Shown one piece after another: positions 1 through 64,000 of a stretch of DNA of 64,000 bases (position 1 is the stretch's first letter; each line of letters starts with the position of its first letter). The DNA is taken from the NCBI GenBank assembly GCA_965218795.1, contig OZ244653.1, forward strand, positions 3,168,001-3,232,000, written 5' to 3'. Source of the stretch: a bacterium. GTDB taxonomy: Bacteria; UBA8248; JACPRG01; G963555815. The notes beneath the pieces were generated by a model. That model did not search any database. It had not been told where the DNA came from and saw nothing but the letters and a program-made list of their open reading frames with translations. A program made the translations under genes and the position numbers.

Positions 1-231
1 GGCCAACAGGTTATACCGGAGATCGGCGTGGTCCCGCAGGAAGCCGCAGACCTCAAGAAGCCGGCCGGGATCGATCTCAACGGTGGTTTCGTCGCGAAAG
101 TAGTCGACCGCCCGAATCGCATCACCGAACCGGCCGCGGAGCAAGTCCACCGTGGTTCGGGACAGCGCGACGGCCGGCTCTTCCGCCTCCGGGACTTCCG
201 TCTGCGATTCGGGTTCCTGGATTTCGGACAT
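1..231 (-). CDS. nuoC: NADH-quinone oxidoreductase subunit C, N-terminal part (runs off window)
   Basis: Manual translation from ATG at 231: MSEIQEPES...LRGRFGDAIRAVDYFRDETTVEIDPGRLLEVCGFLRDHADLRYNLLA; follows nuoB. Confidence 0.85.
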   Translation of the reverse strand, partial: MSEIQEPESQTEVPEAEEPAVALSRTTVDLLRGRFGDAIRAVDYFRDETTVEIDPGRLLEVCGFLRDHADLRYNLLA

Positions 232-250
232 CTTCGATCTGAAACCCCTT

Positions 251-268
251 ATGTGAAATTTATCACAA
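251..268. promoter_or_regulatory. Rex/Crp-type operator TGTGA-N6-TCACA
   Basis: ATGTGAAATTTATCACAA between nuoB and nuoC; AT-rich core resembles Rex consensus TTGTGAAnnnnTTCACAA. Confidence 0.55.
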
Positions 269-359
269 GCGTTTCGCCGGAAAGGCTCTCCGAAACGAGT
301 CTGGGCTGGACCGGGGCGACCCCGAACTCATCCCAAGCGTCGTTTCGCGGGTGTCAGGA

Positions 360-842
360 TTACGCCTTCGCTTCTTTCAGGGATTCTTTCTCGATTTTGG
401 CCTGGAGCTTCAAAATGGAATCGATGAGGGTTTCCGGTCTCGGAGGGCAGCCCGGCACATAGACATCCACCGGGATGATCTGATCCACTCCCTGCACGAG
501 CGCATAGTTGTTGAACACGCCCCCCGTCGACGCGCAGGCGCCCATGGAGATGACCCATTTCGGCTCAGGCATCTGCTCATACAGCCGCTTGACCACCGGC
601 GCCATCTTCTTTGAGACCCGGCCCGCCACGATCATCACGTCCGCCTGCCGCGGGGACCCGCGGAAGACCTCCGCGCCAAACCGGGAAAGGTCGAATCGAG
701 AGGCGGAGGTGGCCATCATTTCGATGGCGCAACAGGCTAGACCGAACAACGCAGGCCACAGGGAGTTCTTCCGGGCCCAGTTCACCAGATCATCCAACCG
801 GGCCAGGACGACATTGTCTTTAAGATGTTCTTCCAGTCCCAT
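360..842 (-). CDS. nuoB: NADH-quinone oxidoreductase subunit B
   Basis: [25 protein letters not shown] and VPGCPPRPE motifs. Confidence 0.97.
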
Positions 843-846
843 CAGG

Positions 847-1203
847 CTATTTCCAATTGAGTGCGCCCCTGCGCCAGACGTACACCAACCCCATCGCGAG
901 GATACCGATAAACACGGCCATCTCCACGAACCCGAACACCTTCAGGTCGCGGAAAACCACCGCCCAAGGGTACATGAACACGGCTTCGATGTCGAACAGG
1001 ATGAAGAGCACGGCAATGATGTAGAACTTGACGGAGAAACGGATGCGAGCGTTCCCAATCGCTTCCATTCCGCATTCGTAGGGGCTGTCTTTGACGGCTG
1101 TGCGGCGCCTCCGTCCAATCAGGGCGGAGATGAGAATAGTCGTTGCGGCGAAACCCACGACGACGACGAGCATAACGAAGATCGGGAAATAATCCGATAG
1201 CAT
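847..1203 (-). CDS. nuoA: NADH-quinone oxidoreductase subunit A
   Basis: PYECG and [15 protein letters not shown] motifs, 3 TM helices. Confidence 0.97.
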
Positions 1204-1547
1204 GTCCTATTCCCGGCGGGGCTGAACGGATTCCGCCCGCCTGTGTCCACACCCTATCCGCGCCCCTTCCGCCTGTCAAGAGACCTTCCCTGCGTCCCAC
1301 TCCTTGGAACCGTGACAGGTCAAAATAATTTCTGATCGACGGAGTCGGCACGCTCCCCACACCGGCCGCGCTGTCCAAGACCATGGCACGGGACCCATTC
1401 TTTATTTTTTACTATTTTAGTGATGAGTCTGGATATTTCCAGTTCTACTTGGGCGAGGGGATGAGTTTGCGTTATCATGGAACCCATGACCGAAGTTCCC
1501 GCCCTCGAATTTCATTGCCCGGACCGGAGCATCGTTGAGAAATCGAC

Positions 1548-3209
1548 ATGCTGATTGACGACCTCAAAGCCATCCAGGAACTCCACGGCTACCTTCCGGA
1601 AAAAGAGCTCCGGGAACTTTCCGCGAAGAGCCGCACGCCGCTTTATGATATTCAAGGCGTTGCCTCCTTCTACCCCCATTTCCACTTGGGGCCCCCGCCT
1701 CCCGTGCGGGTGGAAGTGTGCGCGGATTTGGCCTGCCACCTGTGCGGGGCCGGCGCGCTCAAGGATCGGATTCAGGGCGATATTCCGGCCGTGGATCGGG
1801 ACAAAGTGCGCGTGAACACGGTCTCCTGTATCGGACGATGCGACCGGCCATGCGCGATATCCGTGAATGATCGCATTTACGAGAATATCCAGTCTCAAGA
1901 GGTCATGGCGCTCGTCCGCTCCGCTCTGGAAGGTGAAGACCTGACCGGAAAACCGCCGGAGATGACTCCTGGTCCCTGGAAGCTGGACCCCTACCGGAAC
2001 GGGGATAGGTATCAGGCGCTTCGCAAACTTCTCGCGGACCAGCCGCGGGAAGAAACCATTCAGGGGGTCGAAGCCGTCATCGAAAAGCTCAAGCTCGCCG
2101 GTCTCCGCGGGATGGGCGGCGCCGGCTTCCCCGCTGGACTGAAATGGGAGATCGTCCGCAAAGCCGAAGGCTCGCCCAAATACGTGGTCTGCAACGCGGA
2201 TGAGAGCGAGCCCGGAACCTTCAAAGACCGGGTCATCCTGGAATCGCTCCCCCACCTGCTCGTGGAGGGGATGATCATGGCGGGCCTGACAATAGAATCC
2301 GAAGAGGGGATTATTTATCTGCGTCATGAATACAACCACGTTCTTCCGGCCCTGGAGCGGGAGTTGAACGAGGCGCGGGAGGCGGGCCTTCTCGGCGCGG
2401 ATATCCTGGGGACAGGGCACACGTTTGATATCACCACCTTCATCAGCCCGGGCGGCTACATCTGCGGCGAGGAAACGGCCCTGCTCGAGGCCCTGGAGGG
2501 AAAACGGGCCGAGCCCCGGAACAAGCCCCCTTACCCCGGGAACGTGGGTTTGTGGGGGAAGCCGACCCTCATCAACAACGTCGAGACCTTCGCCCATGCG
2601 CCGGCCATCTACCTGAACGGGGCTGAATGGTTTATTGAACAAGGCGAAGGGGAGGCCGCCGGCCTGAAGTTCTTCGCTCTGTCCGGAGACGTAAACCGTC
2701 CCGGCGTCTATGAAGTTCCGATGGGCATCTCCGCAAGCAGACTGATCGAGCAATACGGCGGCGGTGTCTCGGAGGGCCGGGAACTCAAGGCGATCATGCC
2801 GGGTGGAACCTCCTCGGGCTTCCTTCCGGCTTCCATGGCCGACATTGCGCTGAACTTCAAACCCCTGGAACAGGTCGGATCCATGCTTGGATCCGGGGCC
2901 GTGGTTGCCATCGCCGAGGGCCGCGACATGCTGGACCTGGCCTTCAACGCCATGCGGTTTTTCCGAAACGAATCCTGCGGGAAATGCGTTCCCTGCCGGA
3001 CGGGAACCGAGAAGATCGTCGACATCCTCCAGGGCGCGCTGACCGGGAAAGGGCGTGAGGAGACCAGAGTCTTGATCGAGGAGCTGTCGGCCGCCATGCT
3101 GGAAACGTCCATCTGTGGTCTGGGGCAGGCCGCTCCGAACCCCATCCTGTCCGTCATCCGCCATTTTCCGGAGGAAGTCCTGGCCCGGATTGAGGGTCAG
3201 GCCTCATAG
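1548..3209 (+). CDS. NAD-dependent formate dehydrogenase flavoprotein subunit (fused NuoE-like [2Fe-2S] and NuoF-like domains)
   Basis: CADLAC...CIGRC; GLRGMGGAGFPAG, CNADESEPGTFKDR, YICGEETAL, ESCGKCVPCR. Confidence 0.9.
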   Translation: MLIDDLKAIQELHGYLPEKELRELSAKSRTPLYDIQGVASFYPHFHLGPPPPVRVEVCADLACHLCGAGALKDRIQGDIPAVDRDKVRVNTVSCIGRCDRPCAISVNDRIYENIQSQEVMALVRSALEGEDLTGKPPEMTPGPWKLDPYRNGDRYQALRKLLADQPREETIQGVEAVIEKLKLAGLRGMGGAGFPAGLKWEIVRKAEGSPKYVVCNADESEPGTFKDRVILESLPHLLVEGMIMAGLTIESEEGIIYLRHEYNHVLPALERELNEAREAGLLGADILGTGHTFDITTFISPGGYICGEETALLEALEGKRAEPRNKPPYPGNVGLWGKPTLINNVETFAHAPAIYLNGAEWFIEQGEGEAAGLKFFALSGDVNRPGVYEVPMGISASRLIEQYGGGVSEGRELKAIMPGGTSSGFLPASMADIALNFKPLEQVGSMLGSGAVVAIAEGRDMLDLAFNAMRFFRNESCGKCVPCRTGTEKIVDILQGALTGKGREETRVLIEELSAAMLETSICGLGQAAPNPILSVIRHFPEEVLARIEGQAS

Positions 3210-3339
3210 ACGCGGGAGAATTCCGGACGCAAAGAATCGGGGGAGGACGAGTTGTGAATCGGGCCCGCAACAGACTGCCGCTGGACCCGACGGGTCCCCG
3301 GCTTCCGAACGGATCCTCAGAGGAAGGAAAAATCCAACA

Positions 3340-6078
3340 ATGGCCATTGCAGAAGCCATTCAGACCATCACCGTAACAATTGACGGCGAGGAGGTATCCG
3401 TTCCCGAGGGGACGACCCTCTATGACGCCGCCCTTTCCATCGGCGCCGAAATCCCCACACTGTGCCATGAAACCAAGCTGAACCCTGTGGGGGTCTGTCG
3501 GGTCTGCGTCGTCGAGGTGGAAGGAGGCCGCGTCCTTGCGCCTTCATGTTGCAGGACGGTCGAGGAAGGCATGGTCGTCAAGACGGCCTCCGAGCGGGTC
3601 AAGAATTCGCAGAAGATGCTCGTCGAGCTTCTGATGGCGGATCATCCGGCTCCCTGCGAAAGGCACCGGAAAACGGGCGACTGCGAGCTGGAGGTTCTGG
3701 CCGATCGGCTGGGCCTGACGGATTCCAGATTCGCGCCCCGTGCTCACGAAAACGGCCGTGATACCTCCTCCAAAGTCATCGACGTCGACCACGACGCCTG
3801 CATCCTTTGCGATCGGTGCATCCGGGCCTGCACGGACCTTCAGTCCAACGACGTTATCGGCCGGACGGGCAAGGGCTTTCCGGCGAAGATCAGCTTCGAC
3901 TTCGATCTGCCGATGGGCGGATCGACCTGCGTTTCCTGCGGGGAATGCGTGGCCGCCTGTCCCACCGGCGCACTGACCGAGAAGCCGTTGGTCGCCGAGC
4001 GCAGGGAAACCGCAAATCAGGTGGGCTCCGTCTGCCCCTACTGCGGGGTCGGATGCTCCATTACTTACCACGTGGAGGACAACCACATCGTCGGCGTCAC
4101 GGGCAGGGAAAGTCCGGTGAACCACGGGCGCCTCTGCGTGAAGGGCCGCTACGGATACGACTACGCCCACCACAAGGACCGGCTAACGGTCCCCCTGATA
4201 CGCAAGGACGGCGCGCCCAAGTCCCCCGAATCCCTCGACCACCCCATGGACGCCTTCCGCGAAGCCACCTGGGAGGAAGCCATGGATCGGGCGGCCTCCA
4301 GCTTCCTGCGAACCAAGCGGGCACACGGCTCTGACGCGCTGGCGGGTTTCGGTTCCGCCAAGTGCTCGAACGAGGACAACTACCTCTTTCAGAAACTGAT
4401 TCGCGCGGTCTTCGGGACCAACAACGTCGACCACTGCACACGGCTCTGCCATGCCTCTTCCGTGGTCGCACTGATGGAGCAGATCGGCAGTGGCGCCGTG
4501 TCCAACGTGTTCGCCGACGTGGGCCTGGCCGACGTGGCGCTGGTGGCCGGCTCCAATGCCGAGTCCAACCATCCAGTGGCGGCGACCTTCATGAAGGAAG
4601 CGCAAGAGTCCGGGATGAAGCTGATCGTGGCCGACCCGCGCAAGGTTTCCCTCGCGCGGCGCGCCGACTACTATGTCGGCTTCCGGCCGGGGACGGACGT
4701 CGCATTCTTCAACGGCATGCTGCACGTCATCTTCCGGGACGGGCTGGAAAACAAGAAGTTCATTGCAATGCGGACAGAGGGTTTCGAGGCTCTCCGCCGG
4801 CTGGTCGCCGATTATCCGCCCGGTCGCGTGGAGAAGATCACAGGCGTCAAGGCCGAGCTCATCGAAGAAGTCGCCCGGGTGTACGCCACGGCGGAGCGGG
4901 CCATCACCTTCTGGGGCATGGGGATCAGCCAGCATACCACCGGGACGGACAACACACGCTGCCTCGTCGATCTGGCCCTGGTGACCGGCCACATCGGCCG
5001 CCCCGGAACGGGCCTGCACCCGCTGCGCGGGCAGAACAACGTTCAGGGCGCTTCGGACGTGGGTCTCATTCCCACAGTCTACACGGACTATCAGTCGGTG
5101 AAAGATCCGCAGGTCAAGGAAAAGTTCGAGAAGGCTTGGGGCGCCTCCCTGAGCGACAAGCCGGGGCTGACGGTCGTCGAAATCATGCATCAGGTCCTCG
5201 ACGGCAACATCAAGGCCATGTACATCATGGGCGAGAACCCCCTCCTCTCCGACCCCAACACCAATAAGGTCAAAAAGGCGCTCGCCGCGATGGAGTTCCT
5301 GGTCGTCCAGGATATCTTCCTGACCCAGACCGCACGGTACGCGGACGTCGTCCTTCCAGCCACCGCATTTCCGGAAAAGACCGGGACATATACCAACACG
5401 GACCGCCGCGTCCAGGTCGGAGAGAAGGCGCTCGTTCCGCCCGGACAGGCCCGCACGGACTGGGAGGTGGTCGCGGACATGGCGCGCCGGATGGATTACC
5501 CCATGAAATACGATTCGGTCGAAGAGATATTCGAGGAAGTCCGCGCCGTCACGCCCAGCATGGCGGGCCTGACGTACGATCGGCTCCGGGAGACCGGGGG
5601 CATCAACTGGCCCGCGCCCGATGAGGACCATCCGGGGACAAACGTCCTCTTCGAGGAAGAGTTTCCCAACGGCAAGGGAAAGCTGGTCGCTTGCGAATGG
5701 AAACCGGCCTTCGAGGTCGAAGACGATGAGTATCCGCTCATCCTCAACACCGGACGCATGCTCGAGCACTGGCACACGGGCGTCATGACCCGCCGGTCCA
5801 AGGCCCTGCACGGCATCCAGCCCGAAGCTCTGGTGGAGATGCACCCGGACGACCTGGAGGAACTGGGAGTGAAGAGCGGGGATTTCGTCCGGGTGAGCTC
5901 CCGGCGCGGTGAGATCCGCCTGAAGGCAATCGGGACGGACTACACGCCGAGAGGCAGCGTGTTCATCCCCTTCCATTTCGAAGAGGCGGCGGCCAACCTC
6001 CTGACCATCGACGCTCTCGATCCGTACGGAAAGATCCCCGAGTTCAAGTACTGCGCCGTCAAGGTCGAACCGGCGTAG
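3340..6078 (+). CDS. fdhA: Formate dehydrogenase alpha subunit (Mo/W-bisPGD, Cys-type)
   Basis: N-terminal FeS motifs, CPYCGVGC, HCTRLCHASS active site, PLRGQNNVQG, C-terminal KIPEFK; start at ATG 3340 after an AGGA-rich RBS. Confidence 0.93.
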   Translation: MAIAEAIQTITVTIDGEEVSVPEGTTLYDAALSIGAEIPTLCHETKLNPVGVCRVCVVEVEGGRVLAPSCCRTVEEGMVVKTASERVKNSQKMLVELLMADHPAPCERHRKTGDCELEVLADRLGLTDSRFAPRAHENGRDTSSKVIDVDHDACILCDRCIRACTDLQSNDVIGRTGKGFPAKISFDFDLPMGGSTCVSCGECVAACPTGALTEKPLVAERRETANQVGSVCPYCGVGCSITYHVEDNHIVGVTGRESPVNHGRLCVKGRYGYDYAHHKDRLTVPLIRKDGAPKSPESLDHPMDAFREATWEEAMDRAASSFLRTKRAHGSDALAGFGSAKCSNEDNYLFQKLIRAVFGTNNVDHCTRLCHASSVVALMEQIGSGAVSNVFADVGLADVALVAGSNAESNHPVAATFMKEAQESGMKLIVADPRKVSLARRADYYVGFRPGTDVAFFNGMLHVIFRDGLENKKFIAMRTEGFEALRRLVADYPPGRVEKITGVKAELIEEVARVYATAERAITFWGMGISQHTTGTDNTRCLVDLALVTGHIGRPGTGLHPLRGQNNVQGASDVGLIPTVYTDYQSVKDPQVKEKFEKAWGASLSDKPGLTVVEIMHQVLDGNIKAMYIMGENPLLSDPNTNKVKKALAAMEFLVVQDIFLTQTARYADVVLPATAFPEKTGTYTNTDRRVQVGEKALVPPGQARTDWEVVADMARRMDYPMKYDSVEEIFEEVRAVTPSMAGLTYDRLRETGGINWPAPDEDHPGTNVLFEEEFPNGKGKLVACEWKPAFEVEDDEYPLILNTGRMLEHWHTGVMTRRSKALHGIQPEALVEMHPDDLEELGVKSGDFVRVSSRRGEIRLKAIGTDYTPRGSVFIPFHFEEAAANLLTIDALDPYGKIPEFKYCAVKVEPA

Positions 6079-6265
6079 GGGCTTTCGGTTTCGCCCTCAA
6101 AGACCCGGGCATGCCACCAGAAAAACCGGTTGCTGAATCATTCGCGCGGATGGAATCTCACGTCCATTCCGCGGGTCTTCACTGCGCCGTCCGATCCAGA
6201 GGCGGGATGAAACACATCGGGTCTTCCGGGCGCCGCTCGCGCACCGCTGCCGAAAATGATGGAGG

Positions 6266-6853
6266 TTGAATTTCACCGTGGCCTGGGTGTTCCCCCCCGA
6301 AGAGCTTCAGCGGCTCATCCACCCCCGGAGGTTTCGGTGGAGCCCGCCGTACAAGACACTACGGCGCATCGGCCTGAGGAAGGGCATGGACGTCGTGGAC
6401 GTGGGATGCGGGCCCGGCTTCTGGACGCTGCCGGCCGCGAAGATCGCCGGGCCGTCATCGCAGGTGTTCGCGTCCGATATCTCACCCAAGATGCTGGCGG
6501 CGGCCAGGCAGCGGGCGGCCGGGGCCGGACACTTCAACATCCGGTTCAAGCGGTCTCGAGTCTACGGGGTTCCCTTCGAATCGGGCTGCGCCGACTTCTG
6601 CATGATGCACTACGTCCTCCATGAAGTGGATGACCCGGCCCGGCTCATAACCGAAGGGGCGAGGGTGCTGCGGCCGGGTGGGTTGCTCTCGGCGTACGAG
6701 TGGGCCAAAGTCGAGAGCGATGCGGGCCCGCCTTATTCCGACCGAATCCCGGATTCGAGGATGATGAAGCTGTTCCGTTCGGCCGGACTCAGGCCGAAGG
6801 ATTTCTGGATGCCCGATCCCCTCAACTATATTCTGGTCGGCGAAAGGGTGTGA
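6266..6853 (+). CDS. Class I SAM-dependent methyltransferase
   Basis: VVDVGCGPG motif I, DISPKML, VLHEVDD..E.ARVLRPGG. Confidence 0.85.
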   Translation: MNFTVAWVFPPEELQRLIHPRRFRWSPPYKTLRRIGLRKGMDVVDVGCGPGFWTLPAAKIAGPSSQVFASDISPKMLAAARQRAAGAGHFNIRFKRSRVYGVPFESGCADFCMMHYVLHEVDDPARLITEGARVLRPGGLLSAYEWAKVESDAGPPYSDRIPDSRMMKLFRSAGLRPKDFWMPDPLNYILVGERV

Positions 6854-7019
6854 CGATGGATAAGGGAAGCGGAAGGCGTCCGGTCGTCCCCTCAGACTCC
6901 CCCCGAAAACTTTTATTTCGCGATGACGAGCAAAGCACGCCATCGCAGCAACTTCGGGCGTGCCGTCGGGGTTTCCTGCGCCATCCCGCTTTTCTGAGAC
7001 AACGATTCAAACCCTGCAA

Positions 7020-7092
7020 AAAGGAAAGGGAAGACAGCACATGCTGTCTTCCCTTTCCTTTGAGGGCTGGATGAGCGACGGGGCTCATCCAG
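7020..7092. terminator. Perfect 20-bp inverted repeat plus second hairpin between convergent genes
   Basis: AAAGGAAAGGGAAGACAGCA-CA-TGCTGTCTTCCCTTTCCTTT, then CTGGATGAGC-N6-GCTCATCCAG. Confidence 0.7.
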
Positions 7093-7185
7093 GCCGATAA
7101 ATCGGCGAGAACGAATCGAGACGCCGGCAGGGAGAAGAACGTCGTCCCGATCCGAACGATTCGCCGGCACCGTTTTTCAGGCCGC

Positions 7186-7626
7186 TTATTCGACGGCTAC
7201 GGCGATCTTTTTGGCCACCGCCTTGGGGGTCTTGGGCAGCCTGATGGTGAGGACACCGTTCCTGTTCTTGGCGTTCACCCTGTCCACCTCGATGGAATTC
7301 GGCAGCGTAAAAGACCGCTGGAACTTTCCGAAGCTCCGCTCGACGCGGTGGTAGCTTCCTTCTTGGACCTCATGCGCGCGCTTGCGCTCGCCGGAGAGGG
7401 TGAGGACGTTGTCCTTCACTTCCACGGCGATGTCCTTCTCGTCGATCCCGGGCAGCTCGGCCTCGATGACGATTTCCGTCTCATTGTCATAGACGTCGAC
7501 GGTTGGGGAAAATCCGGCGCAGAGACCGTCATCGATTCGCCTGAGGAACCGGTCGCCGAAGAGGCGGTCCATCGATCTCTGCATATCGGTCAACTCTCTG
7601 AAAGGATCCCATTTCACCAATGCCAT
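7186..7626 (-). CDS. Small heat shock protein, Hsp20/alpha-crystallin family
   Basis: WDPFREL, AELPG, ERSFGKFQRSFTLP, NGVLTIRLPK. Confidence 0.96.
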   Translation of the reverse strand: MALVKWDPFRELTDMQRSMDRLFGDRFLRRIDDGLCAGFSPTVDVYDNETEIVIEAELPGIDEKDIAVEVKDNVLTLSGERKRAHEVQEGSYHRVERSFGKFQRSFTLPNSIEVDRVNAKNRNGVLTIRLPKTPKAVAKKIAVAVE

Positions 7627-7694
7627 TGTTCTTCCTCCTTCTCATTTGCAAAGCCCATGAATTGGGTTGCTTATTGTGTCTGGCTTCGATTTGG

Positions 7695-7724
7695 AATATA
7701 ATATCTTAGTCTATAAGTGTCAAG
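7695..7724 (-). promoter_or_regulatory. sigma70-like promoter of hsp20 overlapped by a HAIR-like inverted repeat
   Basis: Minus strand TTGACA-N17-TATATT; CTTAGTC-TATAAG-TGTCAAG loosely resembles the HspR operator. Confidence 0.5.
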
Positions 7725-8251
7725 TTATTTTATGAATTTCTTTTATATAACTGATTTTTCGTGCTGTTATTTGAAAATCGGCGTCCTTCGGGGATTGAAA
7801 TTCAGTCCGCAGGATCAGTTTTCTCCACATCTGAATATCGCCCGTCCCGTCAAAATCACTGTCGAAATGACCAGCGCCTGCACAATCATGCCATCTTGCA
7901 GAACGCCAGCCAACCCGGTCCGTGGAGCGCGCGAGCTCTTTCCGTGCCCTGAAGGACTTCATCCGGCGCAGAATGGTTCGTTCCTTGAGCGGCTTGGCTT
8001 CTTTACCGGGCTTTGCCTGGCATTGAAGGGATCAGGATATCCGGATGGAGTCGCCATGCTGTCAAAATGGACATCCGGTGTACCGGAAAAAACGTCTCCA
8101 ACCCCCCTTCCGCCCCTTCAGTGATCAAAGAATTCAGGGCGTTCCCCTTTTCTAGGGACGGGTTTATGATCCAGAATGATCTGAGCGGCGCATGTCGCCG
8201 AATCAAACCCAAGGCGGGAACGAACCCGATGATGCAGACGAGAAGCAGCCC

Positions 8252-9493
8252 ATGGACGAAAAACTCAAATCATTCCTGAAGCGATTGGAACGGGCCGACC
8301 TCCGCCGCTCCATCCTGCCCTTCGAAGGTCCTACCGGGCCAACCGGCCGACTGGACGGGCGGGAGTATATCGTCCTCTGCGGAAACGACTACCTGGGACT
8401 CGCGGGCGACCCCCGCTTGGCCGAGGCCGCCCACAACGCGATCGCCCGCGAAGGTTTCGGTACGGGCGCCGCTCGCCTGGTATCGGGCTCCCGCACGGCC
8501 CATCACGAGTTGGAAGAGGCCCTGGCGCGCTTCAAGCGCGCCGAGGCATGCCTGTTGTTCAATTCCGGTTACACGGCAAACGTCGGGGTCGTTCCAGCGC
8601 TCACCGGGCCCGGAGGCGTGATCTACAGCGATGCCCTCAATCACGCCTCCATCATCGACGGCGCCAGATTGAGCCGGGCCGGCGTCCGGGTGATCCGTCA
8701 CAACGACCCCGGTCATCTCGAGGAGCTGCTCTCCGGACCGGACGGCGCGTCTCCGGATGCGGATGGCGAAAGACCGGTCCGCCGGTTGATCGTCACGGAG
8801 GGGGTCTTCAGCATGGAGGGGGACCTCGCCCCGCTCGACCGCGTCGTCCCCCTGGCGCGTCGCCACGGAGCGGCCGTCATGGTCGACGACGCGCACGGGA
8901 CCGGCGTGCTGGGTGAAGGCGGCCGGGGAACGGCCAGCCGACTCGGCGTGGATTCATTGATCGACATCCAGATGGGAACCCTCGGCAAGGCCTTCGGCGC
9001 CTTCGGGGCCTATGTGTGCGGGTCCCGCGCACTGATCGATTACCTGATCAACACCTGCCGGTCGTTCATCTATTCGACCAGCCTGCCCGCGTCCGTGGCC
9101 GCGGGGGCGAGGGAAGGTCTGCGGATCGTCGAGAGCGAGCCCGACCGGATCGAGCGCCTCCACCGGAACATCGACCTCTTCCGGGAAGGGCTCCGAGCCC
9201 TCGGCTACGCCGTGCGGCCGAACCCCACCCCCATCATTCCGGTCGTTGTGGGCGACGTCCGCAAGGCCCTGGCGCTGGCCGAAGGCCTGCTTGAGCGGGG
9301 GGTGTTCGCCCGCGCCATCCGCCCGCCCACGGTCCCCCAGGGAACCGCCCGCGTCCGCGTAACGGTCTCCTCCGCCCACCAAACCAGTCATTTGGAACGG
9401 GCCCTGGACGCCTTCGAGCAGGCCGGGCGGACCCTCGGCCTGTTGGCCTCGCCGGTCTCCTCAGCCGCTCCGTCCGGTCAGCAGGATGGCTGA
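8252..9493 (+). CDS. bioF: 8-amino-7-oxononanoate synthase
   Basis: NDYLGL, SDALNHASIIDG, VDDAHG, GTLGKAFG, AIRPPTVP. Confidence 0.95.
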   Translation: MDEKLKSFLKRLERADLRRSILPFEGPTGPTGRLDGREYIVLCGNDYLGLAGDPRLAEAAHNAIAREGFGTGAARLVSGSRTAHHELEEALARFKRAEACLLFNSGYTANVGVVPALTGPGGVIYSDALNHASIIDGARLSRAGVRVIRHNDPGHLEELLSGPDGASPDADGERPVRRLIVTEGVFSMEGDLAPLDRVVPLARRHGAAVMVDDAHGTGVLGEGGRGTASRLGVDSLIDIQMGTLGKAFGAFGAYVCGSRALIDYLINTCRSFIYSTSLPASVAAGAREGLRIVESEPDRIERLHRNIDLFREGLRALGYAVRPNPTPIIPVVVGDVRKALALAEGLLERGVFARAIRPPTVPQGTARVRVTVSSAHQTSHLERALDAFEQAGRTLGLLASPVSSAAPSGQQDG

Positions 9494-10850
9494 CTCCGAA
9501 ATCTCCTATCGCCGGACCGATCTCCGGCATCTGTGGCACCCGTTCACCCAGATGCGGGAGTGGGAGCGCGAGGACTTTCCCGTCATCGTCCGCGGCGAAG
9601 GGATTGAGCTGATCGACGAAGCGGGCAGGCGCTACATCGACGGGGTTTCCTCCCTCTGGTGCAACGTCCACGGCCACGGCCACCCGAAGATCCTCGATGC
9701 CATCCGACGCCAGGCCGCGGAACTCGATCACTCCACCCTTCTGGGGCTCGCCCATCCGCCCGCCATTCGCCTCGCCGAAATGCTCGTAAACCTCGCGCCG
9801 GACGGATTGACGCGGGTCTTCTACTCGGACAGCGGCGCCACGGCCGTGGAGGTCGCCCTGAAGATCGCCTTCCAGTACCAGTCCCAACGGACGCCGACCC
9901 GACCCGAAAAGAAAAAGTTCATCGCCCTGAAAGAGGCCTATCACGGCGATACCATCGGAGCGGTGAGCGTGGGCGGCATCGACCTTTTCCACGAGATCTA
10001 CCGGCCCCTGCTTTTTGAGACCATCCAGGTGGACTCGCCAAACGCCTACCGCCGGCCGGCGGACGTGGATCGCAAGGAGTGGGAAGAGGGCTGCATCCTG
10101 GCAATGGAGGAGACCGTCCGCCGACACGCCGACGAGACCTCGGCCTTTATCATCGAGCCGATGATTCAAGGCGCGGGCGGGATGATCACCGCGCCCAAAG
10201 GCTACCTGCGGCGGGTCCGCCGGGTCTGCGACGAGTGCGACGTCCTGCTCATCGCCGATGAGGTCGCGACGGGGTTCGGCCGAACGGGGAAGATGTGGGC
10301 CTGCGATCACGAGGGCGTCACGCCGGACCTCATGGCCGTCGCCAAAGGGATCACCGGAGGCGTCCTTCCCCTCGCCGCCACGCTTGCCAAAGAAGAGATC
10401 TACGACGCCTTCCTGGGCGATTACGCCTCGATGCGGACCTTCTTTCACGGCCACACGTATACGGGCAACCCCATAGCCTGCGCCGCCGCCATCGCCAACC
10501 TGGAAATCTTCGAGGAGGAGAAAACCCTCGAGAAGCTGCCGGGGAAAATCGACCTGCTTGCCGAAGAGCTCGACCGGATGCGGTCACATCCGCACGTGGG
10601 CGATGTCCGGCAGTACGGCCTCATGGCCGGGATCGAGCTGGTCGCCGACAAGGAGTCGAAGGAGCCACACCCATTTGAGCAGCGCATCGGACACAAGGTG
10701 ACGCTGGAGGCGAGGGAGCGCGGTCTCATCCTCCGCCCGCTCGGAAACGTCGTCGTCCTCATGCCGCCTCTCTCCACTCCGGATGAGGCGGTGAGAGAGA
10801 TTGTCCGAATGACATTTGAAAGTATCGAGGCCGCGATCGGGGAATCGTAA
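9486..10850 (+). CDS. bioA: Adenosylmethionine-8-amino-7-oxononanoate aminotransferase
   Basis: LWHPFTQM, SSLWCNVHGH, DEVATGFGRTG, HGHTYTGNP. Confidence 0.96.
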   Translation: MADSEISYRRTDLRHLWHPFTQMREWEREDFPVIVRGEGIELIDEAGRRYIDGVSSLWCNVHGHGHPKILDAIRRQAAELDHSTLLGLAHPPAIRLAEMLVNLAPDGLTRVFYSDSGATAVEVALKIAFQYQSQRTPTRPEKKKFIALKEAYHGDTIGAVSVGGIDLFHEIYRPLLFETIQVDSPNAYRRPADVDRKEWEEGCILAMEETVRRHADETSAFIIEPMIQGAGGMITAPKGYLRRVRRVCDECDVLLIADEVATGFGRTGKMWACDHEGVTPDLMAVAKGITGGVLPLAATLAKEEIYDAFLGDYASMRTFFHGHTYTGNPIACAAAIANLEIFEEEKTLEKLPGKIDLLAEELDRMRSHPHVGDVRQYGLMAGIELVADKESKEPHPFEQRIGHKVTLEARERGLILRPLGNVVVLMPPLSTPDEAVREIVRMTFESIEAAIGES

Positions 10851-11196
10851 TCTATCAGGTGCGGCCTCATGATAGACTCTCTCCTTCTATCGAATGCAAG
10901 CGGCATTCAACCCGAACGAAGGGAATATCCCGACGACGGCTGAAGAAGAAAGCAAGAAGCGTGCAGAGATGATCGCGAAAACCGTGGACGTTCGGAACCG
11001 GCAATCCGGGGCAATCATCGCCAAGGCATGGACCGAATGAAGACTTCAATGAGGCTTTTTTTATCCCGGCATGAAACCCTCCTGATGACCGTCAGGCTGT
11101 AACCGTATCGCGAATGCGCTTAGCGAACGGCCCGACGAGGCGACCCGGGCCGGTCCCGACCATCCTCTCCGGAACTGACCCCCTCAGGAGGCCATC

Positions 11197-12036
11197 GTGG
11201 CGCACAAAGGATTCATCCAGCCGAGGTATCTCATCACGCCCGGCGAGCTCGGCGGCCGGCTGGGCGAGGTGACGCTCATCGACGTCCGGCCCGGAGAGGA
11301 TTATGCCAACGGCCACATCGAAACCGCCCTTCATTTCGATTTCTACGGCATCAGCCTGAACGACACGTCCGAAGCTCCGCTGAACGCCTTTCTGTGGATG
11401 GTCGAGAACCTGTTCGGGTTTCACGGGGCGGCCAGGGACAAAACGGTCGTCTTCTACGACCATGAGTCCGGCGAGCGCGCGGCGCGCGGCGTCTGGCTGC
11501 TCGAAGTGTTCGACCACCCGGACGCGAAGCTCCTGGACGGGGGCCTCCAGGCCTGGGAGGCGGCGGGCCATCCCCTCACGACCGAAGCCGCAGGCGTCGA
11601 GCGGGTCAGCTTCGAGGAGAACCCCCGCCGGATGGACCGCTTGGCGACGCGGTTCGACATGCGCGCGGCTATCGACAACCCGGACATCATCCTGCTCGAT
11701 ACCCGGCGGGAATCCGAATACATCGGGACGGAAAAGCGGGCCCGGCGGGTCGGGACGATACCGGGTTCTGTCCACATCTTCTGGCGGGAGCATCTGGATG
11801 AGAATGGAGCCTACCGGCCAGCCGATGAAATCCGGTCGCTCTATGAATCCAGGGGCGTCACGCCCGACAAGATCATTCTCCCTTACTGCCAGGGCGGGTA
11901 TCGATCGGCGAATACGTATCTTGCCCTGAAGATGCTGGGGTACCCCAACGTGAAAAATTATCTCGGGTCATGGTGGGAGTGGGGGAACCGCGACGATTCG
12001 GTCATCGCCCTTCCGCCAAAAGACTCATCACAATGA
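11197..12036 (+). CDS. Tandem-domain rhodanese / sulfurtransferase
   Basis: Two rhodanese domains, YCQGGYRS active-site loop, NYLGSWWEW. Confidence 0.92.
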   Translation: MAHKGFIQPRYLITPGELGGRLGEVTLIDVRPGEDYANGHIETALHFDFYGISLNDTSEAPLNAFLWMVENLFGFHGAARDKTVVFYDHESGERAARGVWLLEVFDHPDAKLLDGGLQAWEAAGHPLTTEAAGVERVSFEENPRRMDRLATRFDMRAAIDNPDIILLDTRRESEYIGTEKRARRVGTIPGSVHIFWREHLDENGAYRPADEIRSLYESRGVTPDKIILPYCQGGYRSANTYLALKMLGYPNVKNYLGSWWEWGNRDDSVIALPPKDSSQ

Positions 12037-12133
12037 GTTTGCAAAGGCAAAAAGGGGAGAGGTTGGTTTTTCAGGTCCCGGGCGGCGGTGCTCGTTGAGT
12101 GCCGCGGATTCGCAAAGACACGTTGCCTCCAGA

Positions 12134-12892
12134 ATGTCTCCCCAGCGAATATCGATGTTCATCATCGGAACGGATACCGGCGTCGGGAAGACACTCGTTA
12201 CGGGCGGTTTGGCGGGCGCGTTTCGGGAGCGGGGTTATCGCGTCGGGAACATGAAGCCGGCGGAAACGGGGTGCCGGGAGGAGGACGGCGGACTCGTACC
12301 GGAAGACGCCCTGTTCGTCAGACGGCTTTCGGGCTGCGAGAGTCCGCTGGAAGCGATCTGTCCCTACCGGTTTCGGGAGCCCCTCGCCCCGTCGGTCGCC
12401 GCCGGCCGGGAAGGGAAATCCATCGACCCGGAGAAGATCCTCTCGGCCTTCGAGGAAATCCGGTCAGGGCACGACGTGACGTTGATCGAGGGGATCGGCG
12501 GATTCCACGTTCCCATCACACAGGATTTCCGGGTTTCGGAAATGGCAGAACGGCTCGGGCTGCCGATTCTCGTCGTGGCCCGCCTGGGATTGGGAACCCT
12601 GAACCACACGCTGCTGACCCTGGAGGCGGCCGCCAAGCGCAGTCTCCACGTACTCGGCGTTGTCCTCAATACCGTCACCCCGCCCCTGTCGATCGCGGAG
12701 AAAACCAACCCGACCGCCCTGGGTTCGCTGACGGACGTTCCCCTCCTCGGCGTTCTGCCACACCTGCCCGCCGGGCGGGAAGGAATGCCCGACCCCGAAT
12801 CGCTGATCGACTCAGTGGAAAAACACCTGGACGTGCAGGTCGTCGAGGCGGCCCTCGGACTCAGTGCTGAAAAACGATTTCGACGCCCGTGA
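12134..12892 (+). CDS. bioD: Dethiobiotin synthase
   Basis: GTDTGVGKT, MKPAETG, IEGIGG, LGTLNHTLLT. Confidence 0.95.
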   Translation: MSPQRISMFIIGTDTGVGKTLVTGGLAGAFRERGYRVGNMKPAETGCREEDGGLVPEDALFVRRLSGCESPLEAICPYRFREPLAPSVAAGREGKSIDPEKILSAFEEIRSGHDVTLIEGIGGFHVPITQDFRVSEMAERLGLPILVVARLGLGTLNHTLLTLEAAAKRSLHVLGVVLNTVTPPLSIAEKTNPTALGSLTDVPLLGVLPHLPAGREGMPDPESLIDSVEKHLDVQVVEAALGLSAEKRFRRP

Positions 12893-13109
12893 TTCAGCCT
12901 CCCATGTCATGCTGCGCGAGGGGTCATCGACCCAAGGTCATCGACCCTCGCGAAGGATCTTCCTCAACTCGGGGGGCGTCCTCCAAAGCAAAGCGTTTCG
13001 CGCTTTCAGGGATGGCGGCGCGTAAGGTCCAACCCTTGCGCAATAAGGTGAACCATCGATTTTTTCCCCGCAGCCTCTCAAAACGGAAATCCGGGCGCGT
13101 TCTGATCAG

Positions 13110-13860
13110 TCACAAGTCGTTGCGAAATACGCAAGGCCGTCCCACTCCTTTTTCCACGGCCCAATCGTACGCCCATTTCCCCACCGCGGCGTCCCACATC
13201 CCCATGCCCTGTGACGGGCAAAGCGTGATCTCGTCCTTCTCCCGGCGGCCCGGATCCTTGCCCGCGATCACGTCGCAGAGATCCACGACGTCCTCATCCT
13301 TCAGGTCGCCTGAAGCCTTCAGGCTCCCATAGGGCTCCATCGGGGGGGGGGGGGGTCGCAGAGGATCTGCTCCTTCCAGACGGGAAAGACTCTGGATCGC
13401 CGGACCGTTTCCCCGTCGATCTCGCCGCGGGCCACTTGCGTGACGTGCGTTCCGGGCTCGAGCCATTCCCCCTGGAAGACCGGCCTTCCGGCGTTCGTGC
13501 AAGTGACGACGATATCGCATCCCCTGACGGCGTCCTCAGGGGCGTCCACGGGTATCACGGACTGGGCGATTTCTCTGGAGAGCCTGGACACAAGGGCGTC
13601 CCGCCTGGAAGGCGTCCGCCCGCAGAGCCGGACCTCCCGTATACCGGGCCGCTCGTTCAGCACCGCGTTGATCTGCGCGCTAGCGTGCCGTCCGGCGCCG
13701 AAGAATCCCAGAACGTGGAATCCTTACGGGAGAGATAGCGGACCGACAGGGCCGTCGGTGCGACGGTCCTCGCGTTCATCAGCAGGTAATGACTCATGAT
13801 GGCGAGAAGCTTCATCCCGCTCATTGAGGATGAGCGTGGGTTCTCCTTCCCGGGGCTCAC
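13110..13860 (-). pseudogene. Ornithine cyclodeaminase/mu-crystallin family remnant (5'-truncated, two frameshifts)
   Basis: Fragments in three frames: ARTVAPTALSVRYL / GFFGAGRHA..DIVVTCTNA..WLEPGTHV / GKDPGRR..EITL..QGMGMWDAA; G14 tract at 13342-13355. Confidence 0.8.
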
Positions 13861-13931
13861 TTTGTGATCGAATCACCCGATGGACTCCGAAGGAACCGAA
13901 ATGGGGGAAGGGGAATAGATATGGGTTTCAC

Positions 13932-15617
13932 CTAGCGCCGCCTGCCCAGAAGCTCCTGTTCGAGCAGGTTGATCAATTCCGCCGCCAGCTGGGACATGTC
14001 CTCAACAACGACGTGGTTGGGATAGATCTCCCGCACGTAAGCGTCCTCGATTCCCACGGCGATGATCCGGAAACCCCGCCGCTCGAGCTCTTCCACCGCA
14101 TCGATCAGATTGCGCACGTTGCCGTTGGGCTGTCCGTCCGAAATGATGATGATCGCCTTGACGTTCTCGGGCCTTCTCGCCAGTCGCCGCGCCGCGAATG
14201 CCAGATGCTCCTCGTCCCAGTTGTTGAACCGGGGAGCGATGTGGACGAGCCGTGTCCGGACGGTCCGGTAGGCATCCTCGAAGGTCTTGTAGAGGCGGTG
14301 TTCCAGCCGGCTGTGCCGGATGTGCCGAAACTGGAAGACCGGCACGTGGCCGTAGTTGTGGGCCATGACGGCTTCGGAAGCCTGGGTGGAATACCCGATG
14401 ATCTCGAAGGGGACGGAGATCCCTTCCAGGGCCTCGGCACAAAGGACCGACGCTTGGCGGGCCACCAGAAACTTCTTCTTGCGGTTCATGCTGCCGCTTT
14501 CGTCCACCAGCAGCGTGAAGGCCACATCCAGCCGGTCGGGTTCGACCCTCCTCTGGAACAGGCGGAAGTTCCCCGTCCGCTGTTTCCAGACCTTGGCCAG
14601 ATTCAGCCTGCCCGAGCGATAAGACCCGGCGTAGCGCACGTACTGCCGCTCGCGGATCATTCGCTGGAGGCGGCGGATCATGACCAACACTTCATGGCTC
14701 GATTCGGCGAGGACCTCCAGGTACTCCTCGAGGCTCCCGTCCGGCGGAATCAACCAGGTCCGCTCATCCGGGGCCATCGCGTCCGGGTGGATCTCCTTCG
14801 TCTTCGCGTTCCGGTCCAGCCAAGGGGCCCCGCCGAAGGCCAGGTTCGCCATATCCTCCCACTGGAGGGAAGCCCAGGCGTCCTGCTCCTCGCCCTCCGC
14901 CTCGCCGGCCTCCTCGGCTTCGCCCTCCGCCTCGATCCGGATATGCTCCTGGGCATCGGAATCCCCGTCCACGTCAGGCCCCCGGGTGAACTCCTCCTCC
15001 GGCAGTTCCAGGATCGGAGAGCAGGAACAGAGGATTTCCAACGCGGTATCCGCGGCTTCCTCCGGCGTTTCACAGGCCACGCCGCGCTTCACCAACGGCC
15101 CGATGACGCCCATAGCCAGCCGTATGTCTTCATCCAGGCGCACCGCCCCCGTCCCCCGGCCTGTCTCATAGATCCCCCAGGCCAGCCGGACCAGCAGATG
15201 AAGACCCCCGCCTTCCGTCTCCCGGCAGGCGTCGTTTTCGGCGCGTGAAACGAGAAAAAGCTCGGCGCCCGGGTATCTCTTCAGGAAGGCGTTCTCCGCC
15301 CTGGCGTCTTCCAGAGCGTGCCAAAGGAGATGGAGCGCCGCCCCTTCGGCGGGACGGAAACCGGCCGACAGTTCGGCGATCCGCCGGCTTCCCCGAAGGC
15401 TTTCAGCCGTCAGATGGGCCGCCTCATGAAGGGTCTCTCCCCGCTCGGTGAGAGAATCCCTTCCGGGCTGAATGCTCACCCGGTCTCCGTCGTTTCCGTG
15501 ACCGGGGCCGAATTCGAGTTTCAGGCCGAACCGGTGGGACGTGAGCTGGGCCAGGCGCTCCCATCGGAGCCGGCGGATGTTTTGAATATCGGATGACGGC
15601 GACTTTGAAGGAACCAC
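13932..15617 (-). CDS. vWA-domain protein, CobT/NorD-like MoxR partner
   Basis: HEAAH and LEDARAE motifs, acidic linker, MIDAS DESGSM and IISDGQP. Confidence 0.88.
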   Translation of the reverse strand: MVPSKSPSSDIQNIRRLRWERLAQLTSHRFGLKLEFGPGHGNDGDRVSIQPGRDSLTERGETLHEAAHLTAESLRGSRRIAELSAGFRPAEGAALHLLWHALEDARAENAFLKRYPGAELFLVSRAENDACRETEGGGLHLLVRLAWGIYETGRGTGAVRLDEDIRLAMGVIGPLVKRGVACETPEEAADTALEILCSCSPILELPEEEFTRGPDVDGDSDAQEHIRIEAEGEAEEAGEAEGEEQDAWASLQWEDMANLAFGGAPWLDRNAKTKEIHPDAMAPDERTWLIPPDGSLEEYLEVLAESSHEVLVMIRRLQRMIRERQYVRYAGSYRSGRLNLAKVWKQRTGNFRLFQRRVEPDRLDVAFTLLVDESGSMNRKKKFLVARQASVLCAEALEGISVPFEIIGYSTQASEAVMAHNYGHVPVFQFRHIRHSRLEHRLYKTFEDAYRTVRTRLVHIAPRFNNWDEEHLAFAARRLARRPENVKAIIIISDGQPNGNVRNLIDAVEELERRGFRIIAVGIEDAYVREIYPNHVVVEDMSQLAAELINLLEQELLGRRR

Positions 15618-15654
15618 GGAAGATCATCCGGGGATGGAGGGCGTCGAACGCTCT

Positions 15655-16563
15655 CTATTTGGACTTCGCCGGCTTCTTGGCGGGACCGAAATAGTTGTCG
15701 ACCATATCCTGAATGACCTGCGCGTCAAAGGGGGGAACCTTGCTGATAAGGGTATGCCGGGCGGCCTCCTGTGGGCCGAACTGCATGGCCATCCGGGCCC
15801 AGTCGATGACCCGTCGGGTGCTGCATGACCCGAAAAGCTTCTCTTCGGATATAGCGGCCCGCAGATCTCCCGCGCACCGGACCATCTTTCGTACCGATTC
15901 CCGGTCCGGATGTCCGCTCTGAACGGCGACGGCCTCCACTTCCGCGTCCTCCAAAAGATAGCTCATTCGGATCGTCATGGGAAAGCGGTCCAGCAGGGCC
16001 TCGTTCAGAGGTTTGGTGCCTCCGTACTTGCGCTCCTCTGAGGGATTCATCGTGGCGAAGAGGCGAAAATTCGGATGGGGACGGATCACGCGGCCGTCGT
16101 ATTCGGTCAGGACGATCATCCGGTCGTCATCGAGCAGGGAGTGGAGACAAAAGGCGATCTCCGGAAGACAGGCGTTGATCTCGTCGATGAGAAGCCAGTC
16201 GCCCGCCTGCATGGCCTGAACCAGAACGCCGTCCGACCAGTACGTCCCGGCCTCGTTGATCATGAGTTTGCCGACGAATTCATCCACCGTCGTCATCCCG
16301 TTCAGGTTGACGCGGCGAAGTCCGTTGTGGGTCTCGTGAGCCAGATGCCGGATGGCGAGGGTCTTACCGACCCCCGTCTCCCCGATCAGCAGGACGGGGA
16401 GCCGGCGGCCGACCGCCCACATGATCTTTTCCAGCGCGCCGTCGGCCGGAATGTAGAACTGGGGGGGCGGCACGAATTCGCTCGACCCTTCCTGACGGAC
16501 GGGGAGCTCCACGGAGCCGTACGAAAAAACCGCTTCTGAACGCGCTGCTTTCGGACGGGTCAT
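15655..16563 (-). CDS. MoxR/CbbQ/NorQ-family AAA+ ATPase
   Basis: GETGVGKT, LLIDEIN, HPNFRLFATMNP, ALLDRF, STRR. Confidence 0.92.
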   Translation of the reverse strand: MTRPKAARSEAVFSYGSVELPVRQEGSSEFVPPPQFYIPADGALEKIMWAVGRRLPVLLIGETGVGKTLAIRHLAHETHNGLRRVNLNGMTTVDEFVGKLMINEAGTYWSDGVLVQAMQAGDWLLIDEINACLPEIAFCLHSLLDDDRMIVLTEYDGRVIRPHPNFRLFATMNPSEERKYGGTKPLNEALLDRFPMTIRMSYLLEDAEVEAVAVQSGHPDRESVRKMVRCAGDLRAAISEEKLFGSCSTRRVIDWARMAMQFGPQEAARHTLISKVPPFDAQVIQDMVDNYFGPAKKPAKSK

Positions 16564-16580
16564 TCAGACAATCAGGCGGA

Positions 16581-17396
16581 TCAGCCGGCCACGCCCTTCT
16601 TCGCCGTCAAAAACATGAGGATCGCTTCCAGGACGCCGCCCCCGATGGCACGCGCCTTATCGGATATGGTGAAACAGTGCTCTCTGCGGCATCGGGGATC
16701 GACATCCGCCACCTTGAAGCCTCCGGTCACGGAGAGCCCGTCCCGCAACAGGCCGCGCAGTATGCCGTCGATCCGGGTCACGACCGGCAGGCCAGCGACC
16801 TCGGCCACCGTCTCTCCGGCCTGAACCTGGTCTCCAATTCGCCGAACGCCTCGGAAGAGGCCTTCGCCGGGGGCGCGGAGCACCCGTTCATCGGTTTTTC
16901 CGCCCACGCTGCCCGGCACGCCGGTATTGGGCTCGGCCGCACCCTCGAGGATCAATCGGGCGAGGTCGTGACCCCGGTTGGTTTCGATCACCACGTCCAC
17001 GTCTTCGCCGGCGGAAAATCCCGGCCCCAGACCAATGACCACATCGGCCATTCCTCGCCGTGTACCCAGATTTTTCTTGGCCAGGATGGCATCGACCAGC
17101 GCAAACGGATTCAGCCGCTCCGTGATACCCGCCTCCGGGTCGGCAATAATGGGAACCATGCCCTCCTGGCAGATTTGCAGCGCCTGGTCCGGGGAATCCG
17201 CCCTTCGCGCAGTCATTCCCTCGACTGTCGCCTCTCCCCGCCATATGGCTTCGGCGAATGCGACCGTACGACGGATAACGGTCGGATTGTCAATATCGGT
17301 GGCGATAACCGGAAAGCCGGAACGAACCAGCCGGTGAATGACACCGGTGGCCAGGTCTCCCGCCCCTCTCACGACAACGAAGGTGTCTTCAAACAC
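16581..17396 (-). CDS. yqeB: Selenium-dependent molybdenum hydroxylase accessory protein, YqeB family
   Basis: VRGAGDLATG, IRRTVAF, ETNRGHDL, PNTGVPG, ISDKARAIGGGVLEAI. Confidence 0.9.
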   Translation of the reverse strand: MFEDTFVVVRGAGDLATGVIHRLVRSGFPVIATDIDNPTVIRRTVAFAEAIWRGEATVEGMTARRADSPDQALQICQEGMVPIIADPEAGITERLNPFALVDAILAKKNLGTRRGMADVVIGLGPGFSAGEDVDVVIETNRGHDLARLILEGAAEPNTGVPGSVGGKTDERVLRAPGEGLFRGVRRIGDQVQAGETVAEVAGLPVVTRIDGILRGLLRDGLSVTGGFKVADVDPRCRREHCFTISDKARAIGGGVLEAILMFLTAKKGVAG

Positions 17397-17618
17397 GCAA
17401 ACTCTCCTGCTGAATCGAATAGACCTGGAAAGCGAATGAAATCATATCATTGCAAGAAGATTCACTGCAATTGATTGAATCATTTATATATAGTCTGTAT
17501 ACAGAATAGCTCACAATTGCAAATTGAGCATTATTCAGGAAGGGCTCGGAACGCGGGGAGGGTTTCCAATCCTTCCAAGTCATCGCAACGGAAGGTCGTT
17601 CCATTGGGTGCGCAGAAG

Positions 17619-18110
17619 GTGAGACTGCCCGTACACATAAGGGAAATGCGGGATTCCGACATGAACGACGTCATGGCGATCGAAGCGGAGGCTTTTTCCG
17701 TTCCCTGGATCCGCGACCATTTTCTTCAAGAACTCGACCTGCCGGGGATCTCCAACCTGCTCGTGGCGGAAGCTGAAGGTTCATCCGGCACGATGGCCGG
17801 CTACGCTTGCTATTCCCTCATCGTGGACGAAGCGCACATCACGAATTTCGTCGTCCGGGACATCTATCGGCGAAAGGGGATCGGAGAACAGCTCCTGCAC
17901 CATCTGCTTGACCGGGCGACCCGCCAGGGGGCCCGGTGCGCGACCCTCGAGGTTCGGTTGTCCAATCAGGCCGCCCGCTGGCTCTACGAAAAATTCGGTT
18001 TTGCCCCGGCCGGTATCCGCAGAGATTATTATCCGGACAACAAAGAAGATGCCCTGGTGATGTGGGCCAATCTTTCGAAAGAGGCCTTTGACACATGTTC
18101 TACCGGTTGA
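17619..18110 (+). CDS. rimI: Ribosomal protein S18-alanine N-acetyltransferase
   Basis: DEAHITN, RRKGIG, TLEVRLSN, LYEKFGF, RRDYY...EDALVM; GTG start inferred. Confidence 0.9.
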   Translation: MRLPVHIREMRDSDMNDVMAIEAEAFSVPWIRDHFLQELDLPGISNLLVAEAEGSSGTMAGYACYSLIVDEAHITNFVVRDIYRRKGIGEQLLHHLLDRATRQGARCATLEVRLSNQAARWLYEKFGFAPAGIRRDYYPDNKEDALVMWANLSKEAFDTCSTG

Positions 18111-18235
18111 ACCCTTTCCTGACCTATGGTTAAGTAGAAATGGGAAGATGTGTTCTTGTCCGAGTCTTTGATTGGCTTGAAGCCCGGGAGTGGGCACAGT
18201 TGTCATGGACCAGCCGCTGAAAGCGTTGATCACCG

Positions 18236-18424
18236 ATGACGATGAAGAATGAGGCCCTCCTCGAAGCTGTCATGGAAGGCGGCGAACTGACCTTGCACAT
18301 CGGGATTGTCGAATTCGTGAACGGCGACAAACCGCAAGACCTGGTTCGACTCGCGGACCAAGCCGTTTGCCGGGCGAAAAACGGCGGCGGTCATTGCATC
18401 AGCAGCCACGTCACCCAATCTTAA
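18236..18424 (+). pseudogene. C-terminal remnant of a GGDEF domain
   Basis: LTLHIGIVEF...DLVRLADQAVCRAKNGGGHC resembles the GGDEF C-terminus; no GGDEF motif upstream. Confidence 0.55.
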
Positions 18425-18454
18425 GCTTTACCCCATACACTCATTGAGACGCGG

Positions 18455-19105
18455 ATGTATTGGCTGGATATTGTCATTCTCGGAACCCTCGGTATCAGCG
18501 TTATCTACAGCTTCGTCCGAGGCGTTATCCGTGAAGTTTTCTCCTTTCTCGCCATCATTGCGGGCTATATGGTGGCCACACGGGTCTATGGATACGGAAC
18601 TCCACATCTGAAATGGGCCGTGTCCGATCCGCGGATAGCCGGGATCATCAGCTTTGTCGCCGTTTTCATCGTCATCAGCCTTTTGGTCGGCGCTCTGGGG
18701 AGGATGGTCCACACCGCGACCAAGAAAGCAAAGCTCTCTTTCGCGAACCGGATTCTGGGCGGCTTTTTCGGTTTCGTCAAGGGGGTCATCTTTGTCTCCG
18801 TTTTACTGTTGCTGATTCCCGTGTTCTCGCGCTCCGCCTCTCAAGGCCAACTCCTCAAGGATTCCGTCGTCGCGCCTTTTTTCGATGTAGCCACTGAAGC
18901 CCTCGCTTTGGTATTTCCAACGAAAAAATACGGCTTGCTGGATAACCGACTCACCAACGAGCTTCGTCAGTTCCGCGAAAGCCACAGCGACACCTTTTGG
19001 ACGGCCATCTCCCGCATGATTCAGCGAAAGCGGCCCGCTGATTCGAGCGATCCGGGTCAGACCGAAGAGGAAGAGCGCGAGATGCAGAAAATTCTCAAGG
19101 AGTGA
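18455..19105 (+). CDS. cvpA: CvpA family membrane protein
   Basis: LDIVIL...RGVIREVFS and NRILGGFFGFVKG signatures. Confidence 0.88.
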   Translation: MYWLDIVILGTLGISVIYSFVRGVIREVFSFLAIIAGYMVATRVYGYGTPHLKWAVSDPRIAGIISFVAVFIVISLLVGALGRMVHTATKKAKLSFANRILGGFFGFVKGVIFVSVLLLLIPVFSRSASQGQLLKDSVVAPFFDVATEALALVFPTKKYGLLDNRLTNELRQFRESHSDTFWTAISRMIQRKRPADSSDPGQTEEEEREMQKILKE

Positions 19106-20036
19106 CTCATCCCGGACAGAATTTTTGCCGAACACAACCCCCTGGCTCAAAGATCTCGAGGCGGACCCTCTCCGCGGAGCGACCGAGTTGGCGGGCCCCC
19201 TACACCAATGGCCTCAACGCTTCGCTCTCTGAACTCTCTCTTGCCCCGAAACCAGGCTTTCTGGCAACACTGACCGATCTTGCGGGCTCGATCCGTCGGT
19301 CTCAGCCCCCGATGGAGTCCCTCTTCCACCTTGCCAACGCCGCGCTGCCTGCGGCCGAGGCCGCCCCGGATCCAACCGTAAAGTGCAGACGGCCCTCCGG
19401 GGGTTCATTCGGGTCCAGCAGACCATGGGAGCCCAAGCGGTCCGGAGGAACCTCCCACTGTTGCGGCCGGGCAGCCGAATCTTCACACACTCGGCCAGCA
19501 GCCTGGTTGAAACGGCCATTCGCCGGGCGGATCGAAGACAACGGGGCGGGGTGAAGGGTATCCGGGTCATCTGCACGGAGTCGCGCCCTGCCGGAGAAGG
19601 CATTGGGCTCGCCCGGCGGCTTTTTCAGGCCGGAATCTTCACCACGCTCGTTACGGACGCGGCCGCCGGGGAAGCGCTCGGCGAAGCCGACTTGTTTCTG
19701 ACAGGCGCGGACAGCGTGACGCAAGAAGGAGTCATTCACAAGGTGGGAACCTCCCTGATTGCGGAAATGGCCAAGAAAAAGGGAATCCCCTGCTTTGCCC
19801 TGACAACGCCGCAGAAACTCCTCCCGGAGAGGCTTTTGTCCCTATCCTGGCGTGCGCTGCGGGAGGCGGATGAGATCCTGCGAACTTCCTCTCGCCGTCT
19901 CATGGTCCAAAATCCGACCTTCGACCGGACTGCGTGGAACCGGCTGACGGCCGTCGTCACCGAAGAGGGTCCGATGTTGCAGGGGGAGGTATTCCGTCAT
20001 TTGCGGGCGCTGCGGATTGTAAAAAGCTGGACATAA
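19102..20036 (+). pseudogene. eIF-2B alpha/beta/delta-like sugar-phosphate isomerase family, 5' part frameshifted
   Basis: FTHSASS, TESRPAGEG, TGADSV, HKVGT, NPTFDRT in 19383-20036; D..RGATELA and QPPM..L.HLAN in other frames upstream. Confidence 0.7.
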
Positions 20037-20133
20037 CGTTCCGGTGGGGAACGGTTGGCGGTCAAACGTGCAATTTTATATACTTGCCCGCTGTCGGCTC
20101 GGCTGGACTGATTTCTCGTCAAAGGGAACGAGC

Positions 20134-21251
20134 ATGCAAATACTGGTCACAGGGGGGGCCGGATTCATTGCCTCCTTCATCGTTGACGAGCTGGTTCGCC
20201 GAGGACATCAAGTCCGGATCTTCGACAACCTCACCGATCAGGTGCATCCGGGCAACCAGCCCCCCGATTACCTGAATCCCGCCGCCGAATTCATACGGGG
20301 GGACATCTCCGCGATCGGGACGGCCTGCGCGATGCGCTCGACGGCGTAGAGACCGTCTTCCATAAAGCGTCGGCCGTTGGCGTTGGTCAGTCCCAATACG
20401 AGATTAAGCACTATGTGGACGTGAACATCGGCGGAACAGCCAACTTGCTGGATATCATGGCCAATGAAGACCACAAGGTGAAAAAAATCATCGTTGCCGC
20501 ATCGATGAGCAGTTACGGCGAAGGATGTTACGAAAACGTGAGCGGAGAGATTGTCCGTCCACTGCTGCGGACGCCTGAACAGATGGCCGGGAAGGAGTGG
20601 GAGCTTCTGGACCCTGGAGACGGCTCAACGCTCGATCCCGTTCCCACCAGTGAACAGGCGGTCTATCATCCCAATTCGATCTACGCCATCACGAAGGGCG
20701 CCCAGGAAGAAATGGTTTTGAATTTCGGCCTCACGTACGACATTCAGGCGGTCGCCCTGCGTTATTTCAATGTCTACGGGCCCCGCCAGTCTCTTCATAA
20801 CCCTTATACGGGCGTCGCGGCCATATTCTTGAGCCGCCTCAAGAATGGGAACCAGCCTATCGTATACGAGGATGGAAGCCAGACACGCGATTTCATCTCG
20901 GTTCACGATATCGTCCGCGCAAACATGCTGGCCATGGAGCGCGATCTGGACCGGCCCTCCAGCTTCAATATCGGGACGGGGAACCCGCAGCGGATCGCCG
21001 GTATTGCGGAGACCCTGGCCGAGTTGCTCGAAGTGAGGATTCAACCAGACATTACGCAGACCTTCCGAAAGGGAGACGTGCGGCACTGCTTTGCGGACAT
21101 TGCCAAGGCCCGCAACGCCCTGGGCTTCGAGCCACAGGTCAGCTTCGAGGAGGGGATGAGGGAATTGATCCAGTGGTCTTTGGGAACGGAAGCCGTCGAC
21201 CGGGTCGATCAGGCCACCGAGGAGCTCAGGAAGCGAGGCCTGGTTTCATAA
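20134..21251 (+). pseudogene. NAD-dependent epimerase/dehydratase split by a frameshift near 20305
   Basis: MQILVTGGAGFI in one frame; YAITK, LRYFNVYGPRQ, RDFI in another; deleting an extra TC in GACATCTCCGC joins the frames. Confidence 0.85.
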
Positions 21252-21342
21252 TGCGACAGCCAGGGATGGATTGAACCAAGCGTCCGGTTCAGGCCGCGCG
21301 GGAAACTCCGCCCCGCCGAATCAGGCATATCGCCCTTCCTGC

Positions 21343-22755
21343 TCAGACGGTGAAGATCTGAACCAGATTGGTCGGCCCGCCATCCGCGACGGGTGAGCGG
21401 CCGACGATGACGATGTTGTCCCCCCTCCGCACCATTCTCTTTTTCTTCAGGTCCGTCACGACGAATTCGATCATGGCATCCAGCCGTTTTGCGTAGGGGA
21501 TGTGGCAGCCCGTCACGCCCCAGTCCAGAGACAATTGCCGGAGGACCGCCGCCTCCGGAGTGTAGGCCATGATCCTGACCCGCGGCCGGTGCTTGGCGAG
21601 AAGGCGGGCGGTCAGCCCTGATCGGGTGAAAGCCACAAGGGCGGGCGCCGACACCTCCTCGGCCGCGTGGCAGGCTTCATTCGCGATGATGGAGGACGGC
21701 GTCCTGACGAAATCCGGAAAATCCCGGAAACAGCTATCGGAACAGGACTCCGTTTCTTCGATGATCCGCGACATCATTTTGACCGCCTCCACGGGGTACT
21801 TCCCCGTCGCGGTCTCCCCCGAGAGCATCACGGCATCCGTCCCATCCAATATCGCGTTCGCCACGTCGGATGCTTCGGCCCTGGTCGGCTTGGGATTCTC
21901 CGTCATTGAAAACAGCATTTCCGTCGCCGTGATGACGGCGTATCCCCGTACATTGGCCGCCTCGATGATCGCCTTCTGAATCAGGGGGACTCTCTCGGGC
22001 GGGAGCTCGACGCCGAGATCACCCCGCGCCACCATGATCGCATCGGCCTCTTTGAGAATGGTCTCGAGGTTATCCACCGCCTGGGGCTTTTCGATTTTCG
22101 CCACGAGCGGGACCTTTCCCCCTTGCCTCCGCATCAGCCGCCGTACCGACTGAATATCTTTCGCGGACCTCACGAAGGAGACAGCGAGGTAATCCACCCC
22201 CGCCTGAAGGCCGCAGGCGAGACCGAGGCGGTCCCTCTCCGTCAGGGAAGGGATGGACAGGGCGGAACCGGGAAGATTGATCCCTTTTTGACTGCGGAGG
22301 ACTCCACCACAGTCAATCCGGCAGCGGATGTCTCGGCCGCTTCGGCTGCGAACCCGCAGTTGTATTCTCCCATCGTCGATGAAGATCATATCCCCCGGCT
22401 TCACCTCCTTGGCCAGGTTGGGATAAGTGGAAGAGATGCGATGCTCGTTACCCAGGACGCGGCGTCCGGTCAGGACGATTTCACGGCCGGCCGTAAGCCC
22501 GACCTGCCCCCCGGCAACATCGCCGACCCGGATCTTCGGACCCGGCAGATCCATCAGTATAGCCACCGCCTTGCCGAGCTCCCTGGCCGCGCGCCGCACG
22601 TTCCGTACGGTCTCCCGATGCTGTTCCACCGTTCCATGCGAGAAGTTCAAGCGCGCCACGTCCATCCCGGCCCGCATTAATCGTTTGATCATGGCGAAGG
22701 AAAACGTGGCCGGACCGAGGGTGCAGACAATTTTCGCCCGCCGATGGATGGCCAT
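21343..22755 (-). CDS. pyk: Pyruvate kinase
   Basis: KIVCTLGPA, ARLNFSHG, AKIEK, MVARGDLGVE, DAVMLSGETA. Confidence 0.97.
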   Translation of the reverse strand: MAIHRRAKIVCTLGPATFSFAMIKRLMRAGMDVARLNFSHGTVEQHRETVRNVRRAARELGKAVAILMDLPGPKIRVGDVAGGQVGLTAGREIVLTGRRVLGNEHRISSTYPNLAKEVKPGDMIFIDDGRIQLRVRSRSGRDIRCRIDCGGVLRSQKGINLPGSALSIPSLTERDRLGLACGLQAGVDYLAVSFVRSAKDIQSVRRLMRRQGGKVPLVAKIEKPQAVDNLETILKEADAIMVARGDLGVELPPERVPLIQKAIIEAANVRGYAVITATEMLFSMTENPKPTRAEASDVANAILDGTDAVMLSGETATGKYPVEAVKMMSRIIEETESCSDSCFRDFPDFVRTPSSIIANEACHAAEEVSAPALVAFTRSGLTARLLAKHRPRVRIMAYTPEAAVLRQLSLDWGVTGCHIPYAKRLDAMIEFVVTDLKKKRMVRRGDNIVIVGRSPVADGGPTNLVQIFTV

Positions 22756-22784
22756 ATTCCGATCTTCCTTATGGGAGAAGGGAT

Positions 22785-24128
22785 TCAGGGCCCGACCAGG
22801 AGGATCCGAACGTCCATGACGTTCGTCCGGGTCGGACCCGTGATGAGGAGATCCCCCAGCTCTTGAAAGAAGGGGTAGGCGTCATTTTCATCAAGCGCAG
22901 ACCTCGGATCCAGGCCCATCGCCGCCGCGCGCGCCACTGTGGTTCCGTCGACGACGGCGCCCGCCGCGTCTGTGGGTCCGTCCGTCCCGTCCGTCCCGAC
23001 GCTCATTAAAACAACGCCCGGTATGCCCGACAGATCGATGCCCGCCGCCAGCGCGAACTCCTGATTTCGGCCGCCCTTTCCCGGGCCGCGGATGGTGACC
23101 GTGGTCTCCCCGCCGGACAGGATGCATGCCGGAGGCGGAATCGGATGGCCGCTGACCCGGCACTCGCTGGCGATGGCGGCATGCATTCGCGCCGCCTCCC
23201 GCGTCTCCCCCTCGATGCGCGAGGACAGGATCAAGGGCCGGTATCCCCTGAATTGAGCGGCCTCGGCCGCCGCCCGAAGGGCAAGGGCGTTATGGCCTAC
23301 GAGTACGTAATGCGTCCGAGCGAACGCGGGATCGCCGGCTTTAGGGGTTTCGGGCCGCCCGCCCTCGACGCCGGCCTCCAAATGCTCCAGGACGGGTTCG
23401 GGCAACTTGCTACGGATTCGGAAGCGGTCGACCGCCTCCAGACAAGTTGCATAGGTCGTACCGTCCGGAACCGTGGGCCCGGAGGCGATGGTATCCGGGT
23501 CGTCTCCCACGACGTCGGATAAGACCAACGAAACCATAGTCGCCGGATAAGCCATACGGGCCAATTGCCCGCCTTTGACCCGGGACAGGTGCTTTCGCAG
23601 TGCGTTCATCTCGTGAATCGAGGCCCCCGCGTCGAGAAGGGCCTGCGTCGCTGCGCTTTTGTTGGCAAGAGAGATTCCGTCTACGGGCAGGGGAAGAAGA
23701 GCGGACCCGCCGCCCGAGATCAGGCAAATTACGAGATCCTCCTCCCCGAGGGATTCCAAGGTTCCGGCGATCTCCCCGGCCGCGTTCAGCCCGCGCTCAT
23801 CCGGGAGCGGATGAGAGGCCTCCACCACCCGAACCCGCTTCAGCGGGAGGGTATGACCCTCCTTGACCGTGACGATTCCCCCGGCAATCCGGTCTCCAAG
23901 GATCTCTTCGGCGGCATGGGCCATGGACGCGGCGGCCTTCCCGAACCCGACCACATGGACGCTTGACGGGCAGTCCAGCTCTTGTTCACCCGCAAACACG
24001 CGGTTGCCCTCAAGCCTTAGATGACGACAAACCGCTTCATAGGGGTCTACGGCGGCCAGAGCGGCCTTGAGGATTCCCGATGCATCCTGGCGAAGTTGTT
24101 CCAACGATTCCTCGCTAGCCCTGGTCAT
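22785..24128 (-). CDS. Glycerate 2-kinase, TtuD/MOFRL family
   Basis: LISGGGSAL, RKHLSRVKGG, SDVVGD, GGETTV, GGRNQE, TDGTDGPT, TNVMD. Confidence 0.93.
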   Translation of the reverse strand: MTRASEESLEQLRQDASGILKAALAAVDPYEAVCRHLRLEGNRVFAGEQELDCPSSVHVVGFGKAAASMAHAAEEILGDRIAGGIVTVKEGHTLPLKRVRVVEASHPLPDERGLNAAGEIAGTLESLGEEDLVICLISGGGSALLPLPVDGISLANKSAATQALLDAGASIHEMNALRKHLSRVKGGQLARMAYPATMVSLVLSDVVGDDPDTIASGPTVPDGTTYATCLEAVDRFRIRSKLPEPVLEHLEAGVEGGRPETPKAGDPAFARTHYVLVGHNALALRAAAEAAQFRGYRPLILSSRIEGETREAARMHAAIASECRVSGHPIPPPACILSGGETTVTIRGPGKGGRNQEFALAAGIDLSGIPGVVLMSVGTDGTDGPTDAAGAVVDGTTVARAAAMGLDPRSALDENDAYPFFQELGDLLITGPTRTNVMDVRILLVGP

Positions 24129-24300
24129 ACTGCAAAGAGAGCCGGACAGCAAAGATGATTTACACAAGGAAAGAAAGCGAGAATATCACAAACTACCAGC
24201 GATCATCATTCGATAGACGAAATCTGGAAACCAAGTCAACGGCTGTGAAACAGGGTTACGCGGGTATTGGATTCCCACCGCAGCCTGTCCCGTCGGGAAA

Positions 24301-24432
24301 TGGATTCCTGCTTGCGCAGGAATGACAGGACAGGACCATGCAGACCCCCCGTCTTGTCATTCCCACCCCCGACGAAAGCCTTCGGGGACAAGCCCCCTGC
24401 CGGATACATGCAGGGGCAGGCCAGCAGGAATC
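24301..24432. repeat. Pair of dRS3-like palindromic elements, the second with nested inserts
   Basis: TGGATTCCTGCTTGCGCAGGAATGACA and inverted GTCATTCCC...GGAATC; related copies at 47342, 47627, 58203. Confidence 0.75.
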
Positions 24433-24595
24433 GAGGCAACATAGGGCGAGCCGAGAGGGAAATATCTGGACGAGTACCTGTCTGCCGACAAGACAGGCCT
24501 GAAGTTCTACAACAACGAGCGTCCTTGTTCACGCTAGCGGGGCTCACGCTTCTTGGCCGGGCGCTGCGCTATCGGACAACCGGAAATCCCCCCAC

Positions 24596-24623
24596 AAAAA
24601 AGGGCCGGCTGCGCAGCCAACCC
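24596..24623 (-). terminator. Rho-independent terminator
   Basis: Minus strand GGGTTGGCT-GCGC-AGCCGGCCC-TTTTTT. Confidence 0.75.
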
Positions 24624-24772
24624 ATCAACACGGGCAAGAGGTTTATCCAACCTGTCGGGAATGAAGACCGGTCATACAGCTTTACAGGCAGATGGCCCCT
24701 GTCTCTCCAAGGTCGAGGCTTGACGTGTACGACTAGCATCTTCCAGGCATAACCGGCCGGAACTCGGCTGGC
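24596..24772 (-). ncRNA. Candidate structured RNA of unrecognised family
   Basis: Long stem with G-U pairs enclosing two hairpins, ending in a terminator. Confidence 0.4.
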
Positions 24773-24775
24773 GAT

Positions 24776-24976
24776 CTAATTGTCGGATGTCGTTTCCAGC
24801 AATTGCAGGCCCTTCCTGTTTTCCAAATGAAAAGGCAGGGCCTGTTGCTGGCCTATCATGTCCTGAATCCGGCAAAGGTTTTCCCGCCATTCTTCCTTTT
24901 CGATCTCGCCTTCGAGATAGCGATTCAAATTACGAATGCAAAGCAACGCCACTTGTTTGTCTTTCAGCGTCTCCAT
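24776..24976 (-). CDS. Small hypothetical protein (66 aa)
   Basis: GGAG RBS before ATG at 24976; METLKDKQVALLCIRNLNRYLEGEI. Confidence 0.55.
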   Translation of the reverse strand: METLKDKQVALLCIRNLNRYLEGEIEKEEWRENLCRIQDMIGQQQALPFHLENRKGLQLLETTSDN

Positions 24977-25178
24977 TGCTCCGCTCTCCCTTCCCCCATC
25001 TCTCCAATCAGCCCAATGAGGGTGTCTTCCATGAATCAATATAGTCCCTGCTCGATTGCCTCGCTCCGGTAACCCATTGAAAGAAAAAGGTTGATAATAG
25101 AAGAGAAACATCGATTGAAAACGAAATCCGGAAAATTCAACAGACGGGACGCTGTTGAACGTGGGGGGGGAGAACAGG

Positions 25179-25874
25179 CTAGAGGGTCTGAAATCGACGC
25201 TCCACGGCTCTCTTCCACTTGGTGTTCTGTTTTTCGTCGAACAGGATGTCCTGATCGGCAGGTGCGGTATACCAGTCGCCGCGCCTCATCTCCGCGTCCA
25301 ACTGGCCCGGCCCCCACCCGGCGTAGCCGACGGCGAACACAATCCGCCGGGGACCTTCCCCCAGCGCGATGGCCCGCAGGATTGCATTCACGGGACTCAC
25401 GCCTACGGTCTCGCTCACCCGGAATCCAGGTTTCGCCTCCCGTTCGAGGGAGTGAACAACGAACCCGGACTCCGGATCCACGGGTCCGCCATAATGCACG
25501 TTGATTTCTCCGACATCTTCCGGCGCCTTGAGGTCAAGCCCCTTGAGCAGCCGGGCCAGTTTCACTTTGCCGACCACCCGGTTCAGGACCAGCCCGAAGG
25601 CGCCTTTTCGGCTGTGTCGGACGAGTAGAATGACGGTTTTTCGGAACCTCGGATCCCGCATCCGCGGGGTCGCTACCAACAGCTCTCCCGCGTGGGACGT
25701 CCCAATACGATCCGGACTCCCCGCGCCGGGCCGCTCCACCACCTGGGACGGAGCCACAACAGGCAGCAAGACCAACCCAGCCGCGAGGCCCGCCAAGAAG
25801 GGGCGAGGGGAAGTCTTGCTCAAGAGAGACCGCGAGCGGCCAAAGAGAGAATATCGCCGGATTGATGTTGCCAT
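25179..25874 (-). CDS. YqgE/AlgH (DUF179) family protein with hydrophobic N-terminal extension
   Basis: LLVATP..DPRF, GAFGLVLNR, YGGPV, GYAGWGPGQL. Confidence 0.9.
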   Translation of the reverse strand: MATSIRRYSLFGRSRSLLSKTSPRPFLAGLAAGLVLLPVVAPSQVVERPGAGSPDRIGTSHAGELLVATPRMRDPRFRKTVILLVRHSRKGAFGLVLNRVVGKVKLARLLKGLDLKAPEDVGEINVHYGGPVDPESGFVVHSLEREAKPGFRVSETVGVSPVNAILRAIALGEGPRRIVFAVGYAGWGPGQLDAEMRRGDWYTAPADQDILFDEKQNTKWKRAVERRFQTL

Positions 25875-26020
25875 CAGACCTCCCGAGGGTGTGCCGAGCC
25901 CCCGCAACGCGGAGTCTATTCGAAAAATGATCGACCCGGCGCGGCCTTCCGATCTTATGGCGAGAAATCGCTGCGATACAACCAGACCCGGGTGGAATAT
26001 TCGTCCCGTTCAGGCTCCTG

Positions 26021-26815
26021 TCAGACCCGACGCCCCCCGGCAACCCAGACGGCCGCAAGAAAGATCACCAGGGAAAAGGCAAGCGTGACCATCACGGACA
26101 GGCTCATGGGAGGAAGGCCGTCCAGTAGTTGTACGCCGGAGGGAGATTGCGCCCCCCAATACATGGAGCGCCGGACAGCCGCTACGCCGTAAGTCACCGG
26201 ATTGACGCGCATGATCCACGTCAGCCAGATGGGCGCTCCCCCTGCAGGGAAAACGGCCCCAGAGAGGAGCCACAGAGGCATCAGCAACAGATTCATGATA
26301 GCGTGAAACCCCTGGACCGAATCCATCCGCCAGGCAATGACCAATCCCAGGCTGGTCATTCCGAAAGACAAGGCCGCCATCAGCGACAGCGACAGGATCA
26401 GGGAAAAGAATCCCACATGGAACCCGGCCAGCGGGGAGAGGATCAGAAGGAGCAGCCCCTGGAGAAGGGCCAGCGTGGTTCCCCCCAGGGCTTGTCCCAG
26501 AACGATCCCGGACCGGGGAACGGGAGCCACCAGAGCCCCCTGCAGAAATCCTTCGTTGCGGTCCTGAACGGTCGATATTGTTGCAAATATGGCCGTGAAC
26601 AAAAGGACCAGGCAGACGACGCCCGGATAAAAATACTCGGCGTATGCGATCCCCTTCGGGGCTCCGGGCAACTGAAAGCTAGACTTGAAGCCGCTGCCCA
26701 GGAGGAGCCAGAACAGAAGCGGCTGGGCCAGCGATCCAACGACGCGGCTCCGCTGACGCAGGAACCGGAGCATCTCCCGCCACCAGAGGGAGAGAACGGG
26801 CAGCCAGAACCTCAC
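26021..26815 (-). CDS. ABC-2 type transporter permease
   Basis: 6 TM helices, LVAPVPRS, LSGAVFP, NPVTYGV. Confidence 0.92.
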   Translation of the reverse strand: MRFWLPVLSLWWREMLRFLRQRSRVVGSLAQPLLFWLLLGSGFKSSFQLPGAPKGIAYAEYFYPGVVCLVLLFTAIFATISTVQDRNEGFLQGALVAPVPRSGIVLGQALGGTTLALLQGLLLLILSPLAGFHVGFFSLILSLSLMAALSFGMTSLGLVIAWRMDSVQGFHAIMNLLLMPLWLLSGAVFPAGGAPIWLTWIMRVNPVTYGVAAVRRSMYWGAQSPSGVQLLDGLPPMSLSVMVTLAFSLVIFLAAVWVAGGRRV

Positions 26816-27801
26816 GCCCCCTTCCTCCCTAAATGGGTGTCATCCCCTTCCGAATCTTCGCGGATGGTCTGCCCGGTCAAGTGGATGAATACGTCCTCCA
26901 AGGTCGGCTTGCCGAATGTGATCGACCGAACCTCCCGGGGAAAGGCATCGACCAACTCCCGGACGAATTCGTGGCCGTTGGGACGCTCCACCCGCAATGC
27001 GCCGAGGACCGCCTGGGCCTCTGAGCCGAACCGATCGCGGATCTTCAGGCGCAACCCCTCGGGATCTTCGCACTGGATCGCCACCACGTCTCCGCCGACG
27101 CGGGATTTCAATTCATCCGGTGCGCCCAATGCCACTATTCCGCCGCGATGCAGAAAGACCACCCGATCGCAACGATCCGCTTGCTCGAGAAAATGCGTCG
27201 TCAGAAGGACGGTCGTCCCCTCCGTTTGACGCAGATCCGCCAGATAATCGTCAAAGGCCTTCCGGGCTCCAGGGTCCAATCCGGTTCCAGGCTCATCCAG
27301 GATGAGGACATCCGGCCGATGCAGCAGGGCCTTGGCCAGCTCGGCCCTCCGCTGAAGTCCTCCGGAGAGGGTCTCCGCGCGGTCGCGGCCACGTTCCGCA
27401 ATTCCGAGACGTTCGAGATTTCTCCCAATTCGCTCCTCAAGATTTTTCCCCCGCATCCCGTAGAGGCGGGCCTGGTGCGCAAGGTTTTCCCTGACCGTGA
27501 GCTTGGCGTCCAGGCTCGGATGCTGAAAAACGACGCCAATGCGCCGACGGACGACTTGAGGTTGGGCCACGAGATCCTGACCGAAAATGGACGCCCGGCC
27601 CATGGAAGGGGGCATCAAAGTCGAGAGAATCTTGAACAGCGTCGTCTTTCCGCCGCCGTTTTCTCCCAAGACTCCGAAAATCTCGCCGCGGCGAACCGAA
27701 ATCGTCACATCCTGAAGCGCCACGCGGGTGCCATACGCATGGCGAAGTCCGTGTGTGCTGACGGCAGGGGTTTCTTCCCCTTGAGGAGGAGGAATCGTCA
27801 A
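26812..27801 (-). CDS. ABC transporter ATP-binding protein, DrrA-like
   Basis: GENGGGKTT, LSGG, LILDEP, LTTH, PTLEDVF. Confidence 0.94.
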   Translation of the reverse strand: MTIPPPQGEETPAVSTHGLRHAYGTRVALQDVTISVRRGEIFGVLGENGGGKTTLFKILSTLMPPSMGRASIFGQDLVAQPQVVRRRIGVVFQHPSLDAKLTVRENLAHQARLYGMRGKNLEERIGRNLERLGIAERGRDRAETLSGGLQRRAELAKALLHRPDVLILDEPGTGLDPGARKAFDDYLADLRQTEGTTVLLTTHFLEQADRCDRVVFLHRGGIVALGAPDELKSRVGGDVVAIQCEDPEGLRLKIRDRFGSEAQAVLGALRVERPNGHEFVRELVDAFPREVRSITFGKPTLEDVFIHLTGQTIREDSEGDDTHLGRKGA

Positions 27802-28193
27802 TTCAAACCCTCCTTCGGCGAAATTTCTCCGTCAGACGGGTTGAAGATAAAATCGAAGCTCAACCAAAGGCTCTTGGAATACCGGAAAAAAATCAATGGA
27901 AAAAGGGCGCAAAAGCCGGCCCACAGCAAGATTTGCCAGTTCAGCGAGATGCTTGTGTAGACATCGAGAATGAAATACCCGGCCAAGGCGATCAGCGTAG
28001 TCAACCCGTAATTGATGTATATCGCCCCAACGTAGTACCCCATTTCCGGCTCACAAGGGAGCCCGCATTCGGGACACTCCGGAACCATCGAGAACAGGGT
28101 GTGGTAGAGCCTCCCTTTCCCGCATCGGGGGCACACGAGACGCAAACCCCGCTTCAGAATCGTCATCGCCCGTGACGGATCCAATCTTCCCAC
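27798..28193 (-). CDS. DUF983 family membrane protein
   Basis: CPRCGKGRL...CPECG zinc ribbon plus 2 TM helices. Confidence 0.8.
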   Translation of the reverse strand: MGRLDPSRAMTILKRGLRLVCPRCGKGRLYHTLFSMVPECPECGLPCEPEMGYYVGAIYINYGLTTLIALAGYFILDVYTSISLNWQILLWAGFCALFPLIFFRYSKSLWLSFDFIFNPSDGEISPKEGLN

Positions 28194-28248
28194 TGCGTCA
28201 AGATACCCCTTCGGCTCGGAAAACCGACCTTCCGTAATTCGAAGCCTG

Positions 28249-28704
28249 TTATCCGCCTCCTGCGGGTACTCCAGGTCCCTGCGGGCCGAAAATTTTGTAG
28301 AGCATCAGATAGATGACCACGCCGGTGATCGATACGTAAATCCAGATGGGAAGGGTCCACCGGGCGATTCGCCGATGTTTGTCGAACTGCTCTCTCCAGG
28401 CCCGGTACAGCGTGATCAATACCAACGGGACGATGGCGGCCGCCAGGATCGTGTGGGAGATCAGGATGGTGAAATACAGGGGCCGCGCCCAGCCTTGTCC
28501 TCCAAACCGGACGGAGCCTACATGAAAATGGTAGGTCAGGTATGAAATCAAGAAAAGGATGGAAACCGCGAACGCCGAGAGCATGCATGCCTTATGGGCG
28601 CGGACCTGCTTCCGGCGGATGAAGACAAAACCGCAAATCAGAAGAAGAGCGCTGATCGAGTTGAGCGTGGCATTGACTGCGGGCAAAGAAGTAACGGAAA
28701 GCAC
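28249..28704 (-). CDS. DUF420 family membrane protein
   Basis: LP.VNA.LN, H...M..AF, ILISH..LA, W.YVS.TG; typical of cox operons. Confidence 0.88.
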   Translation of the reverse strand: MLSVTSLPAVNATLNSISALLLICGFVFIRRKQVRAHKACMLSAFAVSILFLISYLTYHFHVGSVRFGGQGWARPLYFTILISHTILAAAIVPLVLITLYRAWREQFDKHRRIARWTLPIWIYVSITGVVIYLMLYKIFGPQGPGVPAGGG

Positions 28705-28819
28705 AAGTGGACCATCTCAGGGGTCGTTGACTACGCAGACGCCTTCATTCGCAACGGAGGCACGGCATCAGGAGGATGGCGCAATTCTACCGGCACCCGA
28801 ACTTCGCGGCGGGGGCGGG

Positions 28820-29215
28820 CTAGTCGTCCTCTTCTTCTTCTTCTTCTTCGTCGTCGTCCTCATCCTCGTCTTCGTCTTCATCCTCCGCATCGTCGCTGTC
28901 CGCAACCTGCTCGACGCCCCATGTCTTCGAGGTCTGGTGGTCGACCGTCAACAGATCCGGGAAGAGCATCAGCAAAAGGAATATGCAGAGCACAAGCGGG
29001 GTCAGGACGATGGCGCCCATGGTCTTTTTCTCAAAACGCAGGTGCATGAAGTACATGGCGACAAGGCCGGCCTTGCCCAACGCCATGATGACCAGAAGGA
29101 TGACCTTGGCTATCTTGGCAATCGGCGCGATTGCGGCGAGGATCTCGAGAACAGTCAGGACGAACAACCATCCGAAGATGGCCATGTAATTGGGTTCTTG
29201 GTGCTCTTCTGCCAT
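28820..29215 (-). CDS. Cytochrome c oxidase subunit IV family protein with acidic tail
   Basis: LFVLTVLE and KAGLVAMYFMHLRFE. Confidence 0.85.
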   Translation of the reverse strand: MAEEHQEPNYMAIFGWLFVLTVLEILAAIAPIAKIAKVILLVIMALGKAGLVAMYFMHLRFEKKTMGAIVLTPLVLCIFLLLMLFPDLLTVDHQTSKTWGVEQVADSDDAEDEDEDEDEDDDEEEEEEEDD

Positions 29216-29246
29216 TGAGAATTTCCTTTGCGAAAAAGCCGGGATA

Positions 29247-29855
29247 TTACAGCAGGTACACGAATGTGAAGACCAGGATCCAGACCAGATCGACGAAATG
29301 CCAATACAGCCCGGCCACTTCAACCCGCTGGAATTTCCCACCGTCATACCGTCCGGTCTTGCCCTCAAAGTAGACGCAGAGCAGATAGATGACCCCGCCG
29401 GTCACATGCGCCCCGTGAAATCCCGTGATGGCGAAAAAGGTCGCGCCGAACAAAGAAGAGCCCCAAGGGTTCGACCATAACGCCAAGCCCTGGTGCATCA
29501 GGTGGGCCCACTCATAGGCCTGTAGACACAGGAAGATGAATCCTCCGCCGGCGGTCAACAAGATGAAGCGGTCGAAACGCTTCCTATCGCCGTGCCTTAC
29601 GGCCGAAAGGGCTTTGACCATGGTGACACTGCTGCAGATCAGCAGAAACGTCATAAACCCCGGCAGGTTGACGCCGAGAAGCTGGGGGGCATTGGGCCAA
29701 TCGACGCTGCCGATCCGGATCGCGCCGTAACACGCCAGCAGACCGCCAAAGGTCATGGCGTCTCCAACCAGGAAAAGCCACATCCCCAGTTTTCCCCAGC
29801 TTTCCGGGGTCAGGGGAGATTGATACGCCTCCTCGTGAGTTGCCGCATGTTGCAT
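29247..29855 (-). CDS. Cytochrome c oxidase subunit III (second copy)
   Basis: KLGMWLFL, FFAITGFHGAHV, GLYWHFVDLVW. Confidence 0.92.
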   Translation of the reverse strand: MQHAATHEEAYQSPLTPESWGKLGMWLFLVGDAMTFGGLLACYGAIRIGSVDWPNAPQLLGVNLPGFMTFLLICSSVTMVKALSAVRHGDRKRFDRFILLTAGGGFIFLCLQAYEWAHLMHQGLALWSNPWGSSLFGATFFAITGFHGAHVTGGVIYLLCVYFEGKTGRYDGGKFQRVEVAGLYWHFVDLVWILVFTFVYLL

Positions 29856-30169
29856 CAGTAGCCGCTCTCCTCTTGGGTCAGGGCCGGGCGCCGCGGGGGG
29901 CCGTTCAGGTCCCGGGACTGTCCCCGACGATACATTCGAACCAGCCAATAGGCAATGGAACCAATCACGGCAAACGGCATCAAGACCAAGAATGCCCAAC
30001 TGACGATGAATCCCGTCAGCGGTTCGCCGTCACCGAAGCACACCGCACATGCCTGGGCGGTTCCACGACCGATCCACCATGAGCAAAAAGCCGCCGGAAT
30101 GGACACTCGAATCAACCTGAACCGTGCCGAATTCACCTTCCGCTCCGTTGACGTGCGGGCCGCCCGCAA
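29855..30169 (-). CDS. Small CxxC membrane protein of the cox operon
   Basis: AQACAVCFG followed by a TM helix; start uncertain. Confidence 0.6.
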   Translation of the reverse strand: MRAARTSTERKVNSARFRLIRVSIPAAFCSWWIGRGTAQACAVCFGDGEPLTGFIVSWAFLVLMPFAVIGSIAYWLVRMYRRGQSRDLNGPPRRPALTQEESGY

Positions 30170-30173
30170 GGTT

Positions 30174-30866
30174 TCAACTCAAATAGACAAGACCGAATAG
30201 AACCGGCCACAGTCCAACGACGAAATACCAGTATATCGCGCACAATTCAAGCCTCGTCCGGGAACGGGACCCGAAAGGCGCGTCGCGCAAGACGAAGAAA
30301 ACGCTGACCAGCCAGACGACCGCGCCCAGGACGTGCAAACCGTGAAATCCAATCAGCGTATAAAAAGTTCCCCCGTAGACCCCGCTGGAGATTGTCAACC
30401 CGAAGTGAATCAGCCGGGCCCATTCGCTGCCTTGGACCACCAGGAAGACAAGGCCGAGAACGGATGTCAGCAACAGATATCGTACGGACTTCGGCCGGTT
30501 CCCACACTTCCATGCGATCGACGCCCGCACCATGGTCCACGCGCTCAAGAGCAGCACCGCCGTATTGACCGACGTGATACCAAGCGGCAGGCGCGGCTGG
30601 AAGGGCGGAGGCCAAATCTGGCTCCCGTAGCGAAACACCAGGAATGCGCCGATCAGCCCGGCAAAAAACATCGCCTCGGCGCCGAGAAATACCGCTATTC
30701 CGATATACCCATTGCCGACCACCGGCCGCGGGAAATCCCCTTCGGGCTCAGGTCTCGGACCGTCTCCGCCCGCCGGCGGGTCTCCGGGCGGAACGGGAGG
30801 CCCCTGCCCGAAATCCTCCAGGCTCTCCTCGGCGATAGCCTCTCCGACGGGTACGGTACCGACCAT
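30174..30866 (-). CDS. Cytochrome c oxidase subunit III (first copy)
   Basis: FLGAEAMFF, NTAVLLLS, FYTLIGFHGLHV, YWYFV. Confidence 0.92.
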   Translation of the reverse strand: MVGTVPVGEAIAEESLEDFGQGPPVPPGDPPAGGDGPRPEPEGDFPRPVVGNGYIGIAVFLGAEAMFFAGLIGAFLVFRYGSQIWPPPFQPRLPLGITSVNTAVLLLSAWTMVRASIAWKCGNRPKSVRYLLLTSVLGLVFLVVQGSEWARLIHFGLTISSGVYGGTFYTLIGFHGLHVLGAVVWLVSVFFVLRDAPFGSRSRTRLELCAIYWYFVVGLWPVLFGLVYLS

Positions 30867-31047
30867 GCTTCATGACTCCGGCCCCTCGGCATGAGAGGGG
30901 GGCGTCAAACGGATTTCCAGCCGATCAATTCAACGTCACGATTCCGACGACAGCGAGCGTAAACATCAACGCGAGAACGAGCAGAATGATCCGTCCCATC
31001 CGCCGGTTGCGCGTCTTGACATCCGCTCCAATCATTCACTGACCCAA

Positions 31048-31953
31048 TCAGGCCGCAATCTTGTCCAACACCATCAAGAAGAGAAGCAACGGCAGATGAA
31101 CCAACGAACCCAACAGCAACACCCTCGCCTTCATCACGCTCAAGGAAACCGCCGCCGATATTCCGCACGCCAAAAAGCCCAGGCCGGCGGCCAGCGCGGC
31201 GAAGAAATACCCCTGTCCGGCCAATCCCAGCAGGGTCGGCATGAGGCTCAAAACGAGCAGGGCCAGGCAGTTGATGAGAATCTGCCGGCCAACGCCCCGC
31301 GGGTCGGCATCTTTGCTGACGATATGGTGGACGCCCGCGCGCGCGTATTCCTCCTTGTAAAGCCAGCCGATGGCCAAGAGGTGCGGAAACTGCCAAACGA
31401 ACATGATGGCAAACAGGATCCAGGCTTCCAGGGGCAAACTCCCCGCAGCCGCGGCCCATCCGACCAGCGGCGGAAGCGCGCCGGCCACGGCCCCCGGCAA
31501 ATTGCAAAATTCCGTCTTCAGCTTCATCGGGGTATACATCAACAGGTACGTCACAACGATGACAGCGGTCAGCAATCCGGTCAGGCCATTGACGGCAAAG
31601 GTCACATACACCAATCCCGCAGTCGTCATCAAAAGCCCGAAAGCCAAGGCCTCGCCGGTCTTCAATCGTCCGTCCGGCAGCGGTCTCAGGCGTGTCCGAT
31701 CCATTCGGCCGTCCACCTCCCGCTCCAGATATTGGTTGAGGGCGAGGGTCCCCGAGGTCGTCAACGCCATGGCCAACAGCGTCTGGAACAGCATCCAGTA
31801 ATCCACCGCGCCCCGTGACCCCATGTAAAAACCGACCAGGATGGCCGTGAGCACCATCAGGACGACGCGGGGTTTGCTCATCGCCAGAAAATCGGCGGCG
31901 CGCCTCCGCACACTGGTGTTGCCAGCCTCGATGAATTGCGCTCGGGTCGTCAT
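31048..31953 (-). CDS. ctaB: Protoheme IX farnesyltransferase (heme O synthase)
   Basis: KPRVV, D.RM.RT..RPLP, YTPMK, WQFPH. Confidence 0.95.
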   Translation of the reverse strand: MTTRAQFIEAGNTSVRRRAADFLAMSKPRVVLMVLTAILVGFYMGSRGAVDYWMLFQTLLAMALTTSGTLALNQYLEREVDGRMDRTRLRPLPDGRLKTGEALAFGLLMTTAGLVYVTFAVNGLTGLLTAVIVVTYLLMYTPMKLKTEFCNLPGAVAGALPPLVGWAAAAGSLPLEAWILFAIMFVWQFPHLLAIGWLYKEEYARAGVHHIVSKDADPRGVGRQILINCLALLVLSLMPTLLGLAGQGYFFAALAAGLGFLACGISAAVSLSVMKARVLLLGSLVHLPLLLFLMVLDKIAA

Positions 31954-32972
31954 GCGGGCACCTGCTCCGTCACCCAGCTCCGGGCTTCGGCGGGCGTCCT
32001 GACCTCACGCCGCTCCCAGGAGCGAAGCACGAGAATCAGCGATACGGCCAGGACAGCGGCTCCAACGGTTACGTGCGACGTCGTCGGGATGACCGCCTTC
32101 CGCGTCCAAATGGTCAAAGCGCCCAGAATGATTTGAAATGTCAGCAGAGCGGCGAGGCCGCACGCCGGGCGGATCAGCTTCGGATCATTCGAATGACGGC
32201 GGAAGAGGACGGCAACCGTCCAGAAAACGAACCCCGTCACGGCGACAGCTCCCAGCCGGTGCATGAAATGAATCACCACACGAGGGTCGCTCAACGGCGG
32301 AATCCATTGGCCAAACGCCAAAGGAAAGTCCGGTATCGAGAGGCCCGCATGGGTATGCCTCATCAGGGCTCCCAAGAGCAACTGGATAAAAACAGCCGCC
32401 GTCGTGGCCATGCAGAGCTTTTGGATATCCGACGTGGTTCCGCTCGCCCCCACCCTTCCCGGGCCGCCCCAACGCGGGTGAGTGACCATGGCCAGCGCCA
32501 CCGTTACACACAAGAAGGCTTGCGCCAGAAGGGCGTGCGTGACTGAAACCGCCGTCGGAAGCTCGAGCAGGACCGTGATCCCGCCCAGGAGACCCTGGAG
32601 GATGACCGCGCCCAGAGCCGAAAGGGCCAGCCAACGGACCCACTTCCGCTTCTCCTTGACGCAAATCCAAACGGTGAGGACGACCGTGAGCAAGCCGACG
32701 ATGCCGGCGGCCATCCGATGCCCGTGTTCGTAAAACACTCCGCCCACCATCTTCGGAAACACTTGGCCGAAGGCCAGGGGCCAATCCGGCACGGCCAAGC
32801 CCGAGCCGGTGCTGGTCACCAAACCGCCGACGAAAATCAGTCCGAACGTGCACCAAGCCGTCAGGACCGCAAATCCGTGAATCCAGGGGGAGCGGTCCCT
32901 CCCGGACGCACCATCGGCGAGAACTCGGATCGATGACTCTTGAGTCGATGCCCCCTGGTTTGAGAGCCCCAT
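31950..32972 (-). CDS. ctaA: Heme A synthase, COX15/CtaA family
   Basis: GSGLAVPDWP, EHGHRM, QGLLGGITV, HFMHR. Confidence 0.92.
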   Translation of the reverse strand: MGLSNQGASTQESSIRVLADGASGRDRSPWIHGFAVLTAWCTFGLIFVGGLVTSTGSGLAVPDWPLAFGQVFPKMVGGVFYEHGHRMAAGIVGLLTVVLTVWICVKEKRKWVRWLALSALGAVILQGLLGGITVLLELPTAVSVTHALLAQAFLCVTVALAMVTHPRWGGPGRVGASGTTSDIQKLCMATTAAVFIQLLLGALMRHTHAGLSIPDFPLAFGQWIPPLSDPRVVIHFMHRLGAVAVTGFVFWTVAVLFRRHSNDPKLIRPACGLAALLTFQIILGALTIWTRKAVIPTTSHVTVGAAVLAVSLILVLRSWERREVRTPAEARSWVTEQVPA

Positions 32973-32985
32973 CGTGATCCTTCGG

Positions 32986-34731
32986 CTAATGGGCCGAAGC
33001 CGCTGAGGTTTCGAGCCTCTTGGTTTGCGGGAGCCAATCTTCTTCCACCTCGGCGGAACTGTACTCGTACGGGCCGCGATAAACCGTCACCGGCTCCGGG
33101 AAGTTTCCGTGCGGGACCGGCGTGGGCGCTGCCCATTCGACGGTATTGGCCTCCCACGGATTGACCTCGGCCTTTTTCCCCTTCGCCAGGCTGTAGATGA
33201 AGTTGACGGCGAAAACGAGCTGGAAGGCCCCCAGCAAAAGGGCGCTGATGGTCACGAATTCGTTCATGGGTTGAAGCGGCTTGAGGAATTCGTACTGAAG
33301 GGGATTGTAGATCCGCCGCATCATGCCACCGGTCCCCAGAAAGTGCATGGGGAAGAAAGTCAGGTTGAAGAAGACAAAGGTCCCCCAGAAATGGATATGA
33401 CCCAGCGGGCGATTCATCTCCTTTCCGAACATCTTTGGAAACCAATAGTAGATGCCCGCGAAGATTCCGAAAAAGCTTCCACCGAAGACCACATAGTGGA
33501 TATGGGCCACGATGAAATAGGTGTCGTGGATATACATGTCGACGGGGGTGGAGGCCATGAAGATGCCGCTCAATCCCCCGATGACGAACATCGACACAAA
33601 AGCCAAGCCGTTCAACATGGGGACCGTGAAGCGGATTTGTCCGCCCCAAAGGGTCCCCAGCCAATTGAACGTCTTGATGGCCGAGGGAACAGCGATAATC
33701 AGGGTTGTGATCATGAAGCTGGATCCCAGCGTCGGGTTCATCCCGCTCTGGAACATGTGGTGACCCCACACGATAAAGCCGAGGAAGCCTATGGCAATCA
33801 TCGCGTAGGCCATCGAGCGGTACCCGAAGATGGGCTTGCGCGAGAACGTCGAGAGAACATCCGAGCCGATGCCCATGGCCGGCAGGATCAGGACATACAC
33901 CTCCGGATGGCCGAAGAACCAGAACACGTGCTGCCACAGGAGCGGGTCGCCGCCGCCTTCGGGCAGGAAAAAGCTGGAGCCCAGGGTCCGGTCAAAGAGC
34001 AGCATGGCCAGCCCGGCGGTCAGCACGGGCAACGCGAGCAACAGGAGGATAGCGACGACGAACAATGACCAGAGCACCAGGGGGAGCCGGAAGTACGTCA
34101 TTCCCCGGGCCCGCATATTGATGACGGTCGTGATGTAGTTGATGGAGCCCGCGAGGGAGGAAAACGCCAGGATGATCAGGCTGATGATCCAAAGGTCCAT
34201 CCCCAATCCCACACCGGTGTATTCAGCCTTGGCGGACAAGGGCGCATAGGCCGTCCACCCTCCGGCCGAATGTCCTCCGGGCACGGCAAACCCGATGAGC
34301 ATGACGATTGCCGCGATGATGGCCAGCCATACGGACAGCATATTCAGCTTGGGAAACGCCATGTCCGGCGCGCCAATCATCAGCGGAATCAGATAGTTGC
34401 CGAAACACCCCACCAGGATGGGCATAATGACGAAGAAGACCATGATGGTGGCGTGCATCGTGAAGAGCATGTTGTAGAACTCGGGCGGGATGATGCCCCC
34501 ATACATATAGGGCTCGGGCACCCAACCGAAACCGGGCATGGGTTGCTCCGGGTAACCCAGCTGCCACCGGACCATCATGGCGAACAGCCCCCCGAAGATC
34601 ATCATGATGAGACCGAGCCAGAGGAACTGCTTGGCGATCATCTTGTGGTCAGTCGAGAAAACGTACGTTTGGACGAAACCCAAATCGTGCTCATGACCGT
34701 GCGCCGCGTGCGCGGCAGCCGCTTCACTCAT
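32986..34731 (-). CDS. ctaD: Cytochrome c oxidase subunit I, type A1
   Basis: FWFFGHPEVY, VWGHHM, HDTYFIVAHIHY, MMRR. Confidence 0.97.
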   Translation of the reverse strand: MSEAAAAHAAHGHEHDLGFVQTYVFSTDHKMIAKQFLWLGLIMMIFGGLFAMMVRWQLGYPEQPMPGFGWVPEPYMYGGIIPPEFYNMLFTMHATIMVFFVIMPILVGCFGNYLIPLMIGAPDMAFPKLNMLSVWLAIIAAIVMLIGFAVPGGHSAGGWTAYAPLSAKAEYTGVGLGMDLWIISLIILAFSSLAGSINYITTVINMRARGMTYFRLPLVLWSLFVVAILLLLALPVLTAGLAMLLFDRTLGSSFFLPEGGGDPLLWQHVFWFFGHPEVYVLILPAMGIGSDVLSTFSRKPIFGYRSMAYAMIAIGFLGFIVWGHHMFQSGMNPTLGSSFMITTLIIAVPSAIKTFNWLGTLWGGQIRFTVPMLNGLAFVSMFVIGGLSGIFMASTPVDMYIHDTYFIVAHIHYVVFGGSFFGIFAGIYYWFPKMFGKEMNRPLGHIHFWGTFVFFNLTFFPMHFLGTGGMMRRIYNPLQYEFLKPLQPMNEFVTISALLLGAFQLVFAVNFIYSLAKGKKAEVNPWEANTVEWAAPTPVPHGNFPEPVTVYRGPYEYSSAEVEEDWLPQTKRLETSAASAH

Positions 34732-34807
34732 CGCTCACCCTTTTTGTACGGAGATTTTGTTCGAGGGATCACCCTGTCCGCCATTCGTCCTGCCCACTCA
34801 ACGGGGT

Positions 34808-35467
34808 CTACGTGGACGGCCAGGTCTTCTTCACCCAAGCCGAGTAATCTTCCGGAGAATGCACAACCAGCCTGCCATTCATCCCGGAGTGGCCGAAACC
34901 GCAAAGCTCGGCGCACGGGATTTCATACGTCCCCGGCTTGGTGGCCTCGAACCAGGCGGGGATGACACGCCCGGGAACGATATCCTGCTTCAGCCTCAGG
35001 TTGGGGACGAAGAAGCTGTGAATCACATCCTTCGCGGTCATGTCGATGCGCACAACCTTGTCCACCGGAACGTGCATCTCGTTCTCCAAGGTGACGTCAT
35101 CCTTGGTCCCGAACTTCTTGTCCGGGCCCGGGTAGGTCATATCCCAGTTGAACTGTTTCGCGTGGACGTTGACGTGAATCTCGCCCGGCGGCATATCGAT
35201 TTTGATTTTTCCCCAGGAAGACTGACCCATAATCGCCAGAATGACGAGAATGATGGCCGGGACGATGGTCCAGACGACCTCCAGGGTATTGTTGCCGTGG
35301 GTGTATTTGGCCCGGCCCCCTTCCCGGCGGCGGTACTTGATCAGAAACCATATCATCGCGACAGCCACCAGAATGAATGCGATCATGGTGACGTAGTAAA
35401 TGATATAAAACATGCGGTCGATTTCCGCCCCGTAGGTCGAAACGTTTTCCGGCAGCCAGTTGAGCAT
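34808..35467 (-). CDS. ctaC: Cytochrome c oxidase subunit II
   Basis: DVIHSF and CuA motif CAELCGFGHSGM. Confidence 0.96.
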   Translation of the reverse strand: MLNWLPENVSTYGAEIDRMFYIIYYVTMIAFILVAVAMIWFLIKYRRREGGRAKYTHGNNTLEVVWTIVPAIILVILAIMGQSSWGKIKIDMPPGEIHVNVHAKQFNWDMTYPGPDKKFGTKDDVTLENEMHVPVDKVVRIDMTAKDVIHSFFVPNLRLKQDIVPGRVIPAWFEATKPGTYEIPCAELCGFGHSGMNGRLVVHSPEDYSAWVKKTWPST

Positions 35468-35616
35468 GGGCCTTTTCTTATCCTTCTGATTGGGAACGGT
35501 CGTTAAACGGAAGGTGCCTTTCGGAATCGGCGCCGAGCCTTCCCCCCGCCTCTACGTCATCACCGGCTCATTGGGGGAATGCCTGCAAGCGGCGGCTCCC
35601 CTTCCCGCCATACGTC

Positions 35617-36357
35617 CTATTTCTTCATCGATACGGTCACGGATGCGGTTTCCTTGGCCTTGACCGTCACCGCCTGGACGGATGCGCCCAGGGTTTCGTG
35701 CCAGATCTCGAGCTTATAGTCCCCCGGCGGAATGTTGGTCAGCTCGAACTTCCCATCCTCGCCCGTCACCGCATGGTAAGGGTGCTCGGCCACGACGACG
35801 TAGCCATTCATCCATCCGTGAACGTCGCACTTGACATTCATGATCTCGGGCTTGGAAAAGTATGTCTTGCCCTTCAGGCCCATTTTCTTCAGAAACTTCG
35901 GCTGGGCCCGATTGACGGTCTTGTTTTTCTTCGGGAAGGTGTGAAAGTTGTGCAGGATTCCGTCATTGTTCAGGATATTGATCGACCGCTTCATCCGAAG
36001 CAGCCGGACATGCGGAGTGAAGACGCAGCCTTTTTGGTCAATGGACCGCTGCTTTTTCCCCCAGATTTTCTTCTTCCACTTCTTCCCGGACTTGATGTCC
36101 ATCAGTCGGGCGACCGCCCAACGCACGCCGCCTTCCGAACCCACCACCAGGCTTTCATCCTGAATCGGACTCTTCGCGCAAACGTCCTTGTTCTTGTTGG
36201 CTTCCAAATTCCTGGGAGAAGGGGCTTCCCCGTCCAACTTCACCACCCCGCTGATGGCGCCGCCTTCAAACCCCTTCTTGTATTTGTAGGCCGATGCCGT
36301 TGTCGCCAACGACAGCCCCACGCCCAGAACCATCAAACCCAGCACACTTCTTCGCAT
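35617..36357 (-). CDS. Secreted cupredoxin-like / carboxypeptidase-regulatory-like domain protein
   Basis: Signal peptide, DQKGCVF.P, LHN, CDVHGWM, IPPGDY...WHE. Confidence 0.8.
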   Translation of the reverse strand: MRRSVLGLMVLGVGLSLATTASAYKYKKGFEGGAISGVVKLDGEAPSPRNLEANKNKDVCAKSPIQDESLVVGSEGGVRWAVARLMDIKSGKKWKKKIWGKKQRSIDQKGCVFTPHVRLLRMKRSINILNNDGILHNFHTFPKKNKTVNRAQPKFLKKMGLKGKTYFSKPEIMNVKCDVHGWMNGYVVVAEHPYHAVTGEDGKFELTNIPPGDYKLEIWHETLGASVQAVTVKAKETASVTVSMKK

Positions 36358-36523
36358 GTCCGGTTCATCCTTTACTTTGAAAAACTGACGTGTTCTTCGC
36401 ACGCTCCTTTCTTCCCAGTCTTCGCGCCGGGAAGATTCACGGGGAACGCATAACGGTTGGAAAATTGACGCGGAGCAATACCTGAACGTCTCGTTCCGCC
36501 AGCCCACTGGAGCTTTGAAAATC

Positions 36524-36584
36524 TTGTGAAATGAATCACATCTTTCAGGACTATATCATGTTGAAGGAGGGGTAGCCGTGTCAA
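36524..36584 (-). promoter_or_regulatory. Putative cox operon promoter with downstream Rex/Crp-type operator
   Basis: Minus strand TTGACA (36579-36584) N18 CATGAT; TGTGA-AATGAA-TCACA at 36525-36540. Confidence 0.55.
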
Positions 36585-36949
36585 GACAAAGCAAGAAAAA
36601 AATGAGGCATGATTTCCGCTTCGTTCGAAGCCTGTCCAGCGGAACCTCGTGATTCGGGTACGTACTGGATGGGCTGAACTCCGCCCCCTGACGCTGCCTC
36701 CCGCGCGGGCCGCGTCCCCTTCCCCGAACCGCCGCCCTTGTTCCCACCGAACACGGCGTCATTCGAGGGAACAGACACGGGAGACAGCCCATGCGCATCC
36801 ATGCAAACATCAATGAACGGACCCTACGCTTAAAAAAACCCTCAACCACGTTCACTTTGTCGCATTGTTCACTTTTCCGCTTTAGTCTCACTTTCTTGTA
36901 GGAGTTGCTGAGCATATGTCATGATTTCGCCCGCCTCCTTGCTCGCCGG

Positions 36950-37387
36950 TTATCGCAAGTGGGCGGTCTCGATATCACCCCAGTGTTCGTTCAGATATTC
37001 CGCTACGAGCCGACGGTGGCAGTGGTGCGGCTGATCTTCGCTACACAGGAGACAACCGTCGCTTAGAACATCTTTTGGAGTCGTCTCCTCGATGCGCCGC
37101 TCGCGCATCAGTTCGATGAAGCGGGTTTCATAAGTCTCCCAGCCCACGGCTCCTGATCGATACTCGCGCAACAACTCCTTCGTGGGGGCGAGGCTCGGCA
37201 GATGAACATAGCCCATCCCGCAAATCTCTTCGAGGAAGTACGCGAGACCGTCCTTCTTGGCGAAACCAGCGAGTTGCTACCCGTTGTTGATTCGCACGTC
37301 CAATATCCGCTTCACACCCGATTCACGCAGCAAGTCGAAGAAACGGCGCGCCGACTTCTTGGTGAATCCGATGGTGAATAACTTCAT
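36950..37387 (-). pseudogene. DUF488 family protein with in-frame TAG at codon 37
   Basis: MKLFTIGFTKKSA..FF..DVRINNG*QLAGFAKK...LLCSEDQPHHCHRRLVAEYL; TAG at 37277-37279. Confidence 0.85.
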
Positions 37388-38010
37388 TGGATTGCTCCAG
37401 TGGAAGTCTTGGCCGGATTCTCGTCCACGAAGGCAACACGTCTTGCCTGGCGCTCCACTGCCTCGGCGATCAGAGCCTTCCGCGTCAGGAATAGCTCGCC
37501 CTCGGGTCGTAGGTTGAAGCGCTCAAGCAGGCGATCCATCGCCTCGCCGTGAGTCTCCAACTCGCCGCCGGCGTGGATGTGGGCGACCTCGACACCACGT
37601 TCGTCGAGCGCTTGGGCGATGAGGAGCGTCCGGTGGCAGTCGAGCGGCTCCTTTTCCGCGCACATGAGCGCGATCCGGTGTCTGACGACCCCACGAACGA
37701 CACGGTTGAGTCCATGTTGGAACGACTCGGTTGCGACGACCCGGTCATAGCGGATACGCCCGTTCTCGTAACATTCGGGGTCGGCGGATCGACCGCCTAG
37801 CTCGCAGCCCAGATACACGTACTCGGTCCCGCCCGCCTTGAGGACATCGACGAGCGAGTCACGATTGAACTGAGGATTGAAGCGACTGTATGGCGCCGAG
37901 CGGACATCGGCCAAGGCAGTGACGTGATGTTGTTGCAGAAGAGCAATAAAGGCGTCCAGGGTGTGGGTGGAATGGCCGATGGTGAGGATGGGGATATCGG
38001 TCTTGTTCAT
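37384..38010 (-). CDS. DUF488 family protein
   Basis: TIGHS, DVRSAPYSR..PQF, ELGGR, LMCAEKEPLDCHR. Confidence 0.9.
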   Translation of the reverse strand: MNKTDIPILTIGHSTHTLDAFIALLQQHHVTALADVRSAPYSRFNPQFNRDSLVDVLKAGGTEYVYLGCELGGRSADPECYENGRIRYDRVVATESFQHGLNRVVRGVVRHRIALMCAEKEPLDCHRTLLIAQALDERGVEVAHIHAGGELETHGEAMDRLLERFNLRPEGELFLTRKALIAEAVERQARRVAFVDENPAKTSTGAIQ

Positions 38011-38030
38011 GGCGTTATCGTTACTCGATT

Positions 38031-38282
38031 TCAATCTTCAATGACAGCCGCGATCAGCTTGTAGACGTTGCCTTGGTATGGTTCCCCGAGGCTGATGGTG
38101 AGGTAGCAATTATCGAGTTCATACTGACGCTCGTTTTCGGATGCCGCCTGATTATCGCGCTCACTGACAGGTCGAATCCAGTCGCCGGCTCCCTGCTTCT
38201 CGGACCATTCCCGGCCGGCGACGCACCGTCCAGACAACTTTCGAGAGTTCGCCAGACAGACGATGCGCTTCCAATCGGACAT
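38031..38282 (-). pseudogene. Dual-OB domain protein, probably internally deleted
   Basis: CLANSRK.SGRCVAG..WIRPVS joined directly to LTISLGEPY...YKLIAAV in only 83 aa. Confidence 0.7.
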
Positions 38283-38699
38283 GATTGATTTCCTCTCGTC
38301 CCCTACTCGACGGTCAAATCATGAGCCGCTACTTAAGTTGCTTGCCATAACCGACTCCGAAAAGCGCCCCGACACCCTATTACCAAGAAGCCGATGCACA
38401 GGTTGCCACGCATCTCAGTTCCCTTCAAGCGCATTTGGGAGGACGGTGCAGAACGAGTATTACTGGCTCGCCGCGATCGGGCTTCTCATGAGCGCGGTCC
38501 CGATGTACTACTATGGGCGCATCATCATGGTGCCGTTCACGGAAAACCGGGGGGAGGGCCAGGGTGAGGGAAACTGGATTCCTGCCTGCGCAGTACGCCA
38601 GGGGGGGGTCGCAACGGCGAGGCATTTGCTGACTCCGCACTACGCCGAAGGCCGAGGCCAGGACGGTCTGCGTGGAGGCCGGACTCGGCAGGTTGCCCC

Positions 38700-39045
38700 A
38701 AGCACGCCGGCATTCTCGCTCGTCCTCCTGTGTCCACTCTGCATTACTGTTGGTTTCGTTCTCCAAACGTTGCAGGTGCTGCCCGGAATCCACCCGTATC
38801 GGGTTACCGCCTTCGTAGCCATTATCACGTTCAGAAAGTCCGCACGATTGAACACCTTGTAGTTGCAATTTTCTATTTCCAATGCGGCGATCGACCACGC
38901 GAGGCTGATTGCCTGTCTTGAGATGGATCGGGTAGAGATGTCCCTTCGCAACCTCGCCAATCTGCGTGCTACCCTCTATTGCATGGTTGTAGTACCTCGA
39001 CAGTTGTTCGTCGTGGTCCTTCGTGCTCGTCTTGTCCTCGATCAA
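38700..39045 (-). pseudogene. PD-(D/E)XK nuclease family remnant
   Basis: LIEDKT..H.EQLSRY...LKTGN, then frameshifts; no recognisable start. Confidence 0.5.
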
Positions 39046-39198
39046 GGTTGAGCCGAACCCGATGACGAACGGCCGCCTGGAAAGCTCCATGAAATTGACA
39101 CAACCCCCCTCCAATCCATAGGATGACGGTATTCGAAGATTCGCGATTCGAGCCGGGGAACCGGTGTCCAAAACCTCGGTCCATCGAACCCGACCGAT

Positions 39199-39258
39199 CC
39201 CTCACCCCGTCCCTCTCCACCATGGGAGGGAGAGAGTGGCCGAAGGTCGGGTGAGGGG
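39199..39258. repeat. CCCTCACCC...GGGTGAGGG palindromic element
   Basis: CCCTCACCCCGTCCCTCTCC...GGGAGAGAG...GGGTGAGGGG. Confidence 0.6.
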
Positions 39259-39274
39259 AAACCAGGGGAAAACC

Positions 39275-39988
39275 ATGGCGTTCAAGGAGCACCGAGTCGT
39301 CGATCTGACACAAGACCTGTACCAAGGCCAGCCGGTCTTCGTCGGGCACCCCGAGACCAAAGTCTGGGACTGCATGACCCACAAGAAGTCGGCCGCATCG
39401 GGCCGGTTCGTCAGTGAGATGAGTTATACGGCCAAGGTCATCCAACTCTGCGAGCACGGCCCGACGCACGTCGACTCCATCAGCCACATCGATCCCCGGC
39501 CGGGCGCTCCGAGCATCGACAAGATGCCGCTCGATTTCTTTTACAACGAAGCCATCTGCATCGACCTGTCCGATACCGAGCCCCGCACCTCCATCCCGCG
39601 CGGGCGAATCGAGCAGGAACTCGAGAAAACCGGTCTCGACATCCCGGAGGGCGGGACTCTCCTTTTTCACCTGGGGCACTACAACCGGTTTTATCCCTCG
39701 CCGGAATATTCGACTCAGTACGGGGGCCTGAGCGCCGAAGCGGCGGAATTCATTTACGTGGAAAAAGGAGCGCTCAACATCGGGACAGACGCGCCCAGCA
39801 TCGATAATGCCGCCGACAATGCGTTTCCCTGCCACGTTATCTGCCGCCATCACCAGCGAACCAACACCGAGAACCTCTGTCACCTGGAGGAGCTGGCGGG
39901 CCAGCGGTTTCTCTTCATCGGCCTTCCGCTCAAAATTCGCGAGGGCACGGGCTCGCCAATCCGGGCCGTAGCCGTCCTTGGCGCCTAG
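39275..39988 (+). CDS. Cyclase family metal-dependent hydrolase, kynurenine formamidase-like
   Basis: EHGPTHVDSISH, GTDAPSID, ENL, PLKI..GTGSPIRAVA. Confidence 0.9.
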   Translation: MAFKEHRVVDLTQDLYQGQPVFVGHPETKVWDCMTHKKSAASGRFVSEMSYTAKVIQLCEHGPTHVDSISHIDPRPGAPSIDKMPLDFFYNEAICIDLSDTEPRTSIPRGRIEQELEKTGLDIPEGGTLLFHLGHYNRFYPSPEYSTQYGGLSAEAAEFIYVEKGALNIGTDAPSIDNAADNAFPCHVICRHHQRTNTENLCHLEELAGQRFLFIGLPLKIREGTGSPIRAVAVLGA

Positions 39989-40281
39989 CGTGGACCCGCA
40001 TCCCGCCTTCTCCCGTGCGGAGAATCACGGGCCACGGGACAGGCTCTTCGACTGAAACACTCGGGGACAGCCCCGGCCGCCTGGGGCGATGATTTGCTCC
40101 ATTCCCTCCTCTCCCTCATCGCCGTATGATGCGGCTCGTCCAATCCCCATCCGGATTGACAGGGACTGCGGTTTCTTGCTTGAATGACCGGATTTTCAGG
40201 CTCCAGGATCCATGACAACGGCGTGAGGAAATTCGACCGTTTCAGAAGCTTCGAGGATTACCCACTCATGGCGGACGAGAC

Positions 40282-42120
40282 ATGAAAGAGAGAACAGAAA
40301 GAATCATGCGGCGCGCGGCGTGCGTAATGGTGGCGGGAAAGAGAACGCTCGTCCTGCTGATGCTGGCCGGCGTGATGATCGCCCAACAGGCGAATGCGGT
40401 CGATCTGCCGCGCAACGAGGCCGGCGTCACGGGCTCTTTCGACACGACCCTTTCGGTCGGCGCCGCGGTTCGGGCCGGGGACCGGGACGACCGCCTGATC
40501 GGCCTCGCCAACGGCGGTTCCGCGTACTCGATCAACGGCGACAACGGCAACCTCAACTACGACAAGGGCGAACTCGTCTCCGCCAACGTGAAGGTGACGC
40601 ACGAGTTGCTGCTGGAGTGGAAGAACTTCGGCTTCTTCGGCCGGGCTTTCTACTTCTACGACCACGCGGTCATGAACCGGGAGACCGACCGTACGCCCCT
40701 GTCGAACGATGCGGAGGAACTCGTCGGCCGCGACATCGTGTTGCGGGACGCTTATGTATCCGGCGATTTCGACGTCTCGGGAGCCCCGGTGTCGGTGCGC
40801 GCCGGCAACCAGGTGATGAGCTGGGGCGAGAGCGTCTTCATCCGCAACGGCATCAACTCGATCAACCCGGTCGACGTCTCCAGATTCCGTATCGCCGGCG
40901 CCGAGTTGCGGGACGGGCTCGTACCGATTCCGGCGATCAACGTCAAGGCCGGCATTGGCGAGAATCTGTCCTTCGAGGCTTTCTATCAACTCGACTGGGT
41001 CAACACCGAGATCGAGCCGGAAGGCACGTTCTTCTCGACCAGAGACCACGTAAGCCCGGGCGGCCGTTTCGCCCATCTCGGGTTCGGCCTGCCGGGCGCC
41101 GCCACCGATGATCCGCCGGGCCCCTGCGCCAGACCGCCGATCTGTGCGAACGTGCCTCGCGCCGACGACCGGGAGGCCGGCGACGGGGGCCAGTTCGGCC
41201 TTGCGCTGCGCTATTTCGCCCCGGCGCTGAACGGCACCGAGTTCGGCCTCTATTATACCCGCATCCACAGTCGTCTCCCGCTGGTCTCCGGCCGCACGGG
41301 CACGCCGGCGGGGGTATTCGCCCGAGACTACGCCGGCACGATGCGCTATTTCCGGGAGTTCCCGGAAGACATCGACATTTACGGCGCGAGCTTCAACACC
41401 GAGATCGGAGCCACGGGCTTCGCCTTGCAGGGAGAGGTTTCCTACCGCCGCGGCCAGCCGCTGCAGATCGACGACGTGGAGATTCTGTTCTCCGCCCTGT
41501 CGCCTCTCCGCAATGTCCCGGTCCCTCAATTAGCGCGCGCCGGCGCGGCCTTCGGACAGAGCCAGCTCGGGGCCCGGGGCTTCGATGAGGAGATCACCGG
41601 CTTCCGCCGCAAGGATGTCGTGCAGGCGCAGATGGCCGTTTCCAAGATTCTGGGGCCCCGGCTCGGCGCCGACGGGTTGATCTTCCTGGTCGAGGCGGGC
41701 TTCACCCATGTGCGCGACATGGAGGACAAGTCGGAGCTCCGCTACGATGGACCGGGCACGACGACCAGCGCCAATCCGTTCTTCACGGCGGCGGGCATTC
41801 AGCCGGCAACCCAAGACGGCGGCTTCGCCGATCCGTTTTCCTGGGGCTACCGGGCGATCGCGCGGGCGACCTACAACAACGCCATCGGACCCGTGAACCT
41901 GACGCCGCAGGTCTCGTTCTCTCATGACGTGAACGGCACGGCGCCGGCGCCGATCGGCAATTTCGTCGAGAACCGGAAGACGATCACGCTGTCGATCGGA
42001 GCGAACTATCTGAACTCCTGGCGGGCCAGTATTTCCTACACGAACTCCTTCGACGGCGGCGGTTTCAATCTCGTGAACGATCGCGACTACCTGCAGTTCG
42101 CGGCAAGCTATTCCTTCTGA
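40282..42120 (+). CDS. DUF1302 family outer-membrane protein
   Basis: Signal peptide, NGDNGNLNY, GNQVMSWGES, C-terminal DRDY...SYSF. Confidence 0.88.
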   Translation: MKERTERIMRRAACVMVAGKRTLVLLMLAGVMIAQQANAVDLPRNEAGVTGSFDTTLSVGAAVRAGDRDDRLIGLANGGSAYSINGDNGNLNYDKGELVSANVKVTHELLLEWKNFGFFGRAFYFYDHAVMNRETDRTPLSNDAEELVGRDIVLRDAYVSGDFDVSGAPVSVRAGNQVMSWGESVFIRNGINSINPVDVSRFRIAGAELRDGLVPIPAINVKAGIGENLSFEAFYQLDWVNTEIEPEGTFFSTRDHVSPGGRFAHLGFGLPGAATDDPPGPCARPPICANVPRADDREAGDGGQFGLALRYFAPALNGTEFGLYYTRIHSRLPLVSGRTGTPAGVFARDYAGTMRYFREFPEDIDIYGASFNTEIGATGFALQGEVSYRRGQPLQIDDVEILFSALSPLRNVPVPQLARAGAAFGQSQLGARGFDEEITGFRRKDVVQAQMAVSKILGPRLGADGLIFLVEAGFTHVRDMEDKSELRYDGPGTTTSANPFFTAAGIQPATQDGGFADPFSWGYRAIARATYNNAIGPVNLTPQVSFSHDVNGTAPAPIGNFVENRKTITLSIGANYLNSWRASISYTNSFDGGGFNLVNDRDYLQFAASYSF

Positions 42121-42144
42121 GTCAGAGATGGGGGAGCGGATACA

Positions 42145-43500
42145 ATGAGAACGCGATGGGTGAGCCTGGTCCTGGTCCTGGCGCTGGCAGCCGCGGGGGC
42201 GGCGACCGAGGCCGAGGCGGCGGAGAAGCTCGGCAGGGAGCTGACGCCCGTGGGCGGGGTCAAGGCCGGCAACGCATCCGGCGACATCCCGGCGTGGGAG
42301 GGCGGGCTCACCAAGCCGCCGGCCGGCTACGCGCCCGGGAAGCATCACCCCGATCCCTTCCCGGACGACAAGCCTCTTTTCACCATCACCGCCGCCAACG
42401 TCGAGCAATACAAGTCACATCTCTCTCCCGGCCATATCGCGCTCTTCCGGCGCTATCCGAAGACCTTCCGGATGCCGGTCTACCGGACCCGCCGCACCGC
42501 CGCCCTGCCGCAGCGGATATACGACAAGACGATCGCCAACGCGAAGACGGCGAAGCTGACCGAGGACGGCAACGGGGTGCTGAACGCGGCCGAGGGCATT
42601 CCCTTCCCGATTCCGCGAAACGGGCTGGAGGCGATCTGGAACCACCTGCTGCGCTACCGAGGCAAGACCACGACCAAGGTGTCCGGCCAAGCGGTGCCGA
42701 CGGCCAACGGCAGCTACACCATGGTGCGGATCGCCGAGCAAGCTCTATTCGCCTACCAGCAGCCCGGCGCCACGACCGAGACCATCGACAACAGGCTCGT
42801 CTACTTTCTGCAGGAGGTGCTCTCGCCGCCCAGGCTCGCCGGCAACATCACGCTGGTGCACGAAACGCTCAACCAGGCGATCGAACCGCGCAAGGCCTGG
42901 CTCTACAATCCCGGCCAACGGCGGGTGCGCCGCGCGCCCAACGTCGCCTACGACAATCCCGGCACCGCCTCGGACGGGCAACGCACCAACGATCAGTTCG
43001 ACATGTTCAACGGCGCGCCGGACCGCTACAACTGGACGCTGGTCGGCCGGCGGGAACTCTACATCCCCTACAACAGCTACCGCCTGCACAGCGACCGGAA
43101 CCGCTTCGACGACATCTTGAAGCCCGGCCACATCAACCCGGACCTCACGCGCTACGAGCGGCACCGGGTCTGGGTCGTCGAGGCGAAGGTGAAAGAGGGC
43201 ACGAGACACATTTACGCCCGACGCACCTTCTATCTCGATGAGGACAGTTGGCAGATCGCCGGCGTGGACCAGTACGACGGCCGCGGAGAGCTTTGGCGGG
43301 TCAGCGAGGCGCACATCATCAATTTTTACGAGATACCGCTGACCTGGACCACGATGATGGCGATATACGACTTGCAGAACGGGCGCTACCTGGTCGACGG
43401 ACTCGACAACGAACCCGGCTACCAGATCACCCGCTTCGACCTGCCGATGACCCGCAGTCAGTTCACGCCGGCGGCGCTGCGACGGAAGGGCCGCCGCTAG
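42145..43500 (+). CDS. DUF1329 family periplasmic protein
   Basis: LTPVG..AGN..IPAW.GG, PFPIP, AW.Y.PGQRRVRRAP, R.FYLDEDSW. Confidence 0.92.
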   Translation: MRTRWVSLVLVLALAAAGAATEAEAAEKLGRELTPVGGVKAGNASGDIPAWEGGLTKPPAGYAPGKHHPDPFPDDKPLFTITAANVEQYKSHLSPGHIALFRRYPKTFRMPVYRTRRTAALPQRIYDKTIANAKTAKLTEDGNGVLNAAEGIPFPIPRNGLEAIWNHLLRYRGKTTTKVSGQAVPTANGSYTMVRIAEQALFAYQQPGATTETIDNRLVYFLQEVLSPPRLAGNITLVHETLNQAIEPRKAWLYNPGQRRVRRAPNVAYDNPGTASDGQRTNDQFDMFNGAPDRYNWTLVGRRELYIPYNSYRLHSDRNRFDDILKPGHINPDLTRYERHRVWVVEAKVKEGTRHIYARRTFYLDEDSWQIAGVDQYDGRGELWRVSEAHIINFYEIPLTWTTMMAIYDLQNGRYLVDGLDNEPGYQITRFDLPMTRSQFTPAALRRKGRR

Positions 43501-43514
43501 GGCGAACCGCCGTC

Positions 43515-44486
43515 ATGCGGAGTCTCCGATCTTTTTTCGCGCTGTTTCTGATATGCGCCGCCGCGGTTCCCTCGGGCGCGGACCCGCTGAACGAACCGGC
43601 GGCGGAACTGACTCGTCCCGAGCGCGGTCTGATCTCCGCCGCCGTTCGCGGGAACGGCGGCATTGTCGCCGTTGGCGCGAGAGGCTTGATCCTCCGCCTC
43701 GACGGCGACGGCTGGCGGCAGGCGCCCATGCCGGCTCGCCGGACGCTGACCGCGATCGCGGCGGCATCCGATGGCCGTCTCGTCGCCGTCGGTCACGACG
43801 CCCTGGTGCTGGAAAGCGTGGACGCCGGAGCTACCTGGCGCGTCGTCCGAGCGGACCCGGGTTTCGACGCGCCGCTTCTGGATCTCTGGCTCGGCGCGGA
43901 CGGACGGGGCCTGGCGGTCGGCGCCTACGGGCTGGCGTTCTCGACGGAGGATCATGGGAGAACGTGGGCGCGCCGCGAAATCGATCCGGAGGAACCGCAC
44001 TTCTACGCCATCCGGCAGGCCGCGGACGGAACGCTGTTCATTGCCGGCGAGTTCGGCACGTTCCTGCGCTCCCGTGACGGCGGAGCGACCTGGAAGCGAC
44101 TGCACACCGGTTACGAGGGCACCTTCTTCGGGCTCCGGCCCGGTCGGGACGGGCGGCTGCTGCTCCACGGGCTGAGGGGCCGACTCTTCGAAAGCAACGA
44201 CGGCGGCGAGACCTGGCGCAGCCTGGACAGCGGGGTTACCGCCGCTCTGTACGACGCCGTCTACCTGCCCGACGGCCGGGCGGTGGTCGTCGGCGACGCC
44301 GGCACGGTGCTGATGGAGGAGGAGGCGGGAAGCGGCTCCATGCGGGCCGCGCCTCTCCCTCGCCGCGGCGCGATCACCACTGTACTGGCGGCGGGGCCGG
44401 ACGCCGTCCTCCTGTTCGGCGAGGACGGCGTCCACCGCTTGATCCTGCCGGCCGCGGCGGAGGCGGGCGATGAACCGGTTCGGTGA
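43515..44486 (+). CDS. YCF48/BNR-repeat beta-propeller protein
   Basis: Repeated S.DGG.TW Asp-boxes and AVG..G motifs; signal peptide. Confidence 0.88.
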   Translation: MRSLRSFFALFLICAAAVPSGADPLNEPAAELTRPERGLISAAVRGNGGIVAVGARGLILRLDGDGWRQAPMPARRTLTAIAAASDGRLVAVGHDALVLESVDAGATWRVVRADPGFDAPLLDLWLGADGRGLAVGAYGLAFSTEDHGRTWARREIDPEEPHFYAIRQAADGTLFIAGEFGTFLRSRDGGATWKRLHTGYEGTFFGLRPGRDGRLLLHGLRGRLFESNDGGETWRSLDSGVTAALYDAVYLPDGRAVVVGDAGTVLMEEEAGSGSMRAAPLPRRGAITTVLAAGPDAVLLFGEDGVHRLILPAAAEAGDEPVR

Positions 44487-46806
44487 CTGGATCTTCGCCC
44501 ACCGGCGGTTCGTGCTCGCGGCTTTTCTGCTGGCGAGCCTGGCGCTGGGCCTGTCGGCCACCCGGCTCGGGGTCGATACCAGCTTCGGGAAGCACCTGCC
44601 CCGGCGCCACCCCTTCATGCAGATCTTCAGGAAACATCAAGCCGAGTTCGGCGGAGCCAATCGCCTTCTGATCGCGGTTCGGGCGCGTTCGGGCGACATC
44701 TTCACCACCTCCTTCATGGAGACGCTCAAGGCCGCGACCGACGCCGTGTTCTTCCTGCCCGGCGTGAACAGGGCCTCGGTCCGCTCGCTGTTCACGCCCA
44801 ACGTCCGCTTCCTCGAGATCGTGGAGGGCGGGCTGGCCGGCGGAAACGTCGTGCCGGCCGATTACCGGGGCAGCGCCGCGGACCTGACCCGGGTCCGCGC
44901 CAACGTGCTCAAGGCCGGGATTGTGGGCAGACTCGTGGCCAACGACCTGTCAGCCGCGATGGTGAGCGCGGAGCTGGTCGAGATCGATCCGCGGACGGGG
45001 AAACGGCTGGACTATCTCGAGGTCGCCCGCCTGCTGGAAGACAGGCTGCGCGAGCCCTTCACCAACGAGTCGGTGGAGATCCACATCATCGGCTTTGCGA
45101 AGGCGATCGGCGACGTGGCCGACGGCGCGACGGACGTGCTCCTGTTTTTCGCCGTTGCCTTCCTGCTGTCGGCGCTGCTGGTTTACGTCTTCATCCATTC
45201 GGTCCGGTACACGGTCCTGCTGCTGTCGTGTTCGGCGCTGGCCGTGGTCTGGACGCTGGGGCTGCTGGCGCTGCTCGGTTTCGGCATCGACCCCATGTCG
45301 ATCCTGGCGCCCTTTCTCGTGTTCGCGATCGGCGTCTCCCACGGGTTGCAGGTCGTGAACGCTTCCGGGGCCGCGATTCGGGATGGTGAAAAGAAGGAGG
45401 AGGCGGCGCGCGGCGCCTTCCGCCAACTCGCCACGCCGGGGGCGGCGGCGCTGGCGAGCGACTGCGTCGGCTTTCTCATGATCCTGCTCATCGACGTGCA
45501 GATCATCCAGGACCTGGCGGTGACCATGAGCCTGGGCGTGGCCGCGATCCTCTTCACCAATCTCGTGTTGTTGCCGGTGCTGATGTCCTACGCGCCCCCG
45601 GCCGCGAATTACCGGCGGCGCATCCGGGCGGCGGCCGAGGCAAGGCGGCCCCTCTGGCGCCGGCTCTCGCGGCTGGCGTCCGGGCGGGCGGCCGCGGCGA
45701 TGCTCCTCCTGGCGCTCATCGTCGCGGGCGGCGGCCTGTTCGTCGCCCGCGGCCACGTGATCGGCGACGTCCACGCAGGCGTGCCGGAGCTGCGCCCGGA
45801 TTCCCGCTACAACCGCGACAGCGCCGTCATCACGGAGCGCTTCGCGATCGGCGTCGACTTGCTGACGGTGATCGTGGAGACGAAGGCGAACGCCTGCGTC
45901 GACTTCGCGTTCCTGGACCGGGTGGACGATTTCGCCTTTCGGATGAGCCAGGTGCCCGGTGTGCGGTCCACGATCTCGCTGCCGCAGGTCTCGCGCAGGC
46001 TCAACGCCAGCTTCAACGAAGGGCACCCCAAATGGCGAACCCTGCCGCGCAATACGAAGACGCTGGTCCAGTCGGTCGCCCCGATCCAGACCGGCACGGG
46101 TCTGCTGAACGCCGACTGCTCGGTGATGCCGGTGATCATCTTCACCGACGACCACCGCGCCGAGACCATCGACCGGGTGGTCGCCGCGGTCAGGGCCTAC
46201 GCGGCCCGTCACGAGAGCGGGGGGCTTCGCTTCGGGCTGGCCGCCGGCAATCTCGGCGTCATGGCGGCGACCAACGCGCTCGTCCGCGACACCCAAGTCG
46301 ACATGCTGGTCTGGGTTTATTGCGCCGTGATCGCGTTGTGTCTGCTGGCCTTCCGGTCATTCCGGGGCACGCTCTGCGTGGTGCTGCCGCTGGCGCTGGT
46401 CTCCGTGCTGGCGTTCGCGCTGATGGCGCTTCTGCAGATCGGGCTGAAGGTCTCGACGCTGCCGGTGGCCGCGCTCGGCGTCGGTATCGGGGTCGACTAC
46501 GGCATTTACATCTTCAACCGCATGAAGCGGGCGCTGGATGACGGCGCGGAGACGGTCGAGGCGTTCCGGCAGGCCATGGCGACGACCGGCAACGCGGTGC
46601 TGGTGACCGGACTGACGCTGGCCTTGGGCGTTTCGACCTGGATATTCTCCGACCTGCAGTTCCAAGCCGACATGGGAATCCTGCTGACCTTCATGTTCCT
46701 CGCCAACCTGGCCGGCGCGGTGCTGCTGCTGCCGGCGCTCGCCCGCCTGTTTTTTGGCGCCAGGGTCCAAGACCGGGCCGCTCCGGCGGACGGACCCCGA
46801 CCCTGA
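44470..46806 (+). CDS. RND/MMPL family transporter
   Basis: Two large loops, ~12 TM helices, AIGVSHG, GIGVDYGIY. Confidence 0.92.
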   Translation: MNRFGDWIFAHRRFVLAAFLLASLALGLSATRLGVDTSFGKHLPRRHPFMQIFRKHQAEFGGANRLLIAVRARSGDIFTTSFMETLKAATDAVFFLPGVNRASVRSLFTPNVRFLEIVEGGLAGGNVVPADYRGSAADLTRVRANVLKAGIVGRLVANDLSAAMVSAELVEIDPRTGKRLDYLEVARLLEDRLREPFTNESVEIHIIGFAKAIGDVADGATDVLLFFAVAFLLSALLVYVFIHSVRYTVLLLSCSALAVVWTLGLLALLGFGIDPMSILAPFLVFAIGVSHGLQVVNASGAAIRDGEKKEEAARGAFRQLATPGAAALASDCVGFLMILLIDVQIIQDLAVTMSLGVAAILFTNLVLLPVLMSYAPPAANYRRRIRAAAEARRPLWRRLSRLASGRAAAAMLLLALIVAGGGLFVARGHVIGDVHAGVPELRPDSRYNRDSAVITERFAIGVDLLTVIVETKANACVDFAFLDRVDDFAFRMSQVPGVRSTISLPQVSRRLNASFNEGHPKWRTLPRNTKTLVQSVAPIQTGTGLLNADCSVMPVIIFTDDHRAETIDRVVAAVRAYAARHESGGLRFGLAAGNLGVMAATNALVRDTQVDMLVWVYCAVIALCLLAFRSFRGTLCVVLPLALVSVLAFALMALLQIGLKVSTLPVAALGVGIGVDYGIYIFNRMKRALDDGAETVEAFRQAMATTGNAVLVTGLTLALGVSTWIFSDLQFQADMGILLTFMFLANLAGAVLLLPALARLFFGARVQDRAAPADGPRP

Positions 46807-46879
46807 CGGATGGAGCGGATCGAAGACAATAACAATAAATCGTCATGAGGGCGGTCCTGCCTCGCGGCTTCTGCGGGCA

Positions 46880-47175
46880 GGCGCGATTCACTCCGGTCTG
46901 GAGCGGGGCGTCATCCGTGCGGAGGCGGTCGAGGCGTTGGGCCTGAACGTGACAAGAGCGGCCGAGATTCCGGGGGTTCGCCGGGCAACGCTTTCGGCCC
47001 TGCCGAACGGCCACGCCGCGCTGTCGCCGGAGATGGCGCTGCGCATCGAGTAGGCCTTTGACGTGAGCATGGACATGCTGCCGCGGATGCAGGCCTGGTG
47101 GGACGCCTCGCAGATGCGCGCCCGCGCGCAAGGGAGATCAGAGATCAACGTCCAGCGCTACGAGCCCGCCCGAGT
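46880..47175 (+). pseudogene. HigA-like HTH antitoxin remnant
   Basis: LGLNVTRAAEI.GV.RATLS.L.NG.A.LSPEMALRIE*AF.VSMD...RMQ..WD; in-frame TAG at 47051-47053. Confidence 0.8.
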
Positions 47176-47244
47176 GGACCCCTGCCAAAAACCTGCAGGT
47201 GTGACACCCGATTCCCTCCCCGCCAGCGACCTAATAAACGCCGA

Positions 47245-47820
47245 TGCACTGCCCTTGCAAGGGGGTTGCAAGGGGCGATTCCCCTCCCCCCATTTTCTTC
47301 GTCCTGGACCCCTACCAAGTGCTCGTCGGGGCAGGCCCTCGGTCATTCCCGCCCCCGATTGAAGCCTTCGGGGGCATGCTTGAGCCTTCCCGTGCGCCTG
47401 CCTGGCCGGCAGGCGGGAATGACGGACCGGGGGCGAGTCCCCGAAGGCTCTTGTTGGAGGCCATGCCGCATGGGGTCCCGTCCCTGTCGCGGCAACAAGG
47501 CCGCTCCCTTTGCCGCGTCAAGCCGAACAGCCGTCTCTCCCCCCACCGGAAAATCTGCAGGCTGCGCCCTTGATTTGCCGACTCCCCCTCAAGGGGGGGA
47601 AGATTGATGGACGAGGAGACCATAACTGGATTCCCGCTTTCGCGGGAATGACGGGCCGGGGGCGAGTCCCCGAAGGCTCCCGTTGGAGGCCATGGCGCAT
47701 GGATTCCCGCCCCTGTCCGGCAACAAGGCCGCTTTGCCGCGTCAAGCCGAACAGCCGTCTCTCCCCCCACCGGCTCGGCTGCTCCTTGCCGACTCCCCCT
47801 CAAGGGGGGGAAGATTGAAG
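47245..47820. repeat. Mosaic array of REP-like palindromes
   Basis: Two related units starting GGGAATGAC and ending CTCCCCCTCAAGGGGGGGAAGATTGA, plus CCTTGCAAGGG and dRS3-like hairpins. Confidence 0.85.
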
Positions 47821-47989
47821 GACCAGGGGCGGGTATTTGCGCCTTCGGGGGACGCGGCGGGGCGCATTCGGGCGATGACGGTTTGGTTTGGAGGCTTGGA
47901 CAGGCATGGGGCCGTATCCTGCAAAGGCGGAAACCTGGACGAAAAAAGGCATCAGCATGGATATGGAGGGGGGTGACCACTAGATTTTC

Positions 47990-48305
47990 CGGGAGATATC
48001 CAAGGACCACCAGGCGGAAGGGCTGACGGATGAAGACATGTTCGATGTGACCCAGATCGTCGGCTAGTTCAATTACACCAACCGGAGGGCCAACCCCCGG
48101 GGCGAGCCTCAGCATGCAGGACGGAGAAGGCCGTTGGGCGACGTTCGAGGGCCGCGGACGCGTCATGGAGGACCGCCCTACGGTGGAAGAGGCGGTCCGG
48201 CGTCACCGCCGGCGCTATGGCGGCGACACCTCGGTCTCCCCGGATTTCGCCGCCATCGAGATTCAGATCGAACGGGTCATGGGCGAGTGGTGGCTGACCC
48301 GGTGA
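47990..48305 (+). pseudogene. Adjacent remnants: AhpD/peroxidase-related C-terminus and PNPOx-like C-terminus
   Basis: GLTDEDMFDVTQIVG*FNYTNR, then WATFEG.GRV...RY...IEIQIERVMG. Confidence 0.45.
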
Positions 48306-48369
48306 AACACACGCCCAGGTTGAGATTCCAGTGCAGCGGAGCGAAAATCATTGTAAACGGTCCGGAAAC

Positions 48370-48600
48370 CGCCCTTGTCCGGCAACCAGGCCGCTCTCTC
48401 CGCCGCGTGAAGCGGAACGGCCTCTCCCCCCACCGGAAAATCCGCGGGCTTGAGCTCTTGATTTTCCGACTCCCCCTCAAGGGGGGAGTGATATAAGGAC
48501 CAGGCAGGTTTACACGGGAATGACAGGTGGAAAATCTCCCCGAAAAAGACCCCGGAATCGCCCATGAAAGGTCCTTGCAAGGGCGTTGCAAGGGGCGTGC
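48370..48600. repeat. Further copy of the CTCCCCCTCAAGGGGGGAG composite repeat
   Basis: CGCGTGAAGCGGAACGGCCTCTCCCCCCACCGG...CTCCCCCTCAAGGGGGGAGTGAT matches units in 58270-59065. Confidence 0.85.
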
Positions 48601-48710
48601 ATGGACCGCGCCTGATGCGGGCGGCGGCCAAACAGGATGAAAAACGGCGTCAGCATCGATCAGGAGGCAGATTTTCCCGGCAAGCTGACTTGACCCTCGG
48701 AAGGAATTCC

Positions 48711-49586
48711 ATGCCGCCTCTCAGCGTCTGGATCGCGATCTCGGCCGCTCTGCTCCACGCGGTAGCCAATACGACCGTGCGGTCCGGCCTGCGAACCGCC
48801 TCGCCCATCACGGCGTCCCTGATACTGGTCTGGATCCAGTGGATCGTTTTCGGCCTCCTGTTGGTCCCGGCGGGGGGATTCGGCCGCATAGACGCGGTGG
48901 GGCTGCTTCTGTTCTGCGCGGCGGGTCTCACGTCACCCCTGCTGTTCATGATCTTCTTTTTCATCGGGATCCAACGGATCGGCGCGGCGCGGGCCACCAC
49001 CATCAAGTCGGCGGCCCCGATCTACACGGTCATCTTCGCGGTGGCCTTCCTGGGAGAGCGGCCCACCGCGCTTCGATACCTGGGGATTGCGGCGGTCATG
49101 GCCGGCGTGCTGAGCCTGGTCTGGGAAACCGCGGACAAAAAGGGCCATGCGGGAAGGAGAAGCGACTACGTCTTCCCCCTGCTGGCGGGCGCGTGCGCGG
49201 GGGTTTCGGCCGTTCTCTACAAAGCGGGCCTGACCCGCATGGACACACCCCTGCTCAGCGTCTGGATCGGAGCGACAGAGGCGGTCCTGCTCTTTCCGCT
49301 ACTCGTCCGGGTGTTCCCCAAGGCGGACCGATACCGGATCGGCAGTCGGCGGGCCTGGCTGTGGCTCGCACTGGGCGGGCTGGCCTCATCCGGGGCCATC
49401 TACTGCCAGATCCTGTCCATCAAGCTGGGCGAGGTCTCGACGGTCTTCACCCTGGCCCAGACCTCGCCTTTGTTCGTGGTGCTGATCTCGGCGTTGTTCC
49501 TCCGGGATCTCGAGCGGGTGACGCCGAGGGTGGTTCTGGGGGCGGCGCTGACAGTGGGGGGCGGCATCATGCTCAGCGCTTTGTGA
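48711..49586 (+). CDS. DMT/EamA family transporter
   Basis: ~10 TM helices in two EamA repeats; FLGERP and FLRDLERVT. Confidence 0.9.
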   Translation: MPPLSVWIAISAALLHAVANTTVRSGLRTASPITASLILVWIQWIVFGLLLVPAGGFGRIDAVGLLLFCAAGLTSPLLFMIFFFIGIQRIGAARATTIKSAAPIYTVIFAVAFLGERPTALRYLGIAAVMAGVLSLVWETADKKGHAGRRSDYVFPLLAGACAGVSAVLYKAGLTRMDTPLLSVWIGATEAVLLFPLLVRVFPKADRYRIGSRRAWLWLALGGLASSGAIYCQILSIKLGEVSTVFTLAQTSPLFVVLISALFLRDLERVTPRVVLGAALTVGGGIMLSAL

Positions 49587-50008
49587 CCGGACGCGGCCCA
49601 TCGCGTGACGCAGCCGGCGCAATCTCAGGCAGGACACCGTTGGGCGATGACGGTTCGGTTGGAAGGCTTGAGGAGGCATGGGGCCGTGTCCTGCAAAGGC
49701 GGAAAACAGGACGAACAAGGGGGCATCAGCATATATTAGGAGGGTGGCCACTGGATTTTCCCGGGTGATTGACGAGGTCACCGACCCCGACAACGATTTA
49801 GCGGATCCTCAGCGAGGTGTGGCAAAGATCCCCACTTGGCGGCGCTCACACGCCCGTGCGCCACATACTTGCTCCCAACCGTCGAAATGCGGTTGATACT
49901 TCCTAATCCGCAGAGGAACTTCTTGTTAGCAATGACAAAAAGACGACCGCGGTCTATACTCTCAACTCCTCAACCCATGGGGCAGTCCTGGAAACGATAG
50001 GAGGCAGT

Positions 50009-50638
50009 GTGCCGAACGAAGATCCACAAATGCCGAGCGGCGAACGGCAACGACTTGGTATTCCGAATTGTCTGCGCTGTATCCTCACTGCAATTTCGGC
50101 ATTGCTTATATTCGTAACAAGCGTGTCTATCGTCCTCTTCGTGGTTAACAAGAAGTCATTTCCTGCGCCCGAGGAGTTAGAGTCGAGCTTTCTGCTCGCG
50201 CTTGCGATTGGGGTGCTGCTCGTCCTCTATGTGCCATGGCAACGGATTAGCATCGCTGGTGTTGAGATCGAGCGCGAACTTCAAGAACAAGCCAAGGATT
50301 TCAGGGAACAAGACGAGAATTCCTCAAAACAAATTGAGCGACTGCAAAAGGAGAATGCAGAACTTCGCAAGAATCCTGCGGAACTACAACTACTACAGAA
50401 AGAACAAAAGCAAAAAGAACAAGAGGAAATGCTTATCCTAAAGTTCTTGAATGAATGGTCAAGCTGGGGGTTCACACCGTTACGAATCAAGAATAGGGGC
50501 GGTAAGGAGTCGGGTTATGAAGAGCTGGGTAAACTTAGCACTAGTAGAATACGAGTGATCCTGAGCAATTTGGTTGCTGATGGCATGGTGCGTTTACGAG
50601 TAAGTAGGAACGGTAATATACTGTACCAAGCCCGCTAG
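50009..50638 (+). CDS. Hypothetical membrane protein (2 TM, coiled coil, possible C-terminal winged helix)
   Basis: Low-GC 209-aa ORF with GGAGG RBS; domain layout inferred. Confidence 0.65.
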   Translation: MPNEDPQMPSGERQRLGIPNCLRCILTAISALLIFVTSVSIVLFVVNKKSFPAPEELESSFLLALAIGVLLVLYVPWQRISIAGVEIERELQEQAKDFREQDENSSKQIERLQKENAELRKNPAELQLLQKEQKQKEQEEMLILKFLNEWSSWGFTPLRIKNRGGKESGYEELGKLSTSRIRVILSNLVADGMVRLRVSRNGNILYQAR

Positions 50639-50650
50639 CTATATTAGGGT

Positions 50651-51145
50651 ATGTTAACATTGGAGTCGCTGGTGCCGAACGCGGGCAAGCGTTTTCACGA
50701 CGCTAGGCTCAACTCTGAAGTCATCTACGGCTTCCACACCCTGGCCATCGACGAGAAGCGCCGCGATTTTCCGCCTTCTCTCTGGAACGAGAGCGACGTT
50801 CAATCACATCAAACCATCGAGCAGGTCTGGTTCGCGGGCGTTCATGCGGATGTGGGCGGCTGGTACGACGAACGCGGCCTATCGAACATCACCTTGCATT
50901 GGATGCTCGGGAAGGCGATGCAGCACGGGTTGGAGGTGGACAAGAATAAGCTCAGAGGATATCGGCGTGATCCGCATGACAAGATGCATCAATCGTATAC
51001 GGGTTTCTGGAAGTTTCGCGGCCAAAGACAGCGCAAGATTCCAGAGGGCGCGACGATCCATGAAAGCGTGTTTGAACGCCGGGACAATCCGGACAACCGG
51101 TATCAGCCCCGGAATCTGCCGGACGAATACGATACGGTGAAGTAG
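50651..51145 (+). pseudogene. C-terminal fragment of a DUF2235/Tle1-like alpha/beta hydrolase
   Basis: H.LAIDEKR..F.P.LW, QVWFAGVHADVGG, L.WM; N-terminal GxSxG region absent. Confidence 0.75.
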
Positions 51146-51151
51146 GTGACT

Positions 51152-51210
51152 GTCGGGTTACGCTCTGCCCTGCATGTGCCTGCCGGCACGGTAGCAGGTA
51201 ACCCGACCTA
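51152..51210. repeat. GTAG-family REP with nested palindrome
   Basis: GTCGGGTTAC...GTAACCCGACCTAC with CCTG..GCCTGCCGGCA..GCAGG in the loop. Confidence 0.65.
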
Positions 51211-51249
51211 CGGCTGCTGTTAATTGCTGGGTACAAACCGAGGATTAGT

Positions 51250-51963
51250 ATGAAAGCTCATTTTCGTACCACACGTAAACATGCCTTCATTGTGCGCCGG
51301 GATGATCTCGATAAAATCTGGAAACTACTAGAGAATCGTATCGGCGCCGTTGATGCCTCAGCAGAGTGTTCGGATGATATGGTGCGAGAATTCGGCGATC
51401 TGAAACAACTAGTCTCGTATGATAATCCGCTTACGAAGAAGATCCTTAAACTTTCCATTCAGTCACGTTCTGGTGATTGGGAGAAGTCCGCAGATGTTAG
51501 CTTTTCGGATGACGCATGGATCGGTAGCCATATCGACATTCACGTCAAAGCGCCGGAACAGATCGGTTCGGAGATTAAAGATAAAATCTCCGACATTTTG
51601 GATGGGACGAACCCATGGTATTCCGTGCTAACGCGAATACCTATTTCCAATGTAATCTTTTGTGTGTTCCTTTTTGCCTATCTTTCCATGCTAATTTACT
51701 CTTCGAATAAACTGAACGAGACACCAAAAGGCAACAGCATTGAGGAGATATTTTTCACGTTAGGTGCCAACATCTTACTTTTTGGGGTATTAGCCCTTTT
51801 CAGTTGGGCCACAGGCAAGCTATGGTCTAGGCTTTTTCCCGTAGCCTTTTTCCCCTTAGGTCAAGAAGCACACCGCTACAAAGTAAAAGAGAAAATCCGT
51901 TGGGTGATAATAGGCGTTGTAGGCTCACTTATGGCATCAATGATCGGAGGACTTATCTGGTAA
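51250..51963 (+). CDS. Hypothetical protein with soluble N-domain and ~3 C-terminal TM helices; probable gene cassette ORF
   Basis: Low GC, GAGGA RBS, TAA stop overlaps the attC-like site. Confidence 0.75.
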   Translation: MKAHFRTTRKHAFIVRRDDLDKIWKLLENRIGAVDASAECSDDMVREFGDLKQLVSYDNPLTKKILKLSIQSRSGDWEKSADVSFSDDAWIGSHIDIHVKAPEQIGSEIKDKISDILDGTNPWYSVLTRIPISNVIFCVFLFAYLSMLIYSSNKLNETPKGNSIEEIFFTLGANILLFGVLALFSWATGKLWSRLFPVAFFPLGQEAHRYKVKEKIRWVIIGVVGSLMASMIGGLIW

Positions 51964-52016
51964 CTATACCCACAGCCGACACTGTAATGCGGTGCGGCTG
52001 AGTGCTGGCGTTAGCC
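51958..52016 (+). mobile_element. Integron attC-like recombination site
   Basis: TAAC-TATACCCA-CAGCCGAC-ACTGT-AAT-GCGGT-GCGGCTG-AGTGCTGGC-GTTAGCC; ~59-nt imperfect palindrome ending in GTTRRRY-like core. Confidence 0.65.
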
Positions 52017-52079
52017 CTACAAAGAAATGAAAGGAAGTATTCGCTACGTTCGACCGCCTCTTCCACGGCTTACATCTGG

Positions 52080-54656
52080 CTAATAGGGTTTAGCTTCGTC
52101 CCAGACGCGGCCGATGGCCGCTGCAATCTTCCCCTCCATCCGCTCCACCAACTCGCGATTGGCGTTGACGAGGGCTTGCTCGGCTTCGATATCGGTAACG
52201 ATGGTTTGTTGGATTTCGATAGATGGGCGAGGGATTTTGGTCTGGAACAATTGCGACCGATTGATCTTTGGAATACTTGCTCGTTCGTAGTGGTACCGAA
52301 TTTGTTTATTGAACGCTTCAGACAGCATATAGGCTGCTAGATAAGTAATCTGGATTTTGGAGTGGTCCGGAAGCAGGGGATACATGTCGGAGCTACAGTA
52401 TCCCTGAAGATCGACAACCGCTAATTTGTTGAGGTATGGTCGGATCTTGCTGTAGAGAAGACGTTCGCCAACAAATTCATAAACCGGGCCGTTTACCCTT
52501 TGGGCTTGAGCCGTCTCCACTTTTAGGAGCTTTCCAGTATTTGATTCAATACTATCTGCGCCGAAGTAAGGAAGGGTGATGTCCACGTCCTTGGTGACAA
52601 TTCCGCCTAGCGAGCACAACTCCCCCAACTCGACCATCGGCCATTCAGGGTCGATGGGGATGTGGGGGCGGTAGTTGTCGATGACGGCGCGGGCGCCATC
52701 GATGACCTTCTGGTAGCCCTCGATCTCGGCGATGATTTCCTTCTGTACTTCCGGGGGTGGGAGGGGTAGTTTGATTCGCTTTAGCGAATTGCCATTAAAC
52801 TGCGGCTGACCCCCTCCGGTCACAAATGCTTTCGCTTGGTTCCAATAGGCGTCGCTTTGGGCGAAGATCCAATAGTATTGAGGATGAACCTGCTCGGGCA
52901 GAAAGCGTAGTCGGATTAGATAGGATGCAAAAACTGCAGGGCAATCCTCCTCAAAGAGCATCGTCTTGCCATAGGTGGCACCGGTTCGAGCAACGAGGAT
53001 GTCTCCTTTTTGAAGAATCGATTCGCGCGCCTCACTTGTCAAGTTAATGAACTTAGGTTCTTCATTTCGAAGCGTTCCATGTTCAGAAATGTCAGTGATC
53101 CGTATGAATCTCGCATCGCCTTCCTCGCTCGCCTTTGCGGTGAAGCCATATTCGGGTTTCGCGAGTTCCCCCAATTCCACCATCGGCCATTTTGTTCTTG
53201 TACGAATTCCATTTTCCCGATACCGCTCACCGCTCAGGTTGTATTCCCCATCCGCGGCGATCCTTTCCTTTTCCACGATGAGGGCGGCCCCTTGCTCGAT
53301 GAGGCTTCCCAACATGGATGGACAGGATGAACGGGATTCCTTCTTATCCTGAATATCCTGCGCATCCATGTTCATGTATTCCTTCACGCCCCGCGCCGTG
53401 TCCGGCAGGTCGTTCCTGTCAATCTCCCGCCGCTGCGCTCCCAGGTCGAACCCGTCGTTCTCGACCTTGAAGAAGGCGATTTTGTCCGTCTTCTTCGCGA
53501 GCGGCTTGTCGAGGATGAGGATCGAGGTCTTGACGCCGGAATACGGCTGGAACACGCCGGCGGGCAGGGAAACGACCGCAACCAGGTACTCGTCGACGAG
53601 CATCCTGCGAAGCTGCTTGTAGGCGTTCTGGCTCTGGAAGATGATCCCCTCGGGCACGATGATCCCGGCGCGGCCCGAAGGCGTCAGGTGCTCGGCCATG
53701 TAGTCCACGAACAGCACCTCGCTCCGCTTGGACTGCACCGAGAAGCGGTTGTGGGGGCGGATCCCGCCCTTGGGCGACATGAACGGGGGGTTGGCCAGGA
53801 TCACGTCGGCGTACTCGTTCCAGCGGTCCTCGCTGGTGAGGGTGTCGTACTCGAAGATGTGCGGGTCACTGAAGCCGTGCAGGTACATGTTCACCAGGGA
53901 CAGGCGCACCATGTCCGGCGAAATGTCGTAGCCCTTGAAGTTCTCCGCCAGCCGGCCCCTTTCGTCGGGGGTCAGCATGGATGTCTGGAATTCACATGGA
54001 TAGACAGGATGGACAGGATTGTCAGTGTGATTTTCATCCTGCCCGTCCCGCATATCCATGTTCGCTCTCAGGATGTGCTTGTAGGCCGAGATCAGGAACC
54101 CGGCGGTGCCGCAGGCCGGATCGAGGACGGTCTCGTCCTTCTTCGGGTCGAGGACCGCGACGATGAAGTCGATGACGTGGCGCGGGGTTCGGAACTGCCC
54201 GGCGTCGCCCTGGGAGCCGAGGACGGAGAGCAGGTACTCGAAGGCGTCGCCCAGGCGCTCGGAGTGATCGTAGGCGAACTCGTCGATGACCTTGAGGAAG
54301 GCGCGCAGGGTCTCGGGGTCGCGATAGGGCAGATAGGCGTTCTTGAAGATGTCGCGGAAGAGCGGCGGTATGCCCGGGTTCTCCGGCATCCTCGTAATGG
54401 CCTCGGCGTAGAGGTTCAGGATCTCGTGGCCGCCGAGTCCGGCGCGCATCAGCCTGGCCCATCCGTAGCGGGCGAACCCGCCGTCGAAGAAGCTGCGCCG
54501 GCCGCCGAGCTCCTCGCTCTCGGCGTCGATGTCGTCCATGAACTTGTAGATGAGGGCGATGGTGATCTGCTCGACCTGGCTCTTGGGGTCGGGCACCTTG
54601 CCCACGAGGATGTCGCGGGCGGTGTCGATGCGGCGTCTGGTGTCGGTGTCGAGCAT
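52080..54656 (-). CDS. hsdM: Type I R-M N6-adenine methyltransferase fused to specificity subunit (two TRDs)
   Basis: GQFRTPR, LDPACGTAGFL, NPPF; WPMVELGEL twice and P...Q..I motifs in the S moiety. Confidence 0.92.
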   Translation of the reverse strand: MLDTDTRRRIDTARDILVGKVPDPKSQVEQITIALIYKFMDDIDAESEELGGRRSFFDGGFARYGWARLMRAGLGGHEILNLYAEAITRMPENPGIPPLFRDIFKNAYLPYRDPETLRAFLKVIDEFAYDHSERLGDAFEYLLSVLGSQGDAGQFRTPRHVIDFIVAVLDPKKDETVLDPACGTAGFLISAYKHILRANMDMRDGQDENHTDNPVHPVYPCEFQTSMLTPDERGRLAENFKGYDISPDMVRLSLVNMYLHGFSDPHIFEYDTLTSEDRWNEYADVILANPPFMSPKGGIRPHNRFSVQSKRSEVLFVDYMAEHLTPSGRAGIIVPEGIIFQSQNAYKQLRRMLVDEYLVAVVSLPAGVFQPYSGVKTSILILDKPLAKKTDKIAFFKVENDGFDLGAQRREIDRNDLPDTARGVKEYMNMDAQDIQDKKESRSSCPSMLGSLIEQGAALIVEKERIAADGEYNLSGERYRENGIRTRTKWPMVELGELAKPEYGFTAKASEEGDARFIRITDISEHGTLRNEEPKFINLTSEARESILQKGDILVARTGATYGKTMLFEEDCPAVFASYLIRLRFLPEQVHPQYYWIFAQSDAYWNQAKAFVTGGGQPQFNGNSLKRIKLPLPPPEVQKEIIAEIEGYQKVIDGARAVIDNYRPHIPIDPEWPMVELGELCSLGGIVTKDVDITLPYFGADSIESNTGKLLKVETAQAQRVNGPVYEFVGERLLYSKIRPYLNKLAVVDLQGYCSSDMYPLLPDHSKIQITYLAAYMLSEAFNKQIRYHYERASIPKINRSQLFQTKIPRPSIEIQQTIVTDIEAEQALVNANRELVERMEGKIAAAIGRVWDEAKPY
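53311..53372. repeat. CAGGAT palindrome inside hsdM-S, in frame
   Basis: AACATGGATGGACAGGATGAACGGGAT-N8-ATCCTGAATATCCTGCGCATCCATGTT. Confidence 0.9.
53994..54061. repeat. CAGGAT palindrome inside hsdM-S, in frame
   Basis: ACATGGATAGACAGGATGGACAGGAT-N16-ATCCTGCCCGTCCCGCATATCCATGT. Confidence 0.9.
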
Positions 54657-54673
54657 AAACGGATTCTTAATTT

Positions 54674-55357
54674 ACATGGATGAACAGGATGGACAGGATC
54701 ATTTCTTGTTCCGTCTATCCGGGTTTGTTCTTACTCCGGGTGAAGCGTTTGTATTCGAGCTTGGGGTTGCCGAAATTGATGAGAAGCCCTACCTCGATGC
54801 CGGTGGCATTCAGGTAGTTGATGATCTGGGCTTGATGCTCCGAGGTGAGGGCCTTCACCGCTTTGAGCTCGACGATCACGTTGTCTTCGATAAGGAGATC
54901 AGCGTAAAAATCGCCAACCGGCTTGCCGCGAAAGCATACTGTGATGGGCTTCTGAGCCTCAACGGAAATCCCTGCACCCAACAGCGCGATAATCATGGCC
55001 TTTTCATAGACAGACTCCAAAAACCCGCTTCCCAAATCGTTGATCACCTCAAAGGCGCAGCCAATGATGGAGCGCGTCAGTTCCTGGTGCAGCCTTTCGG
55101 TATCCATGTCCGGTTCCTTCATTTACATGGATGTACAGGATGGACAGGATTCTGGGATTGATCCGTGTCCTGCCTATCCTGTTGGTCCATGCTTGGTTCC
55201 TTCATTTACATGGATGTACAGGATGGACAGGATTCTGGGATTGATCCGTGTCCTGCCTATCCTGTTGGTCCATGCTTGGTTCCTAAATTTACATGGATGT
55301 ACAAGATATACAGGATAATTTCCATTTTCCTATCCTGTCCATCCTGTTCATCCATGT
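54674..55357. mobile_element. Candidate GxxExxY element bounded by a perfect 26-bp inverted repeat
   Basis: ACATGGATGAACAGGATGGACAGGAT at 54674-54699 and its exact reverse complement at 55332-55357. Confidence 0.65.
54715..55122 (-). CDS. GxxExxY protein (PD-(D/E)XK nuclease fold)
   Basis: GFLESVY, ADLLIE.NVIVELKAV, AQIINYL, GLLINFG; alternative start at 55107. Confidence 0.93.
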   Translation of the reverse strand: MKEPDMDTERLHQELTRSIIGCAFEVINDLGSGFLESVYEKAMIIALLGAGISVEAQKPITVCFRGKPVGDFYADLLIEDNVIVELKAVKALTSEHQAQIINYLNATGIEVGLLINFGNPKLEYKRFTRSKNKPG

Positions 55358-55358
55358 T
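55121..55358. repeat. Three tandem CAGGAT hairpin units with 83-bp period
   Basis: ATTTACATGGATGTACA starts at 55121, 55204 and 55287; the first two units are nearly identical. Confidence 0.92.
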
Positions 55359-55366
55359 TGACTTCT

Positions 55367-57913
55367 CTAGGCGGCGAACCGGTTCAGGGGCACGTAATCC
55401 TTGACGTATTCGGGGATGAGGGTGCGGTACTTCTCCGGCACGGCGCGGAAGTCGCGGGTGGAAAACGCCGGGTGGGTGGCCAAGCCGGTGAACTGTCGTC
55501 TGTCGATGATGTCTCGGACATAGCCGTTGGTGACGTACGCCTTGAAGTAGGTCCTGATGGCCGGGATGGACCGGGCCTCCCGGGGCTTATGGTCGGCGAC
55601 GAACTTGGCGAATTCCTCCTCCAGCAGCTCGTCCCTGGACTTGAAGCGCGGGATGAGGCCGAAGACCTTCTCCAGGATCTCGCGCAGGGTGAGGCGGCGG
55701 TCCACCGCGGCGGCTTTCCGCAGCTTGTCGAGGGTGTAGTACTCCTCGGGTCTGTCGAAGACCTCGCGGTTCACGTAGTCGATCACGCGGTCCCACTGTC
55801 CGGCTTCGACGGCCTGCGCGACGGTCTCGTCCTTGCGCACCGCGTCCTCGAACTTCTCGAAGAACATCCGGTCGATCTTCATCCCTTCGGAGCCGACTTC
55901 CTCTTCCCGGATCGTCGAAAGGATGTCGCGTCCAAGATGCTCATAGGCGCCGCCGGTTCTGACAGACTCTTCGCCGTCCCCGTCCTGGCCGTCCTCGCCG
56001 CCGCTCAAGGCCCGGGGCCGCGGCAGCTTCAATACCTCGTCGTAGTTGAACTCGGTCTCGAAATACTCGCAGTTGCCGAAGAAATCGAAGAGCTTGAAGG
56101 CGGTCTTCTCAGGTTCTTTGACGCCATCCGCGAGCGCGGGGTCGTGTAGCTGGTCGAGGAAATCGTGCGGGCGGGTGCCGCGCCCCTTGATCTGGACGAA
56201 ATCGGTGGGCGAGAAGATGGGGCGGAACAGGCCGAGATTCAGGATGTCGGTGCAGTCGTAGCCGGTGGTCATCATGCCCACGGTCACGCAGACCCGGGCC
56301 TTGCTCGTCCGGTAGCCGTCCAGGAAGTTGGCCGCGCCGAGCAGGTTGTTGTTGGCGAAGTTGACGGTGAACTGCTGGGCGTCCGGCACGTGCGAGGTCA
56401 CCTGCACGGCGAAGTCGGATTGGTATTTGCCGGGGAACATCCGGTCGGCGATCCGGTTGAAACTCTGCGCGAGCTTGGCCGCGTGGCTCTGGCTGACGGC
56501 GAACACGATGGACTTGCCGATCTCGCCGCTGACCGGATCGCGCAGGGCGTTCTCCAGGAAGGTCTTGCAGAAGAGCTGGTTGGTGGCCTCGGAGTAGAAG
56601 CGCTTCTCGAACTCGCGCTGCTTGTAGGCCTCGCCGTGATCCTCTCCCTCGGTATCGGTGAACGAGACGACGAACCCCTCCTCGGAGAGGAGCTGCGTGG
56701 TCACTTCCGTGCGGGCGTCCACCACGGTCGGGTTGATCAGGTATCCGTCATTCACGCCGTCGAGCAGCGAATATCGGAAGGTGGGGTGCCCGCTCTCGCA
56801 GCCGAAGGTGCGGTAGGTGTCGAGGAGGAGGCGCCGTTCGGCTTCGCGCGGGTCATGCGCCGCGGCGCCGTTCTTTCCGGCGCCCTTCAAATAGTCGCGG
56901 GGCGTGGCCGTCAGGCCGAGCTTGCAGCCCACGAAAAAGTCGAACACCGCGCGGGCGTTGCCGCCGATGGAGCGGTGCGCCTCGTCGGAGATTACGAGAT
57001 CGAAATCGGTGGGCGAGAAAAGCCGCCGGTATTTGTTGTCGAACAGGAGCGATTGCACGGTGGTGACGACGATCTCGGCGCGCCGCCACTCGTCCCGGTT
57101 CTCCTTGTAGACGACCGTCTGAAAGTCCGCCGAGAGCAACGCGGTGAAGACCTTCCGGGCCTGTTCCTCCAGTTCCAGCCGATCCACCAGGAAGAGGGCG
57201 CGGCGGGCGTTGCCGGAACGAAGGAACAGCTTGATGACGGCGGCGGCGGTGAGGGTCTTGCCGGTGCCGGTGGCCATTTCGAAGAGAAAGCGGTCGCCGC
57301 CGTCTTTCACCGCCTGCTGGAGGGCATGGATCGCTTTGAGCTGATAGGGGCGCAGAAAGCGCAGTTTGTTGGCCTGGATGAAGCCGGATCGCTCGGCTTC
57401 GTTCTTCCACGCGGCTTCGGAGGCGTAGTTCGGCCGCTGCGTGAGGACGATGTAGTCGTCTCGGACCCGTTCATCGATCAGGCGCCGCGGGTCGGGCGAG
57501 ACCTTCTGGTAGCCGGATACCGAATCCGGCGTCGGGAACGAGGTGATGACGTAGGGATTGCCGCGCTCCAGATCCCAGAAGTAATGCAGGTTGCCGTTCG
57601 ACAGGATGACGAAGCGGCAATTCTGCGAGCGGGCGTATTTGCGGGCCTGCTCCTTGCCGGCGAGGGGGTTCCTGTCCTCGGACTTGGCCTCCAGGACGAT
57701 CAGGGGAAACCCCTTGGCGTCGAGGAGCAGGAAGTCGATGAAACCTTTGGAGGTATTCTCGAAGTCGTCGCCCAGGGGGTCGAGGTCGGATGCCTCGATC
57801 GTGACGCCTGTCTCAAGGCAGATGTTGGCGGGCTCTCCCCCTTCGGCGAAGAAGCGCCAGCCGGCCGCTTCGAGCAGCCTGTTGATCTTGATGCGGGAAG
57901 CGGCTTCGTTCAT
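55367..57913 (-). CDS. hsdR: Type I restriction endonuclease subunit R
   Basis: IDFLL..VLEAK..QARKYA nuclease motifs, MATGTGKT, DEAHRS, LTATP, QIKGRGTR. Confidence 0.93.
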   Translation of the reverse strand: MNEAASRIKINRLLEAAGWRFFAEGGEPANICLETGVTIEASDLDPLGDDFENTSKGFIDFLLLDAKGFPLIVLEAKSEDRNPLAGKEQARKYARSQNCRFVILSNGNLHYFWDLERGNPYVITSFPTPDSVSGYQKVSPDPRRLIDERVRDDYIVLTQRPNYASEAAWKNEAERSGFIQANKLRFLRPYQLKAIHALQQAVKDGGDRFLFEMATGTGKTLTAAAVIKLFLRSGNARRALFLVDRLELEEQARKVFTALLSADFQTVVYKENRDEWRRAEIVVTTVQSLLFDNKYRRLFSPTDFDLVISDEAHRSIGGNARAVFDFFVGCKLGLTATPRDYLKGAGKNGAAAHDPREAERRLLLDTYRTFGCESGHPTFRYSLLDGVNDGYLINPTVVDARTEVTTQLLSEEGFVVSFTDTEGEDHGEAYKQREFEKRFYSEATNQLFCKTFLENALRDPVSGEIGKSIVFAVSQSHAAKLAQSFNRIADRMFPGKYQSDFAVQVTSHVPDAQQFTVNFANNNLLGAANFLDGYRTSKARVCVTVGMMTTGYDCTDILNLGLFRPIFSPTDFVQIKGRGTRPHDFLDQLHDPALADGVKEPEKTAFKLFDFFGNCEYFETEFNYDEVLKLPRPRALSGGEDGQDGDGEESVRTGGAYEHLGRDILSTIREEEVGSEGMKIDRMFFEKFEDAVRKDETVAQAVEAGQWDRVIDYVNREVFDRPEEYYTLDKLRKAAAVDRRLTLREILEKVFGLIPRFKSRDELLEEEFAKFVADHKPREARSIPAIRTYFKAYVTNGYVRDIIDRRQFTGLATHPAFSTRDFRAVPEKYRTLIPEYVKDYVPLNRFAA

Positions 57914-58202
57914 GCGGACGGGGCCTCTTTCGCGGCGCCATGGGACAGACCCGGAGTGTCCCGCACCGCTTCCGTGGTCTTCAAACGCCGAGATCCCCCT
58001 ACCTCCGCCACGACCGGGCGTCCAGTTTCTGTCACGGTCTCATCACGGGCGAGAATCCAGCTTCGTTCGTTCATTCCCGAGACCCTCGCAAACTCAAGAG
58101 CCAAATCCCAACCAGAAAAAAATACGAACTCTTTGGCCTTGTTTCGTAATACCACATCCCAAGGATTCCCGCACCCGAATGCTCCTGTCGGGGACCATGC
58201 CC

Positions 58203-59070
58203 TGGATTCCTGCTTGCGCAGGAATGACGGGCTGGGGGCGAGCGCCCGAAGGCTCTTGTCGGAGGCCATGCCGCATTGGTTCCCGGCCCTGTCCGACAAC
58301 AAGGTGATCCTCCGCGTGAAGCGGAACGGCCTCTCCCCCCACCGGCAAGATCCGCGGGCTGCGCCCTTGATTTGCCGACTCCCCCTCAAGGGGGGAGTGA
58401 TTCAAGGAACCGGGGGCGGGCTTCCACGGGAATGACAAGTGGAAAATCCGGGGAATTCCGGGGCGAAACGGCCGAGGAAACGTCAAGGGTGTATGAGGCG
58501 TTATAAGACCCCCCACCACACAGCCTTCGCCTCGGGGCTCGGCTTCTGCGACTCCCCCTCAAGGGGGGGAAGATTGATGGAGCAGGAGGCTGTGTCGCAT
58601 GGGTTCCCGGCCCTGTCCGGCAACAAGGCCCCTCCCTCCTCCGCGTGAAGCGGAACGACCTCTCCCCCCACCGGAAAATCCGCGGGCTGCGCCCTTGATT
58701 TGCCGACTCCCCCTCAAGGGGGGAGTGATGTATGGAGTGCCGCACCGGCGGGCCGGGCTTCCACGGGAATGACAAGTGGAAAATCCGGGGAATTCCTGGG
58801 CGAAACGGCCGAGAAAACGTCAAGGGTGTATGAGGCGTTATAAGACCTCCCACCACATCAGCCTTCGCCTCGCGGCTCGGCTTCTGCGACTCCCCCTCAA
58901 GGGGGGGAAGATTGATGGAGAAGGAGGCTGTGCCGCATGGGTTCCCGGCCCTGTCCGGCAACGAAGGTGCTCCTCCGCGTGAAGCGGAACGGCCATTTCC
59001 CCCCACCGGCAAGATCCGCGGGCTGCGCCCTTGCCTTGCCGACTCCCCCTCAAGGGGGGAGTGATTGATG
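58203..59070. repeat. Tandem A-B-A-B-A composite palindromic array, period ~337 bp
   Basis: CCACGGGAATGACAAGTGG at 58424 and 58761; CTCCCCCTCAAGGGGGG at 58379, 58552, 58707, 58890, 59043. Confidence 0.9.
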
Positions 59071-59170
59071 GAGAAGGGGCGGGGCGTTCGTCCTGTATGA
59101 TGGGAACGCCGGCGCCGGGCAGGATGCCCGGCCGGCCGTAGGTCTCACTCCGCGCCGGAGAGGACAGGAC

Positions 59171-60085
59171 ATGGCGAAGACCCCCCTTGGATTCATCGGC
59201 CTGGGTCTCATGGGGCGGCCCATGGCGCGCCGCCTCCTGGCGGAGGGATACCCTCTCGCCGCGGCCAACCGCAGCGGACCCGCCGTGGACGCGCTCGCCA
59301 AGGAGGGGGCCACGGCGTGCGCCAATCCCGCGGAGGCGGCCCGCCGCGCGGAGGTGATCTTCACCATGCTGCCCGACGCCCCGGACGTGGAGGCGGTGGT
59401 GTTCGGAGACAACGGCCTGGCCTCCGCGATGCGGCCCGGGAGCGCGTTGATCGACTGCACGAGCAATTCGCCCGCTTGCGCGGCCCGGGTGGCGAAGGCG
59501 CTGGGAGAGCGGGGATGCGAGATGCTCGACGCCCCGGTTTCGGGCGCGCCCGAGGGAGCGGAGGCCGGGACCCTGGCCATCATGGCGGGCGGGCCGCGGG
59601 AAACCTTCGAGCGCTGCCGCGCCGTCCTGGAATGCCTGGGAGAGAAGGTGGTCCACGTGGGCGAGGCGCCCGGCTCGGGGTGCGTGGCCAAGCTGGCGAA
59701 CCAGATCCTCGTGGGGACCACGTTTCTCGGGGTGGGGGAGGCGCTGGTGTTCGGCGCGAAAGCCGGGCTGGACGCCGCGGCGCTGGTCGACGTGCTGGGG
59801 GCCGGGCTCGGGCGATGCGGAGCGCTCGAGGTGAAGGGACCCAAGATCCTGGCCGGCGACTTCACGCCCGGAGGACGGGTGGAAAGCCACGCCAAGGATT
59901 TGCGCTACGCCCTGGACCAGGCCCGAGAGATGAAAATGCCCCTGCCGGCCACCGCTCTGGTGGCCCAGATGTTTCACGCCCTTGGCGCCGCGGGCGAAGG
60001 GGATCTGGATCACATCGCCATCATCCGCGTCATCGAGCGCCTGGCGGGCGCGGAGGCCCGGGCTTCGAACGCCGAGAGCGGTTAA
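59171..60085 (+). CDS. Beta-hydroxyacid dehydrogenase (tartronate semialdehyde reductase / 3-hydroxyisobutyrate dehydrogenase family)
   Basis: GFIGLGLMG.PMA, LDAPVSG, GTLAIMAGG, KLANQ, KDL. Confidence 0.92.
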   Translation: MAKTPLGFIGLGLMGRPMARRLLAEGYPLAAANRSGPAVDALAKEGATACANPAEAARRAEVIFTMLPDAPDVEAVVFGDNGLASAMRPGSALIDCTSNSPACAARVAKALGERGCEMLDAPVSGAPEGAEAGTLAIMAGGPRETFERCRAVLECLGEKVVHVGEAPGSGCVAKLANQILVGTTFLGVGEALVFGAKAGLDAAALVDVLGAGLGRCGALEVKGPKILAGDFTPGGRVESHAKDLRYALDQAREMKMPLPATALVAQMFHALGAAGEGDLDHIAIIRVIERLAGAEARASNAESG

Positions 60086-60494
60086 CGGTCCGTCGTGGCG
60101 CGGGGTTGATTTGACCCGGCTTTTGGTTGCTCGAACCGCCCCGGCTTGCCGAAAGAAAAGGCCCAGGAATCGCCTATAAAACGGCGCGTCCGGGGCCTTT
60201 TTCGACCGTTGCACGGCCGTAATCTACAATTATTTCTTTTGGGGTTTTGGGTCTTTCCGGTGGGTCGTCCGGGTTTTCTCAGGGGTGCGCTGTGTGGCGC
60301 TCAGCGGAGCGCTGTCTACCCATCCCGGCCCCAGGGCGGTTCAACCCCCATGTCTTTCATTTGTCCCGGAAAAGGCGCTTGTTACGCGATTATTAGGCGT
60401 TTGAGGCAGGAAAGCGACGGTCGGTTTTTGGGCCGCAGGATAGGCGTTCACGCGCACATTGCAGAGCGCGCCGACGGCACCCACCGCCACTTTT

Positions 60495-60523
60495 CCACGG
60501 TATCCCACGGTATCCCACGGTAT
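60495..60523. repeat. 10-bp tandem repeat, 3 copies
   Basis: CCACGGTATC CCACGGTATC CCACGGTAT. Confidence 0.85.
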
Positions 60524-60684
60524 TTTGGCCGCCTACAGTTATAAAAACAACTCTTCATCCTTTCGGCATGAAGCCGTGCGCGGGTGGGCCCTCGGCCTCC
60601 TCCTGCTCATTCAATTCAGCCAGCGCGGTCACGCTCCTGGTCAGCGATTCCCCGAGGGATGAATCCGGAAGGCCACGCTCCCGG

Positions 60685-60713
60685 TTGACGGTTTTCCTCC
60701 CGATTGTTATTTT
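60685..60713 (+). promoter_or_regulatory. sigma70-like promoter
   Basis: TTGACG-N17-TATTTT with extended -10 TG, ~150 bp before the molybdoenzyme gene. Confidence 0.55.
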
Positions 60714-60860
60714 CGCTGAGAATCATTACGCTGGTCCTGACTCATGAACGGATTCCGGCGGCCGGAGTGACTGTCAGCGTCCCCGTGTTCCGGCTATCGA
60801 AGGGAAGCCGCCGCCTGCTCTTTTGAAGCCTGATTCGGCTGATCGAAGGAATATCCAACA

Positions 60861-63146
60861 ATGGTCATCGAGCACACATTCGTCGGACGCCGTCTACCGA
60901 TGGTGGACGGAAAAGAGAAAGCCGCCGGTGTCGGGGAGAACATCGCCGACATGAGTCTCCCGGGGATGCTTCACGGCAGAATGCTGCGGAGCCCCCATCC
61001 CCACGCCAGAATTCTCAACATCGACACGGCAGAGGCCGAGAAGGTGCCGGGGGTCAAGGCGATCCTCACCGGCCGGAACTCGCCTCAGCCAAGATTCGGG
61101 ATCTCCACCCTGGATGAAACACCCTTCTGCACGGACAAGGCGCGGTACGTGGGCGATGAGGTCGCGGGCGTGGTCGCCGAGACGGAGGAGGCGCTGGAGG
61201 AGGCGCTATCCAGGATTTCGGTCGAGTATGAACCGCTCACTCCCGTCACGGATCCGCTGGACGCCCTGGAGGAGGGAGCGCCGCTTGTCCATGAAGACAA
61301 GCCCGGAAACGTCGCCTACGGCTTCGAGATAGAACGCGGGGAGGTGGACGACGCCTTCCGTCGCGCCGATCAAGTGTTCGAGGGAGCCTATCGCACCCAC
61401 CTCACGCACCAGGCGTATCTCGAGCCCACTGGGGCGATCGGCTCCTTTCAGGACGGACGGTTGACGGTTTGGGGCTGCCTGCAATCGATTTATGCCATTC
61501 GCCCTTACCTCCTCTCGCGTCCGATGGAGATTCCGCTGGACAACGTCACCGTCGTCCAGACGCGTCCGGGCGGGGCCTTCGGCGGAAAGCTGGACGTCAA
61601 ACTCGCCTTGCTGGTCGGCCTTCTGAGCCGTGCCGTCGAGGCTCCGGTCCGGTGCATCCTGACGCTGGAAGAAGACCTGATCAGCATGCGGCCCCGCATG
61701 CCGGCCATCCTGGATATCCAGTCCGCTTTTTCGAAAGGCGGCAAGTTCATGGGGAAAAGGGTCAAGGTGGTTGCCGACAATGGGGCCTATTGCAGCCTTT
61801 CCCCGCAAATCATGAGCTCACTGGCCCTTCGGACGGACTCCCTCTACCGCACCCCCGCCGTGAAGATTGACGCAAAACTCGCCTATACCAACACCGAACC
61901 CACCGGGCAGATGCGGGGATTCGGCAATCTTCAGGCCACCTTCGCATGGGAAAGTCATCTGGACGAAGTGGCCGAGGGGTTGGGCATCGACCCCGTCGAC
62001 GTCCGTCTCAAGAACCTGACGGAAACCGGCGATACTTCCATCCACGGGTGGAAGATCATCAGCTGCGGCATCTCCGACTGCCTCCGGCAGGCCGCCGAGG
62101 CGATTCAATGGAAAGAGCTTCGCAACGGTCAGGAGGCGGGGCGCGGCGTAGGGCTCGCCTGCTGCATCCACGTGACCGGCAACCGTGGGTTCAGCGCCGC
62201 CCTGGTGGATAAAGACGACGACCCGTCGGAAACCGAGGTGGTCATCCGCGACGACGGGAAGGTGGAGATCCGGTCAGGAGAATGCGATCTCGGAGAGGGG
62301 GCGGGAACGGTCATGGCCCTTGTGGCGGCGGAAGAGCTCGGACTTCCGTATGACGACATGATCGCCGCTGTCCATGACACATCCATCGTTCCTTTCGGCC
62401 TGGGGGCCTTCGCCAGCCGGATCACGCTCATGGGGGGCGCCGCAACCCGCGACGCCGCCATCAACGCCCGCCGGATGCTCGTCGAGGCCGCGGCGGCGGC
62501 CTTCGAGGTCCGGCCCGAAGAGGTCGAGAAGGACGGCGGGGAATTCTTCGTCCGGAGCATGCCGGCCCGGAAGATGACCGTTCAGGAGGTGGTTCAGTCC
62601 ACCGGAAAATCCACACTCTCCGCCATGGGCCGATTCGAGGCGGGAGGGGACATCCTCGACCCCAAGGACAAGTACGGAAACGCCTCCACGACCTACTCCT
62701 TCTCGGTCCATGCGGCGGATGTGACGGTGGACCTGGAAACCGGGGAGATCCGGGTGAACAGGGTCATTGCGGCTCATGATCCGGGCAAGGTGATCAACGT
62801 TTTGGGTGCCGAGGGGCAGGTCGAAGGCGGAGCCGCTCAGGGTGCGGCCTATGCGTTGATGGAAGAGCTGGTCAAGGACGGATCCGGCAAGATTCTCAAC
62901 AACAACTTCGAGGGCTACCTGCTCCCGACCTCCCTGGACGCCTTTGACGTGGATTCGATTTGGGTGGAGACCATTGACCCGGTGGGTCCGTTTGGGGCCA
63001 AGGGCCTCGCCGAGACGGCAATCAATCCGACCCCCGCAGCGGTGGCGAATGCGGTCTGCAACGCCACGGGGGTACGAATCCGGCATCTCCCGGTGACGCC
63101 GGAGAAAATCGTCGCCGGGATGAATGACGGAAAAAATGTTTCATAG
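60861..63146 (+). CDS. Xanthine dehydrogenase family molybdopterin-binding subunit
   Basis: LRSPHPHARI, GGAFGGK, MRGFG, ASR, GQVEGG..QG, GPFGAKGLAE. Confidence 0.93.
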   Translation: MVIEHTFVGRRLPMVDGKEKAAGVGENIADMSLPGMLHGRMLRSPHPHARILNIDTAEAEKVPGVKAILTGRNSPQPRFGISTLDETPFCTDKARYVGDEVAGVVAETEEALEEALSRISVEYEPLTPVTDPLDALEEGAPLVHEDKPGNVAYGFEIERGEVDDAFRRADQVFEGAYRTHLTHQAYLEPTGAIGSFQDGRLTVWGCLQSIYAIRPYLLSRPMEIPLDNVTVVQTRPGGAFGGKLDVKLALLVGLLSRAVEAPVRCILTLEEDLISMRPRMPAILDIQSAFSKGGKFMGKRVKVVADNGAYCSLSPQIMSSLALRTDSLYRTPAVKIDAKLAYTNTEPTGQMRGFGNLQATFAWESHLDEVAEGLGIDPVDVRLKNLTETGDTSIHGWKIISCGISDCLRQAAEAIQWKELRNGQEAGRGVGLACCIHVTGNRGFSAALVDKDDDPSETEVVIRDDGKVEIRSGECDLGEGAGTVMALVAAEELGLPYDDMIAAVHDTSIVPFGLGAFASRITLMGGAATRDAAINARRMLVEAAAAAFEVRPEEVEKDGGEFFVRSMPARKMTVQEVVQSTGKSTLSAMGRFEAGGDILDPKDKYGNASTTYSFSVHAADVTVDLETGEIRVNRVIAAHDPGKVINVLGAEGQVEGGAAQGAAYALMEELVKDGSGKILNNNFEGYLLPTSLDAFDVDSIWVETIDPVGPFGAKGLAETAINPTPAAVANAVCNATGVRIRHLPVTPEKIVAGMNDGKNVS

Positions 63147-63210
63147 GTGACCCTTCGGACCGCAAAGCCGGGCTTTCCGGTCCCCCGATTCAAAATGAAT
63201 GAGGAAATCC

Positions 63211-64000
63211 ATGCCCGAGAAAAGAACCTGGATTCTGCAGGAGATCACCTGGCCGGAGGTCGAGGCCTACCTGAAGCGGGATGACATCATTCTGCTCCCC
63301 GTGGGGAGCGTCGAACAGCACGCCTATCACATGCCCCTGGGCACGGACGCCTATACCGCCATCGGCTTCGCGGAGGACGCCGCCCGAGAGGCCGATGCCT
63401 TGTGCGCCGCTCCGGTCTGGTACGGGTGGGCGACGCACCACATGGGATACCCGGGTACGGTTTCATTGAAACCGGAGACATTCACAGAGTTGGTCTATGA
63501 GATCGGCATCAGCCTTATCTACCATGGGTTCAAAAAGATTGTCATCGTCAACGGGAACGCCCAGGCCAACCTGCCGCCCATGCACATCGCCGCCAACAAA
63601 TTGGCCAACGAGACGAACGCAGCCGCGGTCGTTGTGGACCCCTGGGACATCGGGGATGCCGTTTCGCGGGAGTTGATGGCCGGCGTTCCCGGAAGCATGG
63701 GACATGCATCCCAGCATGAGTGTTCCCAGATGCTCCACATTCACCCGAGCCTGTGCGACATGAGCAAGGCCGAGGCCAACGTCTGGAGACAGCGGGAGTT
63801 TCACTTCTCGGATCACTATGTCGCGGGAAACCGGGCCCACTGGGCCAAAACACCGGAGGCCTTTCGCGAGGCCACCCTGCCGAGCGGCGCGTTCGGCGAC
63901 CCCGGCCATTGCTCGGCCGAAAAAGGGAAAATCTTCCATGAGGCCATCGTGACCAATATCGTCAAGCTCATCCGGGAACTTCGAGAAATGGAAGTGCAAA
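63211..64000 (+). CDS. Creatininase family amidohydrolase (runs off window)
   Basis: Manual translation MPEKRTWILQEITWPEV...LPVGSVEQH..HMPLGTD...HHMGYPGT...NGN...GHA..HE; no stop in window. Confidence 0.9.
   Translation, partial: MPEKRTWILQEITWPEVEAYLKRDDIILLPVGSVEQHAYHMPLGTDAYTAIGFAEDAAREADALCAAPVWYGWATHHMGYPGTVSLKPETFTELVYEIGISLIYHGFKKIVIVNGNAQANLPPMHIAANKLANETNAAAVVVDPWDIGDAVSRELMAGVPGSMGHASQHECSQMLHIHPSLCDMSKAEANVWRQREFHFSDHYVAGNRAHWAKTPEAFREATLPSGAFGDPGHCSAEKGKIFHEAIVTNIVKLIRELREMEVQ

Follow-up and report, generated by a model that had tools for sequence, protein, structure and literature searches.

A GxxExxY nuclease gene nested in palindromic arms that also occur as dispersed gene-less copies, suggestive of a selfish DNA element of an undescribed type

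Why is a small gene of the GxxExxY family, placed between the subunit genes of a type I restriction-modification operon, surrounded by copies of a single palindromic repeat? The original prediction, made from the letters of the window (the whole 64-kb stretch of DNA that was analysed), proposed a RAYT/REP-like or MITE-like system with a restriction-type nuclease as its enzyme. The gene-in-palindrome arrangement, the dispersed gene-less copies and a polymorphic insertion site support this proposal in part, while membership of RAYT/REP falls away with the absence of an HUH/Y1 enzyme. The features of the locus are as follows.

52080..54656, minus strand: fused hsdM-S, 858 aa (Pfam N6_Mtase 1.1e-47, Methylase_S 2.9e-21)
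53311..53372, no strand: hairpin A, inside hsdM-S, in frame (site A)
53994..54062, no strand: hairpin B, inside hsdM-S, in frame (site B)
54674..54733, no strand: hairpin F, perfect arm 54674-54699 plus degenerate partner at ~54709-54733 (-9.4 kcal/mol, z -3.1)
54715..55122, minus strand: GxxExxY gene (TIGR04256 1.4e-42, PF13366 6.9e-42), likely start ATG 55107 in a degenerate arm
55125..55193, no strand: hairpin C, tandem 83-nt unit (-16.3 kcal/mol, z -5.0)
55208..55276, no strand: hairpin D, tandem 83-nt unit, 96% identical to unit C (-16.3 kcal/mol, z -5.0)
55291..55358, no strand: hairpin E, whose arm 55332-55357 is the perfect partner of 54674-54699 (-15.6 kcal/mol, z -6.4)
55367..57913, minus strand: hsdR, type I restriction subunit, 848 aa (NCBIfam EcoAI/FtnUII family R subunit 2e-61; Pfam ResIII, HSDR_N)

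Eleven palindrome arms made of 9-nt CAGGAT units lie within 53313-55356, against 0.44 expected, and form six hairpins (A-F) around the GxxExxY gene that separates hsdR from the fused hsdM-S. Each arm consists of a CATGGAT end followed by 9-nt units ACAGGATRN. When as many as 3 mismatches are allowed, the 16-mer core matches the window 11 times (0.44 expected; none of 100 shuffles reaches 11), ten times within 53313-55347 and once, with 3 mismatches, at 49410. A 25-nt template, scanned with up to 4 mismatches over its 19 fixed bases, matches 12 times, 11 within 53313-55356 and once, with 4 mismatches, at 61698. The repeat family is thus located where the original prediction had placed it and is far beyond chance. 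Its anatomy was also correctly read: a perfect 26-nt inverted repeat (54674-54699 and 55332-55357, arms separated by 632 nt) encloses a 684-bp segment, three tandem hairpins (C, D and E) follow one another with an 83-nt period, and two further copies (A and B) are found nearby. Every tandem unit carries a Shine-Dalgarno-like stretch and an ATG. Three features had been overlooked: the sixth hairpin, F, the degenerate arm of which overlaps the GxxExxY stop codon and encodes the last codons of the gene; the in-frame translation of hairpins A and B within the 858-aa hsdM-S ORF; and the variable triplets of the arms, which are whole codons in the reading frame MDxQDxQD. Folded as DNA, six of six hairpins reach -9.4 to -16.5 kcal/mol (z -3.1 to -6.4). 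A search of this region against Rfam 15 at E ≤ 1 gave just a sub-threshold mir-140 match (26 bits, threshold 70), and 20 repeat loci searched at gathering scores gave just an RNase P RNA and one tRNA, neither related to the repeat.

The bounded segment does hold a GxxExxY gene, as had been proposed: the minus-strand ORF matches TIGR04256 with 144.7 bits (cut-off 35) and PF13366, PDDEXK_3, with 142.9 bits (cut-off 22). The segment has no other ORF, Pfam and NCBIfam give only PDDEXK_3/GxxExxY, and an HUH/Y1 (IS200-like) transposase is absent. The start codon that the original prediction derived from a degenerate arm, ATG 55107, is supported by three observations: it is the exact point where the arm of the next tandem unit would begin, it stands 7 nt downstream of a Shine-Dalgarno-like GAAGGAA stretch, and a database protein 99% identical to the window's product (P0001) begins there, with MDTERL. 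Among 103 relatives, G28, E31, D70, E80 and K82 are invariant and Y34 nearly so, which corresponds to the G-x-x-E-x-x-Y motif and a D...E-x-K core. The AlphaFold2 model (pLDDT 92, pTM 0.85) has the PD-(D/E)XK nuclease fold, with Foldseek matches in the PDB to Cas4 SSO0001, lambda exonuclease, 3ijm and Hjc (E 4e-4 to 5e-3, TM ~0.45-0.56); a sequence search of solved structures gave no relative. The enzyme looks active, with no variation in its catalytic E, D and ExK residues, and it looks dimeric because two-domain proteins exist in the family (~20 of 150 representatives), one of which, modelled from an alignment of 19, has a pTM of 0.83. The family comprises 17,819 clusters (50% identity) at E ≤ 0.001. 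In three database proteins, GxxExxY is fused onward into downstream genes with a pilin-like signal start, as judged by eye. The sole function entry that we found for PDDEXK_3 is 'Unknown', in a 2012 survey (PMC3424549).

The palindromes belong with the GxxExxY gene, as the original prediction implied, since independent genomes have arms running over the start and the stop of genes in this clade. The arm peptide MDxQDxQD is N-terminal in 66 (strict) to 81 (relaxed) of the 120 closest GxxExxY proteins, which are 69-99% identical, and a translated arm is C-terminal in 30 of the 120 (17 with the right-arm and 13 with the left-arm peptide); 25 have an arm peptide at both ends. At the repeat loci L026 and L121 the first GxxExxY residues are encoded by the arm, and at L072 a complete 57-nt hairpin stands on either side of the gene, with DUF4434 and nucleoside hydrolase genes as the flanking neighbours. 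GxxExxY genes at just 36-44% identity are flanked by different inverted repeats, specific to their clades but with a comparable periodic structure; the arm classes include CAGGAT, CACAAA, CACAGAG, CGCGAAGG, AACGCGGAT and others. One of these genes (L031), from another phylum, has the same hsdR, GxxExxY, hsdM-S order with a gene 40% identical to that of the window, and its inverted repeat differs, being 26 nt long, 88% complementary and composed of CACAAA units. Four of eight distant plasmid GxxExxY genes also have strong flanking repeats (L131, 30 nt; L134, 28 nt; L136, 25 nt; L132, 65-121 nt), and such a repeat is absent in the other four; three of these repeats score 18-22.5 versus maxima of 13.5 at 1200 control positions and 12.5 at 24 other genes. 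The plasmid copies are inserted between operon genes in the same orientation and with short spacers, for example between fabD and fabG. In a Xanthomonadales-like clade, 63 of 119 proteins combine an M[NDS][AT]D start with a ..SASIRV end, and the codons for NAD and IRV can be mutual reverse complements. The terminal-peptide classes cluster on the protein tree, with 49 changes versus a shuffle mean of 88.9 and minimum of 78 (300 shuffles), in a crude test where labels are common to related rows; with representatives only, the effect is modest (25 changes versus a shuffle minimum of 26). Taken together, these comparisons show the predicted nuclease gene to be nested in the arms, and the arm sequence to change with the gene clade.

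Arms without a GxxExxY gene turn up at 128 or more sites, distributed over 88 genomes and at least 16 phyla, mostly next to housekeeping genes. Among the 128 matches listed, 123 have no GxxExxY gene in the flanks examined (77 of the 80 loci whose flanks reach up to 2 kb, 46 of the 48 whose flanks are ~300 nt), the exceptions by phmmer being L026, L031, L072, L119 and L121. The original prediction counted a repeat spread independently of the gene against itself, and this is literally what the listed loci display, yet a REP- or MITE-like system leads to the same expectation, so the idea is not refuted. The gene-less form is an arm-loop-arm of 55-150 nt; tandem hairpin arrays occur, and Terriglobia and Versatilivorator genomes contain copies of 139-150 nt that bear an arm at each end and have, by eye, similar interiors. 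The matches show gene-less copies to be dispersed across phyla and support a scattering in MITE- or REP-like manner.

Two such hairpins are carried by the restriction-modification genes themselves. The R, M and S functions of a type I system are encoded together here, the hsdM-S ORF having an N6 methylase domain followed by two specificity domains; its 120 listed homologues measure 523-908 aa, mostly ~640-890. Site B lies between methylase motifs I and IV, and among the 108 homologues in which it could be located it is short or empty in 74, filled with an arm peptide in 30 (the insert is doubled in one of the 108) and occupied by other inserts in 4. At the locus L007, site B is empty and an ORF6N-domain gene occupies the slot that GxxExxY holds in the window. 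Hairpin B is thus inside an ORF, keeps its frame and is missing in some homologues, as is typical of in-frame palindromic elements, and among close hsdM-S homologues site B is an insertion site with presence/absence polymorphism. Site A, ahead of the C-terminal tail of the methylase part, has an arm peptide in 119 of the 120 closest homologues (recognised by pattern in 102, degenerate in 4 and read directly from the sequence in 13) and is therefore old or has been taken into use; it does not reflect recent movement. Three genomes agree at all five D/Q codons of the site-A arm, compared with 14 of 34 codons elsewhere in hsdM-S, and its aspartate codons are GAT, whereas hsdM-S favours GAC 45:14; by this codon evidence, the arms are constrained as DNA.

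Such a distribution might also arise if the hairpins were an independent REP- or MITE-like family, moved by another enzyme or by host recombination, with GxxExxY as settler or cargo. Most copies are indeed far from any GxxExxY gene; several arm classes pile up in the same spacers at L028, L038, L039 and L047; and isolated transposases occur near arms, an IS630-type DDE_3 gene 400 nt away at L043 and IS66 and IS240-type genes at L035 and L036. However, among the 2222 ORFs beside the repeat at the 128 listed loci, all-against-all clustering gave no recurrent transposase family, and no protein family other than GxxExxY is represented in 4 or more genomes. The Pfam search of neighbours covered the chosen ORFs of L001-L039, which make up 150 of the 306 selected in L001-L080, and 24 further picks, the remainder being compared by clustering only. 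Moreover, the arms change with the GxxExxY clade even in the identical slot between hsdR and hsdM-S, and they overlap start and stop codons in many independent sequences, which is not expected of a passenger. We consider an independent family unlikely.

The arms could instead act at the RNA level, pairing around an inserted gene as a processing, terminator or insulator structure, with gene-less hairpins as scars of gene loss. The same orientation and short spacers of the genes inside operons, the stability of the hairpins and the Shine-Dalgarno-like stretch with ATG in each tandem unit are in line with this possibility, which we nevertheless regard as distinctly improbable. The variable triplets of the two arms of a hairpin hardly co-vary (3.29 versus 2.81 of 6), so that protein-binding arrays fit better than a structure kept for itself. 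Gene-less tandem arrays and the 139-150-nt sets with similar interiors indicate amplification, not decay alone; the in-frame copies are translated through and so are not removed from the mRNA; and no Rfam family matches. Finally, it is very doubtful that GxxExxY serves the type I system as an accessory or regulator with the palindromes as its operators, like other small embedded genes: the recurrence of the gene order at L031, six GxxExxY/hsdM-S pairs of database hits with equal-sized longest contigs and the fixation of the site-A hairpin in the hsdM-S clade speak for it, but the same gene clade and hairpins sit amid metabolic genes at L072, distant relatives are located in fab and other operons, L007 has the ORF6N-domain gene in that slot, and hairpins adjoin housekeeping genes in many phyla.

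The explanation that we favour, with a probability of roughly 55%, is an autonomous nuclease-in-palindrome selfish element with MITE-like gene-less derivatives, in which the nuclease would be the mobilising enzyme. The window would contain one autonomous and five gene-less copies, which would have colonised the type I restriction-modification operon. In the proposed autonomous form, a gene for a ~125-aa GxxExxY nuclease is bracketed by inverted arms of 9-nt units, the left arm supplying the start codon and the first residues, MDxQDxQD, and the right arm lying at or across the stop codon. Gene-less hairpins would land between genes and, owing to the near absence of stop codons from the arms, also in frame inside genes. 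A GxxExxY dimer may recognise the hexamer arrays of its own arms and cut there. Spread could then proceed by excision and re-insertion, or by repair of the break from another copy through the ~26-nt arms, resulting in homing of the gene or of the loop. No 125-aa PD-(D/E)XK protein is known to act by itself as a transposase. The broader proposal that GxxExxY proteins are clade-specific mobility nucleases of phylum-spanning palindromic elements, every clade acting on its own set of 9-nt-repeat arms and with a ~125-aa PD-(D/E)XK dimer as sole machinery for movement or homing, is put forward tentatively, at a little under even odds.

The nesting of the gene and the dispersal of its arms point to an undescribed kind of selfish DNA element. 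In the literature on GxxExxY/PDDEXK_3 and on palindromic mobile PDDEXK elements we found no description of a nuclease-in-palindrome element, and four 16-mers of the arm, matched anywhere in paper text, gave no occurrence. The link between GxxExxY and clade-specific palindromes provides a testable hypothesis for a whole, very large family lacking a function, and gives orphan palindromic repeats in poorly studied phyla a possible source. Palindromes entering proteins in frame, so far a matter of Rickettsia, gain a second case, and the system suggests a minimal nuclease-plus-site pair that might serve as a tool. For annotation it is a warning that these hairpins fuse ORFs. If the broader proposal is true, these elements would form a novel class of DNA transposons or homing elements and be the origin of many orphan palindromic repeats, and their gene-less hairpins would be seeding the spacers between genes, and even loops of proteins, across many bacterial phyla.

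Among known systems, an integron cassette was considered and rejected: no integrase is present among the ORFs at positions 48-60 kb of the window or among recurrent neighbours, and the element ends, checked by eye, are unlike attC core sites. Free-standing homing endonuclease genes, some of them PD-(D/E)XK, are small nuclease genes wedged between conserved operon genes. GxxExxY genes likewise lie in the same orientation between operon genes, and spread by break repair is a candidate mechanism for them; no homing gene is known to lie within a dispersed palindrome family or to produce gene-less palindromic derivatives. REP classes are as a rule lineage-bound, unlike the arm sequence described here, which is common to at least 16 phyla; the present arms also differ from REPs in overlapping coding ends and in having copies in frame inside genes.

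The resemblance to REP/REPIN and RAYT is otherwise close, as far as the relevant passages of PMC3116915 and PMC3337134 describe them: a single enzyme gene is flanked by palindromes presumed to be its targets, gene-less palindromes are numerous between genes, and the repeat sequence tracks the enzyme clade. The present locus likewise has an enzyme gene flanked by its own palindromes, and copies lacking the gene are numerous in other places (at least 128 stretches, from 88 isolates), the enzyme being a PD-(D/E)XK fold and no HUH/Y1 transposase. As with IS elements and MITEs, in the portions of PMC10969869 devoted to them, terminal inverted repeats are common to coding and short non-coding forms, within-genome families of ~150-nt copies exist and insertion is polymorphic. 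Unlike IS elements, the system has no DDE, HUH or serine transposase and a coding form of only ~450-700 bp; unlike both, no clear direct target duplication was seen at 66 hairpins, whose flanks only prolong the palindrome (TTnA...TnAA) with no consistent direct repeat. The PDDEXK_2/Rpn-type 'transposases' of Wolbachia cid islands are another case of a PD-(D/E)XK protein treated as a mobility or recombination enzyme, but they belong to another Pfam family and are far larger (~1 kb gene), and nested palindrome arms are not described in the corresponding part of PMC13439711. Similar in their effect on proteins are the Rickettsia palindromic elements, in-frame palindromes in protein genes that are translated as extra loops; the account of them in PMC10969869, in the section concerned, ties no enzyme gene to them, whereas here a nuclease gene bears the same arms. 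The hosts span many phyla here and a single genus there.

The restriction locus of the window has the gene order hsdR, GxxExxY, hsdM-S, and ORF calling places all its genes on the minus strand.

Genes and repeats of the restriction locus
52080–54656, minus strand: fused hsdM-S, 858-aa ORF with N6_Mtase and two Methylase_S stretches
53311–53372: hairpin A, inside the hsdM-S ORF
53994–54062: hairpin B, inside the hsdM-S ORF
54674–54699 and 55332–55357: perfect 26-nt inverted repeat, bounding 684 bp
54715–55122, minus strand: GxxExxY gene, 135-aa ORF (TIGR04256, 1.4e-42; PF13366, 6.9e-42)
55125–55358: three consecutive hairpins with an 83-nt period
55367–57913, minus strand: hsdR of the EcoAI/FtnUII kind (profile match)

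The repeat arm consists of CATGGAT and then 9-nt units of the type ACAGGATRN. The 16-mer arm core has 11 matches against 0.44 expected, the 11 arms matching a 25-nt template all cluster in 53313–55356, and as DNA each of the six hairpins folds well (z −3.1 to −6.4); the observation behind the original prediction, namely a repeat family around the GxxExxY gene with a perfect bounding inverted repeat, three tandem hairpins and two nearby copies, therefore stands. In the rest of the 64 kb, where the original prediction saw no copies, the template has one weak match. The hairpins pair via the hexamers, while the variable bases form small internal loops. A sub-threshold Rfam match to mir-140 at 55164–55235 (26 bits versus 70) was discarded as a meaningless by-product of the hairpin. 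The ATG at 55107, proposed earlier as a possible start codon within a degenerate arm, is the exact expected start of the next tandem unit's arm; it is preceded by a Shine-Dalgarno-like GAAGGAA, and a database protein 99% identical to the window GxxExxY starts at the matching position. At the other end of the gene, the degenerate partner of the 54674 arm codes for the final codons and the stop.

The GC content is 0.44–0.62 over 50000–55400, the stretch in which the restriction locus sits, and 0.66–0.72 outside, and this low-GC island fits a horizontal gain of the locus and its neighbors. A second repeat family, unrelated to the arms, consists of 77–115-nt units with a CTCCCCCTCAAGGGGGG core; its 7–8 copies, at 47216–48597 and 58202–59083, bracket a stretch of about 10 kb containing the locus. 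The slot upstream of hsdM-S is variable, since in a homologous locus (L007, 3260–3925) an ORF6N-domain gene directly upstream of hsdM-S replaces GxxExxY.

A scan of 185,579 species genomes with the arm query CATGGATNNNCAGGATNNNCAGGAT matched at least 128 stretches, where about 4 are expected by chance from the collection size, in at least 88 isolates and at least 16 named phyla. Among the matches listed, the chief phyla are Chloroflexota, Acidobacteriota, Pseudomonadota, Verrucomicrobiota, and Latescibacterota, and at least 60 loci carry a complete hairpin, with loops of 5–243 nt. The annotated neighbors (150 of 306 chosen ORFs, loci L001–L039) are mostly ordinary genes, such as those of FGGY kinase, histidinol dehydrogenase, CTP synthase, SecA, and Met-tRNA ligase. 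In several loci of Terriglobia and Versatilivorator, copies of 139–150 nt are bounded by an arm on each side, and by eye their interiors are similar. No direct target duplication was found at the hairpins, and no Rfam family matched the repeat in the window region or the sampled loci. In four loci (L028, 1707–2096; L038, 2053–2120; L039, 2263–2351; L047, 1924–2076), inverted pairs from further periodic classes (CACAGAG, CACAAA, CACGAA) adjoin or surround CAGGAT arms; the same spacers thus accumulate palindromes of several classes.

At first sight, locus counts do not tie the repeat to the gene, a GxxExxY ORF being present in 5 of the 128 arm loci among the matches listed, and a separate mobilizer might move the hairpins. 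Three further lines of evidence change this picture, and we consider a separate mobilizer the weaker explanation. GxxExxY is the sole protein family recurring beside the repeat in several genomes among the loci listed, and the gene-repeat geometry is constant across the GxxExxY-bearing loci: a hairpin-GxxExxY-hairpin unit is flanked by two metabolic genes in L072, the first GxxExxY codons come from an arm in L026 and L121, and an arm lies 3′ of the gene in L119. Among the nearest proteins (best 120 from a collection of 5.8 billion sequences), an arm translation forms the N terminus of 66 (strict pattern) to 81 (relaxed), and a right-arm translation (NPVHPVHPC-like) forms the C terminus of 17; both ends are arm-derived in 25, and 13 continue into a following left arm. 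In the Latescibacterota locus L026 (1950–3420), four units in tandem (about 135 nt each, left arm first) lie on one side of GxxExxY and an array whose units end in right arms on the far side, making a large composite inverted structure; L023–L026 jointly contain many arms across about 9 kb. In three predicted proteins (P0354, P0368, and P0382), a GxxExxY domain is followed by translated hairpin arms, then by what by eye resembles a prepilin-type N-terminal signal, and by a long downstream protein; they are probably ORF fusions made by stop-free hairpins.

Hairpins A and B are translated in frame within hsdM-S (NMDxQDxQD...SCPS/NPVHP). Site B, where hairpin B is read, is readable in 108 close homologs, of which 74 have it empty, 30 have it filled, and 4 hold something else there; one homolog carries a double insert, and the right arm is found in either of its possible reading frames. 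The site is usually ..AN-TD-AEGHST.. when empty and ..AN-MD-xQD.. when filled, and an AAC codon precedes both window insertions, a possible sign of target preference or of microhomology to the end of the arm. In L031 (1300–1440), the insert at site B is a different one, also in frame, in which an NPQSKI motif is repeated; it may be left over from another element. Site A is occupied in 119 of the 120 nearest homologs, so its hairpin is either old or co-opted. This palindrome separates the methylase core from its tail and ends with an in-frame ATG (..SCPS-M-L..); it may serve, for example, as a linker or internal start. Five D/Q codons of the site-A arm are identical across three genomes, when other such columns share a codon in only 14 of 34, and they use GAT against the gene's preference for GAC (45:14); these codon data suggest either that the DNA itself is under constraint or that conversion has recurred.

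At the variable bases, co-variation between the two arms of one hairpin is slight (3.29 versus 2.81 of 6); what the arms keep is the hexamer array, which fits recognition by a protein. An RNA-level role of the arms, with the hairpins as scars, is a weaker explanation. Across 103 relatives, the catalytic residues of GxxExxY (E, D, and E-x-K) are invariant. Its structure is predicted with confidence (pLDDT 92), and the similarity to Cas4, lambda exonuclease, a restriction-like protein, and the junction resolvase Hjc lies in the common fold. About 20 of the best 150 family representatives, including P0241, P0243, and P0244, have two domains, the second showing no D...ExK motif in the consensus of 19 aligned sequences. 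One of these, modeled from that alignment (pTM 0.83), suggests that the two domains would pack as a pseudo-dimer with one active site.

GxxExxY genes of other clades have different arms, built in the same way. In L031, which shares the window's hsdR, GxxExxY, hsdM-S order, GxxExxY is only 40% identical and is flanked by another 26-nt inverted repeat, of CACAAA units; the neighboring methylase (P0138) is 77% identical over residues 150–490. Among plasmid GxxExxY genes (31–48% identity), four of eight have strong flanking repeats (units CACAGAG twice, CGCGAAGG, and GGACTGAAGAA), three of which far outscore 1200 control positions and 24 other genes. The plasmid copies sit between operon genes in matching orientation, for example between fabD and fabG, a placement typical of selfish insertions; GxxExxY as an accessory in restriction is likewise a weaker explanation. 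Of 119 proteins from a clade whose names are Xanthomonadales-like, 63 combine an M[NDS][AT]D start with a ..SASIRV.. end, and the NAD and IRV coding sequences can be mutual reverse complements. Terminal-peptide classes are clustered on a tree of 249 GxxExxY cores, with 49 changes (shuffles at least 78, n = 300), and show 25 changes on a representatives-only tree (shuffles at least 26); the test is a rough proxy, as related rows have labels in common.

The best-supported reading is a nuclease-in-palindrome element with MITE-like derivatives lacking the gene. The gene is nested in a palindrome, the arms are clade-specific, and the repeat is dispersed and polymorphic; we infer that the GxxExxY nuclease is the mobilizing enzyme. 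It would mobilize the palindromic element by cut-and-paste or by break repair through the arms of about 26 nt. In the literature covered, with subscription journals mostly outside it, no description of a GxxExxY-palindrome link was found. For the RAYT/REP-like or MITE-like system originally predicted, nesting, dispersal, and polymorphism hold. The element works like RAYT/REP systems, although it is not a RAYT family member, and like IS/MITE pairs, while the in-frame copies of its repeat behave like the Rickettsia palindromic elements.

Follow-up and report, generated by a model that had tools for sequence, protein, structure and literature searches.

The hsd locus and its palindromes

The window, that is, the whole 64-kb stretch of bacterial DNA that was analysed, carries a type I restriction-modification (R-M) locus in which hsdR, a GxxExxY gene and hsdMS form a co-directional unit, hsdR being the first gene. 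The features of this locus, with the evidence for each of them, are the following:

52080..54656, minus strand: hsdM-S fusion gene, 858 aa, intact (ORF; Pfam; PADLOC; 120 listed homologues)
53310..53372, minus strand: in-ORF copy A of the palindrome, site 2, aa 429-449, NMDAQDIQDKKESRSSCPSML (arms; nhmmer E 9.1e-18)
53994..54062, minus strand: in-ORF copy B of the palindrome, site 1, aa 199-221, NMDMRDGQDENHTDNPVHPVYPC (arms; nhmmer E 9.8e-21)
54666..54726, minus strand: copy C, lying between the GxxExxY stop and the hsdMS start (nhmmer E 8.6e-14; arm map)
54715..55122, minus strand: GxxExxY / PDDEXK_3 nuclease gene, 135 aa (PF13366 6.9e-42; TIGR04256)
55117..55364, minus strand: tandem palindromes D (55117-55201), E (55200-55283) and F (55283-55364) (nhmmer E 7e-22 to 1.6e-19; repeat families D5 and D6)
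55367..57913, minus strand: hsdR, 848 aa (Pfam ResIII and HSDR_N; PADLOC REase_I; 81% nucleotide identity to locus L026)

The 858 codons of hsdM-S are read without interruption. Its product has the Pfam domain N6_Mtase at aa 133-479 (1.1e-47) and two Methylase_S domains, and PADLOC recognised it both as MTase_I (315.7 bits) and as Specificity_I. The protein consists of the HsdM N-terminal part, motif I (DPACGTAGFL), the segment ANPPF with the NPPF motif IV, and two target recognition domains (TRDs). An N6-adenine methyltransferase with motif I and NPPF, two TRDs and an adjacent HsdR is what characterises a type I HsdM-HsdS fusion, and the window protein has all of these; its 120 listed homologues are 56-75% identical. 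The protein scored below the NCBIfam equivalog cut-offs (56.9 against 242.75 for hsdM) and therefore represents a distinct subfamily. Locus L026 shows 81-87% nucleotide identity across the hsd locus.

Two diverged palindromes of 60-85 nt lie in frame inside this ORF. They had been noticed in the initial annotation, and we found both the arms and the translations at the places it gave. The arms of copy A (53311-53337 and 53346-53372) are 27 nt long and 78% complementary with a loop of 8 nt, and those of copy B (53994-54019 and 54036-54061) are 26 nt long and 81% complementary with a loop of 16 nt, the nhmmer envelopes being 53307-53378 and 53984-54069 respectively. Both copies are related to each other, as 27 nt agree at 89% and 33 nt at 73%. 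Copy B is located in the loop after the motif-I helix, 11 residues past motif I, and copy A in the M-S linker at the M-S junction.

Regarding the other copies, C has a perfect distal arm and a degenerate proximal arm that includes the stop codon (TAG) of the GxxExxY gene. Copies D, E and F follow the hsdR stop and precede the GxxExxY start, and D and E form a tandem duplication of 83 nt with 96-100% identity. These four upstream copies, the GxxExxY gene that they bound and the spread across phyla described below did not appear in the initial annotation.

A 24-nt IUPAC pattern of the arm, with at most 2 mismatches, matched 9 arms, all of them within 53314-55355, and had 0 matches in 100 dinucleotide-preserving shuffles. 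Similarly, an nhmmer profile of the copies found exactly six elements (E <= 9.4e-07), all clustered at 53.3-55.4 kb; in the whole window there was no copy outside the hsd locus, the next match having an E of 0.19. As RNA, the in-ORF copies fold with -29.6 kcal/mol (z -4.5 against shuffles) and -37.8 kcal/mol (z -6.0), and folds of -32.5 and -34.8 kcal/mol were obtained in the tandem set. Rfam had no family for the element and gave one sub-threshold match to mir-140 (26 bits against 70).

Insertions at two places of HsdMS

When the protein was aligned with its HsdMS homologues, both peptides faced gaps, as expected from the proposal of the initial annotation that they are insertions of about 20 aa in tolerant loops. 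At site 1 the query has 30 residues where 101 of the 121 aligned sequences have a 10-residue segment, i.e. 20 aa more. At site 2 it has 34 residues where 78 of the 121 have a 21-residue linker (13 aa more), and this linker is replaced, not merely extended. The aligned sequences could be classified as follows:

i) Site 1. There was no insert in 101 sequences, a window-type palindrome in 11, a GEG-type insert in 5, a QNP-type insert in 2 and another insert in 2.

ii) Site 2. There was no insert in 78 sequences, a window-type palindrome in 21, a GEG-type insert in 2 and another insert in 20.

Within the M part (aa 1-480) of the 121 aligned sequences, insertions of at least 5 aa occurred only at aa 200-227 and 431-459. 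Two close relatives, P0002 and P0003, keep related TRDs and lack both peptides. Furthermore, the phmmer alignment with PDB entry 5ybb_A, the best match among the solved sequences, is broken at query residues 198-235, around site 1. No DNA sequence with an empty site was recovered for either of the two hsdMS sites, and in L026, the closest relative, site 1 is filled by another insert. The protein alignments support the view that both peptides are repeat-derived insertions in loops predicted to tolerate them.

One could argue that the peptides are native coding sequence and that their palindromic structure simply follows from acidic low-complexity coding, with no insertion at all. The half-arm in-ORF matches of L011 and L015 are so weak that they may be due to chance or low complexity, which would fit this idea. 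Nevertheless, identical arms occur in non-coding DNA of the window and of 119 listed loci from many phyla, the number of arm-pattern matches expected by chance is zero, and the homologues are gapped at both sites, so we regard this explanation as having a negligible probability.

The window-type element is also found at site 2 of L026, L007 and L119. L026 carries a different insert at site 1, which had no match elsewhere among the loci examined. In a FastTree phylogeny of the M domain, calculated with the two sites left out, the distribution of the window-type palindrome took 7 changes at site 1 and 8 changes at site 2, and the presence of any insert at site 1 took 16 changes. When only the labelled rows are compared, a minimum of 3 changes is required by the branches with strong support. 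This reconstruction from aligned sequences shows that the palindrome entered the two places of HsdMS several times, independently. The same two loops of one R-M enzyme have thus been entered by the window-type palindrome and by other repeats, and such repeated independent insertion maps the places at which a type I methyltransferase naturally accepts 20-70 additional residues.

Do these insertions leave a working enzyme? In P0012, P0022 and P0039 the insert-bearing M part is 93-100% identical and the TRDs only 6-33%. An M module that is kept at this level with different TRDs indicates that selection continues, and the insert-bearing enzyme is likely to be still functional. It is rather unlikely that the insertions inactivated the methyltransferase and that the ORF is an intact-looking relic. 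Motif I binds AdoMet, and an insertion 11 residues past it could interfere with the binding of this cofactor; L105 has a decayed hsdMS remnant interleaved with palindromes, and the hsdMS copy of L026 is frameshifted. On the other hand, the 858-aa ORF of the window is open with its motifs intact, the M module is conserved in the three proteins just mentioned, a gap of variable length at site 1 is seen in solved homologues too, and hsdR is intact next door. In type I systems an intact hsdR without a working methylase would be lethal.

Copy A was also considered as a breakpoint of TRD shuffling and rejected. Identity to P0012, P0022 and P0039 drops only after aa ~481, which is about 30 aa beyond the element.

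Very unlikely, in our opinion, is that the in-ORF palindromes are kept for a role in restriction-modification, either as an mRNA hairpin tuning M-S expression, as an internal ATG start giving a free S subunit, or as substrates of recombination between the copies that would turn the gene off (phase variation). Most homologues do without them (no insert in 101/121 at site 1 and in 78/121 at site 2), and unrelated repeats sit at the same sites in others. As recombination substrates the copies are poor, being only 70-77% complementary or 73-89% identical; a recombinase gene is absent from the locus, and the TRD-swap breakpoint lies downstream of copy A and not at the element. Moreover, a promoter and terminator scan gave nothing exceeding shuffles. 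In favour of such a role are the strong hairpin potential of both copies, one arm set lying 690 nt apart (230 codons), an AAGGA-like stretch upstream of the site-2 ATG, and the recurrence of the palindrome at the two HsdMS sites in many lineages.

Arms, reading frames and the GxxExxY unit

The arm is built of three 9-nt units of the form ATGGATNNN-CAGGATNNN-CAGGAT, and the element ends with TTNAC ... GTNAA. Arms start with ACATGGAT and bear no GTAG or CGTC tag. The structure is of the MITE type, with arms of 24-27 nt that are 78-90% complementary and a short, non-coding core, which measured 52-128 nt in the 54 full elements.

The initial annotation had suggested that the 9-nt period favours frame preservation, and on this point our results disagree. 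The core length modulo 3 was 0 in only 7 of the 54 elements, 1 in 24 and 2 in 23. The in-ORF cores of the window, with 56 and 64 nt, translate their distal arms in different frames. We therefore rejected frame preservation via the period. Since a 9-nt period is also present in unrelated repeats flanking other GxxExxY genes, it more likely reflects putative protein-binding iterons. The benefit of the periodic arms is freedom from stop codons: an element has 2.9 open frames of 6, against 1.29 in shuffles. Regarding the frames actually used, none of the 32 in-ORF copies used the hydrophobic ILSILSIH frame, and they were always read in hydrophilic frames, MDxQDxQD plus a SCPSCPSM-like or PVHPVHPC-like one. 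Selection on hairpin pairing was also considered, and it is weak at best, as at the variable triplets the two arms of an element agree in a fraction of 0.52, against 0.45 between elements.

Among 52 elements we found no direct repeat of 3-6 nt over background at offsets 0-8 that could be a target-site duplication. A TA dinucleotide was present at 13 of the 52, and it is indistinguishable from an extension of the palindrome.

The GxxExxY gene of the window scores far above the family cut-offs (TIGR04256 144.7 bits against 35; PF13366 142.9 bits against 22); it more probably starts with the ATGGAT of codon 6. It has the GxxExxY motif and the D-ExK triad, with G33, E36, Y39, G70, D75, E85 and K87 invariant in 63 diverse members. 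Palindrome arms bound this gene in the window and in five other loci (L103, L062, L021, L119 and L105), whose GxxExxY proteins were 63-73% identical by tblastn, with arms abutting each gene. The left arm supplies or adjoins the start codon, which is inside the arm in L105, L021 and L119, and the right arm comes after the stop. The arm-gene-arm unit measures about 460-480 nt and was found in unrelated gene contexts. The palindrome corresponds to both ends of this unit minus the gene.

The fusion of the arms with the coding ends could be followed in the 120 closest homologues of the window GxxExxY protein. The N-terminus had the strict form MDxQDxQD in 61 and a loose form in 81, an arm-coded C-terminus was present in 64, either end was arm-coded in 90 and both ends in 55.

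Other members of the family have other repeats. The GxxExxY gene of L026 (40% identical) lies between the arms of another inverted repeat, of 26 nt, with CACAA words and a 9-nt period, and translations of this repeat were seen in the longer forms among the homologues of the L026 protein. Eight plasmid-borne genes (31-48% identity) were examined as well. Four of them (L123, L125, L126 and L128) had flanking inverted repeats that were unreached by 200 shuffles, the repeat of L122 was marginal (4 of 200 shuffles), and those of L121, L124 and L127 were no better than shuffles. The same test did not place L021 above shuffles, as the right arm of its gene is found only 127 nt beyond the stop. In L123, which is of the Bacteroides type, a 472-nt unit fills the gap from the radA stop to the next start, and the locus of L126 is that of fabD and fabG. 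The period of the arms is not always 9 nt, being 8 in L126, 8 or 10 in L125 and 11 in L128.

The PF13366 family comprises 17,819 clusters at 50% identity, and Steczkiewicz et al. 2012 (PMC3424549) list it as of unknown function. We found no GxxExxY gene in phages and no match in PADLOC. Against PDB sequences the single protein had no match, and a 63-sequence profile gave only a non-significant one (2f8l_A, E 0.061). In the literature searched, GxxExxY, PF13366 and TIGR04256 or the arm and peptide motifs were never tied to inverted repeats or mobility, transposition or cleavage activity of a GxxExxY protein was not documented, and the word 'nuclease' does not occur in PMC11602168.

Spread of the repeat and its likely mobiliser

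A dispersal scan that required well-conserved arms found the repeat in at least 120 loci, with 181 elements in 119 of 120 loci among the matches listed. The hosts are at least 87 assemblies from at least 15 named phyla, and not Rickettsia. Many of the records are metagenome bins and mis-binning could inflate the phylum count, although complete chromosomes from several phyla are included. The palindromes were mostly intergenic, between ordinary genes: the 201 ORFs next to them come from housekeeping families with no relation to one another, and only PDDEXK_3 and hsd recurred among them. In several assemblies (e.g. OY762429.1 and OZ241917.1) copies were present in different 8-kb blocks of one chromosome. 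The element DNA had no match in the plasmid and phage collections. In-ORF matches in a histidine kinase (L011) and in a Big_2 protein (L015) consisted of half arms only, possibly due to chance, and were left uncounted.

REP/MITE-type elements are normally lineage-specific, and a repeat common to at least 15 phyla is unusual for them. A cognate GxxExxY gene was seen in about 5 of the 119 element-bearing loci among the matches listed, with 8 kb viewed per locus; therefore, within the stretch viewed, most copies are distant from nuclease genes.

We favour, with a probability of roughly 0.75, the interpretation that the element is an in-frame MITE resembling the Rickettsia palindromic elements (RPEs), whose autonomous partner would be the ~0.46-kb repeat-bounded GxxExxY unit and whose mobilisation would depend on the nuclease. 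The two peptides would then represent copies of a miniature inverted-repeat (MITE/REP-like) element that are in frame and free of stops. The GxxExxY nuclease would recognise the periodic arm motifs and mobilise both the gene-bearing unit and the miniature copies, in the manner of RAYT and REPINs. Selection would keep only in-frame, stop-free and hydrophilic insertions in loops that the methyltransferase tolerates, so that the enzyme would stay functional. The copies of the window may have arrived with the hsd module or arisen locally from the adjacent cassette, and would not derive from a genome-wide population in the host organism.

An unlikely alternative, yet the most serious one, is that the palindrome is mobile or host-maintained and is not moved by GxxExxY. 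The gene would be a passenger or would prefer landing at palindromes, and another enzyme acting in trans, or replication/repair, would spread the repeats. The scarcity of the gene at element-bearing loci (about 5 of the 119 listed), the three plasmid genes of eight without flanking repeats and the lack of a target-site duplication at the 52 elements agree with it, and no transposases are known among PD-(D/E)XK proteins of this size, about 125 aa. However, it does not account for the fusion of the arms to the coding ends in 90 of the 120 closest homologues, nor for the start codons inside the arm in L105, L021 and L119. Furthermore, different nuclease subfamilies have different repeats (the window type, L026, L123, L125, L126 and L128), and PDDEXK_3 and hsd are the only recurrent families in the set of 201 adjacent ORFs.

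The MITE with a GxxExxY partner can be compared with several known systems. Regarding the RPEs, both are short mobile palindromes whose in-frame insertion into genes adds a peptide that the fold can accommodate, and a MITE review reports 44 in-frame insertions in R. conorii (PMC10969869). The analogy drawn in the initial annotation holds, as a way of working, with what that review describes. RPEs measure ~150 bp, are restricted to Rickettsia and have no known partner gene, whereas the window-type element measures 60-130 nt, spans at least 15 phyla, lies mostly between genes and has its arms in common with a nuclease cassette. At the level of their descriptions, the likeness is one of in-frame behaviour only.

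The REP/REPIN-RAYT systems, as published accounts portray them, also consist of dispersed palindromes flanking the gene of a presumed mover, in non-autonomous doublets without target-site duplication. RAYT is a Y1/HUH transposase, whereas the partner of the window-type element is a PD-(D/E)XK (GxxExxY) nuclease of ~125 aa; the flanked gene is PF13366/TIGR04256, and neither the GTAG nor the CGTC tag that PMC3733652 describes for REPs is present in the arms. While one study presents REPIN-RAYT systems as vertically inherited within lineages (10.1101/2022.05.22.493013), the window-type family crosses phyla with proteins that are 63-73% identical.

Classical MITEs (Correia, ERIC, QMITE1 and Nezha) likewise have terminal inverted repeats and a short non-coding core, and are intergenic and occasionally in frame. 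They derive from IS elements with DDE transposases and make target-site duplications; for the window-type element no duplication was found, and its relative with a gene measures only ~0.46 kb, the gene being that of a nuclease. Intragenic ERIC and QMITE1 are named in the MITE review (PMC10969869).

ShiLan, according to the account in PMC11855218, is also stop-free and in frame within a DNA methylase gene, that of a phage, and it is larger and said to hide an HNH endonuclease within the insert. The window insert, in contrast, is palindromic and non-coding, with the nuclease encoded outside of the host gene.

The last comparison concerns the PD-(D/E)XK homing endonucleases of the I-Ssp6803I type, which are small, selfish mobile genes, free-standing or intron-borne. 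They copy into one cognate allele and have neither terminal inverted repeats nor miniature derivatives. Judged by its sequence, GxxExxY may similarly be a small PD-(D/E)XK nuclease in a selfish mobile gene, but its units occupy many unrelated intergenic sites.

A broader interpretation, to which we give slightly less than even odds, is that the GxxExxY (PF13366) proteins act as nucleases that mobilise inverted repeat-gene-inverted repeat units of ~0.45-0.48 kb, which would form an unrecognised superfamily. The subfamilies would have co-evolved with their own arms of 8-11 nt iterons and spawned miniature copies across phyla. If this is true, miniature copies litter intergenic DNA and are read through as protein where a loop allows it, the two HsdMS loops are recurrent landing or retention sites, and hsd operons are a habitual harbour of the GxxExxY cassette. 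The unit may even define the smallest gene-bearing mobile unit in bacteria. In-frame palindromic insertions have been described before, in Rickettsia and in a few more bacteria, and taken alone our finding adds another example of them. The arms and the subfamily-specific flanking repeats, on the other hand, suggest a testable role for a very large family of unknown function. Finally, the translations of the arms (MDxQDxQD, PVHPVHPC, SCPSCPSM and ILSILSIH) explain many spurious hypothetical proteins and odd termini in metagenome annotation.

The hsd locus and its palindromes

The initial annotation had placed two palindromes in frame inside hsdMS, the gene of a type I restriction-modification methyltransferase-specificity fusion. 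Both positions and both quoted peptides were confirmed (elements A and B).

Features of the hsd locus, in window coordinates
52080-54656, minus strand: hsdMS, uninterrupted ORF of 858 aa, with Pfam N6_Mtase at aa 133-479 and two Methylase_S stretches
53311-53337 and 53346-53372: arms of element A, 27 nt, 78% complementary, encoding aa 429-449
53994-54019 and 54036-54061: arms of element B, 26 nt, 81% complementary, encoding aa 199-221
54666-54726: element C, between the GxxExxY stop and the hsdMS start (profile search)
54715-55122, minus strand: GxxExxY/PDDEXK_3 nuclease-family gene, 135 aa, upstream of hsdMS on the same strand
55117-55364: elements D, E and F in tandem, between the hsdR stop and the GxxExxY start (profile search)
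55367-57913, minus strand: hsdR, upstream of hsdMS on the same strand

PADLOC assigned the 858-aa product to the type I methyltransferases, at 315.7 bits, and also recognised a specificity subunit in it. The 24-nt arm pattern matched 9 arms in the window against 0.00 expected, and the profile search found six elements of the family in the 64 kb, two of them in hsdMS, and no others. Elements D and E form an 83-nt head-to-tail duplicate (55103-55268, 96-100% identical), whose near-identity indicates a recent local duplication. Regarding base composition, GC is 0.49-0.53 in the S half of hsdMS (52080-53300) and 0.61-0.64 in the M half.

Both in-ORF copies retain strong RNA folding (z -4.5 and -6.0), and their peptides have GRAVY values of -1.52 and -1.20. 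In all 32 in-ORF copies of the family one arm is read in the acidic MDxQDxQD frame; the other arm is SCPSCPSM-like in 22, PVHPVHPC-like in 6 and unclear in 4. None of the 32 uses the hydrophobic ILSILSIH frame, and the in-ORF copies use hydrophilic frames exclusively.

Two loops of HsdMS entered repeatedly by different repeats

We aligned the query with the best 120 of 8000 scored homologues (56-75% identical; 121 sequences). The segment at site 1, the loop after motif I that holds element B, is 30 aa in the query against the usual 10 aa, and that at site 2, the M-S linker with element A, is 34 aa against the usual 21 aa.

Inserts at the two sites in the 121 aligned sequences
Site 1: none 101; hsd palindrome family 11, including the query; GEG-type 5; QNP-type 2; other 2
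Site 2: none 78; hsd palindrome family 21; GEG-type 2; QNP-type 0; other 20

One further site 2 insert (homologue P0083) resembles the family by eye and is additional to the 21. In the conserved M part (aa 1-480) of the 121 sequences, inserts of at least 5 aa are confined to aa 200-227 and aa 431-459, and the phmmer alignment with the solved type I methyltransferase 5ybb_A breaks precisely at query 198-235. The proposal that both peptides are insertions in tolerant loops was upheld: the homologues are mostly short at both sites, and P0002 and P0003, which share the target-recognition domains (TRDs) of the query (60-90% identity per bin), have neither peptide. Alignable residues of equal length, which the initial annotation had named as the contrary outcome, were not seen among these best 120 of 8000 homologues.

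These two loops have been entered repeatedly, and by different repeats, as follows from three observations. In a FastTree tree of the M domain with both sites left out, in which many forks are weak, the family needs 7 changes at site 1 and 8 at site 2; the same tree needs 16 changes for any insert type at site 1, and well-supported branches force at least 3 changes when only labelled rows of the group table are compared. Secondly, P0079, P0085 and P0091 carry the family at site 1 with an ordinary linker at site 2, and eleven other homologues among the 121 carry it at site 2 only. Thirdly, the closest DNA relative among the listed stretches, a Terriglobia MAG chromosome (stretch L026; 81-87% nucleotide identity over hsdR and hsdM), has the same palindrome family at site 2, whereas its site 1 insert, also periodic, is a different one and unrelated to the family. 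Its hsdMS has four extra bases near codon 37 (L026 6500-6530) that lead to one in-frame stop, through a frameshift or else an error in long-read assembly.

In P0012, P0022 and P0039 the insert-bearing M module stays 93-100% identical in 30-aa bins as far as about aa 480, and TRD identity then falls to 6-33%. Since three proteins with such similar M modules have unrelated TRDs, the comparison points to recent specificity swapping in hsdMS. Because it keeps gaining new specificities, the insert-bearing M module is probably under selection and the enzyme likely alive. We also considered element A as the recombination joint of the TRD swap and discarded it, because identity drops only downstream of NLSGERYRE, some 30 aa past the element.

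A nuclease-gene unit with the palindrome as its ends

Searching with the 135-aa window protein (tblastn), we found 63-73% identical genes in five of the listed stretches: L103 (Opitutales), L062 (Anaerolineae), L021 (Latescibacterota), L105 (Planctomycetia) and L119. The arms adjoin the gene in all five. In L119, L105 and L021 the left arm lies over the gene start, at 6, 15 and 15 nt ahead of the match respectively, and the start codon there is that of the arm's ATGGAT. The right arm lies past the match end by 16 nt in the window, 29 in L105, 37 in L103, 55 in L119 and 127 in L021, and the stop codon TAG falls within an arm in the window and L062. Thus, the palindrome is identical with the ends of a nuclease-gene unit. 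The surrounding genes are hsdR and hsdMS in the window and L119, and DUF4434 and nucleoside hydrolase genes in L062; because these are unrelated, the arm-gene-arm arrangement of about 460-480 nt is the putative moving unit, and the palindrome would be its two ends minus the gene. In L105, hsdMS homologue fragments only (3359-3637; query aa 161-191, 347-376 and 415-449; tblastn) lie directly downstream of the cassette, interleaved with palindromes; this is a decayed hsdMS whose deletion edge adjoins site 1.

The protein termini were examined in the window protein's best 120 homologues (68-99% identity); its own N-terminus lacks QD repeats and therefore does not bias the count. The strict MDxQDxQD N-terminus occurs in 61 of the 120 and its loose form in 81; 34 end in HG, which is the arm read up to its TAG, and C-terminal tails are PVHPVHPC-type in 17 and MDxQD-type in 16. 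Arm-coded residues stand at one end or the other in 90 and at both in 55.

The GxxExxY family comprises 17,819 clusters (E <= 1e-3); 63 diverse members all have the GxxExxY motif and the D-ExK triad unchanged, and no solved relative is detectable by sequence. A 2012 survey of PD-(D/E)XK proteins assigns the family no known function and records multiple transfers between divisions (PMC3424549). Among the 150 best representatives of the family, about twenty (including P0361, P0363, P0364, P0371 and P0380) have 250-280 aa and two matched stretches, and are tandem-fused GxxExxY proteins.

Different nuclease subfamilies carry different arms. The hsdR-hsdMS gap of L026 (5951-6385) holds a 40%-identical GxxExxY gene with its own 26-nt flanking inverted repeat, made of CACAA words with a 9-nt period; the stop codon lies in the first unit, and longer forms among its homologues carry translations of this repeat. 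The slot is therefore filled by different cassettes. In L007 it contains a 197-aa ORF instead.

Eight plasmid records have GxxExxY genes of 31-48% identity. Comparing the best inverted repeat between the two flanks with 200 shuffles, we obtained 0/200 for L123 (30 nt, 90%), L125 (28 nt, 86%), L126 (25 nt, 92%) and L128 (57 nt by the script's local extension), and 4/200 for L122; in L121, L124 and L127 the repeat was no better than in the 200 shuffles. Window-type loci also gave 0/200, except L021, whose right arm is too far out. Arm self-similarity peaks at lag 9 for L026, L123 and the window type, 8 for L126, 8 or 10 for L125 and 11 for L128. The outermost sequence in L123 and L126, TTCAC...GTGAA, is similar to the ends of the window family, TTNAC...GTNAA. 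Three plasmid-borne units are wedged in conserved gene pairs: radA and a FAD-dependent protein (Bacteroides, L123 525-996), fabD and fabG (Sphingomonas, L126 453-908), and ade and mannose-1-phosphate guanylyltransferase (Bernardetia, L125 451-901). The 472-nt unit of L123 directly follows the radA stop, and 5 nt separate its end from the next start.

A dispersed repeat and its possible mode of movement

The arm-pattern scan of species-representative genomes, which is biased to well-conserved arms and in which many records are metagenome bins, gave at least 120 stretches of 8 kb. The palindrome is a dispersed repeat: a profile search found 181 elements in 119 of the 120 listed stretches, and the matches listed come from at least 87 assemblies and 15 named phyla (loci among the 120: Chloroflexota 38, Acidobacteriota 24, Pseudomonadota 13, no phylum given 10). 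By Pfam, the 201 ORFs that lie no more than 120 nt from an element (150 + 51 scanned) belong to housekeeping families with no relation to one another (sugar kinases, transporters, HisD, ribosomal protein L19 and LigA/Pth, for example); only PDDEXK_3 and hsd genes recur. A mechanical count puts 24 of the 181 elements deep inside ORFs of at least 200 aa, and those backed by Pfam domains are in hsdMS only, all at site 2 (both arms in L007 and L026; truncated by the locus end in L119); the in-ORF matches of L011 and L015 consist of half arms and are possibly due to chance. Element similarity is 0.75 within assemblies (22 pairs) against 0.60 between them (1304 pairs), reaching 0.84 across phyla. 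The plasmid and phage collections held no copies, and Rfam has no family for the palindrome.

Each arm consists of three 9-nt units. The consensus arm is open in 6/6 frames and whole elements in 2.9 of 6, against 1.29 in shuffles, and core lengths range from 52 to 128 nt. The suggestion that the 9-nt period favours frame preservation did not hold, since the core length is a multiple of three in just 7 of 54 elements; the period gives freedom from stop codons instead. Variable triplets agree only slightly more often between arms of one element (0.52) than between different elements (0.45); the motif within each arm is conserved rather than arm pairing, which is compatible with protein recognition.

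We suggest that the GxxExxY nuclease would bind the periodic motifs, cut at the ends, and move or copy both the gene-bearing unit and the palindrome. Most insertions into genes would be lost, the survivors being in frame, stop-free, hydrophilic and in tolerant loops. Target-site duplications are absent at the palindrome elements, which sets them apart from MITEs on that criterion and argues against a DDE-type mechanism. A route through single strands, hairpins or repair, like those of REPIN/RAYT and IS200/IS605, would be compatible with this absence. Unlike in REP/RAYT, the partner is other than a Y1 transposase and the arms have neither the GTAG nor the CGTC tag; the difference from RPEs is one of taxon. 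MITEs that lie in frame inside genes are already known, among them RPEs and intragenic copies of ERIC and QMITE1 (PMC10969869), and therefore the hsdMS finding as given is a further case. The literature searched, with subscription journals and supplements outside the search, contained no link of GxxExxY/PF13366/TIGR04256 or of the arm or peptide motifs to inverted repeats or mobility; an earlier description of the GxxExxY-repeat link elsewhere is thus possible.

Regarding the origin of the window copies, the hsd locus lies in a ~10-kb island, partly of low GC (0.44-0.55 at 49.6-53.4 kb against ~0.62-0.68 elsewhere). On either side of the island, at 47413-48510 and 58203-59083, several other repeat families form clusters (spacings 9909 and 10576 nt), one with the CCCCCTCAAGGGGGG palindrome and another with the ATTCCTGC...GCAGGAAT palindrome, none belonging to the hsd palindrome family. 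Because the copies in the window are confined to the hsd locus, and this locus lies in such an island, they probably either arrived together with the hsd module or derive from the adjacent cassette. The low-GC stretch adjoining the hsd genes also contains a 164-aa ORF (50651-51145, plus strand), which matches only positions 202-285 of the 287 in the profile of the T6SS Tle1-like phospholipase catalytic domain and looks like a C-terminal fragment.
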